Source: Planctomycetota bacterium
Lineage (GTDB): Bacteria; Planctomycetota; B15-G4; SIAN01
Length of the DNA: 64,000 nt
Assembly (NCBI GenBank): GCA_031409275.1
Contig: JANNXA010000043.1
Span: 17,106 to 81,105, forward strand
Direction: 5' to 3'
This document shows positions 1-64,000 of this stretch, piece after piece. The translations under genes were made by a program, and so were the position numbers. The notes beneath the pieces are model-generated. The model was not told the origin of the DNA, ran no database searches, and worked only from the letters and a program-made list of their open reading frames with translations. The first letter of the stretch is position 1. Each line of letters opens with the position of its first letter.

Positions 1-617
1 GCGTCCTTCCACGGCACGGCGCCGTTGTTGTAGAGCGCCGCGCCCCACAGCATCGCGCCGTGCGCCATCATCCCGCCGCGCACGCGTTGCACGAGGTCGC
101 CGTGGCAACCCGCCGTGCCGCAGCTCTGCGGCGCCGCGCGCAGGTCGCCGGGATTGACGAAGCGGATCCAGTCGAGCGACTCGTGCAGCGAACCGGTCGC
201 GAGGCGTTCCGGATTCGCAGAGGACAGCACGCCGCCGCGCTGCCAGAGTTCAGGGCGGCCTGGCTGCGGATGAGCCGCTTCCTTCGTCGCCGCCGTCGCG
301 TCACCGCCGTGGCAGTCGACACATCCGAGATGAAGAGCGCCGCTCGCGTGCATGTCGAGGTCGTCGACGAAGGCGGCGGCATCGGTCGTTTCGACGTAGC
401 CCGAGTGGCAGGCGACACAGCCGCTCGACTTCGCGAGCGCGGCCGAGGGGTCCTGGTCGAGCAGGGAGCGCGGCGTCGAGGTGGAGCGCCCGAGATCCGT
501 GGTCGCCTCCGCGGAGCCGTCGCGTTCGTGCGCGCCCGTGCAGGCGTAGGCCAGCAGCGCCAGCGCCGCCGCGATGAATGCGGCGCCGCGGGCACGCCGA
601 TGCGTCCCGAGCTTCAC
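1..617 (-). CDS. Multiheme c-type cytochrome lipoprotein, N-terminal part (runs off window)
   Basis: Not in the ORF track; translated by hand from GTG 617 with GGGAG RBS: MKLGTHRRARGAAFIAAALALLAYAC (lipobox-like), CVACH (405-419), CVDCH (309-323), FVNPGDLR..CGTAGCH (102-122), MMAHGAMLWGAALYNNG. Confidence 0.85.
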   Translation of the reverse strand, partial: MKLGTHRRARGAAFIAAALALLAYACTGAHERDGSAEATTDLGRSTSTPRSLLDQDPSAALAKSSGCVACHSGYVETTDAAAFVDDLDMHASGALHLGCVDCHGGDATAATKEAAHPQPGRPELWQRGGVLSSANPERLATGSLHESLDWIRFVNPGDLRAAPQSCGTAGCHGDLVQRVRGGMMAHGAMLWGAALYNNGAVPWKD

Positions 618-742
618 TACTCCCTGCGACACGATCGTGGGGCTCCCCGGGCGCGCAGCGCGCCACGAGGTCAGCGATCGGCGGCCGGGAAGCCGCGGCT
701 TGAGAAGTTCTTTCCGCTCCGACCGGCCGTCGCGCTGCCGTC

Positions 743-2149
743 CTACGCGACGATCCCCTTCACCACTTCTCCGTGCACATCGGTGAGCCGGAAGTCGCGT
801 CCCTGGTGGCGGTAGGTGAGCCTGGTGTGGTCGAAGCCGAGCTGCTGGAGCAGCGTGGCTTGCAGGTCGTGGACGTGGACCGGGTCCTGGACGGCGTGGT
901 AGGCGAAGTCGTCGCTGGCGCCGTGGACGTGGCCGGCGCGGAAGCCACCGCCCGCCATCCACATCGAGAAGCAGCTCCCGAGGTGGTCGCGTCCGTGGGC
1001 GTCGCGACGGTTGACGTCGCCTTGCACGAAGACGGTGCGGCCGAACTCGCCACCCCACAGGACGATCGTGTCTTCGAGCAGGCCGCGTTGCGCGAGGTCC
1101 TGCACCAGCGCGGCGGAGGGCTGATCGGTGTCGCGGCACTGCACTTCGAGCTGCGTCGCGAGGTTCTGGTGCTGGTCCCAGCCGGCATGCATGAGCTGGA
1201 CGAAACGCACTCCGCGCTCGAGCAGCCGGCGCGCGAGCAGGCAGTTGCGCGCGAAGCTGCCCTGCCGCTGCACGTCGGGGCCGTAGAGATCGAGCACGCT
1301 CTGCGGCTCGCCGCGCAGATCGAGCAGCTCGGGCACGCTCGCCTGCATCCGGAACGCCAGTTCGTACTGGGTGATGCGCGTGTCGATCTCGGGATCGCCG
1401 AACTCCGCGAAGTGCTTGGCGTTCAGCGCGGCCAGATCATCGAGCGTTCCGCGCTTCAGCTCGCGCGGAATGCCCGGCGGATCGCCGAGGTAGAGGACCG
1501 GCTCGCCTTCGGCGCGGAAGCGGACGCCTTGGTGTCGGCTCGGCAGGAAGCCCGAGCCCCAGTAGTGGTCGTAGAAGAGCTGCCCGCAGGTCTTGTCGGC
1601 GTCGGACGAAGTCATCACCACGAACGCCGGCAGATCGCTCGAAAGGCTGCCGAGCCCATAGACCGTCCATGCGCCGAAGCTCGGTCGTCCTGGAATCTGG
1701 CTGCCGGTCATCCACAGGGTGACGCCGGGCGCGTGGTTCACCGCCTCGGTGTGGAGCGAGCGCACGAGGCAGAGCTCGTCGGCGATGGAACCGATGTGGG
1801 GCAGCAGCGTCGAGAGCTCCATGCCGCACTTGCCGTAGCGCTGGAACGGTCGGATCGCCGGCAGGATCGGATAGCGGCCCTGGCCCGACGTCATCGTCGA
1901 GAGACGCGCGCCGGAAAGGATCGACGCGGGCAGTTCGCTTCCACGCAGTGCTTCGAGGCCGGGCTTGGGATCGAAGAGATCGACGTGGGAAGGCGCGCCA
2001 CCTTGCCACAGCACCACCACGCGTTTCGCCTTCGGCGCGAGTTGGGGCGCCGCCTGCGCGAGGCCATCGCGGCCGAGCAGGCCGTGCAGCGCCGCGAGCC
2101 CAAGGCCCGCGCCGCTCTGCTGCAGGAACGCACGGCGCGTCACTCGCAT
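743..2149 (-). CDS. DUF1501 family protein (Tat-exported)
   Basis: C-terminal part of ORF 743..3901; starts MRVTRRAFLQ (twin-Arg); motifs GAPSHVDLFDPKP, GWDQH, WGGEFGRT, GRDH. Confidence 0.93.
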   Translation of the reverse strand: MRVTRRAFLQQSGAGLGLAALHGLLGRDGLAQAAPQLAPKAKRVVVLWQGGAPSHVDLFDPKPGLEALRGSELPASILSGARLSTMTSGQGRYPILPAIRPFQRYGKCGMELSTLLPHIGSIADELCLVRSLHTEAVNHAPGVTLWMTGSQIPGRPSFGAWTVYGLGSLSSDLPAFVVMTSSDADKTCGQLFYDHYWGSGFLPSRHQGVRFRAEGEPVLYLGDPPGIPRELKRGTLDDLAALNAKHFAEFGDPEIDTRITQYELAFRMQASVPELLDLRGEPQSVLDLYGPDVQRQGSFARNCLLARRLLERGVRFVQLMHAGWDQHQNLATQLEVQCRDTDQPSAALVQDLAQRGLLEDTIVLWGGEFGRTVFVQGDVNRRDAHGRDHLGSCFSMWMAGGGFRAGHVHGASDDFAYHAVQDPVHVHDLQATLLQQLGFDHTRLTYRHQGRDFRLTDVHGEVVKGIVA

Positions 2150-5079
2150 GTCATCGCCTCGTCGAGGTTCAGGATCGAGAGGCACGCGATGGCGAGCGCG
2201 GCGTGGTCGACGACATCGAGCGCCGCGTCGCGCGGGCTCGCGCCGACCGACAACAGCTGCAGGGCGGCGCTGGCTCCCGCGCCGCGATCGGCGGTGAAGT
2301 GGTCGCGCGCGCGTTCGACGGTCCGGCGCAGGAGCGCCAGCTCGTCGCGATCGGGCGCGCGCGCGCAGACGCGGCGGAACGCGCTCGCGAGCTGCGCGTC
2401 GAGCCCTTGCTCGCGTTGCAATGCCCATTGCGCCAGCGCGCGCGCCGCTTCGATCCAGGTCGGGTCGTTCTGCATCGTCAGCGCATGGAGTGGCGTCGAC
2501 GTGACCGAGGGTCGCACCTTGCAGGTCTGGCGCGCCGAGGCGTCGAAGAGGTTCCCCGGCGCCACCGTGCGTCGCCAGAAGGTGTAGAGGCTGCGTCGCC
2601 ACAGGTCGGGCCCGCTCGACAGCGGATAGGCGAAGTCGCGCTCCTTCGTGATCGAGAGGCCATCCCAGATCCCTGCCGGCTGATAGGGGTAGACCGGCGC
2701 GCCACCGACGTTGGGCACCAGAAGGTCGCTGGCCGCGAGCGCCACGTCGCGCAGCACCATCGAGCTCAGCCGCTGCCGCGGCCCGCGCGCGAGCAGTCGG
2801 TTCTCCGGATCGCGCTCGCGCAGCTGCGCGCCACGCTCGCCCGCGAGCCGCGAACTCTGGCGGAACGCGGCGCTGCGCACGATCGAGCGGTGCAGCGCTT
2901 TCATGCTCATCGCATGCGTCGTGCGCAGCTCCACGGCCAGCCAGTCGAGCAGCTCCGGGTGGCTTGGTGCCTCGCCCTGCAGGCCGAAGTTCTCGCTCGT
3001 CTTCACCAGCCCGGTCGCGAAGAAGTGCTGCCACGCGCGATTGACCAGCACGCGCGCGAAGAGCGGATTCGTCGGCGCGGTGAGCCATTGCGCGAGGCCG
3101 AGCCGATCGTGCGGCGCGCCCTCGGGCAGCGGCGGCAGGAAGGCGGGCGGTGCCGGCTCGACCGTCTCGAGCGGCGTCTCGTAGTTGCCGCGTGCCAGTC
3201 GGTGCGTCGCGCGCGGCTCGCCATCGGACATCACCATCACGCGCGGGAGCTGCGCCTGCAGCGTTTCGAGCGCGGTGCGCGCCGCGGACTGCTGCGCCAG
3301 CGCGGCGGCGAGTGGCGCAGGCGGCGTGAACTCGGCCAGCGCGCCGGCGGGGCTCGCGTCGAACCAGAAGCCGCCGGGTCCGCCGCCATTCACGATCTGC
3401 ATCAGCAACTCGTGGTCGCCGGTAGCGAGCGACACCTCGGCGCGCTCCTGATCGGGCGCGGCGCCGCGCATCACCCGCCGCTCGAGCAGCAGCGCTCCAT
3501 CGAGCCAGACGCGCAGCGCATCGTCGCTGCCGAAGCGCAACGTCACGTTGAGCGGCGCGGTGGTGCGCAGCGTGCGACGGAAGAAGAACGCCGTGTTCTC
3601 GCCGGCGAGCGGATGGACGACGCCGTCCGCAAGGTCGGGTCGCTCGGTCCAACTCGCGACGTTTGCGACGGGGAGCGCGTCGGCTGCATCGAAGCTCGCC
3701 GCTGTCAGCGGTGCCGCCGCCTCCCAAGGCGATCGTTCCAGTCGCGCCATGGCCGCGTCGCGCTCTCTCTCGAAGTCGCGTTTCGCCGCGACCACGGCCG
3801 GATCGGCGAGCGCCGCGGCCGCGGCTGCATCGGCTGCGAGCGCCGCCTGCTCGAGCGCGAGGCGCTGCTGGTTCTGCTCGTTCGTGCCGGCGTAGATCCA
3901 CGGATCGGCGATGCGGTACTGCCCGCTACCGCTCGGCACGCCGCTCTCCGGCACCCGGTTCCAGAAGGTGAAGAGCGAGTAGTAGTCGCGCTGCGTGAGC
4001 GGGTCGTACTTGTGGTCGTGGCACTGCGCGCAGGCGGCGGTGAGGCCGAGGAACGTCGTTGCGAAGACGTCGACGCGATCGAAGACGAGGACGTTCCTCT
4101 GCTCCTCGGCGATGGCGCCGCCCTCGCCGTTCAACAAGGCGCAACGCTGCAGGCCGCTCGCCACTTGCTGTTCGATGCGCTGCAGTGGATCGGGCGCCGG
4201 CAGCAGGTCACCTGCGATCAGCCGCGTTGCGAGCACGTCTTGCGGCAGGTCGTCGTTGAGCGCGCGCACCATCCAATCGCGCCAGACCCACTGGAAGGTG
4301 TCGCCGTCCTGCTGGTAGCCGTTGCTGTCGGCGTAGCGCGCGGCGTCGAGCCACGGCAGCACCATCCGCTCGCCGTAGTGGGGGCTCGCGAGAAGCCGGT
4401 CGACCGCGCGGTCGTAGGCATCGGGCCGGGGCCGCTCGCGCGGCTCCGCCGCCGACTCGGCGACGAACGCATCGATCTCCGCGAGGGTGGGCGGCAGTCC
4501 GGTGAGCGCGAGCGTCGCGCGCCGCAGCAGCGTGATCGGCGCCGCCTCCGCCGACGGCGCCAGCCCTTCCTGCTCGAGTCGCGCCAGCACGAAGCGATCG
4601 AGCGGCTCGCGACACCATGCCGCGTCGCGCACCTCGGGCAACGGCGCGGCGCGCGGCGCTTCCCATGCCCAATGGCCGGCCCACTTCGCGCCCTGCTCGA
4701 TCCAGCGGATCAGCGTCGCCCGCTCGGCCTCGCTCAACTCCTTGCCCGAACTCGCCGGCGGCATCCGCTTGCGCGGGTTCACTTCGGTGATGCGCGCGAC
4801 GAGTTCGCTGGCATCGATGTCGCCGGGCACGATCGCCACGTTCCCCGACTTCGCTGCTGCGAACGCTGCCGCGCGAACGTCGAGCCGCAGCCCCGCCTTG
4901 CGCGCCGCCTCGTCGGGCCCATGGCACTTGAAGCAGCGATCGGACAGCAGCGGCTGCACGTCGCGAGCGAAGTCGACGGGGAGGTCGGCGACACCGTTCC
5001 CGACCGCGTCGCCGCGCGGCGCGATGGAGCTGGCAACCACGATCAGCAGCGACACGACCATCGCGCAGAGCGTAGCCAC
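2140..5079 (-). CDS. Planctomycete cytochrome c + DUF1549/DUF1553 (PSD1-type) protein with PA14-like insert
   Basis: VDFARDVQPLLSDRCFKCHGPD, WLDAARYADSNG, CAQCHDHKYDP, PSHPELLDWLA, RRSLYTFWRRT; overlaps the DUF1501 start. Confidence 0.93.
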   Translation of the reverse strand: MATLCAMVVSLLIVVASSIAPRGDAVGNGVADLPVDFARDVQPLLSDRCFKCHGPDEAARKAGLRLDVRAAAFAAAKSGNVAIVPGDIDASELVARITEVNPRKRMPPASSGKELSEAERATLIRWIEQGAKWAGHWAWEAPRAAPLPEVRDAAWCREPLDRFVLARLEQEGLAPSAEAAPITLLRRATLALTGLPPTLAEIDAFVAESAAEPRERPRPDAYDRAVDRLLASPHYGERMVLPWLDAARYADSNGYQQDGDTFQWVWRDWMVRALNDDLPQDVLATRLIAGDLLPAPDPLQRIEQQVASGLQRCALLNGEGGAIAEEQRNVLVFDRVDVFATTFLGLTAACAQCHDHKYDPLTQRDYYSLFTFWNRVPESGVPSGSGQYRIADPWIYAGTNEQNQQRLALEQAALAADAAAAAALADPAVVAAKRDFERERDAAMARLERSPWEAAAPLTAASFDAADALPVANVASWTERPDLADGVVHPLAGENTAFFFRRTLRTTAPLNVTLRFGSDDALRVWLDGALLLERRVMRGAAPDQERAEVSLATGDHELLMQIVNGGGPGGFWFDASPAGALAEFTPPAPLAAALAQQSAARTALETLQAQLPRVMVMSDGEPRATHRLARGNYETPLETVEPAPPAFLPPLPEGAPHDRLGLAQWLTAPTNPLFARVLVNRAWQHFFATGLVKTSENFGLQGEAPSHPELLDWLAVELRTTHAMSMKALHRSIVRSAAFRQSSRLAGERGAQLRERDPENRLLARGPRQRLSSMVLRDVALAASDLLVPNVGGAPVYPYQPAGIWDGLSITKERDFAYPLSSGPDLWRRSLYTFWRRTVAPGNLFDASARQTCKVRPSVTSTPLHALTMQNDPTWIEAARALAQWALQREQGLDAQLASAFRRVCARAPDRDELALLRRTVERARDHFTADRGAGASAALQLLSVGASPRDAALDVVDHAALAIACLSILNLDEAMTCE

Positions 5080-5113
5080 CGACCCGGAACGGGGCGTGCC
5101 GCCGCGCGCCCCC

Positions 5114-6877
5114 TCACCAGGTCAACGTCACCCCGACGAAGCCGGCGTAGAGCGTCTGCCCGCCGCCGAAGAGGTCGCGCGCCCCTTCGCCGGGGAGGAG
5201 CCACGCGCTGCCGGCGGTCACGATCACGTTGTCGGTGAGCCACGGTCGCCACGTCGCGCCGATCGAGAGGTCGAGGCCGATGGTGGGGGCGATCTGGTCG
5301 TCGTTCAACGCCAGCTCGAGCGGAGCGGTCCGATCGAAGCGCAGCCAGCTGGCGTTCAGTTCGACCTTGAGTTCCTGCGTCAGCTTCGCGTCGAGGCCGG
5401 CGTTCACGATCAGCAGGCCGGGGTTCACGTGGTTGGCGGCGTCGTGCAGCTTCGAGGTGCGCAGGTGGGGGAGCAGCGAGGCGCGGTCGACCAGCGTGAC
5501 GGGAGTTCCCGTCAGCGCGATGCCCTGCCGGTTCCAGAAGGAGAAGGGCCCGCCGACGAAGTTCACCTGATCGAAGATCGAATCGAAGCCGCGCGCGACG
5601 GAGTCGGTCGGATCGTCGTCGCCGCTCGCCCAGAAGAGCGAGCCCTTCGGCCGCAGCCAGTCGAAGTCGCGCGACAGTTCGAGCGCCGCCATCTGCGCGT
5701 TCACGCGCGTGCGCCGTCCCGCCAGCGGGTTCAGCGTGTCGCGGCCGACGACCTCGTAGAGCGCGTGGCTGACGTTCAGCCAGCCGACGTGCCCTTCGCT
5801 GGTCCAGCCCATGTAGACGGTGTCGAGTTCGTGGTCGGCCGCGCTGCCCAGTCGCGTCGGCCGCGCCGGGAAGCCGTTGTCGTCGCGGAACGCGCCGCCG
5901 CGATCCTGGTTCCAGTGCAGCGACGCCTGATGCGTCCAGCCGGGCGCGAAGCAGTCCTGCACGTACCAATTCGCCACCAGCACGCGCTGCTCGCGCAGGT
6001 CGGTGAAGTCGACCAGTCCGCTGTTGGTGTCCTTCTCGGCCAGCGCGAACCAGGCGAGGTTCCACTGGTCGCGGTTGCTGCGCCGGCTGCCGAAGAGGCG
6101 CACGCCCGGCTCGAAGTCATTGAAGATGAAGCCGCGGAAGTCGCTGAGGAACGGCTGCAACCCGGTTCGGGAGGAGATGAAGTCGTAGTGAGGCGAGGTG
6201 TCGGCGAGGTGGATCTCGACGAACGCCTCCTGCAGCGCGAAGAAGCGATCGGAGCGCGTGTCGCCTTCGCGCGGATCGATCGCGGTGGCGTTCTTCTCCT
6301 GCAGGCGCAGCTCGTTGCGCTGGAAGACGGGAGTGAGGCGCAGCTCGAAGTCGCGCGGGCGGTAGGCGGCGTCGCCGTGGAAGAGTTCGAACGAGAGCAG
6401 CAGCGTCTCGCTGGCGAAGAACTGCTCGCCGCTCCCGAAGAAGGTGTCGCTGCCGGGAGTGGCGGTCGACACGCCGCTTGGCGTCGGCAGGCGCCGCCGC
6501 TCGACGAGCGTGTCGCTGGTGGCGGTCAACGCGAGGAACCACTCCTGGCCGACGATCGGCAGGTCGCCCTTCAACACGTTGCGGCGGTAGGGATTCCACC
6601 ACTGGTCGGCGACGTAGGGGTACTCCTCGTTCCCGACGTCGTAAGGCGAGCCGGCCGCGTAGCGCGCCCACTCGTCGAAGTCGATGCGCCAACGATCGGG
6701 CAGCGGCAACACGTCCACCGTCGGCACGGGCGAGGGCGGCTGCGGCGGCTCCTGCGCGAGCGCTCGCGCGGGCGCGGGCGTGGCGAGGCCGATCGCCATG
6801 AAGGCGAGCGGCAGCGTGACTCGTCGCGCGATTCGCCCTGACACTCCCAAGTTGCTCCGCGTCGCACGGCGCCTCAT
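5114..6877 (-). CDS. Putative outer-membrane beta-barrel protein
   Basis: Signal peptide (..ARALAQ), amphipathic strands, C-terminal YAGFVGVTLTW with terminal aromatic; start codon approximate. Confidence 0.7.
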   Translation of the reverse strand: MRRRATRSNLGVSGRIARRVTLPLAFMAIGLATPAPARALAQEPPQPPSPVPTVDVLPLPDRWRIDFDEWARYAAGSPYDVGNEEYPYVADQWWNPYRRNVLKGDLPIVGQEWFLALTATSDTLVERRRLPTPSGVSTATPGSDTFFGSGEQFFASETLLLSFELFHGDAAYRPRDFELRLTPVFQRNELRLQEKNATAIDPREGDTRSDRFFALQEAFVEIHLADTSPHYDFISSRTGLQPFLSDFRGFIFNDFEPGVRLFGSRRSNRDQWNLAWFALAEKDTNSGLVDFTDLREQRVLVANWYVQDCFAPGWTHQASLHWNQDRGGAFRDDNGFPARPTRLGSAADHELDTVYMGWTSEGHVGWLNVSHALYEVVGRDTLNPLAGRRTRVNAQMAALELSRDFDWLRPKGSLFWASGDDDPTDSVARGFDSIFDQVNFVGGPFSFWNRQGIALTGTPVTLVDRASLLPHLRTSKLHDAANHVNPGLLIVNAGLDAKLTQELKVELNASWLRFDRTAPLELALNDDQIAPTIGLDLSIGATWRPWLTDNVIVTAGSAWLLPGEGARDLFGGGQTLYAGFVGVTLTW

Positions 6878-6949
6878 CCCGCGGGCGCCTCCGTGCCGAC
6901 GAGAGGGGATCGGCAGAAAAGGGTTCCCATCCGCAGCGGAGATCCAGAG

Positions 6950-8581
6950 GTGAGTGAGCCGCTCGCAGCAACCGCTCGCACCGCGGCAGCGTCGGCGTTG
7001 CTGGCCGCGCTGTCGCTGCTGATTCCGTCGAGCTGCAGCGGCGGCAGCGATTACGGCGCCGCGGGCGGCAGCGTCTCGACGCCGCTGGTGCCGCTGACGC
7101 AAGCCGAGGTCGAGCAGGTCGTCGCGCAGGCGGTGACGCAAGCGGTGGCGCGCGGCGTCGTCGTGACGGTGGCCGTCAGCGATCGCGAAGGCGACGTGCT
7201 GGCGCTGTTCCGCATGAGCGGCTCGACCGCCGACGAGGACGACGCCGTCTCCGCTGCCGGCACCGCCGCCTACTTCGCCAGCAATCAGAACGCGTTCACC
7301 ACGCGCACCGCCGAGTTCATCATCCAGGACCATTTCCCGCCGACGACGAAGCAGACGCCGGGCGGGCCGCTCTACGGCGTGCAATTCAGCAATCGAGTCG
7401 CCACCGACGAGCCGGGCGGCCTGCTGCTCACCACCGATGGCCAGCCGATCGGCCGCGATGCGCTCGCCAACGCGGTTGGCGAAGGGATCACCGGTTTGAC
7501 CGTCGCGGGCGGCGGCGGCGGCGTTCCGCTCTACAAGTCGGGCGCAGCGGCGGGCGGCATCGGCGTGGTCGGGGATGGCGTTGCGCCCGATGAGCTCGAG
7601 CGGATCGCAGTCGCTGGCAGCGCTGGCTTCGCGGCGCCCGCTTCGATTCGCGGCTCGCAGATCGTGATCGACGGGATCCGGCTGCCCTTCACCGAGACGA
7701 CACCGGTCGAAGATGGTTCGACGCTCGCCTTCGCCTCGTTGCCCGGTGCGGTCGAGTCAGGCTTGGCGCCGCGCGCGAGCCCGATGCCCGCCCTCTTCCC
7801 GAGCGCGACGTTCGGTGGCGCGACGTGCGAGCTGCGCCTGCCGATCATCGACAGCCCGCTCGGCGATCCGGTGCAGCTCGAAGCGGCGGAAGTCAGCGCG
7901 ATCCTCGCCGCCGCGGTCGCCCGTTCGCAGCGCACGCGCGCCGCGATCCGCCGTCCGCTCGGCACCGCGATGCAGTGCTTCATCGTCGTCGTCGATCGCG
8001 CCGGCAACGTGGTTGGCGCGTTGCGGACGCCCGATGCGACGCTCTTCAGCTTCGACGTCGCGATCCAGAAGGCGCGCAGCGCGGCCTTCTTCAGCGACGA
8101 CGACCACGGCTACACGACCCGCGCGCTCGGCTTCCTTGCGCAGGGGCTCTTCCCGCCGGGAATCGACGGCACGAGCGCCGGTGCGCTGAACGGATTGCAG
8201 GCAGCGCTCACGGCGTCGGGCGAGACGGCGGCCGGCGCGCTCGCGAACGGCCTGACCGTCTTCCCAGGCGGCGTGCCGCTCTACGAAGCGGGAGTAAGAG
8301 TCGGGGCGATCGGAGTCTCCGGCGACGGGGTCGATCAAGACGACCGGGTCGCCGACAGCGGCGCGAATGCCGGCTTCGCCGCGACTCGTCGCGTGCGCTG
8401 CGACTTCCTGACCGAGTCCGAGGCGCTGGCGGGACTCGATGCCGCGCTGGCGCGTCTCGACGGCGTCAGTAGCGACGCGACCTTGCGCGCGCAGATCGCG
8501 AGTTGCCGAGCGCGCCTGCAGGACGGGCTCGACGGACTGCGCCTGCCGTGGGTGAAGCTCCCTCGCAACGGCGATCGCTGA
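6950..8581 (+). CDS. GlcG/HbpS-like heme-binding lipoprotein, two tandem domains
   Basis: Lipobox-like SSC; repeated VxVxDRxG and GGVPLY..G...G.IGV.GDG motifs; GTG 6950 start inferred. Confidence 0.8.
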   Translation: MSEPLAATARTAAASALLAALSLLIPSSCSGGSDYGAAGGSVSTPLVPLTQAEVEQVVAQAVTQAVARGVVVTVAVSDREGDVLALFRMSGSTADEDDAVSAAGTAAYFASNQNAFTTRTAEFIIQDHFPPTTKQTPGGPLYGVQFSNRVATDEPGGLLLTTDGQPIGRDALANAVGEGITGLTVAGGGGGVPLYKSGAAAGGIGVVGDGVAPDELERIAVAGSAGFAAPASIRGSQIVIDGIRLPFTETTPVEDGSTLAFASLPGAVESGLAPRASPMPALFPSATFGGATCELRLPIIDSPLGDPVQLEAAEVSAILAAAVARSQRTRAAIRRPLGTAMQCFIVVVDRAGNVVGALRTPDATLFSFDVAIQKARSAAFFSDDDHGYTTRALGFLAQGLFPPGIDGTSAGALNGLQAALTASGETAAGALANGLTVFPGGVPLYEAGVRVGAIGVSGDGVDQDDRVADSGANAGFAATRRVRCDFLTESEALAGLDAALARLDGVSSDATLRAQIASCRARLQDGLDGLRLPWVKLPRNGDR

Positions 8582-8647
8582 GCGCCACCGATCGAACGCT
8601 CGCGGCGCGCGCCCGCCGCGAGGCGAACGCGCGCCGTCGCGAGAACG

Positions 8648-10243
8648 TCACTGCGTGACGAAGCTCAAGCGGATCTCGTCGATCCCCTGCGTGAAGTCGG
8701 CGCCGACCCCGGTGCGGACGCTGCGGATCTGGATCTGGCCCGCGCCCGAAACGTAGGGCGAGACACCCGCCGCGGGGCCGGTGAAGAGGCGCTGCGTGTC
8801 GCTGGTGAGCCACGCGACGTTCGCGAGCGTGTCCCACGTGTTGGTCGTGAAGTCGAAGGCCTGCAGCGTGACCGAGGCGTTCGCGCTGAGTTGCGTCTCG
8901 TAGATCAACTCGACCTGGACGAGCGTGCCGGTGAGGCTCGTGTTGAACGTGGCGTACCAGTCGAGGACGGGCGCGCCGGTCGCCGAGCTGCTCTGCAGGC
9001 TGAGGCGCGTGTCGTCGCTGGAGTTGACGTCGGCGATGGAGCCGCCGACCGACGAGCCGCTCATCACCGTGATGGTGGCGGGCCAGAAGTGGCTCTTGTT
9101 GACGCCGCCCCCCTGGTTCTTCAGCGCGTTCTCGGCGTTGACGCGGCCGTTGCTGACGAAGGTGCCGACGTTGTCGCCGGTGAACTGGAGGCGCTCGCGC
9201 ACTTCGGTCGCGGTGGCGTAGGGGCCGACGTGGCTGCGGATCAGGCCGGCGAGTCCGGCGACGTGCGGGCAGGCCATCGAGGTGCCCGAGAGCGTCGCGT
9301 AGGTATTGCCGTCGTAGCTGCTGTAGACGTTGACGCCCGGCGCCGCGACATCGACCCAGGTGCCGTAGGTCGAGAAGCTCGCGCGCGCATCGTTGCTGTC
9401 GGTCGCCGCCACCGCGATGCAGTTGCCGTAGGCAGCGGGATAGAACTTCGTCTGGTTGCCGTTGTTGCCGGCGGCCGCGACGACGACCACGCCCTTGCCC
9501 CAGGCGTAGTTCACGGCGGATTCGAGGGTCGTCGACTTGCTGCTGCCGCCGAGGCTCATCGAGATCACGTGAGCGCCGTGGTCGGCCGCCCAGTTGATGC
9601 CCGCCGCGATGTCGGAGTTGCTGCCGCTTCCCGCCGCGCTGAGCACCTTGATCGGCATCAGCGAGCAGTTCGAGGCGACGCCTGCGATGCCGAGCGAGTT
9701 GTCGGTGATCGCGGCGGCGATGCCGGCGCAGTGACTGCCGTGGCCGTTGTTGTCGTCGGCGTCGGTGTCGTTGCTGACGAAGTCGTAGCCGGCGACCAGT
9801 TTCGCGGCGAGATCGGTGTGGTTCTTGTCGATGCCCGTGTCGACGATGGCGATGACGACGCTCGCGTCACCCTTCTGCATGTCCCACGCCTGCTCGCAAC
9901 GGATCTTGGTGGGTCCGTACTGCGACGCCCAGCTGGTGTCGTTGGGGACGTGGATCGCGTGCGCGATGAAGTTCGGCTCGGCGAAGAGGACCTCGGGCAG
10001 CCGCGAATAGAACTCGACGGCCTGCTCGGGCGTGACCCCGGCCGGCAGCTTCACCAAGGTGACGCCGATCGCCGCGAGCTCCTCGATCGGCGTGGCGCCG
10101 AGTCGCGCGTGCGCCGCAGCAGCGGCGCGCACGTCGCGGAACTTGACCAGCACCTCGTCCGGAACTCGTTCGACCGCGCCTTGCGCGAAGGCGCCACCGA
10201 CCAGCAGCGCGAAGCCGAGCGTGAGGAGGAGCGGTCGCTTCAT
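8648..10243 (-). CDS. Secreted S8 subtilase (thermitase-like) with propeptide and C-terminal beta domain
   Basis: Catalytic motifs IAIVDTG, GHGSHCAG, AAAGN, SGTSMACPHVAG; signal peptide. Confidence 0.95.
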   Translation of the reverse strand: MKRPLLLTLGFALLVGGAFAQGAVERVPDEVLVKFRDVRAAAAAHARLGATPIEELAAIGVTLVKLPAGVTPEQAVEFYSRLPEVLFAEPNFIAHAIHVPNDTSWASQYGPTKIRCEQAWDMQKGDASVVIAIVDTGIDKNHTDLAAKLVAGYDFVSNDTDADDNNGHGSHCAGIAAAITDNSLGIAGVASNCSLMPIKVLSAAGSGSNSDIAAGINWAADHGAHVISMSLGGSSKSTTLESAVNYAWGKGVVVVAAAGNNGNQTKFYPAAYGNCIAVAATDSNDARASFSTYGTWVDVAAPGVNVYSSYDGNTYATLSGTSMACPHVAGLAGLIRSHVGPYATATEVRERLQFTGDNVGTFVSNGRVNAENALKNQGGGVNKSHFWPATITVMSGSSVGGSIADVNSSDDTRLSLQSSSATGAPVLDWYATFNTSLTGTLVQVELIYETQLSANASVTLQAFDFTTNTWDTLANVAWLTSDTQRLFTGPAAGVSPYVSGAGQIQIRSVRTGVGADFTQGIDEIRLSFVTQ

Positions 10244-10390
10244 ACGGGAATGTCCTTATATGGGTGCGCGTCGCCGCCAGCGGCGCCATTGCTTTGGCCA
10301 TCTCGCGAGGCGAGACGATCGAGCGAATCGTGGCCGCTGTCAAGGAGTTGCATGTGCCCGGTCGCCGCGGCCGCCAGAATGACGTGCCGA

Positions 10391-10999
10391 ATGGAAGAGC
10401 TTCTCGACGCCCCTGACGTCTACGCGCGCTGGTTCGCGCGTTGGTTGCGTTCCGCCGATCGCGAGCGGCGCGGGGCCGAATCGCTGCGCCCCGACCTGAT
10501 CGAGGTGGCGGCGTTTCGTGCGGTCCCGGCCGCCGAGCTCTCCACGCTGGCGAGCGAGGTGCAGCAGAAAGTTCTCGATCAGATCGGCCGCATGGTCGCC
10601 GCAGCGCGCGTCGACTGGAAGGAGTGGTGCGGGCGCCACGACGTGCTGTCGCGCGAGGGGCTCGGCGCGATCGACGCGGGCTTCGATCCGGCGGCCATCG
10701 CGCAGATCCACTCGAGCAGCGACCCCGAAGATTTCGGCAATACGTTGCTGGTCACGGCGTGCGAGCTTGGCGGCGTGATCGGCAGCGCGCTCGCGGCGGC
10801 GCGCCCGTCGTTGCACTGGGTTCCCGACTGGCCCTACTTCGAGTCGACGCTGGTCGATCGGCCGACGGGTGTGGTGATCCCGCCGTTCCACTGGGCGATC
10901 CGCAAGCTCTCGGCGCAAGGTGCCGGCGGCGGGCTGGTCGAACGCGTGGGCGTCGTGCTGTCGCACCTGGCCCAACGCGCGCAGGAGCTGAATCGATGA
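10391..10999 (+). CDS. Hypothetical protein
   Basis: Protein-like tail of ORF 8891..10999 from MEELLDAPDV; ATGA overlap with the next gene. Confidence 0.7.
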   Translation: MEELLDAPDVYARWFARWLRSADRERRGAESLRPDLIEVAAFRAVPAAELSTLASEVQQKVLDQIGRMVAAARVDWKEWCGRHDVLSREGLGAIDAGFDPAAIAQIHSSSDPEDFGNTLLVTACELGGVIGSALAAARPSLHWVPDWPYFESTLVDRPTGVVIPPFHWAIRKLSAQGAGGGLVERVGVVLSHLAQRAQELNR

Positions 11000-11916
11000 C
11001 CCCGCCGCCGCTGTCGACAGCGCGCCTGCTGCTGCGGCCGTTCGTCGCCGCCGATGCGGCCGCGGTGCAGGAGCTGGCCTCGGCGCGCGAGATCGCGGCG
11101 ACGACCGCGAACCTTCCGCATCCCTATCCCGAGGGGGCTGCGGCGACGTGGATCGCGACTCACGCGGCGCTGAACGCGGCCGGTACCGCGGTCATCTACG
11201 CGATCACGACGCCCGAGGATGGCGTCGTCGGGGCCATCGAGCTGCGCGTCGCCCCGGCGCAGATGCACGCGGAGCTCGGCTACTGGATCGGCCTTCCGTT
11301 CTGGGGCCGCGGCTTCGCGACGGAAGCGGCGCAGGCGCTCGTCCGTCACGGCTTCGTGACGCTCGGCCTGAAGCGGATCTTCGCGCACCACATGTGCAGC
11401 AACCCGGCTTCGGGCGAAGTGCTGCGGAAGGTCGGCATGCATTGGGAGGGGCGGTTGCGCGCGCACCTCCATCGCGGACGACAGTTCCACGACGTCGATC
11501 TGTGGGGAATGGTCGACGAGGAGCACGAGAAGCTCGCGACCCGTCGCCTGGCCGCCACCGCCTTCGAACATGCGACCCCGGTGCTGCCGGCCCTCGACCT
11601 TGCGCAAGCGCTCGATTTCTATGAGCGCCGTCTCGGCTGGAGGAAGGTCTTTTGTTTTCCTGAGCTAGGCTACGCCGGCCTCGAGCGCAATGGCGCCACG
11701 CTCCATCTTTGGAAGTGCGACGACCCCGAGATCCCTCGCAACAGCAGCTGCCGTTTCCGCGTGCGCGGTGTTGATGCGCTGTACGCCGAGTATCAAGCCG
11801 CCGGAGTCGTCCATCCGAATGGGGCGCTGGAGCTCAAACCCTGGGGCTCGCGGGAGTTCATCGCTCTAGATCGGGATGGCAATGCGCTGCACTTCGCCGA
11901 AACCACGCCTGGATGA
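10996..11916 (+). CDS. RimJ/RimL-type GNAT N-acetyltransferase fused to a VOC/bleomycin-resistance-like domain
   Basis: LSTARLLLRPF, AELGYWIG..FWGRGFATEA, NPASGEVLRKVGM; then PVLPALDLAQALDFYERRLG..KPWGSREFIALDRDGN. Confidence 0.88.
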   Translation: MTPPPLSTARLLLRPFVAADAAAVQELASAREIAATTANLPHPYPEGAAATWIATHAALNAAGTAVIYAITTPEDGVVGAIELRVAPAQMHAELGYWIGLPFWGRGFATEAAQALVRHGFVTLGLKRIFAHHMCSNPASGEVLRKVGMHWEGRLRAHLHRGRQFHDVDLWGMVDEEHEKLATRRLAATAFEHATPVLPALDLAQALDFYERRLGWRKVFCFPELGYAGLERNGATLHLWKCDDPEIPRNSSCRFRVRGVDALYAEYQAAGVVHPNGALELKPWGSREFIALDRDGNALHFAETTPG

Positions 11917-11947
11917 ATCGCCGCTGCGGCGTTGGCGTCGACGTCTC

Positions 11948-13021
11948 GTGAAGGGGTTGCTCGGGACGCTGGGCGCGGTGGCGCTGCTGGCCACGATCGA
12001 GGGGCTGATCTCGTTCGCGATCGTGGCACGCTCGATCGCCAACAAGACCAGCCCGATCCTGCGCGCCTCGCGCCAGAAGATGACACGCTTCGACGCCGAA
12101 CTGGGCTGGTCGCCGACTCCAGGCCACCGCGATCCCGATGCCTTGGGTCCCGGTCGCGCCACTTCGATCGGCGCGCAAGGTTTCCGCGGCATGCGTCCGG
12201 TCACGCCGCAAGTCGAGCCGGGGCGATTGCGCGTCGTGATCGCTGGCGACTCGTTCGCGTTCGGGACCGGAGTCGCCGACGAGGAGACCTGGGCGCGCGG
12301 TCTCGAGCGGGTGGAGCCGAAGCTCGAGACGGTGAATCTCGCGGTGGGCGGCTACGGTTGCGATCAGGCGTTCCTGCGCTACCGCCGCGACGGCGCAGCG
12401 CTCGAGCACCAGATCGTGCTGTTCTGCTTCATCACGGAAGATCTGCGACGCATGGTGGTGCCGCCCGAGTGGGGCGCCGAGAAGCCGCACCTCGTCGTGC
12501 GCGACGGCGTGCTGGCCGTGGCGGGCGTGCCGGTGAAGCAAGTCGATCCGACGTTGCGCTTCCTGCGCCAGGCCGGAACCTTCGTCCAGGAATTGCGCCT
12601 CGTGCAACTGCTCGATCGGGCGATCGGCTCGGCCGCGCCGCGCCCCGCGCTGTCGCAGGATGGCGCGCTGCGCGAGCTGTCGCGCGCGCTGTTCGCCGAG
12701 TTGGCGACGCTCGCCAAGACGCGTGGCGCGCACCTCGTCGTCCTCCATCTGCCGGTCGAGAGCGAGCGCGGCGGTGGCAGCATCGACACGCTGGCACCGG
12801 AGCTTGCGCAGCATGTGCGCGCGCAGGGCGGCGACTGGATCGACCTGCTGGACGAGTTCCGCGGCCTGAACGAGTCGGACCACGCTGCGCTTTTCCTGCG
12901 CGCGCCTGAGTACGGTGCGGGCCACTACAACGTCTCGGGTTGCGCGCGCGTCGCCGACTGGGTGCACGCCAGGTTGAGCGCGCTGCCGGTGCCGTCCACG
13001 CACCTCGCCGACGGTCGCTGA
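11948..13021 (+). CDS. SGNH/GDSL hydrolase family membrane-anchored protein
   Basis: GDSFAFG, NLAVGGYG, GHYN; N-terminal TM; start uncertain. Confidence 0.85.
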   Translation: MKGLLGTLGAVALLATIEGLISFAIVARSIANKTSPILRASRQKMTRFDAELGWSPTPGHRDPDALGPGRATSIGAQGFRGMRPVTPQVEPGRLRVVIAGDSFAFGTGVADEETWARGLERVEPKLETVNLAVGGYGCDQAFLRYRRDGAALEHQIVLFCFITEDLRRMVVPPEWGAEKPHLVVRDGVLAVAGVPVKQVDPTLRFLRQAGTFVQELRLVQLLDRAIGSAAPRPALSQDGALRELSRALFAELATLAKTRGAHLVVLHLPVESERGGGSIDTLAPELAQHVRAQGGDWIDLLDEFRGLNESDHAALFLRAPEYGAGHYNVSGCARVADWVHARLSALPVPSTHLADGR

Positions 13022-13033
13022 AGCGCTCGCGGT

Positions 13034-13759
13034 TCAGGGTGTCGAAGGCTCCTTCACGACCAGCACTTCGTCGAGCGTCTTGCGGGTGAGGTCGGGCACC
13101 AGTGCATTCGCGGCTGGATAGCCCACCGGCAGCAGCAGGAACGCCTTCTCGTTGCGCGGCCGCTCGAGGATCTCGGCGAGGAACCCCATCGGGCTTGGCG
13201 TGTGGGTCAGCGTGACGAGGCCCGCGGCATGGACGGCCGCGAGGAAGAAGCCCGCGGCGATCCCGACCGACTCGTTCACGTAGTAGTGCTTCGCGGTCGT
13301 CCCGTCCGCGCGCAGCGCGTGCTCCTGCTTGAAGAGCACGACCAACCATGGAGCGGTCTCGAGGAACGGCTTCTCCCAGGTCGTGCCGAGCGGCGCGAGG
13401 TCGCGTCGCCACTCCTCCGACATGCGGCCGCCGTACGCGAGCTGCTCTTCGTGCTCGGCGGCGACGCGGATCTTCCGCTTGAGCAGCGGATCGGCGACGG
13501 CGACAAAGGTCCACGGCTGTTTGTGGGCACCGGACGGAGCGCTCGCCGCAGCGCGCACCAGCTCCTCGATCACCACGCGTGCGACTGGCGCGTCGCTGAA
13601 GTCGCGAATCGAGCGGCGCGTCGCGAGCGCCATCCGGAAACGGGTCGCTGCCGCAAGCACCTCATCTGGCGTGCGCACGGTCCCGTCGTAGCGAACGAAG
13701 CGGGATCTCAGGGCGTCGTCGACTTCGTCTCGACCGCGAGGAGGCTCTGACGCAGGCAT
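13034..13759 (-). CDS. Nitroreductase family, iodotyrosine deiodinase (IYD)-like
   Basis: RRSIRDFS, APSGAHKQPW, EEWRRDLAPLGTTWEKPFLE, HYYVNESVGIA, LTHTPSPM. Confidence 0.88.
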   Translation of the reverse strand: MPASEPPRGRDEVDDALRSRFVRYDGTVRTPDEVLAAATRFRMALATRRSIRDFSDAPVARVVIEELVRAAASAPSGAHKQPWTFVAVADPLLKRKIRVAAEHEEQLAYGGRMSEEWRRDLAPLGTTWEKPFLETAPWLVVLFKQEHALRADGTTAKHYYVNESVGIAAGFFLAAVHAAGLVTLTHTPSPMGFLAEILERPRNEKAFLLLPVGYPAANALVPDLTRKTLDEVLVVKEPSTP

Positions 13760-15876
13760 CGCTCGAGTTCCAGGAGGCCAAACGGCTTCTGCAGGAAGCC
13801 GGCCAGTCCGGCGCCTTGGAAGCGCTCGAGCGCGTCGCCCGCCGAGTATCCGGTCATCAGCACGACGCGCAGCTTCGGGCGCAGGCGGCGCATGCTACGG
13901 AAGACCTCCTCGCCCGACATGCGCGGCATCGTGAGGTCGAGCAGGACCAGGCTCACCGTGTCGCCAAGGTCGTTCAACGCGCGCAGCGCCTCCGCGCCGC
14001 CGGCGACGGGATGCGCGGTGAAGCCGATGCGCTCCAGCATGCGCGTCGTCGCGGCGCGCACCATCGGCTCGTCTTCGACCAGCAGCACGACGCCGCGGAG
14101 CGCTCCTTGCCCGGCGGCTTTCGCCGGCGGCGCGGGGACGACGCTGGGCGTCGGGGCGCCGTCCACGGCGGCCGTCGGCAGCAGCAGGCGGAAGCGGCTG
14201 CCGCGACCGGGAGCGCTGCGCACGGTCAATGCCCCGCGATGGCCGCGCGCGATGCCATGCGCCACCGCCAGACCCAGCCCGCGTCCCGGCTCCTTGGTGC
14301 TGAAGAACGGCTCGAAGATGCGACCAAGCGCCTTCTCATCGATGCCGCAGCCGTCGTCGCCGACCTCGACGAAGAGATGCTCGCCGTCCTCGAGGTCAGC
14401 GGTCGCTCGCAACGCCTGGCGTGCCGCGCCATCGATGGCGATCCGCCCGGTCGCGAGGCGCAGCCGGCCACCGCTGGCGGGAAGCGCTTCGATGGCATTC
14501 CGCACGAGCAGCTCGACGAGCTGCGTGAGTCGCGCGCCGTCCCCCTTCACCGCGGGCAACGACCGCGCGAGGTCGAGCTCGACCCGAACGGTTGGCGGCA
14601 GCGACGCGAGCAGTGGCTGCGCCGCGAGTTGGGCGAGATCGGAGAGGTCGTGCGGTTGCGGGTCGCGGATGCAGTGTCCCGCGCACGCCAGCATCTGCTG
14701 CGCGACTTCGGCGGCACTCCGCGTGGAACGCTCGATCGCCTCGAGGTGGCGGGCGAGGCTCGAGTGTTCCGTCGTCTCGATGTCCGTTCGCGCCATCGTC
14801 ACGTGGCCGAGCACCCCCGTGAGGCGGTTGTTGAGGTCGTGCGCGAGCCCCGCCGCCAGGACTCCGAGCCCCTCGTTCTTGCGGGCCTCGAACAGCTCGC
14901 GTTCGGCCGCGCGACGCTTCTCGTCGGAATCGCGCCACTCGATCTCGGCGGCGATGCGGTCGGCGTAGAGGCGCGCGATCGGCAACTGCGCCAGCCGCTC
15001 ACTCAGCGGCTGATCGTGCAGCACGCTCACGTGGCCGAGCAGACGTCCATCACGTGCCCGAATCTGGAGCCCGAGGTACGCGCGAGCAGGCAGCAGTCGC
15101 AACAACGGCCAATCGGGGAAGCGCTGCGCGAATCCATCGGCCACCAGGAACGTCGGCTGCTGGTAGACGACGGCGCACGGCGTGCCTTCGAGGTTCGCCT
15201 CGCCGCCCGCCACCGACCCGCCATCGACGATGATCGCGGAGGTGCGGACGTGGCCGGGGCGTTGCGGCAGCAGCTCGCACACGAAGCCGGCACGAACGTG
15301 CAACGCCCGCGCCAGCGAACGGGTCAATCCCTCGATGACGTCGTGGCCGTGACGGCCATCGGCGACCGCGACCAGCTCTTCGAGCTCGTGGATCGCGCGC
15401 CGAGCCGCCAGTTCGCCGGAAACGCGCACCTCGAACAGCTTGAGCTTCGCGATGCGCGCCGCGGGATCGCTGCACGGTTCTCGATCGATCACGGTCAGGC
15501 TGCCAAGCGAGCGACCCGCCTCATCGGTGAGCCGCAGCCCGACGAAGCTATTCGCTCCGAGCGTCTTCAGGACGGCCAGATCAGGGAATGCGGCCTGCAG
15601 GTCGCTCGGGTAGACGCACTCGCCGCGTGCCAAGGTCTGCTCGCACGGCGTTCCCGCCAGATCGAGTTCGAGCGGGTCGTCGATATCTGCGCCTGCATGG
15701 CTCGCGGCCGCGACGCGCAGACGCTCCCACCCCGCGCCGACGCGCTCCCACACGATGACCCACTCGCACCCGAGCGCGCGCGCGAGGTGATGGACCACCC
15801 AGCGGAGGAACGGAGTTCCGGGTGCGCAGCGAAGACCCTGCGAGAGTTCGACTGTGAGTTCATCTGGCGTGGGCAT
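13708..15876 (-). CDS. Hybrid sensor histidine kinase (2x GAF, HisKA, HATPase, REC)
   Basis: Two 'L.GTPC' GAF repeats; AHDLNN; LVRNA; DDGCG; FEPFFSTK; GLGLA; LLVEDE..LLDLTMP..FLQKPF. Confidence 0.93.
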   Translation of the reverse strand: MPTPDELTVELSQGLRCAPGTPFLRWVVHHLARALGCEWVIVWERVGAGWERLRVAAASHAGADIDDPLELDLAGTPCEQTLARGECVYPSDLQAAFPDLAVLKTLGANSFVGLRLTDEAGRSLGSLTVIDREPCSDPAARIAKLKLFEVRVSGELAARRAIHELEELVAVADGRHGHDVIEGLTRSLARALHVRAGFVCELLPQRPGHVRTSAIIVDGGSVAGGEANLEGTPCAVVYQQPTFLVADGFAQRFPDWPLLRLLPARAYLGLQIRARDGRLLGHVSVLHDQPLSERLAQLPIARLYADRIAAEIEWRDSDEKRRAAERELFEARKNEGLGVLAAGLAHDLNNRLTGVLGHVTMARTDIETTEHSSLARHLEAIERSTRSAAEVAQQMLACAGHCIRDPQPHDLSDLAQLAAQPLLASLPPTVRVELDLARSLPAVKGDGARLTQLVELLVRNAIEALPASGGRLRLATGRIAIDGAARQALRATADLEDGEHLFVEVGDDGCGIDEKALGRIFEPFFSTKEPGRGLGLAVAHGIARGHRGALTVRSAPGRGSRFRLLLPTAAVDGAPTPSVVPAPPAKAAGQGALRGVVLLVEDEPMVRAATTRMLERIGFTAHPVAGGAEALRALNDLGDTVSLVLLDLTMPRMSGEEVFRSMRRLRPKLRVVLMTGYSAGDALERFQGAGLAGFLQKPFGLLELERCLRQSLLAVETKSTTP

Positions 15877-15950
15877 CGCTCGCTCGTCGGACCGCCTGGC
15901 GCGGAACCAACGAAGATCTTCGGATCGAGGTGCGCTGCGAGGAAGTCGTG

Positions 15951-15994
15951 AAAACCCCCGACGCAGCCAGCGTTCCTAGGTAGTTCGTCGGGGG
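15951..15994 (-). terminator. Possible intrinsic terminator
   Basis: Arms CCCCCGACG (15955-15963) and CGTCGGGGG (15986-15994) followed by TTTT on the minus strand, directly after the TAG of the PVC-type gene; the 22-nt loop is long. Confidence 0.45.
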
Positions 15995-18900
15995 CTATTG
16001 CCGCAGCGTCTCGAGCCAGCTCACGAGGTCGGCGAGTTCCTGGCGTCGCAGCGGTTCCGCGAGTCCGCTCGGCATCGCGGAGAGCTTGCTCTCCTTGCGC
16101 GAACGCACCTGGTCGGTGCGCAGCGTCCGCGGCCGAGCGGTCGCATCGACCATCGTCAGCACTCCTTCCGCTTCCTTCGTGATGAGTCCGCTGATCACGT
16201 CGCCGTCCGCCAGCACGAGGTTGGTCGCGCGGTAGCCGTCCTGGATGCGCTGCGACGGTTCGAGGATCGAGGTGATCAGCTCGGCGCGCGGATACTTCGT
16301 GCCGACGTCGCGCAGGTCGGGGCCCACGAGCGGTCCGACCCCTGCGACGGCGTGGCAACGAAAGCAGCCTGGCCCCTGTTCCGAGAAGAAGAGCGCCTTG
16401 CCACGCGTCGGGTCGCCGCGATTCACCACAGCGAACTCGCGCCATGTCGCGAGGTCGAAGGCGATCTCCGCCGGGCCGGCGGCGGCGGTGGCACCGTCGA
16501 AGAGCGGGCCGGTCGATTCCTCGCTCACCTTGACGTTGAACGCCCAGTCGCCGCCGTTCTGTTCGATTCGCAGGAGCAGCTCGTTGCGTCCGGCGACCAG
16601 CGCCACCTGGAAGCGATCCTGATCGGGGCCCCATGCACGGTCGCCGAGGTTGCTGTGCACCAGCGTGCCGTTGCACCAGACCGTGACGCCATCGTCGCTG
16701 CCCAGCGAGACCTGGGCTGCGCGGGCGCGCGTCGAGTCGAAGGTGGCGCGCGCGTAGGCCGCAACGTGGTCCCGCGGCGCGAGGCGCTGCTTCAAGTCGA
16801 CGAAGCCGTGCGGCAATGCGGCGGTGACGTCGACGCGAGTGGCTGACGCGGTCGCGAAATCGGCCGGGCTCGCCAGCGCCACCTCGCGTTCGAACGGGCC
16901 GAGCAGCTGCCACGCGAGCAGCGGCTGCGGGACGTCGTAGATCTCGCGCACCTGAGCCAGCGCGTCGCCCGCCAGCACGCCGCGGGTGGCCAGCTTCTCG
17001 AGTTCGCCGCGCACCTCGTGACGCAGCGCGATCAGGGCGCCGCGACAGGCGGCCTGCTCTTCCGGGCTGCCCGAAAGTCCGGCGACGAAACTGCCAAGCT
17101 CCGTGCGCTGCGGCCATTGCGACAACCCGATCCGCGCGGCGCGAACGACGGCGGCATCAGTGTCATCGAGCGCGTGTCGCAACTCCTCGCCCGCCCCCGA
17201 ACCCAGCAGCGTCGCGAGCGACGTCACGGCCGCCGCCCGCACGACCGCAGCGGAGTCGGCGAGCTGCGCTCGCAGCCAATCGACCGCGTCCGTGTCGCGC
17301 AGCTCGGCCAGCAATGCGATCCGTTGCGCTCGCTCCGCCAGATCGGTGCACTGTTGCGCGAGCCGACGCAGCGGCGGCAGCAGCGCGGGGGAGCGAGTCA
17401 GACGAGCGATGGTGGCGAGCGTTTCGCGCAGCTCCGGCGGCGGGTCGCCCTCGAAGGCGCGCTGGATCACGGCGGCGATGCGAGCGGTTCCTTCCCAGCG
17501 CTCGCTCTTCGCGGGCGGGGGGTTCTTCGCCGGCTGCGTCAGCCACCACTTGCCATCCCACGGTGGCGCGCGCTTCTCCACCTCGGCGAGCGTGAGGAGT
17601 GCCTGCGCGCGCAGCTGCGGCGCGACGGTGCTCTTCTCGACGGCTGCGATCAGCGCATCGACGAGGCGCAAGTCGTAGAGCTCGCGCAGCGCGAGCCACA
17701 GCTCCGCCTGGGCCGCGGGATTCGTCACGACGACGAACTTCTGCAGCAGCAGCTTGGCGTCGAACTCGGGGCGCGACACCAGCGCGCGCAACGCCTGGCG
17801 GCTGGCGAAGCGGAGGAAACGGTCGTCGCTGGTCGTGAGCGTCTCGATCAGCGGCTCGGTTGCCGTCACGTCCCCGCGCCGGCCGAGCGCGATCGCCGCT
17901 TCACGTCGCGCCACCGGTTCCGACGTCGCGGCGAGCAGCGTGCGCAGCCAACTCACCATCGATTCGCTGGTCGAGCGCAGCTGGCCGAGCGCGCGCGCCA
18001 GCTGGGCCCGGTCGTCGCCGCGACCGGCTTCGGTCCGGATCGAAGCGGCCAGCGACTGCAGCCTGCCGGCGGCATCGGCGCCGACGCTTCCGCTCGCGCG
18101 ACTCGCCTCGGCGAGCGCCCAGATCGCGTGCCGCCGCGCCCGCTCGTCGAGGTTCTGCGTGGCGGTGGCGGCGATCGCATGCAGCAGCGTCGGGTCGATC
18201 ACGGCGCGCGCCGTGAGCTCGCGTTGCGCGGCGACGCGGCGGCGAAAGCTGGGATGCGCGAGGTTGGCCAGGAGGCCCGCCACCGTGGCTTTCGCGCGCG
18301 CGGCGAGGGTGCCGTCGACGAGGTCCCCGATCGGCATCGGGCCGGCGAGGTCGGGCTCCTGACGGACGCGCCAGACGTGCCCAGCCACGTCCGGCGTCGT
18401 CCAGCCCGGATGGTTCCAGTCGGCGACGTAGAGGTAGCGGCCGTCGGGGCTTTCACACAGATCGAGCGGCCGCAGCTCGCCGCTGCCGCCGGCGGCGAGG
18501 AAGTCGCTGCTGCCCGTGCAGCGAAAGGTCGCGCCATCGCGCTCGACCGTGTAGCGACGCACGACGCGATCGGTCCAGTCGCATGCCAGCACGGCGCCGC
18601 GATACTCCGAAGGCCACGCCGCCTCGCGATAGACCAGAGAGCCGACGCCCGACCCGCCGCCATCGTCCTTCATGCACGGCAGCATCCGCTCGGGATGGTC
18701 GTGGTAGTCGTAGGGGTAGCCGTAGTAGCCGGTCGGCATCACGTGGGTGAAGCGCGTCCACCAGCCGAGCCCGTCGTCGGTGTTGTCGTAGGTGAAGATC
18801 TCGTCGCGTTCGTCGAGCGCGACATCGAGGTGGTTGCGCGTGCCGGTCGCCACGACTTCGAGCTGCGTCCCGTCGGGACGGACGCGCACCACGCCGCCGC

Positions 18901-19486
18901 CATGCAACTGGATCGTGCTGCCATCGACGCCATGCGCGCCGGGCACCCCCTTGTCGCCGACCGACACGTAGAGCCAGCCGTCCATGCCGAGCCGCAGCCC
19001 CGACACGATGTGGTCGTTGAAGCCGCCCGGCCACCCCGGCGCGTTGGGGCCGAGGTCGGTGAGGAGCTCGCGGCGCTCTTCGGCGACACCATCGCCATTG
19101 CGGTCACGCAGCACCGTGAGGTGCGGCATGTTCATCACGTAGATCGCGTCGTCGATCTCCTGGATCCCCATCACGGCAAAGAGGCGATCGCAGAAGAGCG
19201 TGCGCACGTAGCTGCCGTCGGCCGCGAACCGCAGCAGCCAGATCTTGTCGATCGGCTGATCGGCCGGGCCCGGCATGTCCATCGCGTCCTCGGCCACCAG
19301 CAGTGCGCCGTCCTCGCGACAGTGGACCGCCGAAGGCCACTTCACCTGCGGATGGGAGACGACGAGGTCGACGGCGAAGCCCGGCGGCGCGGTGGGCGCC
19401 TCTGCGATGCTGCGGACCCGTTCCGAGGCGGCGAGGGGGGTGTCCTGCGCGAGCGTGGCGATCAGCGCGAGAAGAGGCGTGGGCAC
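15995..19486 (-). CDS. PVC-type heme-binding CxxCH protein (beta-propeller dehydrogenase-like, HEAT repeats, PA14-like, cytochrome c)
   Basis: PPGFAVDLV, GMDGWLYVSVGD, GTRNH, HEAT region, GDPTRGKALF..CFRCH..GPDL..SILEPS..SAMPSGL; GTG start 19486. Confidence 0.92.
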   Translation of the reverse strand: MPTPLLALIATLAQDTPLAASERVRSIAEAPTAPPGFAVDLVVSHPQVKWPSAVHCREDGALLVAEDAMDMPGPADQPIDKIWLLRFAADGSYVRTLFCDRLFAVMGIQEIDDAIYVMNMPHLTVLRDRNGDGVAEERRELLTDLGPNAPGWPGGFNDHIVSGLRLGMDGWLYVSVGDKGVPGAHGVDGSTIQLHGGGVVRVRPDGTQLEVVATGTRNHLDVALDERDEIFTYDNTDDGLGWWTRFTHVMPTGYYGYPYDYHDHPERMLPCMKDDGGGSGVGSLVYREAAWPSEYRGAVLACDWTDRVVRRYTVERDGATFRCTGSSDFLAAGGSGELRPLDLCESPDGRYLYVADWNHPGWTTPDVAGHVWRVRQEPDLAGPMPIGDLVDGTLAARAKATVAGLLANLAHPSFRRRVAAQRELTARAVIDPTLLHAIAATATQNLDERARRHAIWALAEASRASGSVGADAAGRLQSLAASIRTEAGRGDDRAQLARALGQLRSTSESMVSWLRTLLAATSEPVARREAAIALGRRGDVTATEPLIETLTTSDDRFLRFASRQALRALVSRPEFDAKLLLQKFVVVTNPAAQAELWLALRELYDLRLVDALIAAVEKSTVAPQLRAQALLTLAEVEKRAPPWDGKWWLTQPAKNPPPAKSERWEGTARIAAVIQRAFEGDPPPELRETLATIARLTRSPALLPPLRRLAQQCTDLAERAQRIALLAELRDTDAVDWLRAQLADSAAVVRAAAVTSLATLLGSGAGEELRHALDDTDAAVVRAARIGLSQWPQRTELGSFVAGLSGSPEEQAACRGALIALRHEVRGELEKLATRGVLAGDALAQVREIYDVPQPLLAWQLLGPFEREVALASPADFATASATRVDVTAALPHGFVDLKQRLAPRDHVAAYARATFDSTRARAAQVSLGSDDGVTVWCNGTLVHSNLGDRAWGPDQDRFQVALVAGRNELLLRIEQNGGDWAFNVKVSEESTGPLFDGATAAAGPAEIAFDLATWREFAVVNRGDPTRGKALFFSEQGPGCFRCHAVAGVGPLVGPDLRDVGTKYPRAELITSILEPSQRIQDGYRATNLVLADGDVISGLITKEAEGVLTMVDATARPRTLRTDQVRSRKESKLSAMPSGLAEPLRRQELADLVSWLETLRQ

Positions 19487-19669
19487 CGTGCGGCTCCGAC
19501 GAGGCGGGGAGGGAAACGGTCGCGATCGGCGATGCGGTCGGCGCCCCACTCTGCCGGACCGTTGGCGACGCGCAAGGCACGTTCGCGTCGCGCGAATCGC
19601 GGTGGCAGACTGCGCCGCGGCACGATCTGGAAGCGCGAGATTGCAAGGGCCTCGACGAGGAGCGAAGTG

Positions 19670-20545
19670 ATGACGAGCGGAATCCTGGTGCGTTGGTGCA
19701 GTTGGATCGTGGCAGCGGCGGTTTCTGCCAATGGGGTGACGATGGGGCAGGGCGCGCCCGCGGCGACTGCGCCAGCGCAGGGCAAGCCCGCCGGCACCAC
19801 CGGCGTCCTCTCCGAAGAGGAGTTCGCCAAGCTCCACACGCTGAAGGCCGAGGAAGCGCCCGCGCCGCTCGGGACGATGGTCGATCTCGCGGATGGCACC
19901 AAGGGCTACCTCGCGCTGCCGGAAGGTTGGAAGCCGGGCGGGCCGGCGATGGTGGTGATCCACGAGTGGTGGGGACTCAACTCCCACATCAAGCACTGGG
20001 CTGATCGCTTCACCGCCACGGGTCGCGCCGCGCTCGCCGTCGATCTCTATGGCGGACAGGTGGCGAGCGCTCCGAAGGACGCCATGGCGATGATGCGCGC
20101 AGTCGACGAGAAGAAGGCCGTCGCCACGATGTTGTCGGGACTCGCGTTCCTGAAAGAGGATGCGCGCGTCAAGGCGGGCAAGTGCGGCTCGATCGGCTGG
20201 TGCTTCGGCGGCGGCATGTCGCTGCAGCTCGCGCTGCATGCGCCGACGCTCGACGCGGCGGTGATGTACTACGGCAAGCCGGTCACCGATGCCGCCGAAC
20301 TGAAGCAGCTGAAGGCGCCGTTGCTCGGCATCTTCGGCGAGCGTGATGCCGCCTTCCCGCCCGCGTTGATCGAGCAGTTCAAGGCGGGGCTGACCACGGC
20401 GGGCGCTGCCGGCGCGATCCATCTGTTCCCGGCGGATCACGCTTTCGCCAACCCGTCCGGCGCGAAGTACGACGCCAAGGCGGCCGCGGCGGCATGGGCG
20501 AAGGTGCAGGCCTTCCTCGACGACAAGCTGCCAGTCGTGAAGTGA
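19670..20545 (+). CDS. Dienelactone hydrolase family protein (exported)
   Basis: IHEWWGLN, GWCFGGG, DHAFANPSG; GAGGAG RBS. Confidence 0.93.
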   Translation: MTSGILVRWCSWIVAAAVSANGVTMGQGAPAATAPAQGKPAGTTGVLSEEEFAKLHTLKAEEAPAPLGTMVDLADGTKGYLALPEGWKPGGPAMVVIHEWWGLNSHIKHWADRFTATGRAALAVDLYGGQVASAPKDAMAMMRAVDEKKAVATMLSGLAFLKEDARVKAGKCGSIGWCFGGGMSLQLALHAPTLDAAVMYYGKPVTDAAELKQLKAPLLGIFGERDAAFPPALIEQFKAGLTTAGAAGAIHLFPADHAFANPSGAKYDAKAAAAAWAKVQAFLDDKLPVVK

Positions 20546-20552
20546 GCGCGCG

Positions 20553-21287
20553 ATGCGACTGCGCACCGCCAACCCCGCGCTGACGGCGAAGGCGTTCCTC
20601 CAATCGCACGGGACGCTGGTGGCGCCGGCGGCGGGGATGCGGGTCGACGGCGTGCTGGTCAGGAGCACGCTGATGCTCGCGGCCCTGGTCGCGGCCGGTG
20701 TCGTCGGTTGGTGGCGTGATCCGGCGTGGTGGGCACTGCTTGGCGCTTCGATCGCTGCGGCAGTGAGTGGTGGCTTGATCGGTTCGCGGCCGGAGCGCGT
20801 CGCGTGGCTGGCGTGGCCCTACGTCCTGCTGCAGGGCTACGTCTACGGCGCCGTTTCGCGGCAGTTCGAGGCGCGCGCGCCAGGTCTCGTGCGCGACGCG
20901 CTGCTGGTGACGCTCGGCGTGATGGTCACCATGCTCCTGATCTACCGGCTGCGCCTGATCCGCCTCGACCGCAACTTCCGCGCGATGGTTGCTTGCGCCA
21001 TCGGCGGTCTCGCCACGGTCTATCTCGTGACCTTCGTCGCCAGCCTGTTCGGCGTCCAGCTGCCGTGGATGCACGAGGGGAGCGGGTGGGCGATCGCGCT
21101 GTCGATCTACGCGGTGACCGCGGCCGCCTTCAACCTCGTCTGCGATTTCGACACGATCGAGAACGCCGTCGACGCCGGAACGCCGCGCGCGATGGAGTGG
21201 TACGCGGCGTTCGGACTGACCGTATCGCTGGTGTGGCTCTACGTGGAGGTGCTGCGGTTGCTCTTCTTCTGGCGAAAGCGGCGATGA
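20553..21287 (+). CDS. Bax inhibitor-1/YccA family membrane protein
   Basis: N-terminal ANPAL; multi-TM; EWYAAFGLTVSLVWLYVEVLRLL. Confidence 0.88.
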   Translation: MRLRTANPALTAKAFLQSHGTLVAPAAGMRVDGVLVRSTLMLAALVAAGVVGWWRDPAWWALLGASIAAAVSGGLIGSRPERVAWLAWPYVLLQGYVYGAVSRQFEARAPGLVRDALLVTLGVMVTMLLIYRLRLIRLDRNFRAMVACAIGGLATVYLVTFVASLFGVQLPWMHEGSGWAIALSIYAVTAAAFNLVCDFDTIENAVDAGTPRAMEWYAAFGLTVSLVWLYVEVLRLLFFWRKRR

Positions 21288-22660
21288 GGTGGCTGCGGTG
21301 CTCTTCGCTCGCGCTTGGCATGGCGAGCGAGCCGTCGCAGGAGGCTCCGACCGTCGAGGAGTTCTTCGCTCGGATCGAGTCGACCTACGGCGAGCTGGCC
21401 AGCGTGATCGATGGCGGCAGCCTCATCCGCAGCGACGTCGATCCAAGGCGCGAGCAGCGCTACTCGCTGGCGTTTCGCCGCGACGCGGCGGGGCACCTCA
21501 CCTTGCGCTGGGATTGGTGGGAACTCAACGACGACGGTGCGTGCACGCGGATGGTCGCCCTCCATTGCGACGATCGCGGCGCGACGACGTGGTCGAAGGA
21601 AGACGCCGCACCGCGCGAGGCCCCATCGCTCGTCGCGGCGATCGAGCGGGCGAGCGATTGCAGCGGCTACGCCCCGTTGATCGTGGCGAAGCTGCTGTGG
21701 CCGAGTGCGCTGCCGATCGTTTCGCTCGACCAGTGGGATCGGCTTCCGACAATCGCGCAGGAGGAGGTTCTGGGGCGGCGCCGTTGGACGGCGTCTCTTG
21801 CTCTCAACGGAGCAGGCGTCAGCGCGACTCTCGACGTCGCGAGCGGAACGCTGATCGAGCTGGCGGTCGTCGAAGCGGACCGTTCGCGCTGGTTGATGCT
21901 ACTGGCTCCGCGCCTCGACGCCGTCGTGGAGGAGGCGCAGCTGGAACGAGCCCGGCCACGCCCGCCAGCGGTCCCCGAGAAACCCGCCGATGAGCGGCGC
22001 CGACGCCGCCGCGAGGAGAAAGAGCGCGAACGGCAGGGCACGGCGCAGCTCCTCTCGGCGGCCGCCCTGGTGGCGGGGATCGCGTTGCTGCGGATCGGCC
22101 TCGCGCTGTGGCGGTGGCGGCGGCCCATCGTCGTGCCGTTGTACTGGGTGTGGCCGGTCGTTGCCGCGTTCGCCTTGTACGAACTCAACCATTTCGTCGG
22201 TCGCTGGTTCGTCTCCAGCAGCATCTGGATCACCGTGGCGACCCTGGTGGGCGTCGGCTGGTTCGTGATGGCGAAGTGGCGCGAGGTGCAAACTCGGCTG
22301 GTGGTGGGCGGGATCACGTTGCGCGACGCTCACGCGCTCGCGCGCGCGGCGCTGAAGGCGTTGCGCGCGCCGGAGGACGTCACGACGGACGTCGTCGAGG
22401 ACGCCGAGGAGCACACGTTGCGTCTGGGCAAGTCCGGGCCGGCGGTCCTGGTGAAACAGAATCGCGCGCTCGGGGTGGTCTGGTTCGCGATGCGGCAACC
22501 GGAGACGGAGGCACCGCGCACGGAAGTGCTCGCAGCGATCGCCAGCTGCCTGTCTTCGGAGGTGATCGACGTGCCACGCGGGATGGCCGTGCGCTACCTG
22601 CTCGCCGGCGCGTTCTGTCTCGCGGTGGGCTCGATGTTCCTGTGGTCGACACTCCCGTGA
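21284..22660 (+). CDS. Hypothetical membrane protein with N-terminal LolA-like(?) domain
   Basis: ATGA coupling to the upstream gene; N-domain resembles the next gene; about four C-terminal TMs. Confidence 0.65.
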   Translation: MRWLRCSSLALGMASEPSQEAPTVEEFFARIESTYGELASVIDGGSLIRSDVDPRREQRYSLAFRRDAAGHLTLRWDWWELNDDGACTRMVALHCDDRGATTWSKEDAAPREAPSLVAAIERASDCSGYAPLIVAKLLWPSALPIVSLDQWDRLPTIAQEEVLGRRRWTASLALNGAGVSATLDVASGTLIELAVVEADRSRWLMLLAPRLDAVVEEAQLERARPRPPAVPEKPADERRRRRREEKERERQGTAQLLSAAALVAGIALLRIGLALWRWRRPIVVPLYWVWPVVAAFALYELNHFVGRWFVSSSIWITVATLVGVGWFVMAKWREVQTRLVVGGITLRDAHALARAALKALRAPEDVTTDVVEDAEEHTLRLGKSGPAVLVKQNRALGVVWFAMRQPETEAPRTEVLAAIASCLSSEVIDVPRGMAVRYLLAGAFCLAVGSMFLWSTLP

Positions 22661-23406
22661 CCCTCGTCGAAGAGGCTGCGGCGCTGCTCGCTTCGGCGCG
22701 CGCGCGCTACGCGACCTGCACCACCTACGCCGACTCCGGCACCGTCGTCATCGAGTATCGACAGCAGGATGGCGCCACGAGTCGGGCGGAGTTCACGTTC
22801 ACGACGGCGTTCTCGCGGCCTGACCGCTTCCGCTTCGAGTGGGGCGAGCGCAGCCCGGAGGCGGAGCGTGGGCGCGAAGTCGTGGTGCACGAAGAGGGGG
22901 TGGTGCGCAGCTGGCCGCTCGGGGCGAGCGAGCCGGTGCGCTGCACTTCACTGGTGGGCGCGCTGGCCAACGACGCGGGCGGCGCGGCCCCGCTCGTCGC
23001 GGCGCTGCTGATGCCCGACCGCTTCGACCACGGCGGGCGGCTGGCGCCGACGAGCGCAACGGCGGAAGCGCATCGCGTCGTGCTCGAGGGGGTCGAATGC
23101 TGGCGGTTCGATCGCAGCGACGGCGACATCCGGCAGCGCCTGTGGTTCGAGATCGACTCGCGGCTGCTGCGCCGGCTCGAGGAATCGCAGTCGCTCGGCG
23201 GCGTCGAGGTCGTGACGACGACGACCTACGCGCCTCGGTTCGATGGCCGGCTCGCGGCCGACGATTTCGCGCTGACCGAGCCGGCGGCGGAGCGACGCCT
23301 CGATGGGGGTGGCGCGCTACTCGGTCCCGTGGCCGCGGGCGCGTTCGTCTGCGCCGCGCTGTTCCTGCTGATCTCGGTGCTGTTGCGTCGCCGCCGAGCG
23401 ACGTAG
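22657..23406 (+). CDS. Hypothetical protein, LolA-like(?) domain plus C-terminal TM anchor
   Basis: GTGA coupling; YADSGTV..FTTAFSRPDRFRFEW..LWFEIDSRLLRR; TM followed by RRRRA. Confidence 0.7.
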   Translation: MTLVEEAAALLASARARYATCTTYADSGTVVIEYRQQDGATSRAEFTFTTAFSRPDRFRFEWGERSPEAERGREVVVHEEGVVRSWPLGASEPVRCTSLVGALANDAGGAAPLVAALLMPDRFDHGGRLAPTSATAEAHRVVLEGVECWRFDRSDGDIRQRLWFEIDSRLLRRLEESQSLGGVEVVTTTTYAPRFDGRLAADDFALTEPAAERRLDGGGALLGPVAAGAFVCAALFLLISVLLRRRRAT

Positions 23407-23455
23407 CCTGCGCCGATTCCGTCGGCAGGGCCAACGCGGACCAAGGGAGCAGACG

Positions 23456-24751
23456 ATGAGCAAGCGACGTGGAACGACCCGGCGCGACTTCCTGCGCACC
23501 TCCGCCGCCGGTGCGGCGGCATTCGCGATCGGCCGCTATCCCGGGGTCGCGCATGGCTATCCAGCCAACGGGAAACTGCGACTCGGCGTCATCGGCGTGG
23601 CGGGGCGCGGCGGCGACAACATGAACGGCGTCGCTGGCGAGGAGATCGTCGCGCTGTGCGACATCGACGGCGGCAACCTCGCGAAGGCGTGCGAGCGCTT
23701 CCCGCTGGCGAAGAGCTTCGTCGACTTCCGCAAACTGATCGAAGCCGGCGGGCTCGACGGCGTCGTGATCAGCACCCCCGATCACACACACGCGCCGGCC
23801 GCTGCGCAGGCGTTGCGCGCCGGGCTCCACGTCTACTGCGAGAAGCCGCTGACTCACTCGATCCACGAGTGCCGCACGCTGCTTCAGTTGGCGCGCGCGT
23901 CGAAGGCCGCGACGCAGATGGGCACGCAGATCCATTCGAACGACAACTATCGACGGGTCGTCGAGCTGGTGCAGGGCGGTGCGATCGGCGACGTGACCGA
24001 GGTGCATGTCTGGGTCGGCGGCGGCTACTGCGGCGGCGAGCGTCCGACCGACAAGCCCGCGCTGCCGGCCGGACTCGATTGGGATCTGTGGCTCGGTCCG
24101 GCGCCGCAACGCGACTACCACCCGGCCTACGCTCCGTTCGCATGGCGCGGTTGGTGGGACTACGGCAACGGCACGCTCGGCGACATGGCGTGCCACCACA
24201 TGGACCTCCCGTTCTGGGCGCTCGCCCTGTCCGGTCCGACGCAGATCGCGGTCGAGGGGCCGCCGCCGCATGCCGACGCCTGCCCGCCGTGGCTGATCGT
24301 GAAGTACACGATGGCGAAGAAGGCCGGCGGCAGCGTGCCGCTCACCTGGTACCACGGTGACAAGCGACCGCACCACTTCGCTGACGGCCTGCTGCCGCAG
24401 TGGGGCAACGGGACGCTCTTCGTCGGCACCAAGGGAACGCTGCTGGCCGACTACGACCGCAACGTGCTGCTGCCGGAGAAGCGGTTCGAAGGATTCGTGC
24501 GGCCGGCGCCGACCATCGCGGCCTCGCCCGGCCACTACGCCGAGTGGATCGGCCAAGCGAAGGGGGAGGCGATCGTGGCGACCTGCCGCTTCGACTACGC
24601 GGCGCCGCTGACCGAGGCCGTGCTGCTCGGGTGTGTCGCCCATCGCGCGGGCAACGCGACGCTGAGTTGGGACTCCGTGAAGGGGACCACCGGCAGGCCC
24701 GAAGTCGACGCGCTCCTGCGCCGCGACTACCGAGCGGGGTGGAGCCTGTGA
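23456..24751 (+). CDS. Gfo/Idh/MocA family oxidoreductase (Tat)
   Basis: TRRDFL; GVIGVAGRG; STPDHTH; YCEKPL; DWDLWLGPAP; GDMACH. Confidence 0.95.
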   Translation: MSKRRGTTRRDFLRTSAAGAAAFAIGRYPGVAHGYPANGKLRLGVIGVAGRGGDNMNGVAGEEIVALCDIDGGNLAKACERFPLAKSFVDFRKLIEAGGLDGVVISTPDHTHAPAAAQALRAGLHVYCEKPLTHSIHECRTLLQLARASKAATQMGTQIHSNDNYRRVVELVQGGAIGDVTEVHVWVGGGYCGGERPTDKPALPAGLDWDLWLGPAPQRDYHPAYAPFAWRGWWDYGNGTLGDMACHHMDLPFWALALSGPTQIAVEGPPPHADACPPWLIVKYTMAKKAGGSVPLTWYHGDKRPHHFADGLLPQWGNGTLFVGTKGTLLADYDRNVLLPEKRFEGFVRPAPTIAASPGHYAEWIGQAKGEAIVATCRFDYAAPLTEAVLLGCVAHRAGNATLSWDSVKGTTGRPEVDALLRRDYRAGWSL

Positions 24752-24910
24752 ACCGCGAAAGGGCGCGTCGCGGGCGACGGAACGGGCACGATCGGCCGCT
24801 GCGACCGCGTGCCCCCCTGGGGGAGTTGACGGCACACGCTTCGCCTCGGTGACCGACGTCGCCCGCGGACGGACCTCATTCCGCCTCGCCGCGCGATCCC
24901 GGAGAACCGC

Positions 24911-25384
24911 ATGTTTGCCACCCCGAGTCAGCTGTCGGAAGGCTCGCGCAAGAGCATCTCGGCAGCGCTCTTGTCGCTGCTCGCCGATGGTCTGGACCTC
25001 TACAGCCAGATCAAGGTCGCCCATTGGAACGTGCGCGGGCCGCAGTTCGCCGCGCTCCATCCGCTGTTCGAGACGTTTGCGGTCAGCCTCGCCAACCACA
25101 CCGACGAGATCGCCGAGCGCGCGGTGACGCTCGGGTCGCTGGCGCGCGGCACGTCACGACACGTCGCTGCGAGCTCGCGAATTCCCGAGTACCCGCAAGA
25201 AGTCACGCGCGACCTCGAGCACGTCGGCCTGCTCGCCGAGCGCTTCGACGTCTTCCTGAAGAGTCTGCGATCCACTCGCTCGGTGGCCGAGAAAGAGGTC
25301 GACACCGATACCGTCGACCTCCTGACCGGTGTCATCAGCGAGTTCGAGAAGCACGGCTGGATGCTGCGCGCCTCGCTCTCCTGA
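24911..25384 (+). CDS. dps: DNA starvation/stationary phase protection protein Dps
   Basis: KVAHWNVRGPQFAALHPLFE, DEIAER, DTDTVDLL, EKHGWML; GGAG RBS. Confidence 0.95.
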   Translation: MFATPSQLSEGSRKSISAALLSLLADGLDLYSQIKVAHWNVRGPQFAALHPLFETFAVSLANHTDEIAERAVTLGSLARGTSRHVAASSRIPEYPQEVTRDLEHVGLLAERFDVFLKSLRSTRSVAEKEVDTDTVDLLTGVISEFEKHGWMLRASLS

Positions 25385-25386
25385 TC

Positions 25387-25517
25387 GGTGGCGGGGATCT
25401 TTCTCCCGCCGAATCAGCACTCCGCGTCCCAGCACGCCGACGAACCGGTGGCGGGGATCTTTCCTCCGCTCGCGCCGCACCTGGCGCGGAAACAGTGGTG
25501 GAAAGATCCCCGCCACC
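25387..25517. repeat. REP-like cluster, 3 copies of GGTGGCGGGGATCTTTC(C)
   Basis: Direct copies at 25387 and 25447, inverted copy at 25495-25517, between convergent genes. Confidence 0.85.
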
Positions 25518-25574
25518 AATCGTGCGCGTCACCGATCGCGCGCGCCATCGAGGCGGTGCCGGGTGGCGGGAGGG

Positions 25575-26612
25575 TCAGTGTTGCAGGAGCGGTGCCGCGA
25601 TCGGGGCGATCAGCTCGGCGGCGAGCTTGCATCCCTTGGCGTTGAAGTGGGTGTCGATCGGGTCGAGCGAGAGGAAGAGCTTCTCGAACGCTTTGACCTT
25701 GGTGAGCAGGCCGGCGCGCAGGTCGACGAACGGCCAGCCATGATCGGCGGCGAGCCGCACGACGCTCGCGTGGTCCTTCCACACTTCGTGGGTCTCGTCC
25801 TGCAGTTCCTTGGTCGATGACATCTCCGGGATCGCGGCGAGCAGGAAGGGGATGCCGCGCGCGGCGCAGTCGGCCGCGATCGCCTCGATCCGCTGCGCCG
25901 TCAACGGCCAGTGCGTCGACCCGCGCGCGTCGTAGTCGCCGCGCTCGTAGCGCCGACCCGCCTCGAGCTTCGCGGCGACGGCGTAGAGGAAACTGCGCGC
26001 GAGGTACGGCTTCCACGAGTAGGGCAACGGCAGATCGTCGTGGTAGAGGACGTGCAGCGCGGGCGCCCACGTCAGCGCGTTGGGCTCCTTGTCGTTGGCG
26101 AAGTAGAGCAGGATCACGAGGTCCGGCGCGAGCTCGAACCCGACGCGCTGCAGCAGCAGCGCCTCCTGTCGCGTCTGGTAGCCCGGGACACCGAGGTTCA
26201 GCACCTCGGTCGCCGGCAGCAGCGACTGCAGCTGTGCCGCGATCGCATCGCCTTCCGTGACGCCGAGCCCGAAGGCGTAGCTGTCGCCGACCAGCAGGAC
26301 GCGCTGCTTGCCGTCCGGCTTGCGCGCATCGACCTCCGCTCCGCGCAGGCCGCGTGAATTGACGCGATAGTCGATCCCGTCGACCTCCGCGCGAAACCCG
26401 GGCGCCAGGCGAAAACGCAGCTCGCGATCGTCGAGCGTCAACAGCCCTTCCTGTGCGAGCTTCCAATAGCCCGAGAGGTCGTCGATCTGGCGATCGATGC
26501 GGTCGTAGCGCGGATCGCCGATCAGCTGGATCGCGAGCTCCACCAGCATCGGGGTCAGCAGCGTCGCCGCCAACGCCAGCGCGAGCCGCTTGCGCCAATC
26601 GCGTCCGCTCAT
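25575..26612 (-). CDS. SGNH/GDSL hydrolase family protein
   Basis: NSRGLRG, GDSYAFG, NLGVPGY, DTHFN; N-terminal TM. Confidence 0.88.
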   Translation of the reverse strand: MSGRDWRKRLALALAATLLTPMLVELAIQLIGDPRYDRIDRQIDDLSGYWKLAQEGLLTLDDRELRFRLAPGFRAEVDGIDYRVNSRGLRGAEVDARKPDGKQRVLLVGDSYAFGLGVTEGDAIAAQLQSLLPATEVLNLGVPGYQTRQEALLLQRVGFELAPDLVILLYFANDKEPNALTWAPALHVLYHDDLPLPYSWKPYLARSFLYAVAAKLEAGRRYERGDYDARGSTHWPLTAQRIEAIAADCAARGIPFLLAAIPEMSSTKELQDETHEVWKDHASVVRLAADHGWPFVDLRAGLLTKVKAFEKLFLSLDPIDTHFNAKGCKLAAELIAPIAAPLLQH

Positions 26613-27673
26613 CGCGACGCCCCGCCGCCGCCGAGGGCACGGACGCGCACCGGATTGCAGAAGTCAGGCGAGGCGATGGCGAGCTTGACGGCGCGCGTTT
26701 CGACGTCGACCTCGAACAGGGCGCCACGGCCGTGGCCGGCGAAACCCTTGCCGGAGCCGTCATCGCCGAGGTCGAGCGGATCAGCGCTGCCATCGGTGAC
26801 GAAGAGGCGGCCGCAGTAGACCGTCGCGCACGTCGGGTCGCGCAGCTCGCGACTCCACGCGAAGAGCTCGGAATGGCCGTCGCGCTGCAGTTCGTAGAGG
26901 CCGCCGCGAAACCGCGCCGGCACTTTCGGATCGGCATTGACGTCGGCGACGAGGAAGCGGTCGCCGTGCCAGGGCTGCAACGAGAACGGGCTCACCAGCG
27001 CGAGCCGGCCCGCCTCGGCGAATCCGCTGCCGTCGAGCGCGGCACGGAAGAGCCCGCCTTCGTGGAGTGCCGCGATGTCGACTCGCCACGCGTCCGCATC
27101 GAGGATCCACGCGACTCCATCGACGAAGGCGACGTCGACCGGCACTTCGAGCGGCGCGCCGCAAGCCACGATCGACACCGTGCTCCCATCGGCGCTGAAT
27201 CGGAAGACGGCGCCGGGACCGCTGCCGTCCGCGAAGGTGACGCCGCGATCGGTCACCCAGATGCTGCCGTCAGGCGCTCGCGCGAAGCTGGTCGGATCGA
27301 CAAGCACCGGCGGCAACCTCAGCTCCCGCGTCGTGCCGTCGGCGTCGAGTCGGAGGATCGTGCCGCGACCGGCGCTCTCGATCTGGTCGAGGATCAGCAG
27401 GCCGCCGTCGGCGTCGGCGAGGACGTCGACCGGATCGACGAATGCCCGCGACGAATGGAGCAGCGAGAGCGTTCCGCTCGCCACGTCGTAGAGGAAGAGG
27501 GCTCCGGGTCGCCCGCCGAGGGCCAGCGGATCGGCATCGACGTCGACGATCACCAGCCGCGAAGCGGCGGCGTCGCTGGCGCGCGGCGACGGGGCTGCCG
27601 GGTCAGGCGCGCCGCATCCGGCGCTCGCCACGGCAAGCGCGCTCGCGGCAAGGAGTCGGCGCGATGCGTTCAT
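26609..27673 (-). CDS. Beta-propeller (NHL/SMP-30-like) lipoprotein
   Basis: Lipobox ASAGC; repeated DPxDV/DPxSF..DG blade motifs. Confidence 0.7.
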   Translation of the reverse strand: MNASRRLLAASALAVASAGCGAPDPAAPSPRASDAAASRLVIVDVDADPLALGGRPGALFLYDVASGTLSLLHSSRAFVDPVDVLADADGGLLILDQIESAGRGTILRLDADGTTRELRLPPVLVDPTSFARAPDGSIWVTDRGVTFADGSGPGAVFRFSADGSTVSIVACGAPLEVPVDVAFVDGVAWILDADAWRVDIAALHEGGLFRAALDGSGFAEAGRLALVSPFSLQPWHGDRFLVADVNADPKVPARFRGGLYELQRDGHSELFAWSRELRDPTCATVYCGRLFVTDGSADPLDLGDDGSGKGFAGHGRGALFEVDVETRAVKLAIASPDFCNPVRVRALGGGGASR

Positions 27674-27703
27674 GAGCGGCGGACGATAGCGGCTGCGTTC
27701 CGC

Positions 27704-28774
27704 TCACTCGCGGGGGCCGCGCGAGTCGGCGAGCCAGTGGAGCTGCGCATCCTGGCGCGCAACGACCAGGCCGAGCACCTGCGCGGCCATCGCCGTCGTC
27801 GCGAGGATGAAGAACGCCTTCACCACCGGTCCGATCCACGGCACGGCGCCAAACAGCAGGCCGCCGCCGAGCATGGCGCCGAGCGCGGCGCAGAAGAGCG
27901 CCACCACCAACGCGTACTCGATGCCGCACGCGCGCATTCCTCTGCCGATTCGCACGGGATCGAGTCCTCGAAGCGAGCCATCGACGGCCACCGACGCGAG
28001 CGCCATCGGGAACGCGACGAAGCCCAGTGCCGACAGCACCATTCCGAAGAGCAGCGGTAGCGGTCCGATCGTCATGGCCAACAGGCCCGGTCCGACGCAC
28101 GCGGCGAGCGTTGCGAACGACTCCACCGCCGGAATCGCGACGCTCTCTTGCACGCTCGTGAAGGTGGGGAACCGTTCCAGCGCGGGGCGGCCGAGCGCGC
28201 TGTCGCAGATGACCTGCTGCACCCACGCGAACTGGTATCCGAGCACCAGCAGGAAGAGGACGATGCCGGTCGCCGACAGCAACAGGTCGTGCATCAGCGG
28301 GACGGGCGCTGCGCCCGCGGATCGAGTGAGGTTCTGGAAGGCGGCGAAGAGCGTCGCGCGCGTCGCGGTGCCGAGCAGTGCATCGAGCGTGCCGTAGCAG
28401 ACGCTGCCCGCCAGCATGAGCTGCAGGCCGGTGCCCGACAGTGGCGCGCGAATGGCGTTGCCGAGGTGGCGTTCGTACCGGCGACGCTCGCCGACCGACG
28501 GGTCCGGCAACGACTCGCCGCGGCCACCGCAGTTGCACAACCAGTAGGTGTTGCCGTGGTCGTTCAGCCGGCGGACGCAGTTGGCGCACCAATGCGTCTT
28601 GCAGCGGTCGCAACGCACCAGCGCGTCGACTTCGCGGTGGCGCGCGCAGCGCTGCATCGACTGCGCCGGCGCGGCGTCGACGTGGCCGCCGATCACCTTG
28701 CGCGGTGATTCCGGCGGCGTCGCAGCGCCGGTTCCGGCGGACGCTTCCGTTGGTTTCGAGCCGACCCCTGCCAC
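27704..28774 (-). CDS. Membrane protein with N-terminal B-box-like zinc finger
   Basis: CARH..CDRC..CANC..CNC, then multiple TMs. Confidence 0.75.
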   Translation of the reverse strand: MAGVGSKPTEASAGTGAATPPESPRKVIGGHVDAAPAQSMQRCARHREVDALVRCDRCKTHWCANCVRRLNDHGNTYWLCNCGGRGESLPDPSVGERRRYERHLGNAIRAPLSGTGLQLMLAGSVCYGTLDALLGTATRATLFAAFQNLTRSAGAAPVPLMHDLLLSATGIVLFLLVLGYQFAWVQQVICDSALGRPALERFPTFTSVQESVAIPAVESFATLAACVGPGLLAMTIGPLPLLFGMVLSALGFVAFPMALASVAVDGSLRGLDPVRIGRGMRACGIEYALVVALFCAALGAMLGGGLLFGAVPWIGPVVKAFFILATTAMAAQVLGLVVARQDAQLHWLADSRGPRE

Positions 28775-28804
28775 GGGCAGATCTCCAGTGATCTCCTCGA
28801 TCGG

Positions 28805-29746
28805 CTAGCGGCCACCCGGAACTGGACTGCTCCCGCTCGCGCCCTCCCCGTCGCTCGGGAGCGCTCCCCCCAGGCGCGCGCGCAAGCGCTCGATCAGCTC
28901 GCGGATGGTGGCAGGGCCGTGGCCGGCGTAGTGGTTGTTCGCGTAGACCCAGACATCGCGTCCCGCTTCGAGCGTCGCCGCGAGCAGCTCGGCCCACTTC
29001 GCAAGGCGAGCCGACTGGTCGACGACCACCTCGCCCCAGCTCGTCGTGCGCCGTTCGATCGCTTCGCGGTCGCCCAGGAGTCGCAGGTAGCACCACGGCG
29101 CGGGCGCGACGTCGACGCGCGTCGCCACCCGTTCGGGTCCGTCCATCCACGGATGGTCGATCCAGACCAGCCCGCGTCCGCCGGCGCGCAGGACGTCCAG
29201 CACGGGCGTCGACCACAGGGTCTTGTTGCGAACTTCGAGCGCCACTCGCATCGACTTCGGGAAGAGCTCGAGGAACGGCGCGAGCCGCTCCGCGAACGGC
29301 TCGGGTTCGATCCCTTCCGCTTTTCGAAAGTAGCGCAACTGCACGACGACGACGCCGAGCCGATCGCCAAACGCCTCGAGCGCATCGACGAACGCGCGCG
29401 TCTCGTCGCCGACTCCGAGCAGCAGCTTCTCGTGCGTGATCGACTGCGGGACCTTCGGGCAGAAGAGGAAGCCCGGCGGCGTGCGCTGCACCCAGCCTTC
29501 CACCGTGCGGCGCGTCGGCATCCGATAGAAGGTGCTGTCGATCTCGACGCTGCGGAACTGCTCGGCGTAGCGAGTCAGCAGCGCCTTCTTCGCGGTCCCT
29601 TCGGCATAGAAGGGGCCGATCCAGTCAGGGTAGTCCCAGCCCGAAGTGCCGAAGTGCACGCGTCCCTGCAATGCCGCGAGCGTCGCCGGCGCAGCGGCGG
29701 GCGGTGGTGGTGACGACGGAGGCGGCGGCGGTCCGGCGGGAGGCAT
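28805..29746 (-). CDS. DUF72 family protein
   Basis: GTSGWDYPDWIGPFY, VEIDSTFYRMP, KVPQSITHE, ALEVRN, YANNHYAGHGP. Confidence 0.93.
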   Translation of the reverse strand: MPPAGPPPPPSSPPPPAAAPATLAALQGRVHFGTSGWDYPDWIGPFYAEGTAKKALLTRYAEQFRSVEIDSTFYRMPTRRTVEGWVQRTPPGFLFCPKVPQSITHEKLLLGVGDETRAFVDALEAFGDRLGVVVVQLRYFRKAEGIEPEPFAERLAPFLELFPKSMRVALEVRNKTLWSTPVLDVLRAGGRGLVWIDHPWMDGPERVATRVDVAPAPWCYLRLLGDREAIERRTTSWGEVVVDQSARLAKWAELLAATLEAGRDVWVYANNHYAGHGPATIRELIERLRARLGGALPSDGEGASGSSPVPGGR

Positions 29747-29833
29747 GCGTGCGATTCTGCCCTGCGAGCGGTGGGCGCGGCTACGCTGCGACCTCGTCGC
29801 GGCGGGGGCTGGCGACGGAACGACGAGGGGTGA

Positions 29834-31906
29834 ATGGAGCCGCAATCGGATCGCGCGTCGCGGCGCGGCACGCTGCTCGTGCTGGCGCTGATGGCGGCGT
29901 TGCTGCTGCTCGCGGCCGGGGCGTGGTGGTGGTTGCGAGTGGCGAGCGCGAAGCCGCGTTCCGGCTCGCCGACGATCGTCGGAGTGGGCGCGGCGTCGGG
30001 CCGCGGTCGCGACGCCCGCGCGAACTCGGCGGCGGATGACGCAAGCGCAGGGCATGGCGGCTCGTTGACGAGCGCCGACGCGCTCTCGGCGCGGCGCGCT
30101 GCCGAGACCTTCGATCCGTTGGCGACGCCGGCGCCGTCCGAGATCGATGGAGTGGAGCGCGAAGGGAAGGCGCTCTTCTGGGGACGCGTGTTGGCGCCCG
30201 ACGGCTCGCCGTGTGCCGGCGCGACGCTGTGGCACGACGGCGTCATCTCTGGAACCAGCGACGAGCAAGGCCACTACCGTCTGGTCGTCGCGCAACGAAC
30301 CTGGGATTCAGGGCGCACCAGCAACCAAGGGTTCGAGCATTGGCTCCACGCGCGCAAGGAAGGCGTGGGGGTGACGCAGGCGTGGTGCGGTCGCTGCAGC
30401 GGCCGCTGCGATCTGCGGCTCGATCCTGGCTACGCGGTGGCGGGTCGCGTCGTCGCGCGTGGGAGCGGGGCGCCGCTGTCCGGAATTGTCGTCGAGTACC
30501 ATCTACCGCTCGTCGCGCCGACCGGCGCGTTGCGCCGCTTGCTTCCGCTGCGCACGGTGAGCGATGAAGCTGGTGCCTTTCGCTTCCAGACGCTGATGGG
30601 GTCGCGCTTCGCGTTGCGGGCGAGCGGCGCGGAGTGGGCGTCGGATGGGTGGTTCGAATTCGACGTCGATCCGAAGCGCGGCCGCGACCGCCTCGACTTC
30701 GAGCTCGAGCCGCGACTGATCGCGAAGGGTTGGTTCACGCCCTGGCCGCCTCTCGGTTTCCCGCCGGCTGCGGCGCTCGACGCACGCGTCGTCGCGCTGG
30801 CGGCCGGTGGCCAGGCGATCGCGGACGAGCCGGACGCGACACGAGTCGCGGACGATGGCTCCTTTGCGCTGCGCTTCGCCGCCACTGGCACGCTCGAACT
30901 GCGGCTGCAAGTGGCCGATGACTCGCCCTGGAGCTGCCGGATCGACCTGCCGTGGGAGCCGACGCCGGTCGATCTCGGTCGCATCGAACTCCCCGCTCCC
31001 GCGCGCGTGACCGGGCGGGTCGCACTGCCGGCGGAGCTGCTCGAACTGGGCTTCGAGTTCGTCGTCGTGCAACCGACTCTGGCGGCGCCGCGCATCGTGC
31101 GAGTCGCGCTGGACGCGCAAGGCCGTTTCACCTCGCCCCCGCTGGCGAATGGCGGCTTCCTGCACGGAGTCGTGCTGGGTGATGAGCTGGCGATCGCGGG
31201 GACGTTGGCGAACTTCGCGCCGCGCAGCGGCATCGCGGTGGGCGATGGCGAGGCGCAGCCGCCGCTGGCCGCCGGCGAGACGCGCGACCTCGGGACGCTG
31301 GCGCCGCCGGGGCCGCTGCTGGCGGGCCGGTTGACGCTCGCCGACGGCAGCGCCGCGTTCAATGCGATCGTCGAGCTGGCGTGGGACGTCGAGGACGCAG
31401 GGGATTCGTTCGCGACGCTCGCCGACGCTGCGGGGCGCTACGTGATCGGCCGACGCCTCGGCTTCGAACCCGAAGAGCTCGCGGCGATCGCGAAGGGAAA
31501 CGGGCGCATCGTCGCCCATCACCACGCGGAGCGCGGACGCTCGCAACCGCTGCCGGCGCTCACCGCCGGTGGATCGATGCGCGTGGATGTTGCGCTCGAT
31601 CGCGGCGCAGCGGCCAGCGGCCGCGTCGTCGATGCGCAGGGTGCGCCGCTGGCGGGCGCGCGCTTCCTCTTCTTCCCGGTCGGATGGACCGGGGGGCGGT
31701 CGCAGGAGCGCGTGGCTTGGAGCGATGCAGAGGGGCGCTTCAAGGTCGCAGGGCTCGCGCCGGCCGGCTACTTCGTCATTCGCGATCTGCTCGAAGGCGA
31801 CGGCGAGGAGGGCACCTCGATGGAGTCGTTTGGCCTGTTCGGCCAGTTCACGGCGCCGGCGAGCGACCTCGAGTTGCGTCCGCTCCAGGGCGATCGGGAG
31901 GAGTGA
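29834..31906 (+). CDS. Membrane-anchored carboxypeptidase-regulatory-like repeat protein
   Basis: N-terminal TM; repeated GRVV..G.PL.G / SD..G.F units. Confidence 0.75.
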   Translation: MEPQSDRASRRGTLLVLALMAALLLLAAGAWWWLRVASAKPRSGSPTIVGVGAASGRGRDARANSAADDASAGHGGSLTSADALSARRAAETFDPLATPAPSEIDGVEREGKALFWGRVLAPDGSPCAGATLWHDGVISGTSDEQGHYRLVVAQRTWDSGRTSNQGFEHWLHARKEGVGVTQAWCGRCSGRCDLRLDPGYAVAGRVVARGSGAPLSGIVVEYHLPLVAPTGALRRLLPLRTVSDEAGAFRFQTLMGSRFALRASGAEWASDGWFEFDVDPKRGRDRLDFELEPRLIAKGWFTPWPPLGFPPAAALDARVVALAAGGQAIADEPDATRVADDGSFALRFAATGTLELRLQVADDSPWSCRIDLPWEPTPVDLGRIELPAPARVTGRVALPAELLELGFEFVVVQPTLAAPRIVRVALDAQGRFTSPPLANGGFLHGVVLGDELAIAGTLANFAPRSGIAVGDGEAQPPLAAGETRDLGTLAPPGPLLAGRLTLADGSAAFNAIVELAWDVEDAGDSFATLADAAGRYVIGRRLGFEPEELAAIAKGNGRIVAHHHAERGRSQPLPALTAGGSMRVDVALDRGAAASGRVVDAQGAPLAGARFLFFPVGWTGGRSQERVAWSDAEGRFKVAGLAPAGYFVIRDLLEGDGEEGTSMESFGLFGQFTAPASDLELRPLQGDREE

Positions 31907-33777
31907 CGCGGCGCGCCGCGGCGCTCACCTCCGCCAGGAGTCGCGCGAAGTCGATCGGCTTCTCCAGCAACGGAAAAGCGCGCCGCTGGATGAAGCGAGC
32001 CACTTCGGGGGCGACCACGTCGCCGGTGATCGCGATGGCACGCGTGGCGAGCTCCGGCCAGCGCGATTGCACGCGCTCGAGCAGCTCGATGCCGCTCATG
32101 CCGGGCATGCGCAGGTCGGTCACCAGCACGTCGATCGGCTCGGTCGAATCGAGCAGGGCCAACGCCGCGGCGCTGTTCTCGGCCTCGCGAATCACGAAGC
32201 CGTGGCCGCTGAGATAGCGGCGCAGCAGTTCGCGGACCGGCGCCTCGTCGTCGACGAGGAGCACGCGTGGCGAAGGCGGCTCGACGCGCGGAGCATCGCG
32301 GGAGGGAGGCTCGATGGCTGCGGTGTGCGCGGGGGTGGCCGCAAGCTGGCCATCGCGGCGGGCGAGATCCGTCGACTCGCCCACCGGCAGTCGCACGACG
32401 AAGCAGGCGCCGCGACCGCCGTCGATGCGCGTCGAGGTCGTGATCGAGCCGCCGTGCGCCCGCACGATGCGTTGCGAGATCGCCAGGCCCAGCCCCGCGC
32501 TTCGCTGCGCGGACTTCGTGGTGAAGAACGGATCGAAGACGCGCTCGCGCAGCGCGGCTGCAACGCCGGGGCCATCGTCGCTGCAACGAAGGAGCACGTG
32601 TTGCGGACCGTCGCGGAGCGCCTCGATCTCGATGTGTCCATCCGGTGGCAGCGCTTCGAGCGAGTTGGCGAGGAGGTTGGCGATCACCTGCTCGAGCCCG
32701 GTGGCGTCGGCATGGATCTTCGGCAGGTCGGCAGCGAGTTGCGTCGTCACCGTCACGCGCGTGCGCGCGAGCTGCGGACCGATGTCGCGCTTCACCCGTG
32801 CCACGACTTGCGCGATCGACACCGGCGCGTAGCTCACGTGGCGCTGGCGCGTGATGTCGAGCAGGCCGCGCACGATGGTGCTGCATCGTTGCGACTGCTC
32901 GATGATGGTGCGCGCGGGCTGGCGCAGATCGTCGGAGAGGCGAGGATCGAAGTCAGCGGGTTGTTGAGCTCATGTGCGACGCCTGAGACGAGGACGCCGA
33001 GCGCTTCGAGCTTCTCCGATTCGGCGAGACGGCGGTGCAATGCCGCTCGTTCGGCCCGCGCATCCTCCGCTTCGTGCTCGACCCGCTGGAAGACGGTGAT
33101 CAAGAGCGCCACGGCGAGCGCCGTCTGCATCAGCAGGTCGATGAACGAGTTGTAGTGGGCGAGCCCCCAGATGAACGAGGCCAAGAACTCGGACTGGAAC
33201 CGGATCGAACCGAAGGAGATGGCGTAGAGCACCCACAGCAGCGCGAGCAGCGCGAACACGATGCTCGCGGCGCGCGAGCCGAAGCTGCGCCACTGCGCGG
33301 GAGCGCGCGCCAGGTAGAGGGCGGCCATCGTGCAGCACACGGCTGCAAATGGAGCCTGCAGCGCCATGGCCGAGTTGAGCTGCGGGGAGAGGAGCGGGGT
33401 CGCGGCCGCGCTGAGGCAGAAGGCGCCGGCGACGAGCGGCGTGGCGCGCGGCAGCGGCTTGCCGACGTAGCGCGCCACGCCGGTCAGCAGCCCACCGAAG
33501 TAGGCGAGCTTGCTCAACTGGTAGACGACGTCGAACGGCACACGCAGCCACGAAGGACCCCACAACGTGCCGGGCGGCGGCAGTTCGAGCACCTGGTAGC
33601 GCGTGAAGACCGTGACCAGCGCGACACCGAGCGCGCCGAACGCGACGCTCCAATCGCGCAGGTAGCGATGGCTCGAAGCAAGGCGGCGCAGCGCGACGAA
33701 CGTGCCCGCCAACAGCAGCGGGCGACGGTTTGGACCGAGATCCCGATGAACGAGAGCCGAGCGTCTTCGAGGTTCAC
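31848..33777 (-). pseudogene. Membrane hybrid histidine kinase with two frameshifts (pseudogene or assembly indels)
   Basis: Three frames join: GTG 33777 VNLEDARLSFIGISVQTVA, shift ~33721, LLLAGTF..GVAHELNNPLTSIL, shift ~32940, LSDDLRQPARTIIEQSQRCSTIVRGLL..HATPase..REC. Confidence 0.85.
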
Positions 33778-33865
33778 GCGAGGTGTCGTCCTACGGCCGG
33801 TCGCGGATGCGGGCGATGCTAGCATCGCTCGTTGCGCGCGCCGGGCGTCGCCAAGGAGCAATGAG

Positions 33866-35299
33866 ATGACGCTGTGGCTTTCGTGCCTGCTCGCCGTGCA
33901 TGTCGGATCCGCCAGCGAAGGCCAGACGGATCGCTACCGCCCGCTTGGTGTGAATGCGCAGGGGATGGCGCTCTTCGAGCGGCCGCGCGACGGTGCGCGA
34001 GTGGTCTGGATCCCGGCCGGCTCGTTCAAGATGAACGGCTACTTCCCGCGCCCGACCAGCGAGCCCGAGCATGAGTGGGTCTGGGTCGACGGCTACGCGA
34101 TCGACGAGACCGAAGTGACCAATCGTCAGTTCGCGGCGTTCCTGAATGCCACCAAGATCGAGAGCGATGCCGACGGCCATCCCCTGCTGGTCGAAGTCGA
34201 GCATGGGCTCGAGCAGGTCGATGGCCTCTGGCGGCCAAAGCTCGGCTGCGAACAACTGCCCGCGCTCGGCGTCACCGGCTTCGGCGCGATCGCCTTTGCG
34301 CGCTTCGTCGGCGGTGATCTACCGCTGCTGCCGGAATGGCAGAAGGCCGCGGGCGGCTTCGAGGGGCGCATCTTTCCTTGGGGCAGCGAGGAGCCTGACG
34401 CGACGCGCGCGAACTTCCGTCGCTTCGGTCCCGACCTGCCGATGCCAGTGAAGAGCTACCCCGCTGGAGTGAGTCCGTTCGGCTGCTACGACATGGCGGG
34501 CAACGTCTACGAGCGTGTCTACTCGGGTCGGGGTCGCGGCGGCAGCGCCGGGGCGCCCGCGATGATCCGCGGCGGGAGCTGGGCGTCGCCCCATCCGCTC
34601 AATCTGCGCACCTTCGACCTGTGCATGCAACCGCTCGAGGTGGGCGACCGCACGGTCGGCTTCCGTTGCGTGGTACGCAGCGGCGCCGGCTTGCCGGTGG
34701 CGCCAAGCGACCCGCTGCGCATGGCGCGGCACTGGGACGCCGCGCTGCGCGAGGCGCGCGAGCGCAACGTGCCGATCCTTCTTTCGCTGCAGTACGACAC
34801 CTGCGGCCAGTGCGATCGCACGAAGGTCGGTCTCTTCCGTGATCCGGAGTTCATCCGCGGCTGCAATGCCGGCGCGGTGCTGGTGGTGGGCCACGTCGCG
34901 CACGACGGCGCCGACGATCCGCATCCCGAGGACGCGAGCGGACGCTGCACGCTCTACCCGCAGCTCGAATGCATGGAGCACATCGACCTCTTCTACGAGG
35001 GGATCAAGCGAGTCGACGGCTTCCGCGTGTCGCCCGGCAACTTCCTCCTCGATCCGCGTGCCGACGACGCTTCCCGCAATCGCGACGATTGGGTCCTGGT
35101 CGACGAGGCGATGCTGCCGAAGTCGGGCGTCGGCACCGAGGCGTACCTCGACGCGATCGCGGAGGCGCAGACGATGCTCGGTGCGCCGAAGCTCACTCAC
35201 GAAGAGTGGGTGGCGATCGACGCGGCGCGACCGAAGGCGGAGCCGGAAGACGCTGGCGACGAGGCAGCGGACGATGACGATGACGATCAAGATCGGTGA
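33866..35299 (+). CDS. FGE/SUMF1-like domain fused to a thioredoxin-like CxxC domain, acidic tail
   Basis: TEVTNRQF, EWQKAAGG, FPWG, YDMAGNVYE, RGGSW, GFRC; then WDAALREARERNVPILL..CGQC. Confidence 0.85.
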   Translation: MTLWLSCLLAVHVGSASEGQTDRYRPLGVNAQGMALFERPRDGARVVWIPAGSFKMNGYFPRPTSEPEHEWVWVDGYAIDETEVTNRQFAAFLNATKIESDADGHPLLVEVEHGLEQVDGLWRPKLGCEQLPALGVTGFGAIAFARFVGGDLPLLPEWQKAAGGFEGRIFPWGSEEPDATRANFRRFGPDLPMPVKSYPAGVSPFGCYDMAGNVYERVYSGRGRGGSAGAPAMIRGGSWASPHPLNLRTFDLCMQPLEVGDRTVGFRCVVRSGAGLPVAPSDPLRMARHWDAALREARERNVPILLSLQYDTCGQCDRTKVGLFRDPEFIRGCNAGAVLVVGHVAHDGADDPHPEDASGRCTLYPQLECMEHIDLFYEGIKRVDGFRVSPGNFLLDPRADDASRNRDDWVLVDEAMLPKSGVGTEAYLDAIAEAQTMLGAPKLTHEEWVAIDAARPKAEPEDAGDEAADDDDDDQDR

Positions 35300-35482
35300 T
35301 CGACGCGTCGCGCGGGTGGATCGGTACGGCGCCGTCGTCGCGCGAGCTACGACGCGCTCTTCTTCATCGCGCAAGCCCACCGCGCGACGCCGAACCGCTG
35401 AATCTCGCGTGCCCCGAAACGAGCGCGGCCGGGAGCGGATCGCCCCCGGCCGCCGTCGATCGAATTTCCTGCTCGCCCGTCG

Positions 35483-36472
35483 TCAGCTGCCGACGAGTTC
35501 CGCCATGTGCTTGGCGCGCTTGCCGGCGCGCGTCTCGCCGAACTTCTCGCCGAAGGCGTTCAGCGCCTTCACGACGGCCGCATCGAGGCCGTCCTTGGCG
35601 ATGCGCTTCTCGAGCTTCTCGAGCTGCTTGGCCGCTTCGCGCTCGGGAGCCATCTCCTTGGCGGTCAGCTTGCTGCTCAGCTCGGTCAGCTTCGTCGCCA
35701 GTTCGTGGCCCGCGAGCCCCTTCGCCAGCGTCGCCGCCAGCTTGTCCGCCTGCTCGAACTCGGCCGACTCGATCAGCCAATCGAGCCGCGCGAGCTTCGC
35801 CTTCGCGCGCACGGCGAGCTTGCCGGAGAGTTTGTCGGCCGCGTCCTTCTCGACGCCATCGGGGACCGCTTCGAGCGACTTGATGGCCGCCGCGAAGTTG
35901 CCCTTCTCGAAGTCCACCCACGCGGCTCGGCAGAGCGGTCCGAGATCGCTGGGGCCCTTCTTGGCGAGCTTCAACTGCTCCTTCAGCGCTTCCTCGATGG
36001 CCGTGTGCGCCGAGAGCGGGTTGTCATTGATCAGGACTTCACCGTCGTTGCTGAGCACGACGCAGTGCGGGATCCCGCCGGCGCCGGTCTCGAACGGCGG
36101 CTCGCACGTCCAGATGGCGGCGTCGCTGAACCACTTCTTCTGCAGGACGAACTTCTCCATGTCCTTGGCCGAAGCGCCCTGCGACTCGATGAAGAGGAAC
36201 TGCACGTCGTCGCCGTACTCTTCTTGCATCTTGATGGCCAGCGGCACGGCTGACCCGACACAAGGTCCTCAGCGAGTTCCCCAGAACTCCACGACGACCG
36301 GCCGCCCTTGCAGGTCGGCCAGGCTCTTCACGCCGCGGCCGTTCACCAGTGGCTGTTGCCAAGTGTAGCTCTGTTTGGCGCCGACTTTGGCGACGCCTTG
36401 CGCCACCGCAGTGCTGCCGGCCGTCAGGACGACGGCGGCCGCTGCGAAGCGCAACGTGCTCACGAACGACAT
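35483..36472 (-). CDS. Probable selenoprotein: exported TlpA/redoxin-like UxxC domain plus helical C-terminus (329 aa, UGA at codon 68)
   Basis: GAGGGAG RBS, signal peptide, SLADLQGRPVVVEFWGTR-TGA(36269-36271)-GPCVGSAVP in frame with ORF 35483..36247. Confidence 0.87.
36236..36255 (-). other. Candidate bacterial SECIS hairpin
   Basis: GGUCAGC-CGUGCC-GCUGGCC, 7-bp stem with one G-U, starting 13 nt after the UGA. Confidence 0.65.
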
Positions 36473-36718
36473 GTCTTCGATCTCCCTCTGGAAACAGGCG
36501 GAGCGGTGGGTCCACCCCGCCGCGGAACTGTGTGCACGGTTGGGACGCACGCTCGGAACCGAGGGCCCCTGTTTCATGGCCGCGGTCGGAAGTGCGTGGC
36601 GCCGGTTTACCGTTTCGTCTTCGGTACGACTGCAACGGAGATGAGGAGCGTCATTTCCAAGTCATCTGGCGTGCGGATTCGCCGCTTCGGGCGCCGCGCG
36701 TCGCTCGACTGCCGCGAC

Positions 36719-36754
36719 CTCGATCACTTCTTGACGCTCGATCACTTCTTGATG
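36719..36754. repeat. 18-bp tandem duplication
   Basis: CTCGATCACTTCTTGACG / CTCGATCACTTCTTGATG covering the stop of the VWA gene. Confidence 0.75.
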
Positions 36755-38292
36755 AACGTCGCCTGGCCGCTGTTCTGCTTCGCGAGCGCCTTGATGAAGT
36801 TCTCGACCGTCTGCGCGCCGATGCCGACGGCGTGGATGGTGATGCGGCGCGTCTCGTTCCACTTCTTCACCTCGGCGAGGATCTCCTCGCAGTCGGTGGT
36901 ACGGCCGCAGGTGGGGCCGCCATCGGAGAGGAAGAGGATCGTGTCGCCGGTCGTGGCGTAGTACTTGTCCTTGGTCGAGAGCGGGGCCAGTCGGAACGCC
37001 GTCTCGAGCGCGTCGAAGATGTTGGTCTGGCCCACCGCCGCGAGGCCGTCGAGCCACTCACCGACCTTCTTCTTGTTGTCGGCCGTCGCCATCACGTTGC
37101 GGTCGTTCCACGGGATCACGACGTCGCTGTAGGCGATGACGTTGAAGCTCGCCTCGGGCGGCAGCCCCTGGATCGACGCCTTCACCTCGCGGCGCGCGAG
37201 GTCGATGCGCGACTTGCCGGGCTCGGGGGTGAGATTCTCGTAGTCGTCGACGGCGGCAAGCATCGAGCCGGAAATGTCGACGACGTAGACCACCTTCAGC
37301 GAGTCGAACTTGATGTGGAAGAAGTCGGCGTACTTGCCGCTCTCCTTGGTGACCTGCGCCGGCTGCGTGACGTCGATGCCGCGCGGCTCGAACGTCGTGC
37401 GCGCCTTCTGCCACCAATCGACCCATGCCGCTGGCGTCTTCCCGAACTTCTGGCCGGTGATCTGCTCGAGCCGCCCGCACAGGTCGGCGAGCGGCTTGCC
37501 CGTTTCCTTCGCCGTCTGATTCACCAGCATCTCGAGCGCCGTGCGATCGCCGATTCGCGCGAGCGCGTCGACCGCGATCGACCGTTCCTGCCATTCCGGT
37601 CCGCGCAGCAGCGGCGCGAGCGCGCCCGGTGGGATGAACTCCGGGCGCTGTTTCAGCAGTGCCGCGGCCACGGCGAGCCGCACCTCGACCACCGGATCGT
37701 CGAGCAACCCGATCAGGTGCTCGGCCACCTTGCCGTGGTCGATGCGCCCCAGCACTTCGAGCAGCACCAGCCGCAGCCGCTCCGGCTTCTTCGGTGGCGC
37801 CGCCATCAGGTACTCGAGCGTCTCCTCGCGCTTGCACTTCGCGAAGGCGTCGACGTAGCCGCGCACCGCTTTCTCTTCGTAGCCGATGCGTGCGCCGAGC
37901 ACCTTCTGGTCGAGCTGCAGTTCCTCGACGCCGGAGTAATTGGGCTTCGCCCCTTTGCCGCCCTTCTCGATCTGCGCCTTCAGGATCTTCTCGAGCTTGC
38001 CGTCGACTTCGTCGCGCTCCGCGGCGAACTCGTCGAGCTTCACGAGGGTCGCGGTGAGGAACTCCATCAGCAGCTTCGCGGTGCCGACGGTGTCGTAGAA
38101 GGCGACGTTCTCGATGGCGGCCAGCCGCTTCTCGATCTCGGCGCCGGGCGCGAGCTCCTTGCGGTAGCGCTTCACGTCGTCGGCGGGCGGCGCCGATTGG
38201 CAGCGGCCGAGCGGCGGGGCGACGGCCAGCGTCGCCAGCGCGGCAACGACGGCGTGAACCAGGAGGAGCGGTCGCGAGGTGGGGAGGCGCAT
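36742..38292 (-). CDS. HEAT-repeat + VWA domain protein (exported)
   Basis: Signal peptide; HEAT repeats; MIDAS VVDISGSM, GQTN, FLSDGGP. Confidence 0.9.
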   Translation of the reverse strand: MRLPTSRPLLLVHAVVAALATLAVAPPLGRCQSAPPADDVKRYRKELAPGAEIEKRLAAIENVAFYDTVGTAKLLMEFLTATLVKLDEFAAERDEVDGKLEKILKAQIEKGGKGAKPNYSGVEELQLDQKVLGARIGYEEKAVRGYVDAFAKCKREETLEYLMAAPPKKPERLRLVLLEVLGRIDHGKVAEHLIGLLDDPVVEVRLAVAAALLKQRPEFIPPGALAPLLRGPEWQERSIAVDALARIGDRTALEMLVNQTAKETGKPLADLCGRLEQITGQKFGKTPAAWVDWWQKARTTFEPRGIDVTQPAQVTKESGKYADFFHIKFDSLKVVYVVDISGSMLAAVDDYENLTPEPGKSRIDLARREVKASIQGLPPEASFNVIAYSDVVIPWNDRNVMATADNKKKVGEWLDGLAAVGQTNIFDALETAFRLAPLSTKDKYYATTGDTILFLSDGGPTCGRTTDCEEILAEVKKWNETRRITIHAVGIGAQTVENFIKALAKQNSGQATFIKK

Positions 38293-38442
38293 GGCGGGTG
38301 CTCGAGGGGACCTTTGGCCCGCAAGATAGGCGGTGCGCGCGGTCGCTGCAGCAGCGGGCGGCGCCACCGCCGTTGAGCGGCTCGTTGCTGCCAGCTACAA
38401 ACGTCGGCCCTTTCCTGTCACGCGAAGCGCGGAGCGCCTGTC

Positions 38443-40440
38443 ATGAGCAGCACCGATTCCCACGGCCACGACGACCACGGTCACGGCGGCGGCCACGGTC
38501 ACGACAGCCACGACGAAGCTCCCGCCGGACCGCCGACCGATTGGGCGAAGGTGCGCAACGTCGGCGCCATCGTGCTGATGCTGCTGGTCGTCGTCATCCT
38601 CGGCACGCTCGTCTCCTGCACCCACCCCGAGGCCGATGCGCAAGTCGCGGCGCGTCAGCAGGCGGAGTCCGCGCAGAAGGGCTTCTCCATGGCGCGACTC
38701 GCCGAGGCCGACTCCTTCCTCGCGGCCTACCAGAGCGAGTACCAGAAGCTCTACGCCGCGGCCAACGAGGCGGAATGGCTCTCGAACACCCACATCGTCG
38801 AGGGCGACGATCGCAACGCGAAGAACTCCGACGCCACGAAGTCGGCGCTCGCGGCGTTCACCGGCAGCGAGCGGGTGATCACCCGTTGCCGTGAGCTGCT
38901 GGCCGACGAGTCGCGCCTCGCTCCGGTGCAGGTGCGGCAGCTCAAGGCGATCCTCTACCTCGCGGGCGACAAGCCGGCCATCGCCAAGGAGCTCGTCGAT
39001 CAACGCATCGCCGCCGAGACGCGCCAGACCGAGGCGCTGTTCGGCTACACGTTCCACCTCGACGGCAAGGAGGTCACGGTCAACGACCTCGATCGCGTCC
39101 TGCGCGAGGAGAAGGACCTGACCAAGCGGCAGGCGGCGTGGGAGGCCAGCAAGGCGGTCGGCAGCACCCTGAAAGATGGGCTCGCCAACCTGCAGCGGCT
39201 GCGCAACAGCACGGTGCGCGCGCTCGGCTACTCCGACTTCTTCAGCTACCAGGTCTCCGAATACGGGATGACCACCGACGAGATGCTCGCGCTGAACGAC
39301 CTCGCGCTGAAGCAGCTGCGACCGCTCTATCGCGAGCTGCACACCTGGGCGCGGCACGAGCTGGCGAAGCGCTACGGAGTGCCGGTGCCCGACATGATCC
39401 CGGCGCATTGGCTGCCCAACCGCTGGAGCCAGGACTGGAACGCGCTGGTCGACGTCGAGGGGGTGAACCTCGATGCCGCGCTCGCCGACAAGACGCCGCA
39501 GTGGCAGGTCGAGCAGGCGGAACGCTTCTACGTGAGCCTCGGCTTCGAGAAGCTGCCCGCCATCTTCTGGGAGAAGTCGTCGCTCTACCCGGCGCCCGAA
39601 GGCGCGGGCTGGAAGAAGAACAACCACGCTTCCGCGTGGCACATGGACCTCGACCACGACGTGCGCTCGCTGATGAGCGTCGAGAGCAACTCCGAGTGGT
39701 ACGAGACGACGCACCACGAACTCGGCCACATCTACTACTACCTCTCCTACTCCAACCCGAAGGTCCCCTTGATCCTGCGTTCCGGTGCGAACCGCGCCTA
39801 CCACGAGGCGGTCGGCACGATGATGGGGCTCGCTGCGATGCAGCCGCGCTTCATGGCGGCGGTCGGCCTCACGCCGGACGGCAAGGCGCCGGTGCTGAGC
39901 GACGAAACCAAGCGCCAGCTCCTGATGCGCGATGCGCTGAACTACCTCGTCTTCATGCCGTGGAGCTCCGGCGTGATGACCCACTTCGAGCAGGAGCTCT
40001 ACGGCAAGGAACTGCCCAAGGAGAAGTGGAACCAGCGCTGGTGGGAGCTGGTGGCGAAGTACCAGGGAGTGGTTCCGCCGACGGCGCGCGGCGAGGAGTT
40101 CTGCGACGCTGCCACCAAGACGCACATCAACGACGACGCGGCCCAGTACTACGACTACGGCCTCTCCTTCCTGCTGCTGTTCCAGCTCCACGACCACATC
40201 GCGCGCAACCTGCTGCACGAGGATCCGCACGACACCAACTACTACGGCCGCAAGGAGGTCGGCGACTTCCTGAAGCGGATCCTGGCACCGGGCGCGAGCG
40301 TCGACTGGCGCCAGCTGATGCGCGACTCGATCGGCGAAGAGCTCTCCGCCGGCGCGATGCTGCGCTACTTCGAGCCGCTGATGGAGTGGTTGAAGAAGGA
40401 AAACTCCGGCCGTACCTGCACGCTGCCTGAACTGAACTGA
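38443..40440 (+). CDS. M2 family metallopeptidase (ACE/peptidyl-dipeptidase A-like)
   Basis: IPAHWL, FWEKS, HASAW, HHELGH, GANRAYHEAVG, YFEPLMEWL. Confidence 0.95.
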   Translation: MSSTDSHGHDDHGHGGGHGHDSHDEAPAGPPTDWAKVRNVGAIVLMLLVVVILGTLVSCTHPEADAQVAARQQAESAQKGFSMARLAEADSFLAAYQSEYQKLYAAANEAEWLSNTHIVEGDDRNAKNSDATKSALAAFTGSERVITRCRELLADESRLAPVQVRQLKAILYLAGDKPAIAKELVDQRIAAETRQTEALFGYTFHLDGKEVTVNDLDRVLREEKDLTKRQAAWEASKAVGSTLKDGLANLQRLRNSTVRALGYSDFFSYQVSEYGMTTDEMLALNDLALKQLRPLYRELHTWARHELAKRYGVPVPDMIPAHWLPNRWSQDWNALVDVEGVNLDAALADKTPQWQVEQAERFYVSLGFEKLPAIFWEKSSLYPAPEGAGWKKNNHASAWHMDLDHDVRSLMSVESNSEWYETTHHELGHIYYYLSYSNPKVPLILRSGANRAYHEAVGTMMGLAAMQPRFMAAVGLTPDGKAPVLSDETKRQLLMRDALNYLVFMPWSSGVMTHFEQELYGKELPKEKWNQRWWELVAKYQGVVPPTARGEEFCDAATKTHINDDAAQYYDYGLSFLLLFQLHDHIARNLLHEDPHDTNYYGRKEVGDFLKRILAPGASVDWRQLMRDSIGEELSAGAMLRYFEPLMEWLKKENSGRTCTLPELN

Positions 40441-40506
40441 GTGGATCTGAATTGAACGGAGGCCGCCAGTCGCGCCGGGTGCCTGCGCCGGTCGATGAGG
40501 TCCGCG

Positions 40507-42120
40507 ATGCAGACTGGCGAAACGCTCCTCCTCATCCTGGCCGCGGTGACCGGTTTCGGCGCGTTGGCGCGTCGAATCGGCCTGCCCGAGCCGATCGTGC
40601 TGGTGCTGGCCGGGCTCGGACTCTCGCTCGTGCCGGGTGTGCCCGAGGTCGACCTCAATCCCGACTGGATCTTCCTGCTGGTCCTCCCGCCGCTGCTGCA
40701 TGCGCAGGCGTGGGTCACCTCGTGGAAGGAGTTCCGCTCGCACCTGCGGACGATCAGCTTGATGGCGGTCGGGCTGGTCCTCTTCACGGCGTTGGTGGTG
40801 GCGTGGGTCACCAAGCTCGTGGTGCCCGAGCTGCCGTGGGCCGCTGCCTTCGCGTTCGGCGCGATCGTCTCGCCGCCTGACGCGGTGGCCGCGTCCGCGA
40901 TCGCCGGCAAGCTGCGGCTGCCGCGCCGGCTCGTGACGATCCTCGAAGGCGAGAGCCTGGTGAACGACGCGACCGGCCTGGTCGCCTATCGCTTCGCGTT
41001 GGCGGCGATCGCCAGCGGCAGCTTCGCGCTGGAGGAAGCGGCAGCGAACTTCTTCGTCGTCGCGCTCGGCGGCATCGCGATCGGGCTGATCGTCGGCGTC
41101 GCGGTCGCCTGGGTCTTCCGTCGCGTGAAGGACGCTTCGATTGCCATCGCGCTGTCGTTGGTCGCGCCTTACCTCGCCTACCTGATCGCCGAACGCAGCC
41201 ATGTCTCGGGCGTCCTCGCGGTGGTGGCCGAAGGCATCGTGCTCGGCACGTTGGCGTCGGAAGTGCTCTCGGCGAGCGCTCGGCTCGAGGGGTTCAGCTT
41301 CTGGCAGATGGTCGTCTTCCTGCTGAACGGGACGGCGTTCCTGCTGATCGGCCTGCAGTTGCCGGCCGTCGCGCAACGCAGCTGCGAGGAGTCGTGGGCC
41401 ACGCTGCTGCTCGACGCGATCGTCGTGGTCGGGGCCGCGATCGGCGCGCGCCTCGCCTGGGTGACGGTCAGCGGATTCGTCGCCCGATTGATGGGCCGCT
41501 TCGGTCTCAACCGCCATCGTCCGCTGCCGTGGCGGCAGGTCTTCGTGGTGGGCTGGGCGGGGATGCGCGGCGTCGTCTCGCTGGCGGCGGCGCTGGCGCT
41601 GCCGCGCACCATGGAGGGCGCCGGCGCCTTCCCGTGCCGCGATCTGGTGATCTTCCTCACCTTCTCGGTGATCCTCGGCACGCTGGTGCTGCAAGGATTG
41701 TCGCTGCCGTTCGTCATCCGGCGGCTCGGCGTGGCCGGTGATGGAGTCGAGGAAGCGGAGCGTGAACGCGAGGCGCGCGTCGCCGCGGCGACCTCGGCCA
41801 TCGCGCATGTGAAGACGCTGGCGAAGAGCGGTCAGTACCTCGCCACGGCGACGCAGCTCGTGTCGGCCGAGTACACCGATCGCATCCGCCGCCTCCACCA
41901 AGGTCGCGCGTCGCTGATCGGCGAAGCGGGCAGCGAGGTGATGCGAGTGCAGGGCACGGCAGCGCTGCGACGGGCCGGGCTGCATCGCGAGCGCGAGACG
42001 CTGCTCGACCTGCACCGCCGCCACCTGGTCGAGAAGGAGACGCTGCTCAAGCTCGAGCGCGAACTCGACCTCGAGGAGACGCGTCTGCAGGGCGCCGAGG
42101 GCCACGTCACCGGGACGTGA
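40507..42120 (+). CDS. CPA1 (NhaP-type) Na+/H+ antiporter
   Basis: LPPLL, SPPDAVA, ILEGESLVNDA, SGVLAVV, WAGMRGVVSLAAAL. Confidence 0.93.
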   Translation: MQTGETLLLILAAVTGFGALARRIGLPEPIVLVLAGLGLSLVPGVPEVDLNPDWIFLLVLPPLLHAQAWVTSWKEFRSHLRTISLMAVGLVLFTALVVAWVTKLVVPELPWAAAFAFGAIVSPPDAVAASAIAGKLRLPRRLVTILEGESLVNDATGLVAYRFALAAIASGSFALEEAAANFFVVALGGIAIGLIVGVAVAWVFRRVKDASIAIALSLVAPYLAYLIAERSHVSGVLAVVAEGIVLGTLASEVLSASARLEGFSFWQMVVFLLNGTAFLLIGLQLPAVAQRSCEESWATLLLDAIVVVGAAIGARLAWVTVSGFVARLMGRFGLNRHRPLPWRQVFVVGWAGMRGVVSLAAALALPRTMEGAGAFPCRDLVIFLTFSVILGTLVLQGLSLPFVIRRLGVAGDGVEEAEREREARVAAATSAIAHVKTLAKSGQYLATATQLVSAEYTDRIRRLHQGRASLIGEAGSEVMRVQGTAALRRAGLHRERETLLDLHRRHLVEKETLLKLERELDLEETRLQGAEGHVTGT

Positions 42121-42153
42121 GCGCTTGCCGGGCGACCGCTACGATCCGCGCCG

Positions 42154-43299
42154 ATGATTCCCACCCGCAAGACGCGCACGATCCACATCCGTCACCTCGC
42201 CATCGGCGGCGTCGCCCCGATCGCGGTCCAGAGCATGGCGGCCACCCGCACGCGCGACGTCGCGGCGACGATCCGCCAGGTGCAGTTGATCGCCGCGGCC
42301 GGCGCCGACCTCGTGCGCATCGCGGTCGACAACGACGCGGACGTCGAGGCGCTCGCGCTGGTCCGCAAGGCGACCACCGCGCTGCTCTCGGTCGACCTGC
42401 AGGAGAACTGGCGCCTCGCCGAGAAGGTGGCGCCCTTCGTCGACAAGGTGCGCTACAACCCCGGCCATCTCCATCACCACGAGAAGTCGATGGCGGTGAA
42501 GGAGAAGGTGGCGTGGATCGTCGGCGTGGCGAAGCGTCACGGCCTCGCGCTGCGCATCGGCGTCAACGCGGGCTCGATCGATCCGGCGCTCGAGGCGAAG
42601 TTCCCGGGCGACCATGTCGCGGCCATCGTGCAGTCGGCGGTCGACCATTGCGCGATCGTCGATGACCTTGGCTTCCTCGACTACTGCGTCTCGATCAAGG
42701 ACAGCGATCCGCGCCTCGTCATCGACGCGAACCAGCGCTTCGCTGCCGTGCGCCCCGACGTGCCGATCCATCTGGGGGTGACCGAAGCGGGCATGCCGCC
42801 GGACGGGATCATCAAGACGCGGATCGCCTTCGAGCAGCTGCTCTCCCGCGGCATCGGCGACACGCTGCGCGTCTCCCTCACGCTGCCCTTCGACGACAAG
42901 GGGCAGGAGATCACGGTCGGCCGCGCGCTGCTCGCCGACGTCGAGGCTGGCCGCTTCCGCTCGGTCCCGCCCAACTTCTTCAACCAGCTGAACATCGTGA
43001 GCTGCCCCTCCTGCAGCCGCGTCGAGAACGAGAAGTTCATCGAGCTCGCGCAGGAGATCCAGCGCATGACGGCATGGGCCAAGGAGCACGCCATCACGAT
43101 CGCCGTGATGGGCTGCCGCGTGAACGGCCCCGGTGAGACCGACGACGCCGACTTGGGCCTCTGGTGCGGCCCGACCCACGTCAACCTGAAGCGCGGCGAA
43201 GAGACGGTCGGCGCCTACACCTACGAGCAGATCCTCCCGAAGGTGAAGGCGGAGGTGGAGCGGCTCGTCGTCGCGAAGGGCGGCGCGCTGCCGAAGTAG
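42154..43299 (+). CDS. ispG: (E)-4-hydroxy-3-methylbut-2-enyl-diphosphate synthase
   Basis: [57 protein letters not shown]. Confidence 0.96.
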
Positions 43300-43330
43300 C
43301 GGCGAGGTGGGGCGCGGAACGCAAGGTCGC

Positions 43331-46258
43331 TCAGCGCGGTCGCGCGGTGATTCGGAGCGGCGCGTCGATCGGCGTGTCGCCGATCTCGACGATGAGTTCG
43401 TCGGCGACGATCAACGCGGAGCGGACGAAGAGGCGCCAGCGGCCGGGCGGGAGCTCGAGCGCGAAGCGGCGCAACGCGGGATCGTCGTCGTCGCGCGGCT
43501 CGACCGGGGTCGCGCCGCCGATCGGAGCGCTCGTTTTGCCCTCGGCAGCGAAGACGTGCACCTCGCACGGCGCATCGCGGACGTCGGGGTCGATCGAGGA
43601 CTGGTCGATCTCGACCGACATCGACAAGCGGGGCGGCAGCGTGATCGGCAGCGCGTCGCCGGCCGGCCAGGCGGGGAGCTCGAGCTCGATCACGGGCGGC
43701 AGCACGAAGGTGCCCGGCGACCGTTTCGGCACGAGGCGCAGCCGCGCGACGGGCGGCAGATCGGCGTGCAGCGTGACAACACCGTCGCTATCGGTCGCCG
43801 CCTGCGCCAGCGGCTGCGCGCGCCGCCGATCCGCGGACGCGTCGAAGAGCCATACCTGGCAGCCGTCGGCGGCGGTCGTCCCGCCCGCTTCGAGGACGCG
43901 CAGTCGCTGATCGGGCTTCGGTTCGAGGGTGATCGTGCCGAGGTCGAGATCTTGTTCGCTCGCGACGTCGACGGTGCGCGGCGCCGGCGGGCGATAGCGG
44001 TCGGTCTCGAACCGCAGCGTCCACTCGCCGGGCGCGGCCTGCGCCGTGAAGGGCGCATCGCCGCCGCCCTTGCGCTGCCAGATGCGCGGCGAAGGCCAGC
44101 GCTCGAGCGACCATTCGGCGGTGTAGAGCAAGTCGGTCGCGATCGGTCGCCCCGTCGTCGCATCGACGAAGCGCGCCATGAGCCGGCCCGGCTTCGGCGG
44201 CTCCTCGCCGCGTGCCTGTCGCGCGAGCCCTTCGTCGAGCCGCGCTCTCCACGCGGCGCTCACCGGCGGCAGCGTCACCTCGTACGGTTCCTCGCGCGGC
44301 TCGAACACGCCGAGCTCGATCGGACTGCAGAACAGGCCGCTCGGTTCGCCCCACGGTCCGACCACCACGACGTGCCACGGCCCGCCGACCGGCAACTGCA
44401 GAATGACTCGCTGGTCGGGCATCGCGGCGAGATCGGACTGTGCTTGCAGCAGCATCAACCAGTCGTCGCCAGCAGCGGATGCCGCCTGCGCCTCCGCGAG
44501 CGGCAGCTTGAGCGCGCCGATGGACAAGAACGCTCCCGCGGCAAGGAGGTAGCGCACCTCATCGGCGTCAGTCGGGTCGGCGATCGCCACGTCGAGCGTC
44601 AGTAGATGCTGCTGGCGCCTCGCCAGCTTCACCTCGAAGGTCGGCCGACCGCGCGGCGGGACGGTCACGAAGAGCTCGCCCGGCCGATGCTCGGCAGTGC
44701 GCACCAGCAGGCGCGTGATCTCGGCGGCATCGATGGCCACCGCGACGCCGAAGGTCGAATCGCCGGCTTCGAAGAGCTGCCCCCTGCGCCGCCGTCCGAC
44801 GCGGGAGCTGGCCAGCACCTCGAGCAGCCAGCCGCTGGCGAGCCGCTCCTTCACCTGCAGCGGGGCGCCGTCAGCCTCGGTGACGCGCACGAAGAACTGC
44901 GTCTCGCTGCGTAGCCGAACCTCGATCGGCTCGGAGCGAGCACCGGGGGCGACCTTCGGCAGCGAGACGTCGCGCCGTCGCCAATCGGGAGCAACCACCA
45001 GCACGCTGCGATCGGCGCTCGTCGTGACCAGCTCGAAACGACCCGCGGCGTCGGTGATCGCCTCCTCATCGTCGAGAGCGAACCCCTCCTCCCACGGTGC
45101 GAGCGCGTCGGGACCGGCGTTGCGGCGCGACAGCAGTGCGACCGGCTCGAGTCTGCGCCGCGACCAAGGCCGATCGAACGCTCGCTCGGTCAGGAAGGAG
45201 TAGCGGGCCCCCGCGGTCACCAGCGCGCCCGCGATCGGCGCGCTCGAGGCATCGTCGACGACGACACCCTCGAAGGTGCGGTGGCGCTCGAAGACGACGT
45301 CGGGCAGCTCCGTCGTCGCGCCGTCGTTCACCAGCACGTTGCGGGTTCGCATCGTCTGCCCGCGCCGGAAGAGGAGAGCGAGTGGCTCTTCGCGGCGCGG
45401 ATCCATCCGCCCGTCGTCGGTGATCCAGATCGCGCCCGCGCGCGAGCGGAGCGCATCGACCTGGTAGCGCCCCTTCGCGTCGGTCGTGGTGATCGCCTCG
45501 AAGCGGCCGCGGAGTCGCTGCGCGAGTGGCGAGTCGGGCTCGCGCCACTGGAGCTCGAGTTGAGCGGCGAGCAGCTGGCCGCCCGGCTGCGGATCGACGC
45601 CGACCTCGACGCCGGCGAGCGGCTGGCCGAGGTCGTCGACGACGCGGCCCGTCGCCGTGCCGCCGTAGCCGACCTCCATCGTGAACGACTTCTCTTGGCC
45701 GTCGGAGAGCCACGTCGCGGCGATCGTGTTGGCGTGCGGTGCGCGGCGCGGCGTCTCGAAGATCACGACGTCTTCAGGAAGCTGCTCGATCGTCAGCTCG
45801 CCCTCCTCGTCGGTCAGGCCGCAGACGAAGACGTGCGTGTTCGGCCGCTCGCTCCAGACGACCACCGGCAGGTCGGCGAGCGGCTCGCGGGTGTCGCCAT
45901 CGACCACTCTGAGCTCAATGGCCCCGCGGCCGCGGTAGTGAGCTTCGGCGGGGCGCAGTGCGCCGCCGCTCGTCTCATCGCTGTCGACGGTCCGGGTACT
46001 GGCGTCGATCGAAGTACGCGCGACATCCTCGACGCGCTCCGGGGTCGCCGTCGCGGCCGCCGCCGCCGCGCTGCGATCGCCACCGCCGCGCTCCTTCGGA
46101 AGCGCAGGTCGGCGCAGCGTCACGCCACTGTTCTGCAGCGAGTGCACGACGATGCCGCCGACCGCGATCGGCACGCCGAGCCAGAGCAGCGCCCGCGGCC
46201 ATCGCCGCCAACGACGCGCCTCCTCCGGCTGCTGTCGAGCGTGTCGCATCCGGTTCAC
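43331..46258 (-). CDS. Membrane-anchored carboxypeptidase-regulatory-like repeat protein
   Basis: N-terminal TM; GRVVDDLGQPLAGV, TTDAKGRY, TDAAGRF repeats. Confidence 0.75.
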   Translation of the reverse strand: MNRMRHARQQPEEARRWRRWPRALLWLGVPIAVGGIVVHSLQNSGVTLRRPALPKERGGGDRSAAAAAATATPERVEDVARTSIDASTRTVDSDETSGGALRPAEAHYRGRGAIELRVVDGDTREPLADLPVVVWSERPNTHVFVCGLTDEEGELTIEQLPEDVVIFETPRRAPHANTIAATWLSDGQEKSFTMEVGYGGTATGRVVDDLGQPLAGVEVGVDPQPGGQLLAAQLELQWREPDSPLAQRLRGRFEAITTTDAKGRYQVDALRSRAGAIWITDDGRMDPRREEPLALLFRRGQTMRTRNVLVNDGATTELPDVVFERHRTFEGVVVDDASSAPIAGALVTAGARYSFLTERAFDRPWSRRRLEPVALLSRRNAGPDALAPWEEGFALDDEEAITDAAGRFELVTTSADRSVLVVAPDWRRRDVSLPKVAPGARSEPIEVRLRSETQFFVRVTEADGAPLQVKERLASGWLLEVLASSRVGRRRRGQLFEAGDSTFGVAVAIDAAEITRLLVRTAEHRPGELFVTVPPRGRPTFEVKLARRQQHLLTLDVAIADPTDADEVRYLLAAGAFLSIGALKLPLAEAQAASAAGDDWLMLLQAQSDLAAMPDQRVILQLPVGGPWHVVVVGPWGEPSGLFCSPIELGVFEPREEPYEVTLPPVSAAWRARLDEGLARQARGEEPPKPGRLMARFVDATTGRPIATDLLYTAEWSLERWPSPRIWQRKGGGDAPFTAQAAPGEWTLRFETDRYRPPAPRTVDVASEQDLDLGTITLEPKPDQRLRVLEAGGTTAADGCQVWLFDASADRRRAQPLAQAATDSDGVVTLHADLPPVARLRLVPKRSPGTFVLPPVIELELPAWPAGDALPITLPPRLSMSVEIDQSSIDPDVRDAPCEVHVFAAEGKTSAPIGGATPVEPRDDDDPALRRFALELPPGRWRLFVRSALIVADELIVEIGDTPIDAPLRITARPR

Positions 46259-46345
46259 CCCCGCTCGTCACCCTCGCTGCCCGGTCCTGCGGTGCCGCAC
46301 CGGGTACCGTACAGCGAAGTATCGCCTCCGCCGCGGAGCAGTCCC

Positions 46346-47581
46346 ATGACGTCAATCGCGCTCCTCGCCCTTTCAGCCGTCGCGGTCCTGCAGCCGGTGG
46401 GTCACGAAGGGCCGCGGCCGCTCGCACCCGCCGACGTCGCTGCGCTGCATCGCGAGCTCCTTCCCGCGCGCGACGAACCGTGGCAGACGATCGGCTGGCG
46501 CGTCGATCTGCTCGCCGCGCGCGACGAGGCGATCCGCGCGAAACGTCCGCTCTTCCTGTGGGCGATGAACGGCCATCCGCTCGGCTGCGTCTGAAACAAC
46601 GGGGTGCTCGACCGTGAGTCGAGCTTCGCCGACCAGGACGTGATCGAGCTGCTGCAGCGCCGCTTCGTGCCGGTCGCGCTCGACGTCTGGTACGAGGAGC
46701 GGCGCCAGGACGCGGCGGGGGAGTTCTTTCGCAAGGTCGTTGCGCAGCGCGCCGGGCTGCAGCCTGGCCAGACGACGCAGGGCTTCTACGCCTTCGGGCC
46801 CGACGGAACGCTGCTCGAGGGGTGGAACCATCGTGGCGTCGATCGGCTGAAGGAGCGGCTGAAGGCGGCGCTCGAGGAGTGGAAGCCATCGGTCGCAGCG
46901 GCGCTCACTGGTGCCGTTGATGGCCGCTTCGACCGGACGTTGCCCGCAGGCGCTGCGGTCGTTGATGTCCGTGCGCGCATCACCGAGGCGAAGTGGCCGA
47001 AGGCGGAGGACGACTTCCAGCGCACGTTGCAGCAGGCGACGAGCCTCGACCACCTCTGGATCGTGCGCGAGGAGGTCGCGGCGCTCGCGAGCGGCACGTT
47101 CCCGCCGGCGCTGGCGCGACGCATCGCGCGCTTCCACTGCATCGACAACACGCGCGGCGAGCCGCCGCTGTGGGAGCCGACCGAGGTGCAATGCTGCGAC
47201 GTGGTGCTGACGCCCGATCCGCAGTTCCGCCGCAGCAGCGCTGGCGCGAGCGGCACCGCCGCTGGCGCGACCCGGCAGCTCGTCGACGGCACCGTGACAC
47301 TCGCGACCGCCGATGGGAAGCGCCGCTACTCCGCGCGCATCGGCGGGATCATCGAGTTCGCGGGCGCCGAGCTTGCGCGCTTCGACCTCGCCGTTCGCGG
47401 TACGTTCGAGGGCGGCGGCGACTACACCCGCGATCCGCCGGCGGGCGAGTTCACGCTCGCGATCGTCTTCCGCCTGGCGCAACGCGCCAAGGACGGCACG
47501 TTGCCGCCCGCCGCGCAGGTTCCGCCGCAAGGGGCGCGCTGGCTCGACGACTACCTCGGGCGAGTGAGCGGGCGCGAGTAG
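46346..47581 (+). CDS. Probable selenoprotein: exported thioredoxin-like protein with CxU motif (411 aa, UGA at codon 83)
   Basis: GGAG RBS, signal peptide, W...W..DL.AA..EA....RPLFLWAMNGHPLGCV-TGA(46592-46594)-NNGVLDRESSFAD..VIELLQRRFVPVA in frame with ORF 46604..47581. Confidence 0.82.
46606..46624 (+). other. Candidate bacterial SECIS hairpin
   Basis: GCUCGAC-CGUGA-GUCGAGC, perfect 7-bp stem starting 11 nt after the UGA. Confidence 0.7.
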
Positions 47582-47597
47582 CGCCGCGAAGCTTCGC

Positions 47598-47864
47598 TCA
47601 GCGCGGCAAGCGTTGTCCGCTGATCTGCCCGAACTCGATCGGCCCGGCGGCGACGAAGTACTTGTCGCGATGGATCGCCGTGATCGCGGCCGCGACGTCG
47701 AGTCCGGCGATCACGTCGGTGGAGATCATCCGCAGTTGCTGGACGAGGTGACCCGGAACGAAGCTGGCGCGCACGGCGTCGGGCGCGGCCATTCGACCCG
47801 TGCCGCGCAGCACCAGCAGGTAGGGGCCGGGAGTCTGGGTGCTTTCGTAGACGTCGACGTGCAT
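47598..47864 (-). CDS. Small protein, YcgL-like
   Basis: MHVDVYES...YLLV....PDAV..F....LDVAAAITAI..DKYF; GAGGGG RBS. Confidence 0.55.
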   Translation of the reverse strand: MHVDVYESTQTPGPYLLVLRGTGRMAAPDAVRASFVPGHLVQQLRMISTDVIAGLDVAAAITAIHRDKYFVAAGPIEFGQISGQRLPR

Positions 47865-48035
47865 GGTCGGCCCCTCGCCCGGGACCGCGAAGGTCGGCCG
47901 AGCCGCTCTGCGGCGCAGGAACGTCGCGGAGGCTACCGCGTGCGAGCGCTGCGGCCGTGGTCCGATCTGCGGCCGCAGCGCCGCGCCCCGAAGCCCCGGC
48001 CCCACGCTCGCCCCTGGCCATCGAGCGCCACACCA

Positions 48036-48108
48036 GGTGGCGGGGATCTTTCCACCACCGTGCGCTGTGGGTGGCGGACGCAAGGTGGCGGGGATCTTTC
48101 CACCACCG
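48036..48108. repeat. REP-like, 2 direct copies GGTGGCGGGGATCTTTCCACCACCG
   Basis: Identical 25-mers at 48036 and 48084. Confidence 0.85.
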
Positions 48109-48165
48109 AATCGCGCGGATCGTTCGGCCGCCGCGGCGCATTCGCCGCAACGGCCGCTCGCGAGG

Positions 48166-48729
48166 TCACGCCACCGGCCAGCGCCACGCGAAGAGAGCCG
48201 CCGTCGCCGCCGCATAGACGACGCAGTCGGCCATGCAGCGCAACGTGTGCGGCCACGCGTGGGCGCTCCAGATCGAGGCCCATGTTCCGCCCGCGGCGTA
48301 GGCGAGCCACGTCGTCACGAAGACGCAGCGGAAAACATCCATCGACGCGGCACCCGAGCGAAGGCCGATGGTGGCGACGTAGGCGACCAGCGTCGAAGTG
48401 AGCAGATAGAACACGATCGACTGCACCAGCGCAGGACCCATCGAGAAGGGGCCGGGCTTGCGGACGTAGATGAAGCCAGACGGCCCACGCGCGTACTTCG
48501 CCTGGAACTCCGGCGTGCTCATCTGCTTGTTGTCGTCGCAGCCAGGGAAGAAGTACTGGCCGCCACCGACCCCCTGCGCGCGCAGCGCGTCGAGCACCGG
48601 GTCCTCGTTCTTCAGCTTGACGTAGTCCTTCTTGTGGTGACCGACCACCATCCACATCAGCGACGCGAGGATGAAGGTGGCGACCGAGGCGAGCACGATC
48701 GGAAGCCACAGGGAGGCGATCGACACCAT
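48166..48729 (-). CDS. Hypothetical membrane protein
   Basis: MVSIASLWLPIVLAS..; about 4 TMs; GAGGAG RBS. Confidence 0.8.
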   Translation of the reverse strand: MVSIASLWLPIVLASVATFILASLMWMVVGHHKKDYVKLKNEDPVLDALRAQGVGGGQYFFPGCDDNKQMSTPEFQAKYARGPSGFIYVRKPGPFSMGPALVQSIVFYLLTSTLVAYVATIGLRSGAASMDVFRCVFVTTWLAYAAGGTWASIWSAHAWPHTLRCMADCVVYAAATAALFAWRWPVA

Positions 48730-48867
48730 GAGCGGTCTCCTCGAGCAGGAAGGAAGCGGGAGGCGGCGACGGTTCGACCGTGCCGCGTCGGGTCGCATGA
48801 AAACATGGCCGTAGCGCCAATGCCAGCAGCGCGGACCATCTCCGTCGGCGTGCGATCGCTCGAAGAG

Positions 48868-49250
48868 TGGAAGAGCCGCCAACGGCACGCGTCAGAGGTA
48901 CGTGGCGGAGGCTCGCGATGGAGTTCCCGTTGGGCGGCGACGGCCCCGGCTTCGGGTGGCGCCTTGCGGCGCTGCTGCTGTTGATGGCGACCGTCGCGTG
49001 GGTCGAGCGGTGGCGTCGCGGGCCCGCGGCGAATCGTTGGCGCGAGTACTCGTTCGTGGTGGGGGTCGCGTTGGCCGGAGCGATCGCCGGCATGGCCATC
49101 GACTCCATCACTGCTCGCCTTGCGCCGAGCTACTTCGTCGAGTGGAAGGGGATCGAGCCGGGACGAGGTTTCGAGTCACGCGTCCTTCAACTCGGCGCGC
49201 AGGCGGGATTTGGTGCCGGCTTCTTCGCCGCGGCGTTGCTGGCTATCGCG
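48868..49250 (+). repeat. 383-bp direct repeat, copy 1
   Basis: Matches 51049-51596 once the 165-bp insert is removed; roughly 15 mismatches by eye. Confidence 0.92.
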
Positions 49251-49271
49251 CGGCGTCAACTGTTCGGCTGA
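48918..49271 (+). pseudogene. 3'-truncated duplicate of membrane protein gene 51099..51908
   Basis: Same N-terminus MEFPLGGDG..AAALLA, then an unrelated short tail ..RRQLFG*. Confidence 0.75.
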
Positions 49272-49290
49272 AGCCTACGGGCACGCAGGT

Positions 49291-50211
49291 TCAGTCGTCA
49301 TCGGTGAACTGTCCGGTCGAGTAGAGGGCGTGCGTGCCGTATTCGGGCTTGAGGATCTGGAACGACCCTTCCATCAGGCCGTCAAGGTCGATGTCCTGCG
49401 CGACGAAGCGGTCGGTGTCGAGCGACGGGTCGACCCGAACATGGTGCGCCCATCCGATGAGGTTGATCTGCCACGGCCGGCGATCGAGGATCACGACGCT
49501 GCCGAAGGTCGAGTGGCTTCGCCCATTCAGGCTGCGATAGCTCTGAGCGATCGCTGCCGGCACTCGAACCGTTAGGCCGGCAACCACCGACGAAACGGCA
49601 TAGACGTTCCGCGACTCCCACTCCATCACCCACAGCTCCTCTCCGGCAGTGAGCCCGGGTGCCGGCGTAACGGCCGTCATGTCCGCGACGTTGCCGAGTG
49701 CGGCAGGGGCGGCGAAGGACGACTTGTCGATCGTCGGCCGGCTGAAAGTGGACATCCAACGTCCCGACGGCTGGTGCTGGAAGGACGACAGCGTCTCGTC
49801 GGCGTTGAATTTCCACAGCTCGATCACCGGACCCGTTGTCGAGCGGCCGCAGACATAGAAAGCGCGCGGATCGAGTCGAGACCGGCAACAAGCGGTCGGC
49901 CAGAACGACAGTGCCTCGAGCGATCGCTCGACGGTGCGAGACGCGCCGGTTTTCTCCGCGATCCAATCGATCCAGACGCGTTTGGTGTCGGTGTCGATGC
50001 CGATGTGTGCGTACGCGTACTCCTCGTCTGACACGTCGATCAGCGCGCGGAAAACGTGCCACTTCATGGTGGAAAGTTTGATCTGCGGCGGGATGGTCGG
50101 TGGCGTTCCACCCGGCGGCTGCGAAGCCTGACGGGCGGCGACGCCGGACGCCACGAGCGCGATGACCAGCAGAAGCACGACCGAAGCGAAGTTCTTGATG
50201 CTGCGCTGCAT
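49291..50211 (-). CDS. Secreted hypothetical protein (cassette gene 2)
   Basis: Signal peptide; beta-rich; starts 2 nt after the stop of the upstream gene. Confidence 0.8.
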   Translation of the reverse strand: MQRSIKNFASVVLLLVIALVASGVAARQASQPPGGTPPTIPPQIKLSTMKWHVFRALIDVSDEEYAYAHIGIDTDTKRVWIDWIAEKTGASRTVERSLEALSFWPTACCRSRLDPRAFYVCGRSTTGPVIELWKFNADETLSSFQHQPSGRWMSTFSRPTIDKSSFAAPAALGNVADMTAVTPAPGLTAGEELWVMEWESRNVYAVSSVVAGLTVRVPAAIAQSYRSLNGRSHSTFGSVVILDRRPWQINLIGWAHHVRVDPSLDTDRFVAQDIDLDGLMEGSFQILKPEYGTHALYSTGQFTDDD

Positions 50212-50213
50212 GA

Positions 50214-50912
50214 TCAGCTCCCACAGCTTCCGCAGGCGAGGCAGGGACCGATTGGCGGATGGCCGGCAGGTCGTGCCAGCTTCTTGGATGCCGCTCTACC
50301 TTCCGAGTAGAGCCGACAGAGGGCGCATAGGTCGGGGTACCACGGATTACCTGGTTCGACGGACAGCCAAGTGAGGTATTGGCAGAGCCAGAACAACCCG
50401 TCTTTGTAGATGATGAAGTGATCTTCCTGCGCGGGAACGTTCGGCGTCCCGTCAGGGTGAAAGTCGAACTCGAAGCCGTTGTCAATCGCGTGGCCCATCT
50501 CATGCGCCACCACGGCCGCAGTGGCTGCCGGAGGTGTTTCCGGGTCGAGGAGATTCGGGTCGAGGACGATCTCAGGAACACCGTCATGAGTTTCGGGCGG
50601 CGGCATGGTTGCGCCAGACGAAATCGGCCCGTCCGAGCCGACTTCGAGCCTAAGCCAAGCTCGCTTCTGCATCGTGTAGATGCGCACCCGCGTCGGAGGC
50701 GGAGGTGGAATGTCGGGGCGGCCCCACGGGAATTGGAAGCCGGTGGCGGCGGCCTCGTTCAGCTTTGCGGTGAGATCCGCCAGCTATCCGGCATCGAGTT
50801 CCTCAAAGTCCGCCGCGACGTCTGGATCCCAGCTTCCCGACTGCCCGTTGGCGGAACTGGCGAACGCTGCGGTCAACGCTACAGCGAGAACCAACATCGA
50901 GCGGTTGAACAT
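50214..50912 (-). pseudogene. Secreted HExxH (zincin-like) protein with in-frame TAG at codon 43 (cassette gene 1)
   Basis: GGAG RBS, MFNRSMLVLAVALTAAFASSANGQ..EELDAG-TAG(50784-50786)-LADLTAKL..VVAHEMGHAID..CLACGSC. Confidence 0.75.
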
Positions 50913-51048
50913 ATCCGACTCCATCTGGCAGATCGTGATTCGGTCTTTAACAGTATTGAACCTCGATGAATGGTCAATGAGCAGCCGATGGGATCTCCCA
51001 AGTGCGCGGCGTCCCTTCTTCGCTTACGCCACGCTCGTGCTGGAGGCC

Positions 51049-51596
51049 TGGAAGAGCCGCCAACGGCACGCGTCAGAGGTACGTTGCGGAGGCTCGCGAT
51101 GGAGTTCCCGTTGGGCGGCGACGGTCTCGGCTTCGGGTGGCGCCTTGCAGCCCGTTGGAGAATTCCCCGTGTCGCCTGGCGGCGTCTTTCAAGCCGGTAC
51201 TTCGTCGGAGTCTCTCGACAACTCACTGGGGAGTTGGCTTCGAACCTCCTCCTCGTCCCGACTCGAAATCCGCTCGCCGGACTCGCGGTGACTTCATCCA
51301 ACGGACTGCTTGCGGCGCTGCTGCTGTTGATGGCGACCGTCGCGTGGGTCGAGCGGTGGCGTCGCGGACCCGCGGCGAATCGTTGGCGCGAGTACTCGTT
51401 CGTGGTGGGGGTCGCGTTGGCCGGAGCGCTGGCCGGCATGGCCATCGACTCCATCACCTCTCGCCTTGCGCCGAGCTACTTCGTCGAGTGGAAGGGGATC
51501 GAGCCGGGACGAGGTTTCGAGTCACGCGTCCTGCAGCTCGGCGCGCAGGCGGGATTCGGTGCCGGCTTCTTCGCCGCCGCGCTGCTGGCCTTCGCG
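51049..51596 (+). repeat. 383-bp direct repeat, copy 2 (interrupted by MITE)
   Basis: Matches 48868-49250 apart from the 165-bp insert. Confidence 0.92.
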
Positions 51597-51908
51597 AGCA
51601 GCCATCGTCGCGCGTCGACGACGGGCAACGCGCCTGCCCCTGCACTTCGACCACTGATCCAGCGCGCGCAACGGATCTTGTGGGTCGCGCTCGGATCGGC
51701 CCTGCTGCTTGGCATTGCCGGCCGACTTTTCGAACTTCCGCCGCCCACCGCGCGTCGCCCCTTCTCCGCCGACCCCGCCGCCATCCGCGTCTGGTGGATC
51801 CACCTCGGCGTCTACGCCGGCGCCACGATCGCGCTCGCATTCGAGGTGGCGGGGATCATTCATCCCCCGAAACCGCATCTTGGAGACGACCGTCGCGAAC
51901 AGGCGTAG
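51099..51908 (+). CDS. Hypothetical membrane protein carrying a 55-aa MITE-derived insertion
   Basis: GGAGG RBS; multi-TM; frame stays open through the insert. Confidence 0.75.
   Translation: MEFPLGGDGLGFGWRLAARWRIPRVAWRRLSSRYFVGVSRQLTGELASNLLLVPTRNPLAGLAVTSSNGLLAALLLLMATVAWVERWRRGPAANRWREYSFVVGVALAGALAGMAIDSITSRLAPSYFVEWKGIEPGRGFESRVLQLGAQAGFGAGFFAAALLAFASSHRRASTTGNAPAPALRPLIQRAQRILWVALGSALLLGIAGRLFELPPPTARRPFSADPAAIRVWWIHLGVYAGATIALAFEVAGIIHPPKPHLGDDRREQA
51148..51308. mobile_element. MITE (161 bp, non-autonomous IS derivative)
   Basis: TIRs CAGCCCGTTGGA / TCCAACGGACTG (11/12 match), 4-bp TSD CTTG (51144-47, 51309-12); empty site present in repeat copy 1. Confidence 0.88.
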
Positions 51909-51958
51909 GCGCGGCGCCGACAGTGTGCGGTTCGAGCGGTGGAAAGATCCCCGCCACC
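51845..51958. repeat. REP-like inverted pair
   Basis: Degenerate direct copy at 51845 inside the gene end; inverted copy ~51935-51958. Confidence 0.75.
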
Positions 51959-52158
51959 TGTTCGCCCCTCTCCCGCTCGCCGCTTTCGCCGCGCGCTGCG
52001 CCCCGCGCAGCCGCGCGCCCCACCACCGTCCCCCGGTTGAGCTGCGAAGCGCGCGCAGCGCCGCTTCGTCAGCTCCAACGCAGCCGAATGCAGCGGCGCA
52101 CCGCGCCGTCTGCCATTCGGCGTGATGAGCGGCGGGCCTCCTCGGCCCGTCCGCTCCA

Positions 52159-55100
52159 TCACCGGTTGAACAAGAAGGCCGGGCTCGTCGCCAACGCCCA
52201 CGCGGTGTCTTGCGCCGCCGCCATCCGCATGCGCTCGACGAACTCGGGCGCGGTCGCGAGGAACGCGCGGTGGATCACCGCTTCGTCGTCGGCGGTGCGC
52301 TGCTCGACGGGTTTCGCCATCGCCGCAAGGACCTCATCGGGCAGGGCCGCGACCCGCACCGGCCGCGGATCGTTCGCCAGCGAAAGGCGGAAGCGTCCGA
52401 GGTTGTGGCCATCGCCCCAGCCCTGCTCGATCGTGACCACCAGCAGCGTTCCGCCGGGTCCGCCAACGTCCTCGCCGAACTCCCACACGGCTTGATGCGG
52501 CTGCATCGTGGCTGGGTAGAGCGCCCAACCGCTCTTCGCATTGCCGTCCGCGATCGCCGCCGGGTCGAACTGCTCTTGCGAGAAGTCGGCGCTCGCGTTC
52601 TGCAGCGCGACGCTCTTGCCGCCGGCTCCGCCTTGCAGCGGCACCGCCACCACCTTGAGCTCGCTCAACACGAAGTTGCCGGAGTCGGAGCGGCCGCTGC
52701 CGCGCGAGGGCAACGAAGCGTCGGGGATCGCTTCGATCCGCAAAGCGGTGACTCGTTCGAGGTTCGTCCACGCCAGCAACGTGTAGGTGTCCGTGCCCGG
52801 TCGCGGACCGCCGGCCAGGAGCGAATGGTCCGGCAGCGTCGTGAAGGTCGCACCGCCTGCGGATCGCGCCTCGACGCGCTCGACGACCTGCCAGCGCACC
52901 CGCGGGATCGCAGCCTCCCACGCCGCGCGCCGTCCGCGGTACTGCTCGGCGTCGGCGGGCGGGAGCGCGGCGACGTTGGCGGGATGTCCCGGCTCGAAGT
53001 TGGGCGCCAGCGCGGTGAACTCGGCGTCGGTCACGGGACGACCGAGGAAGCGCACGTAGAGTTCGTCGACGAGTCGGCGCGGCGACGGCTCGAACGCGAC
53101 CAGCCGCGTCAATTCGCTGTCGGGATCTTCGATCGCTTCGGCCAGCGTCGGGCCGTTCACGAGGTGGAGCGCCTGGCCGAGCGACATCCCGCTCCCGCGC
53201 TCGCACTCGCACGCGCTTTCGCGAGGCGGACGGCCGAACAGCGCGAGGAAGCCGTCGGCGGGGGAGACGCTCGGGTCGAGGAACTCGGCGGCACGCGCGT
53301 CGGGGCGCGCGCCGGCGACGCGCGGACGGCGGCCGACCGCGAGCTGGATCGCGTCGTAGAGCGTTTCGGCGGGCAGGCGCCGCGCCTGCGCGTGGGCGTA
53401 GTGCAGCGTGTCGTCGCGATTCCAATCGTTGGTGACGAGCGAGCGCTGGTAGGTCGCCGACGAGCAGATCCGCCGCATCAGGGCGCGCACGTCGAATCCC
53501 GAGTCGATGAACTCGCGCGTGAGCCGCTCGAGCAGTTCAGGGTGAGTGGGTGGATTGCTCGCGCGGATGTCGTCGACCGGTTCGATCAGCCCGATGCCGA
53601 GGAAGTAGCTCCAGATGCGGTTCACGTAGCTCTTGGCGAAATAGGGGTTCTCGCGCGCCGTGATCCAGGCGACGAGCTCCTCGCGCCGAGTCACGCTGCC
53701 GCCGCCCGGAACGTCGGTCGCGCCGGCGCTCGCTGCGGCGTTGGCGCGCGCGAAGTCGTAGGGGAACGCGGGGGTCACCACGACGTTGCGGTTCGGGTGC
53801 TTCACGTCGCCGCTGCCGACGTCCTTCACCATCTCCTCGAACGCGAGCTCGACGTCATCGGGGCGGTTGTCGTACGCGCGCGGCATCATCGGCGAGCCCG
53901 CGACGTTCTCGCGTCCGACCTGCGCGAAGAAGGCGGCCAGTTGCCAGTGCTGATCCTGCGTCCAGCGCTCGAACGGATGGTCGTGGCACTTGTTGCAGTT
54001 GAAGCGCACGCCGAGGAAGAGCTGCGTCGTGTTCTCCATCGCGACGTCCGGCTGGCGCAGGATCTTCCAGTAGGCGGCGGGCGGGTTCGCATAGGTCGAG
54101 CCGCTCGCGCCGAGCACCGCTGCGGCGAACTCGTCGTACGGGCGATTGCTCGCCACCTCTTCGCGGATCCAGTCGCGCAGCCGGGTCGCTCCCTCGACGC
54201 CGAGGAACTTCGAGTTGACCTGCAGCAGGTCGGCCCACTTGTTGGTCCAGTGCTCGATGAACTCGACGCTGCCGATCAACTGGTCGATCAGCTCGTCACG
54301 TTTGCGGCGGGAATCGCGGCGATCGAGCAGGAAGGCGCGCGTGGCGCGGACCGTCGGCGGCGCGCCGGTCAGGTCGAGGTAGAGCCGGCGGCAGAACTCG
54401 GCGTCGCTGCACGTGCCGCTCGGCTGCGCCTTCAGCGACTGCAACTTGGCATCGATGAGTTCATCGATCCAGTTCTGCTGAGCGACCGGCTGCCACGCGA
54501 AGCCGGCGCGATCGCCCATCACCACCAGGCGGGTCGCGGCGAAGCGGCCGGCGTAGCGCGCTAGGACCGCGGCATCGCCGCGCCGAAGCGCGGTGACGAG
54601 GCCGCCGCTCTCGGTGGTCGCGATCTCGAGGTCGTTGCACTCGACCACGGCATCCGCAGTGACGTCGCGCACGCGACCGTCCGAGTAGGTGGCACGCACC
54701 GCGAACTGCTGGCTCATGCCGGGCAGCGGCACCACCGGATCGTGCGGCCACAGGTCGAGCGAGACGACGCGCGCGGCGTCGGCGTCGAGGGTCGCGCCCG
54801 CCGCGATCCACGCGACCAGCAGTTCGTGGTCGCGCGAGCCGGCGGCGAGGCGCTGGCCGCCTTCGTGCGGGACGCTGCCGGTCGGCTTCAGCAGGAAGAG
54901 GCTTTGTTCCGGGAAGGCGCGATTGAAGCGGCGGCCGGCCAGCTCGTCGGTAAGCGCTTCATGGTCGAAGAGCGGGTCGTAGCTGCGAAGGCTGAGCTTG
55001 AAGCCGTTCTTCCCTTTCGCGGAGCCGTGGCACGTGCCCGCACTGCAGCCGAGCCTCGTCAGCAGCGGCTCCACGTCCTGCACGAAACTTGGCGCCGGCC

Positions 55101-55455
55101 CGCTCGTGCCACCGCTCGCCGTCGCCGCGAGCGTGGCGCTCTGCGTGCCGGCGCGCAGTCGCAGCGTCGTCGTGCCGTCATGCCGCGCCTGCACGCGGCC
55201 ACGCGCGTCGACTTCGAGCAGGTCGCCCTCCTGCTCGAAGGTCACGGCGCGCGTGACATCCAGCAGCTGCCCGTCGTCGAGCCGGCCGGTCACCACCAGC
55301 TGCGCGTTCGCGAAGCGGCCGTCCAGCACGAGCTGTTCGGGCTGCACACGCAGCTCGACCAGTCGATCGAGCGGCAGCGGGGGCGTCGGCGGCGCGTCGC
55401 CGCCGGCGAACGCCAGCGCCGACCCGCAGAGGCTCATGGCGAGGAACGTCGTCAT
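52159..55455 (-). CDS. DUF1549/DUF1553 protein with Ig-like domains
   Basis: SFVQDVEPLL..GCSAGTCHG, RRLYLDLTG, CNKCHDHPFERW, NPPTHPELL, FGRPPRESACECER. Confidence 0.93.
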   Translation of the reverse strand: MTTFLAMSLCGSALAFAGGDAPPTPPLPLDRLVELRVQPEQLVLDGRFANAQLVVTGRLDDGQLLDVTRAVTFEQEGDLLEVDARGRVQARHDGTTTLRLRAGTQSATLAATASGGTSGPAPSFVQDVEPLLTRLGCSAGTCHGSAKGKNGFKLSLRSYDPLFDHEALTDELAGRRFNRAFPEQSLFLLKPTGSVPHEGGQRLAAGSRDHELLVAWIAAGATLDADAARVVSLDLWPHDPVVPLPGMSQQFAVRATYSDGRVRDVTADAVVECNDLEIATTESGGLVTALRRGDAAVLARYAGRFAATRLVVMGDRAGFAWQPVAQQNWIDELIDAKLQSLKAQPSGTCSDAEFCRRLYLDLTGAPPTVRATRAFLLDRRDSRRKRDELIDQLIGSVEFIEHWTNKWADLLQVNSKFLGVEGATRLRDWIREEVASNRPYDEFAAAVLGASGSTYANPPAAYWKILRQPDVAMENTTQLFLGVRFNCNKCHDHPFERWTQDQHWQLAAFFAQVGRENVAGSPMMPRAYDNRPDDVELAFEEMVKDVGSGDVKHPNRNVVVTPAFPYDFARANAAASAGATDVPGGGSVTRREELVAWITARENPYFAKSYVNRIWSYFLGIGLIEPVDDIRASNPPTHPELLERLTREFIDSGFDVRALMRRICSSATYQRSLVTNDWNRDDTLHYAHAQARRLPAETLYDAIQLAVGRRPRVAGARPDARAAEFLDPSVSPADGFLALFGRPPRESACECERGSGMSLGQALHLVNGPTLAEAIEDPDSELTRLVAFEPSPRRLVDELYVRFLGRPVTDAEFTALAPNFEPGHPANVAALPPADAEQYRGRRAAWEAAIPRVRWQVVERVEARSAGGATFTTLPDHSLLAGGPRPGTDTYTLLAWTNLERVTALRIEAIPDASLPSRGSGRSDSGNFVLSELKVVAVPLQGGAGGKSVALQNASADFSQEQFDPAAIADGNAKSGWALYPATMQPHQAVWEFGEDVGGPGGTLLVVTIEQGWGDGHNLGRFRLSLANDPRPVRVAALPDEVLAAMAKPVEQRTADDEAVIHRAFLATAPEFVERMRMAAAQDTAWALATSPAFLFNR

Positions 55456-55466
55456 TTCGTCGATCC

Positions 55467-56851
55467 TCACGGTTGCAGCGGTGCGGCCGGGAAGCTGCCC
55501 GACAACGCGCCGCTCGCAGCGTCCATCAAGAAGACCTGGCCATCGAAGCCGCCGGCCGCGATCTGCGCTCCGTCGGGTCGCCACGTCGCGGCGTAGATCG
55601 CAGTGGCGAGCGGCAGCGACCACGCGGGCGCCTCCTGCTCGACGGCGTAGACGCGCACCTCGCCATGGCCGCTCGCGCTGGTGCCGACGACGAAGCGCGC
55701 GCCATCGGCGGCGTACTCGGCGGCGAAGAGGCGACCGGCCAGCGGCGCGTAGCTCTTCAGGTGGTTGAAGTCGTCGCCGATCTCGCGCTTCTGCGTCCGG
55801 TGCATCTTGTAGGTCTTCGGCGTGCCGTCGGCGCCGCCGATCAGCAGCACGTCCTCGCGCGGGTGGCGATCGACGGCTTGCAGCCCGCCCTTCAGCGCAC
55901 CCGGCGTGATGCTGGTGATGTTGTCGACGAACTGCTGCGTCGCCACTTCGAACAGCTTCAACGCGCGATCGCGGCCGACCGAGACGAGGTGGGCGCCGTT
56001 CAACGAGAACGCGGTGTCGAGCGCGAGGTCTTCGCTCGCGGCGTTGAAGAAGACGAGTTCGCCGCTCGCCACGTCGAGCGCACGGACCGACGCGTCACCG
56101 CCACCGAAGGCGACGAGGCGGCCGTCCGGTGACCAGCTGCCGCCATAGAGCGTGTCGCGTCCGAGCGGCAACGACCGCTCGAGCTTGCGCTGCGCGACGT
56201 CCCACAGTTGCACCTCACCGAAGCGACCGGGCGAGCCGCCGACCACCAGCAGGTGGGCGCCATCGGGCGAGAAGACGGCGGACTGGATCCGCTCGCTCAT
56301 GCCGACGAGGCGCGCGGAGAGGGTCGCGCCGTGGCCGGCGGGATCGACCTGGTAGAGCAGCACTTCGTGGTAGCCGGAGACGGCCAGCGTCGTGCCATCG
56401 GGAGCGAAGTCGAGCGCGGTGACGACCGGCTGCTGCGAGTAGACCGGTGGGTGCTCCATCGTGAACGTCACCGCGGCGGCGGCCGGCGTGTCGTCGTGGG
56501 CGCCCTCGGCGATCCAGCGCCGCACGAGTTCGAGTTCGGCAGCGGCCAGCGGCGCGCCGCTCTTGGGCATGCGCGGCGGCTTCTCCTCGCGCGGCAAAAG
56601 GACGGTGAAGAGGGCGCTCTGATCGGGGGCGCCCGGCACCAGCAGCGGTTCGTCCGCCTTGCCGCTGCTTTGCAGCTCGGCGTAACGAGTGAGGAGCACC
56701 TTTCCGCCCGCCTTCGCCGGTTGGTGACAGCCCGCACAACGCGCCGTCAGCAGCGGGGCGATCTGCCGCGCGAAGCTGACCGGCTTGGGGTCGTCGATCG
56801 CGAAGCCGGAGGTGACCCATGCGGCGACACCGGCGAGGGGCAGCAGCGCGC

Positions 56852-56855
<4 letters not shown>
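55467..56855 (-). CDS. Planctomycete cytochrome c + WD40 repeat protein
   Basis: [31 protein letters not shown] repeats; GTGA coupling. Confidence 0.9.
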
Positions 56856-58303
<1,448 letters not shown>

Positions 58304-58506
58304 CGCCCGATCCTCCTCGCCACGCGACAGCCACCGTTGCGCACGGTGTCTCGTCGAGCGAGCCAGGACGTTAGCCCCGAGGCCGGATGGTGTCGCTGGC
58401 CGTGGCCGGGGTCGGGTGGATCTTCCCGCGACCGTTCCGCATCTGCCGCGATTGCGCGCGCGGCGCTACTTTCAACGCCCTGTGCAGCCCCTCGTGGAGT
58501 CGCTCC

Positions 58507-59823
58507 GTGATTGATCGCCGCTCGCCGCGCCGTCGTGATTTCCTGCGCGCCGGTCTCGGCGGCGCGCTCGGGCTGGCGCTCGCCGATCGCTTTCGCTGGC
58601 GCCTCTTCGCGCAGGAGGCGGGCGCGGCCTCGGCGGCGCCTGCTGCGAGCGCCAAGGCGCAGGCGGTGATCCACCTCTTCCTGCCGGGCGGGATGGCGCA
58701 GCAGGAGTCCTTCGACCCCAAGCCCTTCGCGCCCGCCGAGTACCGCGGACCATTCCGCTCGATCGAAACGAAGGTGCCAGGGCTTCGATTCGGCGAGCAC
58801 TTCCAGCAGCTCGCCGCGCTGGCCGACCAGTTCACGGTGGTGCGCACGATGTCGCACGGCGAGGCGGCGCACGAGCGCGGCACGCACAACCTCTTCACCG
58901 GCTACCGGCCAAGCCCGGCGCTGCAGTACCCGAGCTTCGGCGCCGTCGTCTCGCACGAGCTGGGTCCGCGCGGAGCGCTCCCGCCCTACGTCTGCATCCC
59001 GAGTCAGCCCTTCGTCGACGCGGGCAGCGGCTACCTGAGCTCGGCGTACGGACCCTTCAGTCTCGGCAGCGATCCGGCGTCGCCGAACTTCGAGGTGCGT
59101 GACCTCGCGCCGCCACCCGGCCTCGACGAGGCGCGTCTCGCGCGGCGCCGCGCGCTGCTGGAGCAGGTCGATCGCGGCTTTCGTGCGGCGACCCCCGATG
59201 CGGACGAGGTCGCGGCCGCCGCGTCGTTCTACGACCGCGCTTACGCACTGATCGCGGCGCCCGAAGCGAAAGCGGCCTTCGACCTGAAGTCGGAGCCCGA
59301 CGCGCTGCGCGATCGCTATGGCCGCCACGCTGCCGGTCAACGGCTGCTGATGGCGCGCCGACTCGTGGAGGCGGGGGTCCGCTGGGTCTCGGTCACCTAC
59401 GGCGGCTGGGACCACCACGACAACATCGCCGGCGGCTTCGCTGGTCAGGCGCGCGAGCTCGATCAGGGGCTCGCGGCGCTGCTGCTCGATCTCGCCGAGC
59501 GCGGTCGCCTCGACTCGACGCTGGTGCTGGTCACGACCGAGTTCGGCCGCACGCCGAAGATCAACGCCACGGCCGGCCGCGACCACTGGCCGCGCGTCTT
59601 CTCGCTGTTGCTGGCCGGTGGCGGCGTCAAGAAGGGCGGGGTCTACGGCACGTCGAACTCGACCTGGACCGAAGCGGAGGACGTCGCCCTTTCGGTCGAG
59701 AACTTCGCCGCCACCGTCTACCACCTGATCGGCATCGACGCCGGCAAGGAGCTGCTGGCGCCAGGCAACCGACCGATCGAGATCGTGAAGGGGGGCCACG
59801 TGGTTCCGGAGCTGTTGGCGTGA
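58507..59823 (+). CDS. DUF1501 family protein (Tat)
   Basis: RRRDFL; GGMAQQESFDPKP; GWDHH; TEFGRTP; GRDHWP; GTG start inferred. Confidence 0.93.
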   Translation: MIDRRSPRRRDFLRAGLGGALGLALADRFRWRLFAQEAGAASAAPAASAKAQAVIHLFLPGGMAQQESFDPKPFAPAEYRGPFRSIETKVPGLRFGEHFQQLAALADQFTVVRTMSHGEAAHERGTHNLFTGYRPSPALQYPSFGAVVSHELGPRGALPPYVCIPSQPFVDAGSGYLSSAYGPFSLGSDPASPNFEVRDLAPPPGLDEARLARRRALLEQVDRGFRAATPDADEVAAAASFYDRAYALIAAPEAKAAFDLKSEPDALRDRYGRHAAGQRLLMARRLVEAGVRWVSVTYGGWDHHDNIAGGFAGQARELDQGLAALLLDLAERGRLDSTLVLVTTEFGRTPKINATAGRDHWPRVFSLLLAGGGVKKGGVYGTSNSTWTEAEDVALSVENFAATVYHLIGIDAGKELLAPGNRPIEIVKGGHVVPELLA

Positions 59824-62285
59824 CGCGCCTCGCGCCCATCGCGGCACTCGTCGCGCTCGCGTCACCGCGGCTCACACCGGCCAACCCCGACGTCGATCTG
59901 CTGTTGCCGCGCGGCGGTCAACGCGGCAGCGAAGTGTCGATCGAGTTCCGCGGGCAGCGGTTGGGCGATGCCGTCGACGTGCTCTTCTACTCGCCGGGTT
60001 TCGAGCTGCTGGCGCTCGCTGCGGTCGACGCGACGCATGTCACGGCGCGGCTGCGGATCGCGGCGGAGGCGCGGCTCGGCGAGCATCAGTTGCGCCTGCG
60101 CACGAGCAGCGGTCTCTCGCGACTGCTGACCTTCTGGATCTCGCCCTTTCCGACCGTCGATGAAGTCGAGCCCAACTCCGACTTCGCGACGCCGCAGCCG
60201 ATCGCAGGCAACGTCACCGTGCATGGCGCCATCACCAACGAGGACGTCGACCACTTCGTCGTCGAAGCGCGCGCCGGCGAACGTTGGAGCGTCGAGGTCG
60301 AGGGGCTGCGACTTGGCGACGGGCCGTTCGATCCGTTCATCGCCGTCCTCGACGAGCGGCGCTTCGAGCTCGCCTCCTGCGACGACAGCGCGCTCTTCAA
60401 GCAGGACCCGGCGCTCTCGTTCGTCGCGCCGCACGAGGGTCGCTACATCGTGCAGATCCGCGAGGCGAGCTTCGGCGGCAGCGACCGCTCGCGCTACCAG
60501 CTCCACGTCGGCACCTTCCCGCGCCCGCTCGCCGTCTTCCCGGCCGGCGGCCGCGTCAAGACGACGCGCACGGTCGAGCTACGCGGCGATGCCGCCGGCC
60601 CCTTCGCCATGGAACTGGCCATCCCCGATCCGCTGCCGCCCGACTTCGCGTTGTGGCCGGAACAGGACGGTCAGGTGACGCCGTCGCCGTTGACCTTTCG
60701 CGGCCGCGGTTTCGATGGCGTCGACGAGGTGGAGCCGAACGACGAGTTCGGGCAGGCGACCGCGGTGGCGCGCGGCGTTCCGCTCGCGCTCGATGGCGTG
60801 ATCGGGACGACGGGCGACGTCGACTGCTGGCGCTTCGTCGCCAAGAAGGACGAGCGCATCAACGTGCGCGTGCATGCACGCTCGCTGCGTTCGCCGCTCG
60901 ATCCGGTCTTGTCGATCCACGCCGCCGACGGCGCCAGCCTCGACTTCAGCGACGACACGGTCGGCCTCGACAGCTACTTCGCCTTCAGCGCGCCCGCGGA
61001 TGGGGAGTACCAGCTGCGCGTCGCCGATCAGCTCCGCGGCGGCGGCGCGACCTACGTCTATCGCGTCGAGCTCTCGGCCCAGACGGCCTCGCTGGGCGTC
61101 GACGTGCCGCGCTTCGGACGCGATCGACAGGCGCGGCAGATGGCCCCGGTGGCGCAGGGCAATCGCTACGCGATGGCGATCCACGCCAATCGCAACCAGT
61201 TCGCGGGCGAACTCGCGTTCGTCGTCGAGTCGCTTCCCGCGGGCGTCACCGTGACGGCGGCGCCGATGGCTCGCAGCGTCGACACGACGTTGCTGCTGTT
61301 CCAGGCGGCCGCTGACGCACCGCTTGCCGGCGCCCTGGTCGACCTCGCCGCCGACTGCGCGGAGCCGAAGGTGCGCGGCCGCTTGCGCCAGCGCTTCGAC
61401 CTCGTGCTGGTGGCGCCGAACGAGACCTCGCTCTACGACATCGCTTCCGACCGGCTGCCGCTCGCGGTGGTCGCGCCGCTCCCCTTCACGCTCGACGTCG
61501 CGCCGCAAAAGGCGCCGCTGGTGCAAGGCGGGCAGGTGGTGCTGAAGGTGGTTGCCACTCGCCAGCCGGGCTTCGATGCGCCGATCACGCTGCGCCTGCT
61601 CGGTTTGTCGCCGGGTCTCGGCGCGCAGCCGACGATCCAGATGGCGGCGGGCCAGAGCGAAGCAAGCTACGTCGTGAATGCGGGCGGAGAGACCGAGGCG
61701 CGCGTGCACACGCTCGCGATCCTCGGGGAGAGCGACGCGGGCGCGGGCGAGCTGCTGGCTTCGACGCCGCTCTTCCCGATCACGGTCGCGCCACCCTTCT
61801 TCGGAATGAAGCTCGATCTGGCGGCGGCGGAGCAAGGGCAGCGGGTGAGCGTCGTGGCGCAGATCGATGCGCGCGTGCCGTTCGCCGGCAAGGCGAAGGT
61901 CTCCTTGCGCGGACTGCCGGCACAGGCGACTTGCGCCGATCTCGAGTTCAGCTCGGGTGACACGTCGCTCGTCTTCGAGGTCGAGACGACGAAGGAGACG
62001 CCGGTCGGCAAGCACACCACGCTCTTCTGCCAGGCGGTGATCGAGCAGGAGGGCGAGCCAATCGTTCACTTCGTCGCGGGCGGTGGCGTGCTGCGGATCG
62101 ATCCGCCGGCGCCGCCCGCCGCGGTGACCGCGGCGCCGGTGGCGGTGCCGGTGGCCGAGCCGACCCCGGCCGCCGCTCCCGCCGCTTCGCCGCCCCGACC
62201 GCTCTCGCGACTCGAACAGTTGCGCCAGAAGGCGCGCGAGCAGGCGCATGGCGGCGCGAAGCCGGCGAACGGAGGCGGACGATGA
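59820..62285 (+). CDS. PPC (pre-peptidase C-terminal) domain protein, planctomycete type
   Basis: PRGGQRG, two EVEPN repeats, DVD.F/W; GTGA coupling. Confidence 0.85.
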   Translation: MTRLAPIAALVALASPRLTPANPDVDLLLPRGGQRGSEVSIEFRGQRLGDAVDVLFYSPGFELLALAAVDATHVTARLRIAAEARLGEHQLRLRTSSGLSRLLTFWISPFPTVDEVEPNSDFATPQPIAGNVTVHGAITNEDVDHFVVEARAGERWSVEVEGLRLGDGPFDPFIAVLDERRFELASCDDSALFKQDPALSFVAPHEGRYIVQIREASFGGSDRSRYQLHVGTFPRPLAVFPAGGRVKTTRTVELRGDAAGPFAMELAIPDPLPPDFALWPEQDGQVTPSPLTFRGRGFDGVDEVEPNDEFGQATAVARGVPLALDGVIGTTGDVDCWRFVAKKDERINVRVHARSLRSPLDPVLSIHAADGASLDFSDDTVGLDSYFAFSAPADGEYQLRVADQLRGGGATYVYRVELSAQTASLGVDVPRFGRDRQARQMAPVAQGNRYAMAIHANRNQFAGELAFVVESLPAGVTVTAAPMARSVDTTLLLFQAAADAPLAGALVDLAADCAEPKVRGRLRQRFDLVLVAPNETSLYDIASDRLPLAVVAPLPFTLDVAPQKAPLVQGGQVVLKVVATRQPGFDAPITLRLLGLSPGLGAQPTIQMAAGQSEASYVVNAGGETEARVHTLAILGESDAGAGELLASTPLFPITVAPPFFGMKLDLAAAEQGQRVSVVAQIDARVPFAGKAKVSLRGLPAQATCADLEFSSGDTSLVFEVETTKETPVGKHTTLFCQAVIEQEGEPIVHFVAGGGVLRIDPPAPPAAVTAAPVAVPVAEPTPAAAPAASPPRPLSRLEQLRQKAREQAHGGAKPANGGGR

Positions 62286-64000
62286 ACCTCGCACTCTTCG
62301 CATCGGCGTGGATGTTCGCGCACGATGCGCCGACGCCGGCGGTCGCCGAACTCATGGTGCATCCGCCTGCTCTCTCGTTGCGCGGCGCGGCCGACTTGCA
62401 CCGCTTCGTGGTGCAGGCACGACTGGTCGATGGCACCACCCGCGATGTCACCGCTTTGGCGAGCTGCGCGTTGCGCGACCCGACGCTCGCCGACCTGTCG
62501 AGTGCGACGCTCACGCCGCGCGTCGCGGGCGCCACCGAGCTTGCGGTCGAATGGAACGGTGCGCAGGCGACGGTGCCGGTGCGCATCGAAGCGCCCGACG
62601 AGGTGAGGCCGGTCCGCTTCCGGCTCGACGTGATGCCCGTGCTGACCAAGGGCGGCTGCAACAGCGGCGCGTGCCACGGCTCGGCGCTCGGACAGGATGG
62701 TTTCCGACTGTCGCTGTTCGGGTTCGATCCGGATGGCGACCACTTCCGCATCACGCGGCAATTGCCGACGCGGCGCGTGAACCTCGCGCTGCCGGAAGAG
62801 AGCCTGCTGCTGCAGAAGGCGCTCGGGAAAGTGGCGCACACCGGCGGCCAGCGGATGAGCGAAGGCGACGCGCTCGAGCGCCCGCTGCACGCGTGGCTCG
62901 AAGCGGGAGCGCCGGTCGACCCGCCGGGATTGCCGACGCCAGTCTCGATCGACCTCTATCCGCCGCGCAGCGTATTGGAAGGCGCCGGCGCCACGCAGAC
63001 GCTGAACGTGGTCGCGCACTACTCCGATGGCAGCGACCGCGACGTCACGCCGCTGTCGGCCTTCTTCAGCAGCGCCGAGTCCGTCGTCGCAGCGCGCAAG
63101 GATGGCGTCGTCACCGCGGGTCAGCGCGGCGAGGCGTTCGTGATGGCGCGCTTCGCGACGTTCACCATCGGCGTGCCGATCATCGTGCTGCCGAGCGGCG
63201 AGGCGTGGACGCCGACTCCGCGCGACTCCGACCACGGGCCAGCACACTGGATCGACGCGCTGGTCGCCGACAAGCACGAGCGGCTGCGGCTGCTCCCTTC
63301 GCCGCGCTGCGACGACGCCACCTTCCTGCGCCGCGCCTGGATCGACATCGTCGGCCTGCTGCCGCCGAGCGCCGAGGTCGAGCGCTTCCTCGCCGATGCG
63401 GCGCCCGACAAGCGCGAGCGGACGATCGACGCGCTGCTCGATCGCAAGGAGTTCTCCGAGCTCTGGGTGATGAAGTTCGCCGAGCTCCTGCAGATGCGGA
63501 CCGACGAGAACAACCGCGTCCCCTACAAGTCGACGCTGCTCTACTTCCACTGGCTGGAGGAGCGCCTCGCTCGCAACGTCCCGTTCGACCAGGTCGTGCG
63601 CGAGCTGCTGACCGCGAGCGGAGGCACCTTCAAGTCGCCCGCGGCCAACTTCTTCCAGGTCGAGCGCGACACGCTGAAGCTGACCGAGAACGTGGCGCAG
63701 GTCTTCCTCGGCATGCGCATCCAGTGCGCGCAGTGCCACAACCATCCGTTCGACCGCTGGACGATGAACGATTACTACAGCTTTGCTGCCTTCTTCCCGC
63801 AAGTGACGCGCAAGCAGGGCGACGATCCACGCGAGACAATCATTTACGCGAAGTCTGACGGCGAGGTGCAGCATCCGGTGACGAAGAAGGCGATGGCCCC
63901 GAAATTTCTCGGCGGCGAGCGTCCGGAAATCGCCAAGGGCGAGGACCGCCGCGAAGTGCTGGCGGACTGGCTGGCCTCCACGAACAATCCGTTCTTCGCG
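62282..64000 (+). CDS. DUF1549/DUF1553 protein with Ig-like domains (runs off window)
   Basis: ATG 62282 (ATGA overlap); FRLDVMPVLTKGGCNSGACHG, IQCAQCHNHPFDRW; open to window end. Confidence 0.9.
   Translation, partial: MNLALFASAWMFAHDAPTPAVAELMVHPPALSLRGAADLHRFVVQARLVDGTTRDVTALASCALRDPTLADLSSATLTPRVAGATELAVEWNGAQATVPVRIEAPDEVRPVRFRLDVMPVLTKGGCNSGACHGSALGQDGFRLSLFGFDPDGDHFRITRQLPTRRVNLALPEESLLLQKALGKVAHTGGQRMSEGDALERPLHAWLEAGAPVDPPGLPTPVSIDLYPPRSVLEGAGATQTLNVVAHYSDGSDRDVTPLSAFFSSAESVVAARKDGVVTAGQRGEAFVMARFATFTIGVPIIVLPSGEAWTPTPRDSDHGPAHWIDALVADKHERLRLLPSPRCDDATFLRRAWIDIVGLLPPSAEVERFLADAAPDKRERTIDALLDRKEFSELWVMKFAELLQMRTDENNRVPYKSTLLYFHWLEERLARNVPFDQVVRELLTASGGTFKSPAANFFQVERDTLKLTENVAQVFLGMRIQCAQCHNHPFDRWTMNDYYSFAAFFPQVTRKQGDDPRETIIYAKSDGEVQHPVTKKAMAPKFLGGERPEIAKGEDRREVLADWLASTNNPFFA

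Follow-up and report, generated by a model that had tools for sequence, protein, structure and literature searches.

Introduction

Selenoproteins with a UxxC motif in a redoxin domain are already known, and are catalogued under "Redoxin family" and "Thiol-disulfide isomerase-like" in Table 1 of PMC13188914; in the excerpt of that article, Planctomycetota are not mentioned. Dataset S1 of a 2008 marine survey (GOS; PMC2398784, seen as an excerpt) contains two partial reads with FWGTR-U-GGC, followed by SVP and with a signal peptide, which we compared by eye with one of our loci (L147). Going by the order of the file, these reads fall under "Trx-like 1" and "Trx-like 2", one in each. Excerpts of two further sources report candidate thioredoxin-like selenoproteins, split in the annotation, from a planctomycete (PMC4807772) and exported selenoproteins of other families (bioRxiv 2022.07.06.499078). 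BSepDB, with 57,630 entries according to PMC13326102, may also hold the family described below. Our literature searches gave no description of a full-length family that combines a redoxin with a helical domain.

The gene that was the focus of this study is located on the minus strand of a 64,000-nucleotide stretch of planctomycetotal DNA, which was analysed as a whole and is referred to as the window. It belongs to the already catalogued kind of UxxC redoxin selenoproteins, and does not represent a new kind of system; the modest additions are the full-length architecture and likely Sec-to-Cys reversions with hairpin loss. With the catalogued selenoproteins it shares a hairpin within the gene and a redoxin/TlpA-type fold in which UxxC occupies the attacking position, whereas the Dataset S1 entries, as far as the excerpt extends, are partial reads in broad classes, without the 150-aa helical domain, the Planctomycetota range, or the hairpin covariation.

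With ResA, TlpA, and CcmG (DsbE) (3gl3, 1st9, 1jfu, 2b1k, 3eyt, and 28db), the window protein shares the extended thioredoxin fold, [C/U]xxC after strand 1, a conserved proline, and an export signal (by our own hydropathy heuristic). It differs from them in Sec for the first Cys, in its signal peptide (predicted to be cleaved, no anchor being apparent), in WG instead of WA before the motif, and in the added helical domain; unlike CcmG/DsbE, the gene had no ccm neighbours among the flanking ORFs scanned. CnoX/YbbN (3qou and 3qdn; excerpt of PMC6282202) likewise combines an N-terminal thioredoxin fold with a C-terminal helical domain, which is of TPR type there and weakly TPR-like in the window protein, and occurs in redox-active and redox-dead variants, as does the present family with a paralog on contig C10. 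However, CnoX works with cytoplasmic DnaK/GroEL, whereas the window protein carries Sec in a TlpA-type domain and begins with a signal peptide. Instead of a cytoplasmic protein with no signal peptide, a hydrophobic N-terminal leader was found family-wide, and the whole-chain superposition with CnoX/YbbN was poor (TM 0.24-0.25); the relation is one of analogy, not membership.

Results and Discussion

A single reading frame interrupted by TGA

The host genome (G000; 5.59 Mb, 69% GC, 93% complete) carries the window on contig C43. ORFs 36269..36577 and 35483..36247 on the window minus strand had been described in the initial annotation as one frame separated by TGA alone, and this was confirmed, the TGA at 36271-36269 being all that divides them. 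Read-through from ATG 36472 gives 329 amino acids, with codon 68 as the sole internal TGA in the motif FWGTR-U-GPC. This ATG is preceded at 9 nt by a ribosome-binding-like GGGAG motif, and a 67-aa fragment in the public protein set (P0072) begins at the same codon; ATG 36577 is probably not the true start. The gene itself ends at TGA 35485-35483, in the same place as its homologs. Scans for promoters and terminators gave nothing exceeding the chance level. The two annotated fragments likely belong to a single enzyme, predicted to be exported, to handle disulfides, and to end in a helical tail (Table 1).

Table 1. Features of the UxxC redoxin gene in the window (all on the minus strand)
Feature	Position	Strand	Remarks
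Whole gene	35483..36472	-	329 codons and stop; codon 68 is the single internal TGA; homologs align over the full length across the TGA
Likely ribosome-binding site AGAGGGAG	36482..36489	-	9 nt before ATG 36472; putative role, from sequence
Predicted cleavable signal peptide, residues 1-24	36401..36472	-	Ends in AVA, no lipobox Cys; n/h/AxA layout by eye
TlpA/ResA-like thioredoxin-fold domain, residues ~25-172	35957..36400	-	pLDDT 95; best structural match 3eyt_A
TGA codon 68, putative selenocysteine at the attacking position of UxxC	36269..36271	-	40 distinct members: 32 TGA, 8 TGC
Cys71, putative resolving cysteine	36260..36262	-	Cys in 37/37 full-length rows
Pro135 (GIPH), expected cis-proline position of the thioredoxin fold	36068..36070	-	37/37 rows
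All-helical C-terminal domain, residues ~179-328	35486..35938	-	Seven helices in the model; weakly TPR/YfiO-like, no conserved Cys
bSECIS-type hairpin	36223..36264	-	Fold -18.8 kcal/mol; upper-stem covariation in TGA genes only
Hairpin upper stem, 7 bp	36255-36249 with 36242-36236	-	14-33 nt behind the TGA
Hairpin loop CGUGCC	36248-36243	-	20 nt after the TGA
Hairpin predicted lower stem	36264-36257 with 36230-36223	-	Fold prediction from the window sequence alone

Family members and the residue at codon 68

Matches at E 0.001 were obtained in 53 of 61 related genomes, mostly to distant redoxins. A profile constructed from the 14 closest genes detected the family in 11/42 genomes of the class (E 1e-45) and 27/401 genomes of the phylum (E 1e-35). 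The 44 loci were reduced to 40 distinct genes, 5 duplicates and 2 matches without the motif being removed; 3 of the 8 Cys genes came from a metagenome scan, the pattern of which required Cys at codon 68 and was blind to TGA genes. A further 18 more distant loci (L022-L039) were excluded from the hairpin tests; one of these, L035 (genome G034), has Ser at codon 68. No longer fused form was present among 7996 candidates of 593-2000 aa, which is weak evidence.

In tblastn (33 rows from 30 loci), the aligned codon 68 was TGA in 20 rows, TGC in 11, and TCG in one, with one gap; in the core family, TGA was found in 32 genes and TGC in 8. Neither TAA nor TAG occurred at this codon in the 33 rows or the 40 core genes. 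The pairing of Cys with TGA that the initial annotation proposed to look for at codon 68 was thus seen. The same TGA recurred across several families of Planctomycetota, and contigs of three runs (X3, X5, and X6, the latter two from other studies) spanned codon 68 with no listed difference; this speaks against a base-call error. The TGA is accordingly not unique to one strain. An in-frame UGA aligned with the Cys of homologs, together with conservation on both flanks, is the mark of a selenoprotein gene, and both were found here.

The genes selA, selB, selC, and selD, which had been named for checking, were all present, giving a complete Sec machinery: selA (484 bits), selB (334), selD (338), and tRNA-Sec (76) scored above the curated cut-offs, and ARAGORN reported tRNA-SeC(tca). 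The host selD contains one TGA, which comes with a strong hairpin; selA and selD are adjacent (C40:252211-254558, minus strand). All 11 carriers from the class search and all 23 further carriers had selA. This co-occurrence is weak evidence because selA was already present in 288 of the 401 Planctomycetota genomes sampled, several of which had two copies. It is very likely, judging from the sequence comparisons, that TGA at codon 68 is decoded as selenocysteine, and the proposal that this is a selenoprotein gene was supported by the Sec machinery, the TGA in 32 distinct genes, and the covarying hairpin described below.

Hairpin downstream of the TGA

According to the legend of Fig. 2A in PMC13188914 (excerpt), a bSECIS has a loop of 3-9 nt with G at loop position 1-2, a distance of 16-37 nt from UGA, and an MFE of -7.5 or lower. 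The window hairpin (loop CGUGCC, spacing 20, 7-bp upper stem, -12 to -18.8 kcal/mol) lies within these limits. The rules were passed by 32/32 TGA genes and 6/8 Cys genes, and also by 104 of 192 random in-frame positions (54%); they were rejected as a test, being nearly uninformative in GC-rich DNA. Taken by itself, the window hairpin gave z values of -0.6 to -1.7 in four windows, below significance. The hairpin after the TGA noted in the initial annotation exists and is insignificant alone; it was accepted because of the covariation in TGA genes, and not because of the single-sequence fold.

Covariation was analysed in the 31 TGA genes that align without gaps (the 32nd carries a codon deletion and was set aside); the rows are related. 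In the upper stem, 80.6% of 217 cells were paired, with double changes at all seven pairs, and the covariation value (0.585) was reached by 0/500 shuffles; slid registers were 33-54% paired. The same stem in the 8 Cys genes was paired in 37.5% of 56 cells, a value reached by 273/500 shuffles and corresponding to the chance level. RNAalifold, unprompted, recovered five of the upper-stem pairs, and a bulged, shifted register was found in 7 of the 31 TGA genes. Folding was better than the mean of the gene's own synonymous recodings in 31/32 TGA genes and 5/8 Cys genes. The paired changes alter the protein: the residues flanking VP co-vary (SA/L, SA/Q, SS/T, TS/M, GS/A, and HA/H).

The unusual A/T-ending codons reported after the TGA were only partly borne out. 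In the window, A or T is the third base of 4 of the 6 codons that follow the TGA, vs 7.8% downstream (binomial P ~5e-4, for a stretch picked post hoc), and also of codons 65-66, before the TGA; across the family, the frequency was clearly raised at +1 (10/32) and +2 (15/32) only, vs 16%.

Redoxin domain with a predicted export signal

The signal peptide claimed in the initial annotation was upheld by the layout of the N-terminus, read by eye, and by a hydrophobic leader in the matching region of 40/40 members (our own heuristic, an 11-residue mean Kyte-Doolittle value of at least 1.5, applied without a background). A structure prediction from the single sequence was discarded (pLDDT 52); the model of the mature protein from a 76-row alignment had a pLDDT of 95 and a pTM of 0.90. 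Structural matches included 3eyt_A (Z 16.9, rmsd 2.3, 138 aligned) and 3gl3_A (Z 16.1), and profile matches of the redoxin domain included 28db_A (E 2.5e-17) and 2lja_A (E 3.9e-16); model residues 4-152 served as the query in the wide structural search. TlpA/ResA/DsbE-type structures were at the top of both fold searches. The read-through sequence, the fold model, and the structural match agree that the TGA is located on the attacking-Cys position of a TlpA/ResA-like redoxin, as originally proposed.

U/C68, C71, P77, and P135 were invariant in 37 full-length rows. The residue after U/C68 was Pro in 8/8 Cys genes and Gly in 26/32 TGA genes, and 15/32 TGA genes had the thioredoxin-type dipeptide GP; the codon after the TGA started with G or C in all 32. 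A link between Cys and a following Pro did not reach significance, with 3 independent pairs only (p 0.25). The window protein is not filed under PF08534, NF002854, or NF047696 because it scored below their curated cut-offs: 22.1 vs 26.6 bits (Redoxin), 23.3 vs 170 (ResA), and 18 vs 230 (TlpA), respectively. No NCBIfam model fitted it above the cut-off. NF041382 (VPGUxxT) and NF041054 (WAxxUGC) gave weak matches in 8/76 and 2/76 rows, respectively, and none for the window protein, from which both motifs are absent.

Helical tail

Residues ~179-328 were all helix in the model (pLDDT 95), in agreement with the helical tail of ~150 aa described previously. No conserved Cys was found in the tail in 37 full-length rows, and the window tail had no Pfam match at E 0.1. 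TPR families of Pfam matched at most 2/76 rows each, and the YbgF model matched 4/76. The sequence search with the tail returned 2r5s alone (E 0.013), which we take to be the TPR part of a YbbN-type protein. In Foldseek, the YbbN chains 3qou and 3qdn had E values <1e-3, but an rmsd >22 at the low TM scores given above, and Atlas matches to the tail had TM <0.5 except for the family's own fragments. On contig C10 of the same genome (plus strand, near base 20,400), a paralog shows this tail together with a redoxin-like domain and a signal peptide, yet lacks any active-site Cys; retention of the architecture without this residue suggests a non-redox (binding) use.

Evolution of Sec and Cys forms

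In a tree of 37 members, from which codon 68 and the next 12 residues were masked, the Sec/Cys state required four changes (4-4 over bootstrap trees), and the starred branches forced three of these changes. A single Cys clade was rejected (AU p 0.001). With the midpoint root, a Sec ancestor took four steps and a Cys ancestor six; Cys ancestry was favoured only when a loss was weighted four times as heavily as a gain, and then requires 12 gains. In a quick, unfinished tree with 8 distant outgroups, Sec and Cys were mixed in the outgroup as well. All genomes with Cys copies had selA. These results suggested that four Sec-to-Cys reversions with hairpin loss are likely. Since section 10 of PMC13188914 (excerpt) calls Sec-to-Cys changes in bacteria rare and mainly found in FdhA and SelD, and Table 1 of PMC1794560 (excerpt) also lists some for FrhD and HesB-like proteins, the likely reversions in the family of the window gene are a mild exception and not the first.

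Sec and Cys versions were found side by side in one genome twice (L011 and L137): in G004 (C34:18191-20475), the adjoining copies are divergent, and in G300 (C342), they are in tandem; the hairpin register is missing from the Cys copy in both. Because Sec and Cys versions share clades, with and without the hairpin, they provide a clean natural test set for the bacterial SECIS. In a third genome (G045), the TGA copy (L146, C8:56936-57895) has a further in-frame TAA, and a Cys copy on another contig (C125) is intact; the additional TAA may have arisen through an error in assembly or because the Sec copy is decaying.

Proposed mechanism and alternative explanations

From sequence and model, we consider it probable that the gene encodes a Sec-decoded, exported TlpA/ResA-like reductase of 329 aa, likely recharged by DsbD and with a tail predicted to hold clients; beyond the description "exported thiol-disulfide oxidoreductase", the function is inferred. 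SelB with Sec-tRNA would almost certainly bind the hairpin and insert Sec. Planctomycetota have a periplasm, to which the predicted signal peptide would very probably direct the protein before being cleaved. In thioredoxin-fold enzymes, the first residue attacks and the second Cys resolves; by analogy of fold, there is good reason to expect that Sec68 would attack the disulfide of the substrate and Cys71 resolve it, leaving a Se-S bond. This bond may then be re-reduced by DsbD, which bears its own UxxC here, a step that we regard as somewhat favoured. Binding or holding of clients by the helical domain, as in a chaperedoxin, is put forward with only slightly more belief than doubt.

In the host DsbD, the Trx domain that accompanies DsbD_N and DsbD_TM contains FTGFT-U-INC; the protein is likely a selenoprotein itself, as far as its sequence indicates. 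DsbD_N had no match in the genome search, but scored 25.9 bits (cut-off 25) when the DsbD protein was scanned directly. The DsbD gene, on the minus strand of contig C51, has its TGA at 106506 (L148:2235-4787); the N-terminal part contains two CxxxxC-type repeats, and the UxxC is followed by a hairpin. The link between the family and DsbD consists of co-presence in one genome only. Six more TlpA-like genes of the host have TGA in UxxC, and one has Cys; the former are at C16:170423 (+), C7:112758 (-), C7:86341 (-), C9:117722 (+), C47:5887 (+), and C23:26950 (+). The gene on C16 has the same layout of signal peptide, redoxin, and helical tail, with a Cys-rich C-terminal end. A scheme that joins all of these elements would have a Sec-bearing DsbD feed several Sec TlpA-like enzymes as a periplasmic relay of Planctomycetota, with the family acting as a Sec chaperedoxin that holds misfolded clients, Sec being ancestral and reverting four times to Cys, each time with SECIS decay and contrary to the trend reported for bacteria, and with base pairs of the SECIS dictating two residues of the active-site helix; as a whole, this is speculative and rather doubtful.

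A selenoprotein acting as a DsbA/DsbC-like periplasmic oxidase or isomerase, instead of a DsbD-fed reductase, appears unlikely. Neither the DsbA nor the DsbB family was detected in the host genome (93% complete), so that the role may be open, and the dipeptide of all eight Cys forms begins with Pro, as in oxidising CPxC enzymes; an extra client-binding domain would also fit an isomerase. However, the nearest structures are of the ResA/CcmG/DsbE/TlpA type, the proteins of which are mostly reductases, the thioredoxin-type GP is present in nearly half of the TGA genes (see above), and a reoxidising partner was not found in the host genome. It is even less probable that the selenoprotein mainly removes peroxide or sulfenic acid in the envelope (peroxidase-like or feeding MsrA), the tail serving for localisation: against weak AhpC-TSA matches in 17/76 aligned sequences, Z scores of 12-14 for peroxiredoxin and GPx folds, and COX1-family oxidases in the host genome, TlpA-type structures scored higher (Z 14-17), no msr or prx gene occurred in the 61 flanking ORFs scanned, and the motif is UxxC, not the PxxxTxxU given for peroxiredoxin in the excerpt of PMC13188914.

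The public gene calls hold two pieces, as would be expected if the TGA were a true stop (a nonsense mutation, a split gene, or a base-call error) and the locus a pseudogene or two proteins. We consider this very improbable: the catalytic motif would be halved, the same TGA is present in 32 distinct genes of several families with no TAA or TAG at the codon, it is spanned by contigs of the three runs with no listed difference, and hairpin covariation is confined to TGA-bearing genes. A G or C after the TGA may weaken termination, and the 32/32 genes with such a base are compatible with leaky readthrough; this, or a general reading of TGA as Trp, Gly, or Cys under an alternative code, is scarcely credible, since the gene itself terminates at a TGA where its homologs end, the aligned residue of homologs is Cys only, and the only TCA-anticodon tRNA listed is tRNA-SeC (58 tRNAs, in an incomplete genome). 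Decoding as Sec in a reductase of the TlpA/ResA type is the reading that we prefer.

Database entries and genomic neighbourhood

Among database matches of near-full length, 58 of 62 lacked the motif and were downstream pieces, and 29 of 38 short matches ended at the residue before codon 68; in the Atlas, a 57-member cluster of 252-aa pieces is named "hypothetical protein". The family goes unseen in name searches because most entries consist of a pair of "hypothetical" fragments, divided at the Sec codon. Read-through thus corrects a systematic annotation error, by which a full-length family is mostly stored cut in two, and the phylum-wide frequency of selA (288/401 sampled) points to wide use of Sec in Planctomycetota, exported redox proteins included.

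No operon was conserved beyond the genus or family; vWA-HEAT, FGE-sulfatase-Trx, peptidase M2, and histidine kinase genes recur in close relatives only, and the neighbourhood points to no pathway. No ccm family was detected in 61 of the 82 flanking ORFs, the number scanned (flanks of 1.5-4 kb). A convergent gene at window 33842-35299 (+), with an FGE-sulfatase domain and a thioredoxin-like domain containing CxxC, adjoins the redoxin gene in 4/4 genomes of the same genus. Upstream on the same strand, 36742-38367 (-) encodes a probably exported protein, to judge by its leader, with HEAT repeats and a von Willebrand A domain; the gene is adjacent or near in same-genus genomes. Peptidase M2 (angiotensin-converting-enzyme family) with a His-rich N-terminus is encoded at 38443-40440 (+), and is near the gene in some relatives of the genus or family. 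The region 31848-33712 (-) corresponds to a membrane histidine kinase with a receiver domain, in overlapping ORFs 32834-33712 and 31848-32873 in different frames; this split would reflect a frameshift or an assembly error, and the counterpart in a relative is one ORF of 714 aa.

Follow-up and report, generated by a model that had tools for sequence, protein, structure and literature searches.

The question raised by this locus is whether two in-frame TGA codons encode selenocysteine (Sec), whether the hairpins that follow them form a new class of Sec insertion element (SECIS), and what kinds of protein the two interrupted genes encode. The window (the whole stretch of DNA analysed) comprises 64,000 nucleotides from a Planctomycetota bacterium. 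An earlier note on this DNA described a hairpin 3' of a UGA codon in each of two genes, and both hairpins are present exactly as described. Each TGA splits one long reading frame, with the following features.

35483..36472, minus strand: gene 1, a putative 329-aa selenoprotein, predicted to be exported (read-through translation)
36271-36269, minus strand: TGA of gene 1, inferred Sec codon (Sec68), aligned with TGC of Cys homologues
36255-36236, minus strand: candidate SECIS of gene 1, GGTCAGC[CGTGCC]GCTGGCC, 7-bp stem (fold; covariation in 10 Sec orthologues)
46346..47581, plus strand: gene 2, a putative 411-aa selenoprotein of the NGHPLGCxU family, predicted to be exported (read-through translation; profile matches)
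46592-46594, plus strand: TGA of gene 2, inferred Sec codon (Sec83), where the thioredoxin fold has its attacking Cys
46606-46624, plus strand: candidate SECIS of gene 2, GCTCGAC[CGTGA]GTCGAGC, 7-bp stem (fold; covariation)

The TGA and hairpin are separated by 13 nt in gene 1, where the CGUGCC loop begins 20 nt past the UGA, and by 11 nt in gene 2, where the CGUGA loop begins 18 nt past it. The minimum-energy fold contains both hairpins. Their stem-loop energies are -10.6 (gene 1) and -10.2 kcal/mol (gene 2), and the folding energies (z = -0.69 and -1.73) are not unusual by themselves in DNA with 69% GC; folding energy alone does not discriminate SECIS elements from background. Support beyond chance is comparative. 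In 10 homologues of gene 1, 97% of stem cells are paired, with two-sided changes in five of seven pairs. In 28 gene 2 sequences, preselected for a hairpin at this offset, 84% of cells are paired and six of seven pairs have two-sided changes. Contigs of three metagenome runs, which may be the genome's own source, contain no alternative letter at either TGA. Genes for selA, selB, selD (with an in-frame TGA) and selC/tRNA-Sec all score above curated cut-offs in the genome. The proposal that the hairpins are SECIS elements is supported by covarying stems in orthologues and by a complete set of these genes; from sequence comparison, both UGAs are very likely read as Sec through standard bacterial SECIS.

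The selenoproteome of this genome includes 34 curated candidates, about 31 of which have family or motif support. The earlier note had anticipated a large, mis-annotated and exported selenoproteome: size and mis-annotation stand, but the export bias is modest, with hydrophobic N-termini in 19 of 34 Sec genes versus 1396 of 3444 genes genome-wide, as estimated with a crude heuristic that includes some wrong starts. A Sec-type DsbD is encoded. Sec formate dehydrogenase was not found in the genome, which is 93% complete. The Trx7/PDZ selenoprotein model NF041199 matches another gene (L167). Six read-through candidates (L188, L190-L193 and L195) were discarded because they ended at true stops or lacked support; one of them consisted of two adjacent EutN genes, and about 190 more coding-score candidates were judged by eye to be operon junctions.

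Two other readings of the TGA codons and hairpins need to be weighed. It is barely conceivable that each TGA is a true stop, with each locus containing two small genes or a pseudogene, or that TGA is reassigned genome-wide. The downstream part of gene 2 occurs in databases as a separate 'hypothetical protein' and the hairpin energies are unremarkable, but TGA occupies the catalytic Cys column in 80 of 80 GTDB loci of the gene 2 family, never TAA or TAG, and full-length Cys homologues are known. Reassignment conflicts with TGA being the main stop codon, ending 3329 of 3965 gene-like ORFs. In the other reading, which comes from the earlier note, CGUG would define a lineage-specific SECIS class, with the SelB of this lineage tuned to a special C[CGUG..]G loop. 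This is very improbable, although part of the evidence points that way. CGTG-loop hairpins with stems of at least 6 bp follow 7 of 34 curated Sec codons, compared to 6 of 2871 TGA codons that are ordinary stops and 10 of 4000 Cys codons within genes. The motif is, therefore, about 100-fold rarer past ordinary stops than after Sec codons, a comparison that the note had proposed. The loop is also invariant across 10 gene 1 orthologues and is present in 11 of 25 selD genes of relatives. Against a lineage-specific class, 27 of 34 Sec genes have other loops (GGUC, GUU, AGUU, AGGU, GUA, GGG and more). A proposed search for the motif in selD and fdh was negative: the selD loop is GUU and, as noted above, no Sec-type fdh was found. 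In relatives, selD alternates between CGTGA/CGTGC, GTC, GTG and GTT. The CGUG loop occurs at the same offset in gene 2 homologues from other phyla, in records titled Kiritimatiellia, Armatimonadota, Gemmatimonas and Latescibacterota, and the pattern lies within the published consensus (PMC13188914).

That consensus, for bacterial SECIS of the E. coli fdhF type, is an element in the coding region just 3' of UGA with a 3-9 nt loop whose first or second letter is a G with G or U after it, a stem of 4-16 bp, 16-37 nt spacing and a stem-loop energy below -7.5 kcal/mol (PMC13188914 Fig. 2A legend). Both hairpins agree with it in position, spacing, loop, stem and energy and have no new-class feature; CGUG is one frequent spelling of an N-G-U-N loop. 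The canonical loop rule holds for 30 of 34 curated Sec genes compared to 264 of 2871 true TGA stops and 321 of 4000 Cys codons; a looser rule (any G in the loop) is not discriminating. Counting the CGTG motif over all TGA triplets in six frames gives no enrichment over control triplets (239/98864) because out-of-frame TGAs swamp the signal, so in-frame tests were used instead. Loop letters track encoded residues, namely Val GTG in gene 1 and Arg CGT in gene 2. The shared CGUG represents the required G-U, supplied by these codons in a GC-rich genome. It is how GTG and CGT codons spell the canonical G(U) loop rule and is no new recognition element.

Gene 1 has a TlpA/ResA-type thioredoxin domain with a U-G-P-C motif that contains Sec68; the C-terminal region after this domain is long and probably helical. 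NCBIfam and Pfam matches (TrxA, ResA, TlpA, Redoxin and AhpC-TSA) are weak. The closest matches, 12 at E<1e-60 in 41 genomes, have TGA in 10 cases and TGC in 2; both Cys forms lack a hairpin at the SECIS offset. Judged by its sequence, gene 1 encodes a UxxC protein of TlpA type that is predicted to be exported, a known kind, and falls outside any named equivalog.

Gene 2 represents a less familiar case, with two predicted domains.

46472..46894, plus strand: thioredoxin-like domain of gene 2, residues about 43-183, UAS/AGR2/DsbD-C/DsbH subgroup
46943..47530, plus strand: beta-rich C-terminal domain of gene 2, residues about 200-395 (hhalign to the SelN-like N-terminal beta-domain)

Its NGHPLGCxU family contains 3402 clusters at 50% identity across many phyla and is represented by at least 412 loci among GTDB species genomes; selB is present in 45 of 50 host genomes tested. 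Among 41 relatives, TGA occurs in 23 of 27 matches, two are Cys forms and two are cut by contig ends; of 17 full-length relatives from databases, 7 have Cys in the Sec column. None of the 54 database homologues spans more than 79% of the query, the fraction that lies 3' of the UGA. Several members have G, S, T or A in place of Cys81, and natural Sec, Cys and catalytically dead versions exist. A perfect-stem hairpin is missing in 20 of 79 members with a bulge-free finder. Gene 2 matches no Pfam or NCBIfam family, 16 members match no NCBIfam model at E<=0.1, and neighbourhoods are not conserved beyond close kin and contain no pointer to a substrate. Identity with TsoC (NEPxGxxU, NF045708) was rejected; this model hits neither the genome at E<=10 nor any of the 16 members. 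NGHPLGCxU is a large bacterial selenoprotein family that is absent from the 119-family catalogue. It was not found in literature on the planctomycete selenoproteome, TsoC, or bacterial or permuted selenoprotein N (SelN); Haft and Tolstoy 2025 and Deng et al. 2026 could contain it.

A relationship with SelN is indicated by comparison with a bacterial SelN-like protein from the same genome (G000:C23:24919-26145). Profile alignment with hhalign pairs the two thioredoxin domains, Sec against Sec (P 96.9, E 1.5e-10), and the Sec column of gene 2 corresponds to the U of the SelN-like C-U-G-S-G motif. Structural models of both proteins have the same top folds, of UAS-type thioredoxin. The beta-domains also align (P 56-76%, E 2e-5 to 1e-4), scoring 40-41.5 versus at most 26 in 30 shuffles, and a reversed control gives E 0.15-0.44. 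In its native order, the SelN-like profile has two matches to gene 2 in crossed order; with domains swapped, a single 247-column match is obtained (P 97.1, E 5e-11), and the models have helix and strand order in common after the swap. A natural thioredoxin-first Sec protein (L253) scores 51 and 46 bits with the two thioredoxin profiles and 16 and 14 bits with the two beta-domain profiles, which makes it a bridge between them. In the ESM Atlas, a language-model search, Cys forms of both families lead to a eukaryotic 'Selenoprotein N' cluster with a score of 0.91, where scores near 0.9 are also reached by 4-10 in 100 shuffled proteins. The animal SELENON link consists of this cluster name and the C-U-G motif shared by the bacterial SelN-like protein. 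When the SelN-like protein served as query in two protein searches, the 7 and 6 proteins retrieved were bacterial or unnamed, and none was a named animal SelN. PDB sequence searches gave nothing useful, with no solved structure matching this query. Work on a bacterial SelN orthologue reportedly exists in unpublished or thesis form.

An alternative accepts both hairpins as canonical SECIS and gene 2 as an uncatalogued selenoprotein, but takes its SelN likeness to reflect only a shared UAS/Thioredoxin_7-type fold; the beta-domain would be unrelated and independently acquired. We regard this as unlikely. Three observations point to it. A control profile built from 8 further UAS-type domains in the genome also aligns with the gene 2 thioredoxin domain (score 51 versus 65, E 3.4e-8), the top structural matches are generic DsbD-C, AGR and UAS domains, and the SelN beta-domain HMM gives no significant score on 204 single family members (at most 5 bits). 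In a genome-wide HMM search, the SelN-like gene is ahead of the next thioredoxin domain by just 0.9 bit. A deeper beta-domain template does not raise the match (P 56-66%), and the short-form subfamily, of which gene 2 is typical, reaches P 2-4% only. Searches with whole models, in which the domain was not folded alone, returned no beta-domain fold match for either protein because the thioredoxin domain filled the result lists. Independent acquisition is, however, difficult to reconcile with a beta-domain profile match above 30 of 30 shuffles and the reversed control, with the one collinear alignment to the permuted template, with L253 linking both beta-domains, or with the Atlas naming SelN for both families. 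The C-terminal domain of gene 2 and the beta-domain at the N-terminus of SelN-like proteins are likely homologues, and sequence profiles suggest that gene 2 is probably a circularly permuted SelN relative. More broadly, there is a good chance that SelN belongs, as a single branch, to a large and so far unrecognised clan of bacterial exported selenoproteins with a UAS-type Sec-thioredoxin and a dedicated beta-domain, and that NGHPLGCxU, which is more abundant in bacteria than any other form, arose as its natural circular permutant.

We consider a mechanism likely in which both hairpins are canonical in-gene SECIS that recruit SelB and gene 2 is an exported, circularly permuted SelN relative. 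The sequence itself shows SelA, SelB, SelD and tRNA-Sec and, after each UGA, a stem that is conserved, covaries and has G-U near the start of its apical loop. SelB-GTP-Sec-tRNA would bind the loop and deliver Sec at the UGA, as established for bacteria. Gene 1 may then act outside the cytoplasm as a TlpA-type thiol-disulfide reductase with a Sec68-Cys71 selenenylsulfide cycle, and would probably be re-reduced via DsbD, of which a Sec type is encoded. In gene 2, Sec83 would be the exposed nucleophile of a UAS-type fold, in a U-x-x-G context with no resolving Cys downstream, and could be resolved by nearby Cys81 or an external thiol. The beta-domain may dock a specific protein or small-molecule substrate. 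By analogy with SelN in the ER lumen, gene 2 could be a substrate-specific reductase or a redox switch of the cell envelope.

The SECIS motif is ordinary, and the weight of these results lies in the genes uncovered by it. About 31-34 planctomycete genes and a family of at least 412 GTDB loci are fragmented by standard gene callers. If the clan reading is true, the clan has been invisible so far because nearly every copy is split at its UGA. Loss of human selenoprotein N leads to congenital myopathy. If related as proposed, the bacterial proteins would provide small soluble models for the substrate and chemistry of this human myopathy protein, and a bacterial root for SELENON would be indicated. 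A widespread soluble bacterial permutant with Sec, Cys and dead versions would make SELENON chemistry, the partner-binding domain and its origin directly testable. Bacterial SelN is itself absent from the 119-family catalogue. Methods such as deep-Sep that need many Cys homologues can miss families of this sort, which is a stated limit (PMC12013277), and Cys forms are rare in the NGHPLGCxU family.

Compared to known systems, the 31-34 or so Sec genes are fewer than in the published top ten selenoproteomes. Gene 1 shares W-x-x-x-U-G-P-C in a TlpA-type domain with Prx-like/TlpA/Redoxin UxxC selenoproteins (PF00578, PF08534; PMC13188914 Table 1) and, like them, exists in both Sec and Cys forms; it differs in scoring below all curated cut-offs, in its long C-terminal region without a Pfam match and in having full-length orthologues mainly from this order. 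Gene 2 resembles TsoC (NF045708) superficially in its PxGxxU motif. It belongs to the same thioredoxin subgroup as the Trx7/PDZ selenoprotein (NF041199). Relative to Thioredoxin_7/DsbH/DUF255/UAS/AGR2 folds (PDB 3f9u, 3ph9, 2dlx, 3ira, 7tkv), gene 2 has no CxxC, would use a Sec nucleophile and has an extra beta-domain that the matches do not span. With SELENON/SEPN1 and bacterial SelN-like proteins it shares a UAS-type thioredoxin domain in which Sec occupies the same column and precedes x-x-G, a likely homologous beta-domain and a predicted extracytoplasmic location. It has C-x-U (G-C-V-U-N-N-G) instead of the adjacent C-U of the human SelN motif SCUG (PMC12839072), no Pfam match to the EF-hand family and, in its model, apparently one beta-hairpin fewer than the SelN-like domain; identity is too low for single-sequence detection. 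Its domain order is reversed, with thioredoxin first, and gene 2 would therefore be a relative of the SelN family rather than a member.

Two genes of the window carry an in-frame TGA followed by a hairpin, both at the positions that the earlier note had given:

36472 to 35483, minus strand: gene 1, a predicted exported TlpA-type selenoprotein (Sec68), in-frame TGA at 36271-36269
Minus strand: gene 1 hairpin, 7-bp stem, loop CGTGCC beginning 20 nt past the TGA
46346 to 47581, plus strand: gene 2, an NGHPLGCxU-family selenoprotein (Sec83), in-frame TGA at 46592-46594
Plus strand: gene 2 hairpin, 7-bp stem, loop CGTGA beginning 18 nt past the TGA

Both loci are documented by sequence, Sec machinery, conservation and covariation. 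The minimum-energy fold contains both hairpins, with energies that are ordinary for the local DNA (z -0.69 and -1.73). The host genome, G000 (5.59 Mb, 69% GC, 93% complete), encodes selB, selA, selD and tRNA-Sec, all above curated cut-offs, and its selD has an in-frame TGA of its own. TGA is the main stop codon, ending 3329 of 3965 gene-like ORFs, so Sec recoding must be local. Comparison supports both hairpins as SECIS elements, with a conserved TGA column and covarying stems in register. Among 12 matches to gene 1 at E<1e-60 (41 genomes, its own included), the column is TGA in 10 and TGC in 2. The hairpin is in register in all 10 TGA forms (97% of cells paired, two-sided changes in 5 of 7 pairs); the two Cys forms have no hairpin at the SECIS offset. 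None of 500 shuffles scored as high on four of five measures, and slid controls were far lower. The gene 2 stem is 84% paired with two-sided changes in 6 of 7 pairs, in 28 aligned sequences picked for a hairpin at the same offset. Related sequences are non-independent and the stems lie within coding sequence, so these covariation counts are support rather than probabilities for both genes.

A lineage-specific SECIS class with a CGUG loop had been proposed from these two hairpins. Candidate Sec TGAs were those with coding signal on both sides in a trained dicodon model, and 34 Sec genes were curated by eye on redox motifs or homology. A list blind to hairpins supplied 25 of them and hairpin-filtered lists another 8, which bias the set slightly towards hairpins; selD was found separately. 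A perfect-stem hairpin with G in loop positions 1-2, then G or U, follows 30/34 Sec codons vs 264/2871 true TGA stops and 321/4000 Cys codons. The CGTG loop is strongly enriched after Sec codons (7/34); it is far rarer after ordinary TGA stops (6/2871), as the proposal implied, and after Cys codons (10/4000), yet it is a minority spelling. It was expected in selD and formate dehydrogenase too; the selD loop of G000 is GTT, and no Sec formate dehydrogenase, the commonest bacterial selenoprotein, was found in the whole genome. Among relatives, 25 selD genes divide into 11 with a CGTGA/CGTGC loop, 10 with GTC/GTG/GTT and 4 with another loop or none. The gene 1 loop encodes Ala/Ser-Val-Pro, with Val as GTG. 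At the start of the gene 2 loop stands an Arg codon; of 79 homologues, 27 spell it CGT and 3 CGC. CGC makes up 66% of Arg codons in G000 (84770/129025), a figure for G000 alone, set here against homologues from other genomes; the preference for CGT against that usage is as predicted by selection for G-U or G-G in the loop. Homologues from other phyla also carry a CGTG loop at the same offset. The bacterial consensus given in PMC13188914 has G within loop positions 1-2, often with G or U next, and sets the loop 16-37 nt past the UGA. The CGUG loops of G000 fall within it and form no special class, and lineage specificity is not borne out.

The large hidden selenoproteome that had been suspected is supported. 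For three of the 34 genes (L174, L185, L186) the evidence consists of coding score and hairpin, so the count for G000 is about 31-34. This is large, though below the top ten genomes of BSepDB, with 46-63 selenoprotein genes (PMC13326102). The suspicion that this set is exported holds in part: hydrophobic N-termini are common (19/34), and the enrichment is modest against 41% of all G000 genes in a crude test. Almost the entire set consists of thiol-redox and envelope proteins. An NCBIfam scan of 31 curated proteins placed several above the cut-offs of catalogued selenoprotein families (Trx7/PDZ, VPGUxxT, SelT/W/H, ArsC-like, AhpD-like, MsrA) and others below cut-off (BCP/Prx, TlpA, DsbD, glutaredoxin, deiodinase-like); 9/31 had no match at 1e-6, five of which Pfam assigns to HMA, FG-GAP (two), Redoxin and HEAT.

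Several loci of G000 have unusual architectures. In two large FG-GAP/ASPIC-UnbV proteins that end in a redoxin domain (L157, C34:63098-65827; L158, C14:294193-297498) there is an internal TGA with a SECIS and the motif U-S-x-x-W-R, and no catalogued family was seen. A Redoxin-family protein (L187, C11:21971-22600) has Sec four residues from its C-terminus (G-U-G-I-K-M), a SECIS extending beyond the stop codon and five Cys paralogues in the genome. A heavy-metal-associated domain protein (L179, C6:1617-2384) has the motif G-U-S-G-G, and its hairpin loop is CGUGC. In L170 (C34:159067-161169) a peroxiredoxin of BCP type, with T-P-G-U, is fused, by eye, to an M28-peptidase-like part. Sec/Cys paralogues lie close together for MsrA (C37, about 61.3 kb and 62.4 kb; E 6e-139) and glutaredoxin (C51, minus strand, near 270.5-271 kb), and in another genome, G004, a Cys copy of gene 1 is located 1.3 kb from the Sec copy (L048). 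Such pairs are possibly back-ups for low selenium.

Gene 1 is TlpA/ResA-type, with the motif F-W-G-T-R-U-G-P-C and a signal-like N-terminus; all its Pfam and NCBIfam family matches are under cut-off, and its C-terminal region has no Pfam match. UxxC Prx-like and Redoxin selenoproteins are already catalogued (PMC13188914, Table 1), and gene 1 adds one member to the TlpA/Redoxin-type group. Convergent with it is an FGE-sulfatase-domain protein (33035-35299, plus strand) with a C-terminal thioredoxin-like C-G-Q-C segment, seen by eye. Between the two selenoprotein genes (36742-46258) lie a VWA/HEAT protein, an ACE-like M2 peptidase, a Na+/H+ exchanger, ispG and a carboxypeptidase-regulatory-like protein; in genome G003 counterparts of both genes share a contig, about 8 kb apart. 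Neither the intervening genes nor this co-location makes a functional link evident.

Gene 2 represents an uncatalogued family that nearly always encodes Sec. It has no match in Pfam or NCBIfam; among 16 aligned members none matches NCBIfam and one matches Thioredoxin_7 (Pfam, E 0.003). TsoC, which has a look-alike motif, was rejected because its model gives no match. The family occurs in 23/41 related genomes and at 412 confirmed loci in GTDB genomes; at 50% identity it comprises 3402 clusters, of which 2229 reach E<=1e-10. TGA occupies the same column in 80/80 fetched loci, and selB is present in 45/50 tested host genomes. One genome counted here, G056 (locus L102), is unpublished; it contributes one row to these tallies, likewise to the 28-sequence alignment, and no family claim depends on it alone. 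Databases carry the family as fragments, 54/54 homologues spanning at most 79% of the query. Within the best 150 representatives, 17 span the Sec column, with Cys in 7 and other residues in 10. Four of the 17 (P0083, P0164, P0178, P0198) are fused to N-terminal Ser/Thr kinases, three of them with neither Cys nor Sec in the catalytic column, which suggests that the two-domain unit can also act as a binding or sensing module. Gene neighbourhoods give no hint of a substrate. A literature search over listings and the openings of abstracts found no paper on this family, bacterial SelN or permuted SelN; the family could be listed in Haft and Tolstoy 2025 or Deng et al. 2026, supplements included.

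Judged against bacterial SelN-like sequences, gene 2 is likely a permuted (domain-swapped) relative of selenoprotein N. SelN-like sequences rank 1, 2 and 4 among 11 single templates against its thioredoxin domain. Against this link, a profile built as a control from 8 other UAS-type domains likewise matches that domain (score 51 vs 65), and the SelN beta-domain HMM is significant on 0/204 single family members. A deeper template for the beta-domain match gave P 56-66%. For the short-form subfamily P was 2-4%; gene 2 is a typical member of it. The SelN-like gene of G000 itself (L162/L197, C23:24919-26145, minus strand) runs from beta-domain to thioredoxin domain, with C-U-G-S-G and a GGUC-loop SECIS, and has strong matches in 11/401 genomes of the phylum. 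It has no Pfam or NCBIfam family, and neither it nor the NGHPLGCxU motif appears in Table 1 of PMC13188914. Planctomycetota also have other UAS-type thioredoxin families that carry a TGA (L253-L270; motifs include DEEFC-U-ANG, LDDGL-U-SAG, DKEGC-U-AAG and ARGRC-U-GGA); these score with both the SelN-like and gene 2 thioredoxin profiles and are probably more uncatalogued selenoprotein families of this clan. At one locus (L261, G026:C381) a beta-domain of SelN type stands without any thioredoxin domain and, by eye, seems to be joined to a cyclophilin-like region; this beta-domain may be a mobile module.

In bacteria, SelB-GTP-Sec-tRNA recognises G-U in the apical loop and decodes UGA (PMC13188914), and by this established mechanism both genes would be read through. 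Gene 1 would be a disulfide reductase of the envelope that cycles a Sec68-Cys71 bond and is supplied by DsbD. In gene 2, Sec83 would be an exposed nucleophile with no resolving Cys downstream; either an outside thiol or Cys81 could resolve it, Cys81 being retained in at least 90% of family alignment A1 though absent from some members. The beta-domain would select the substrate. The most interesting content of the two loci is gene 2, whose family is likely a selenoprotein N relative with its two domains in swapped order.
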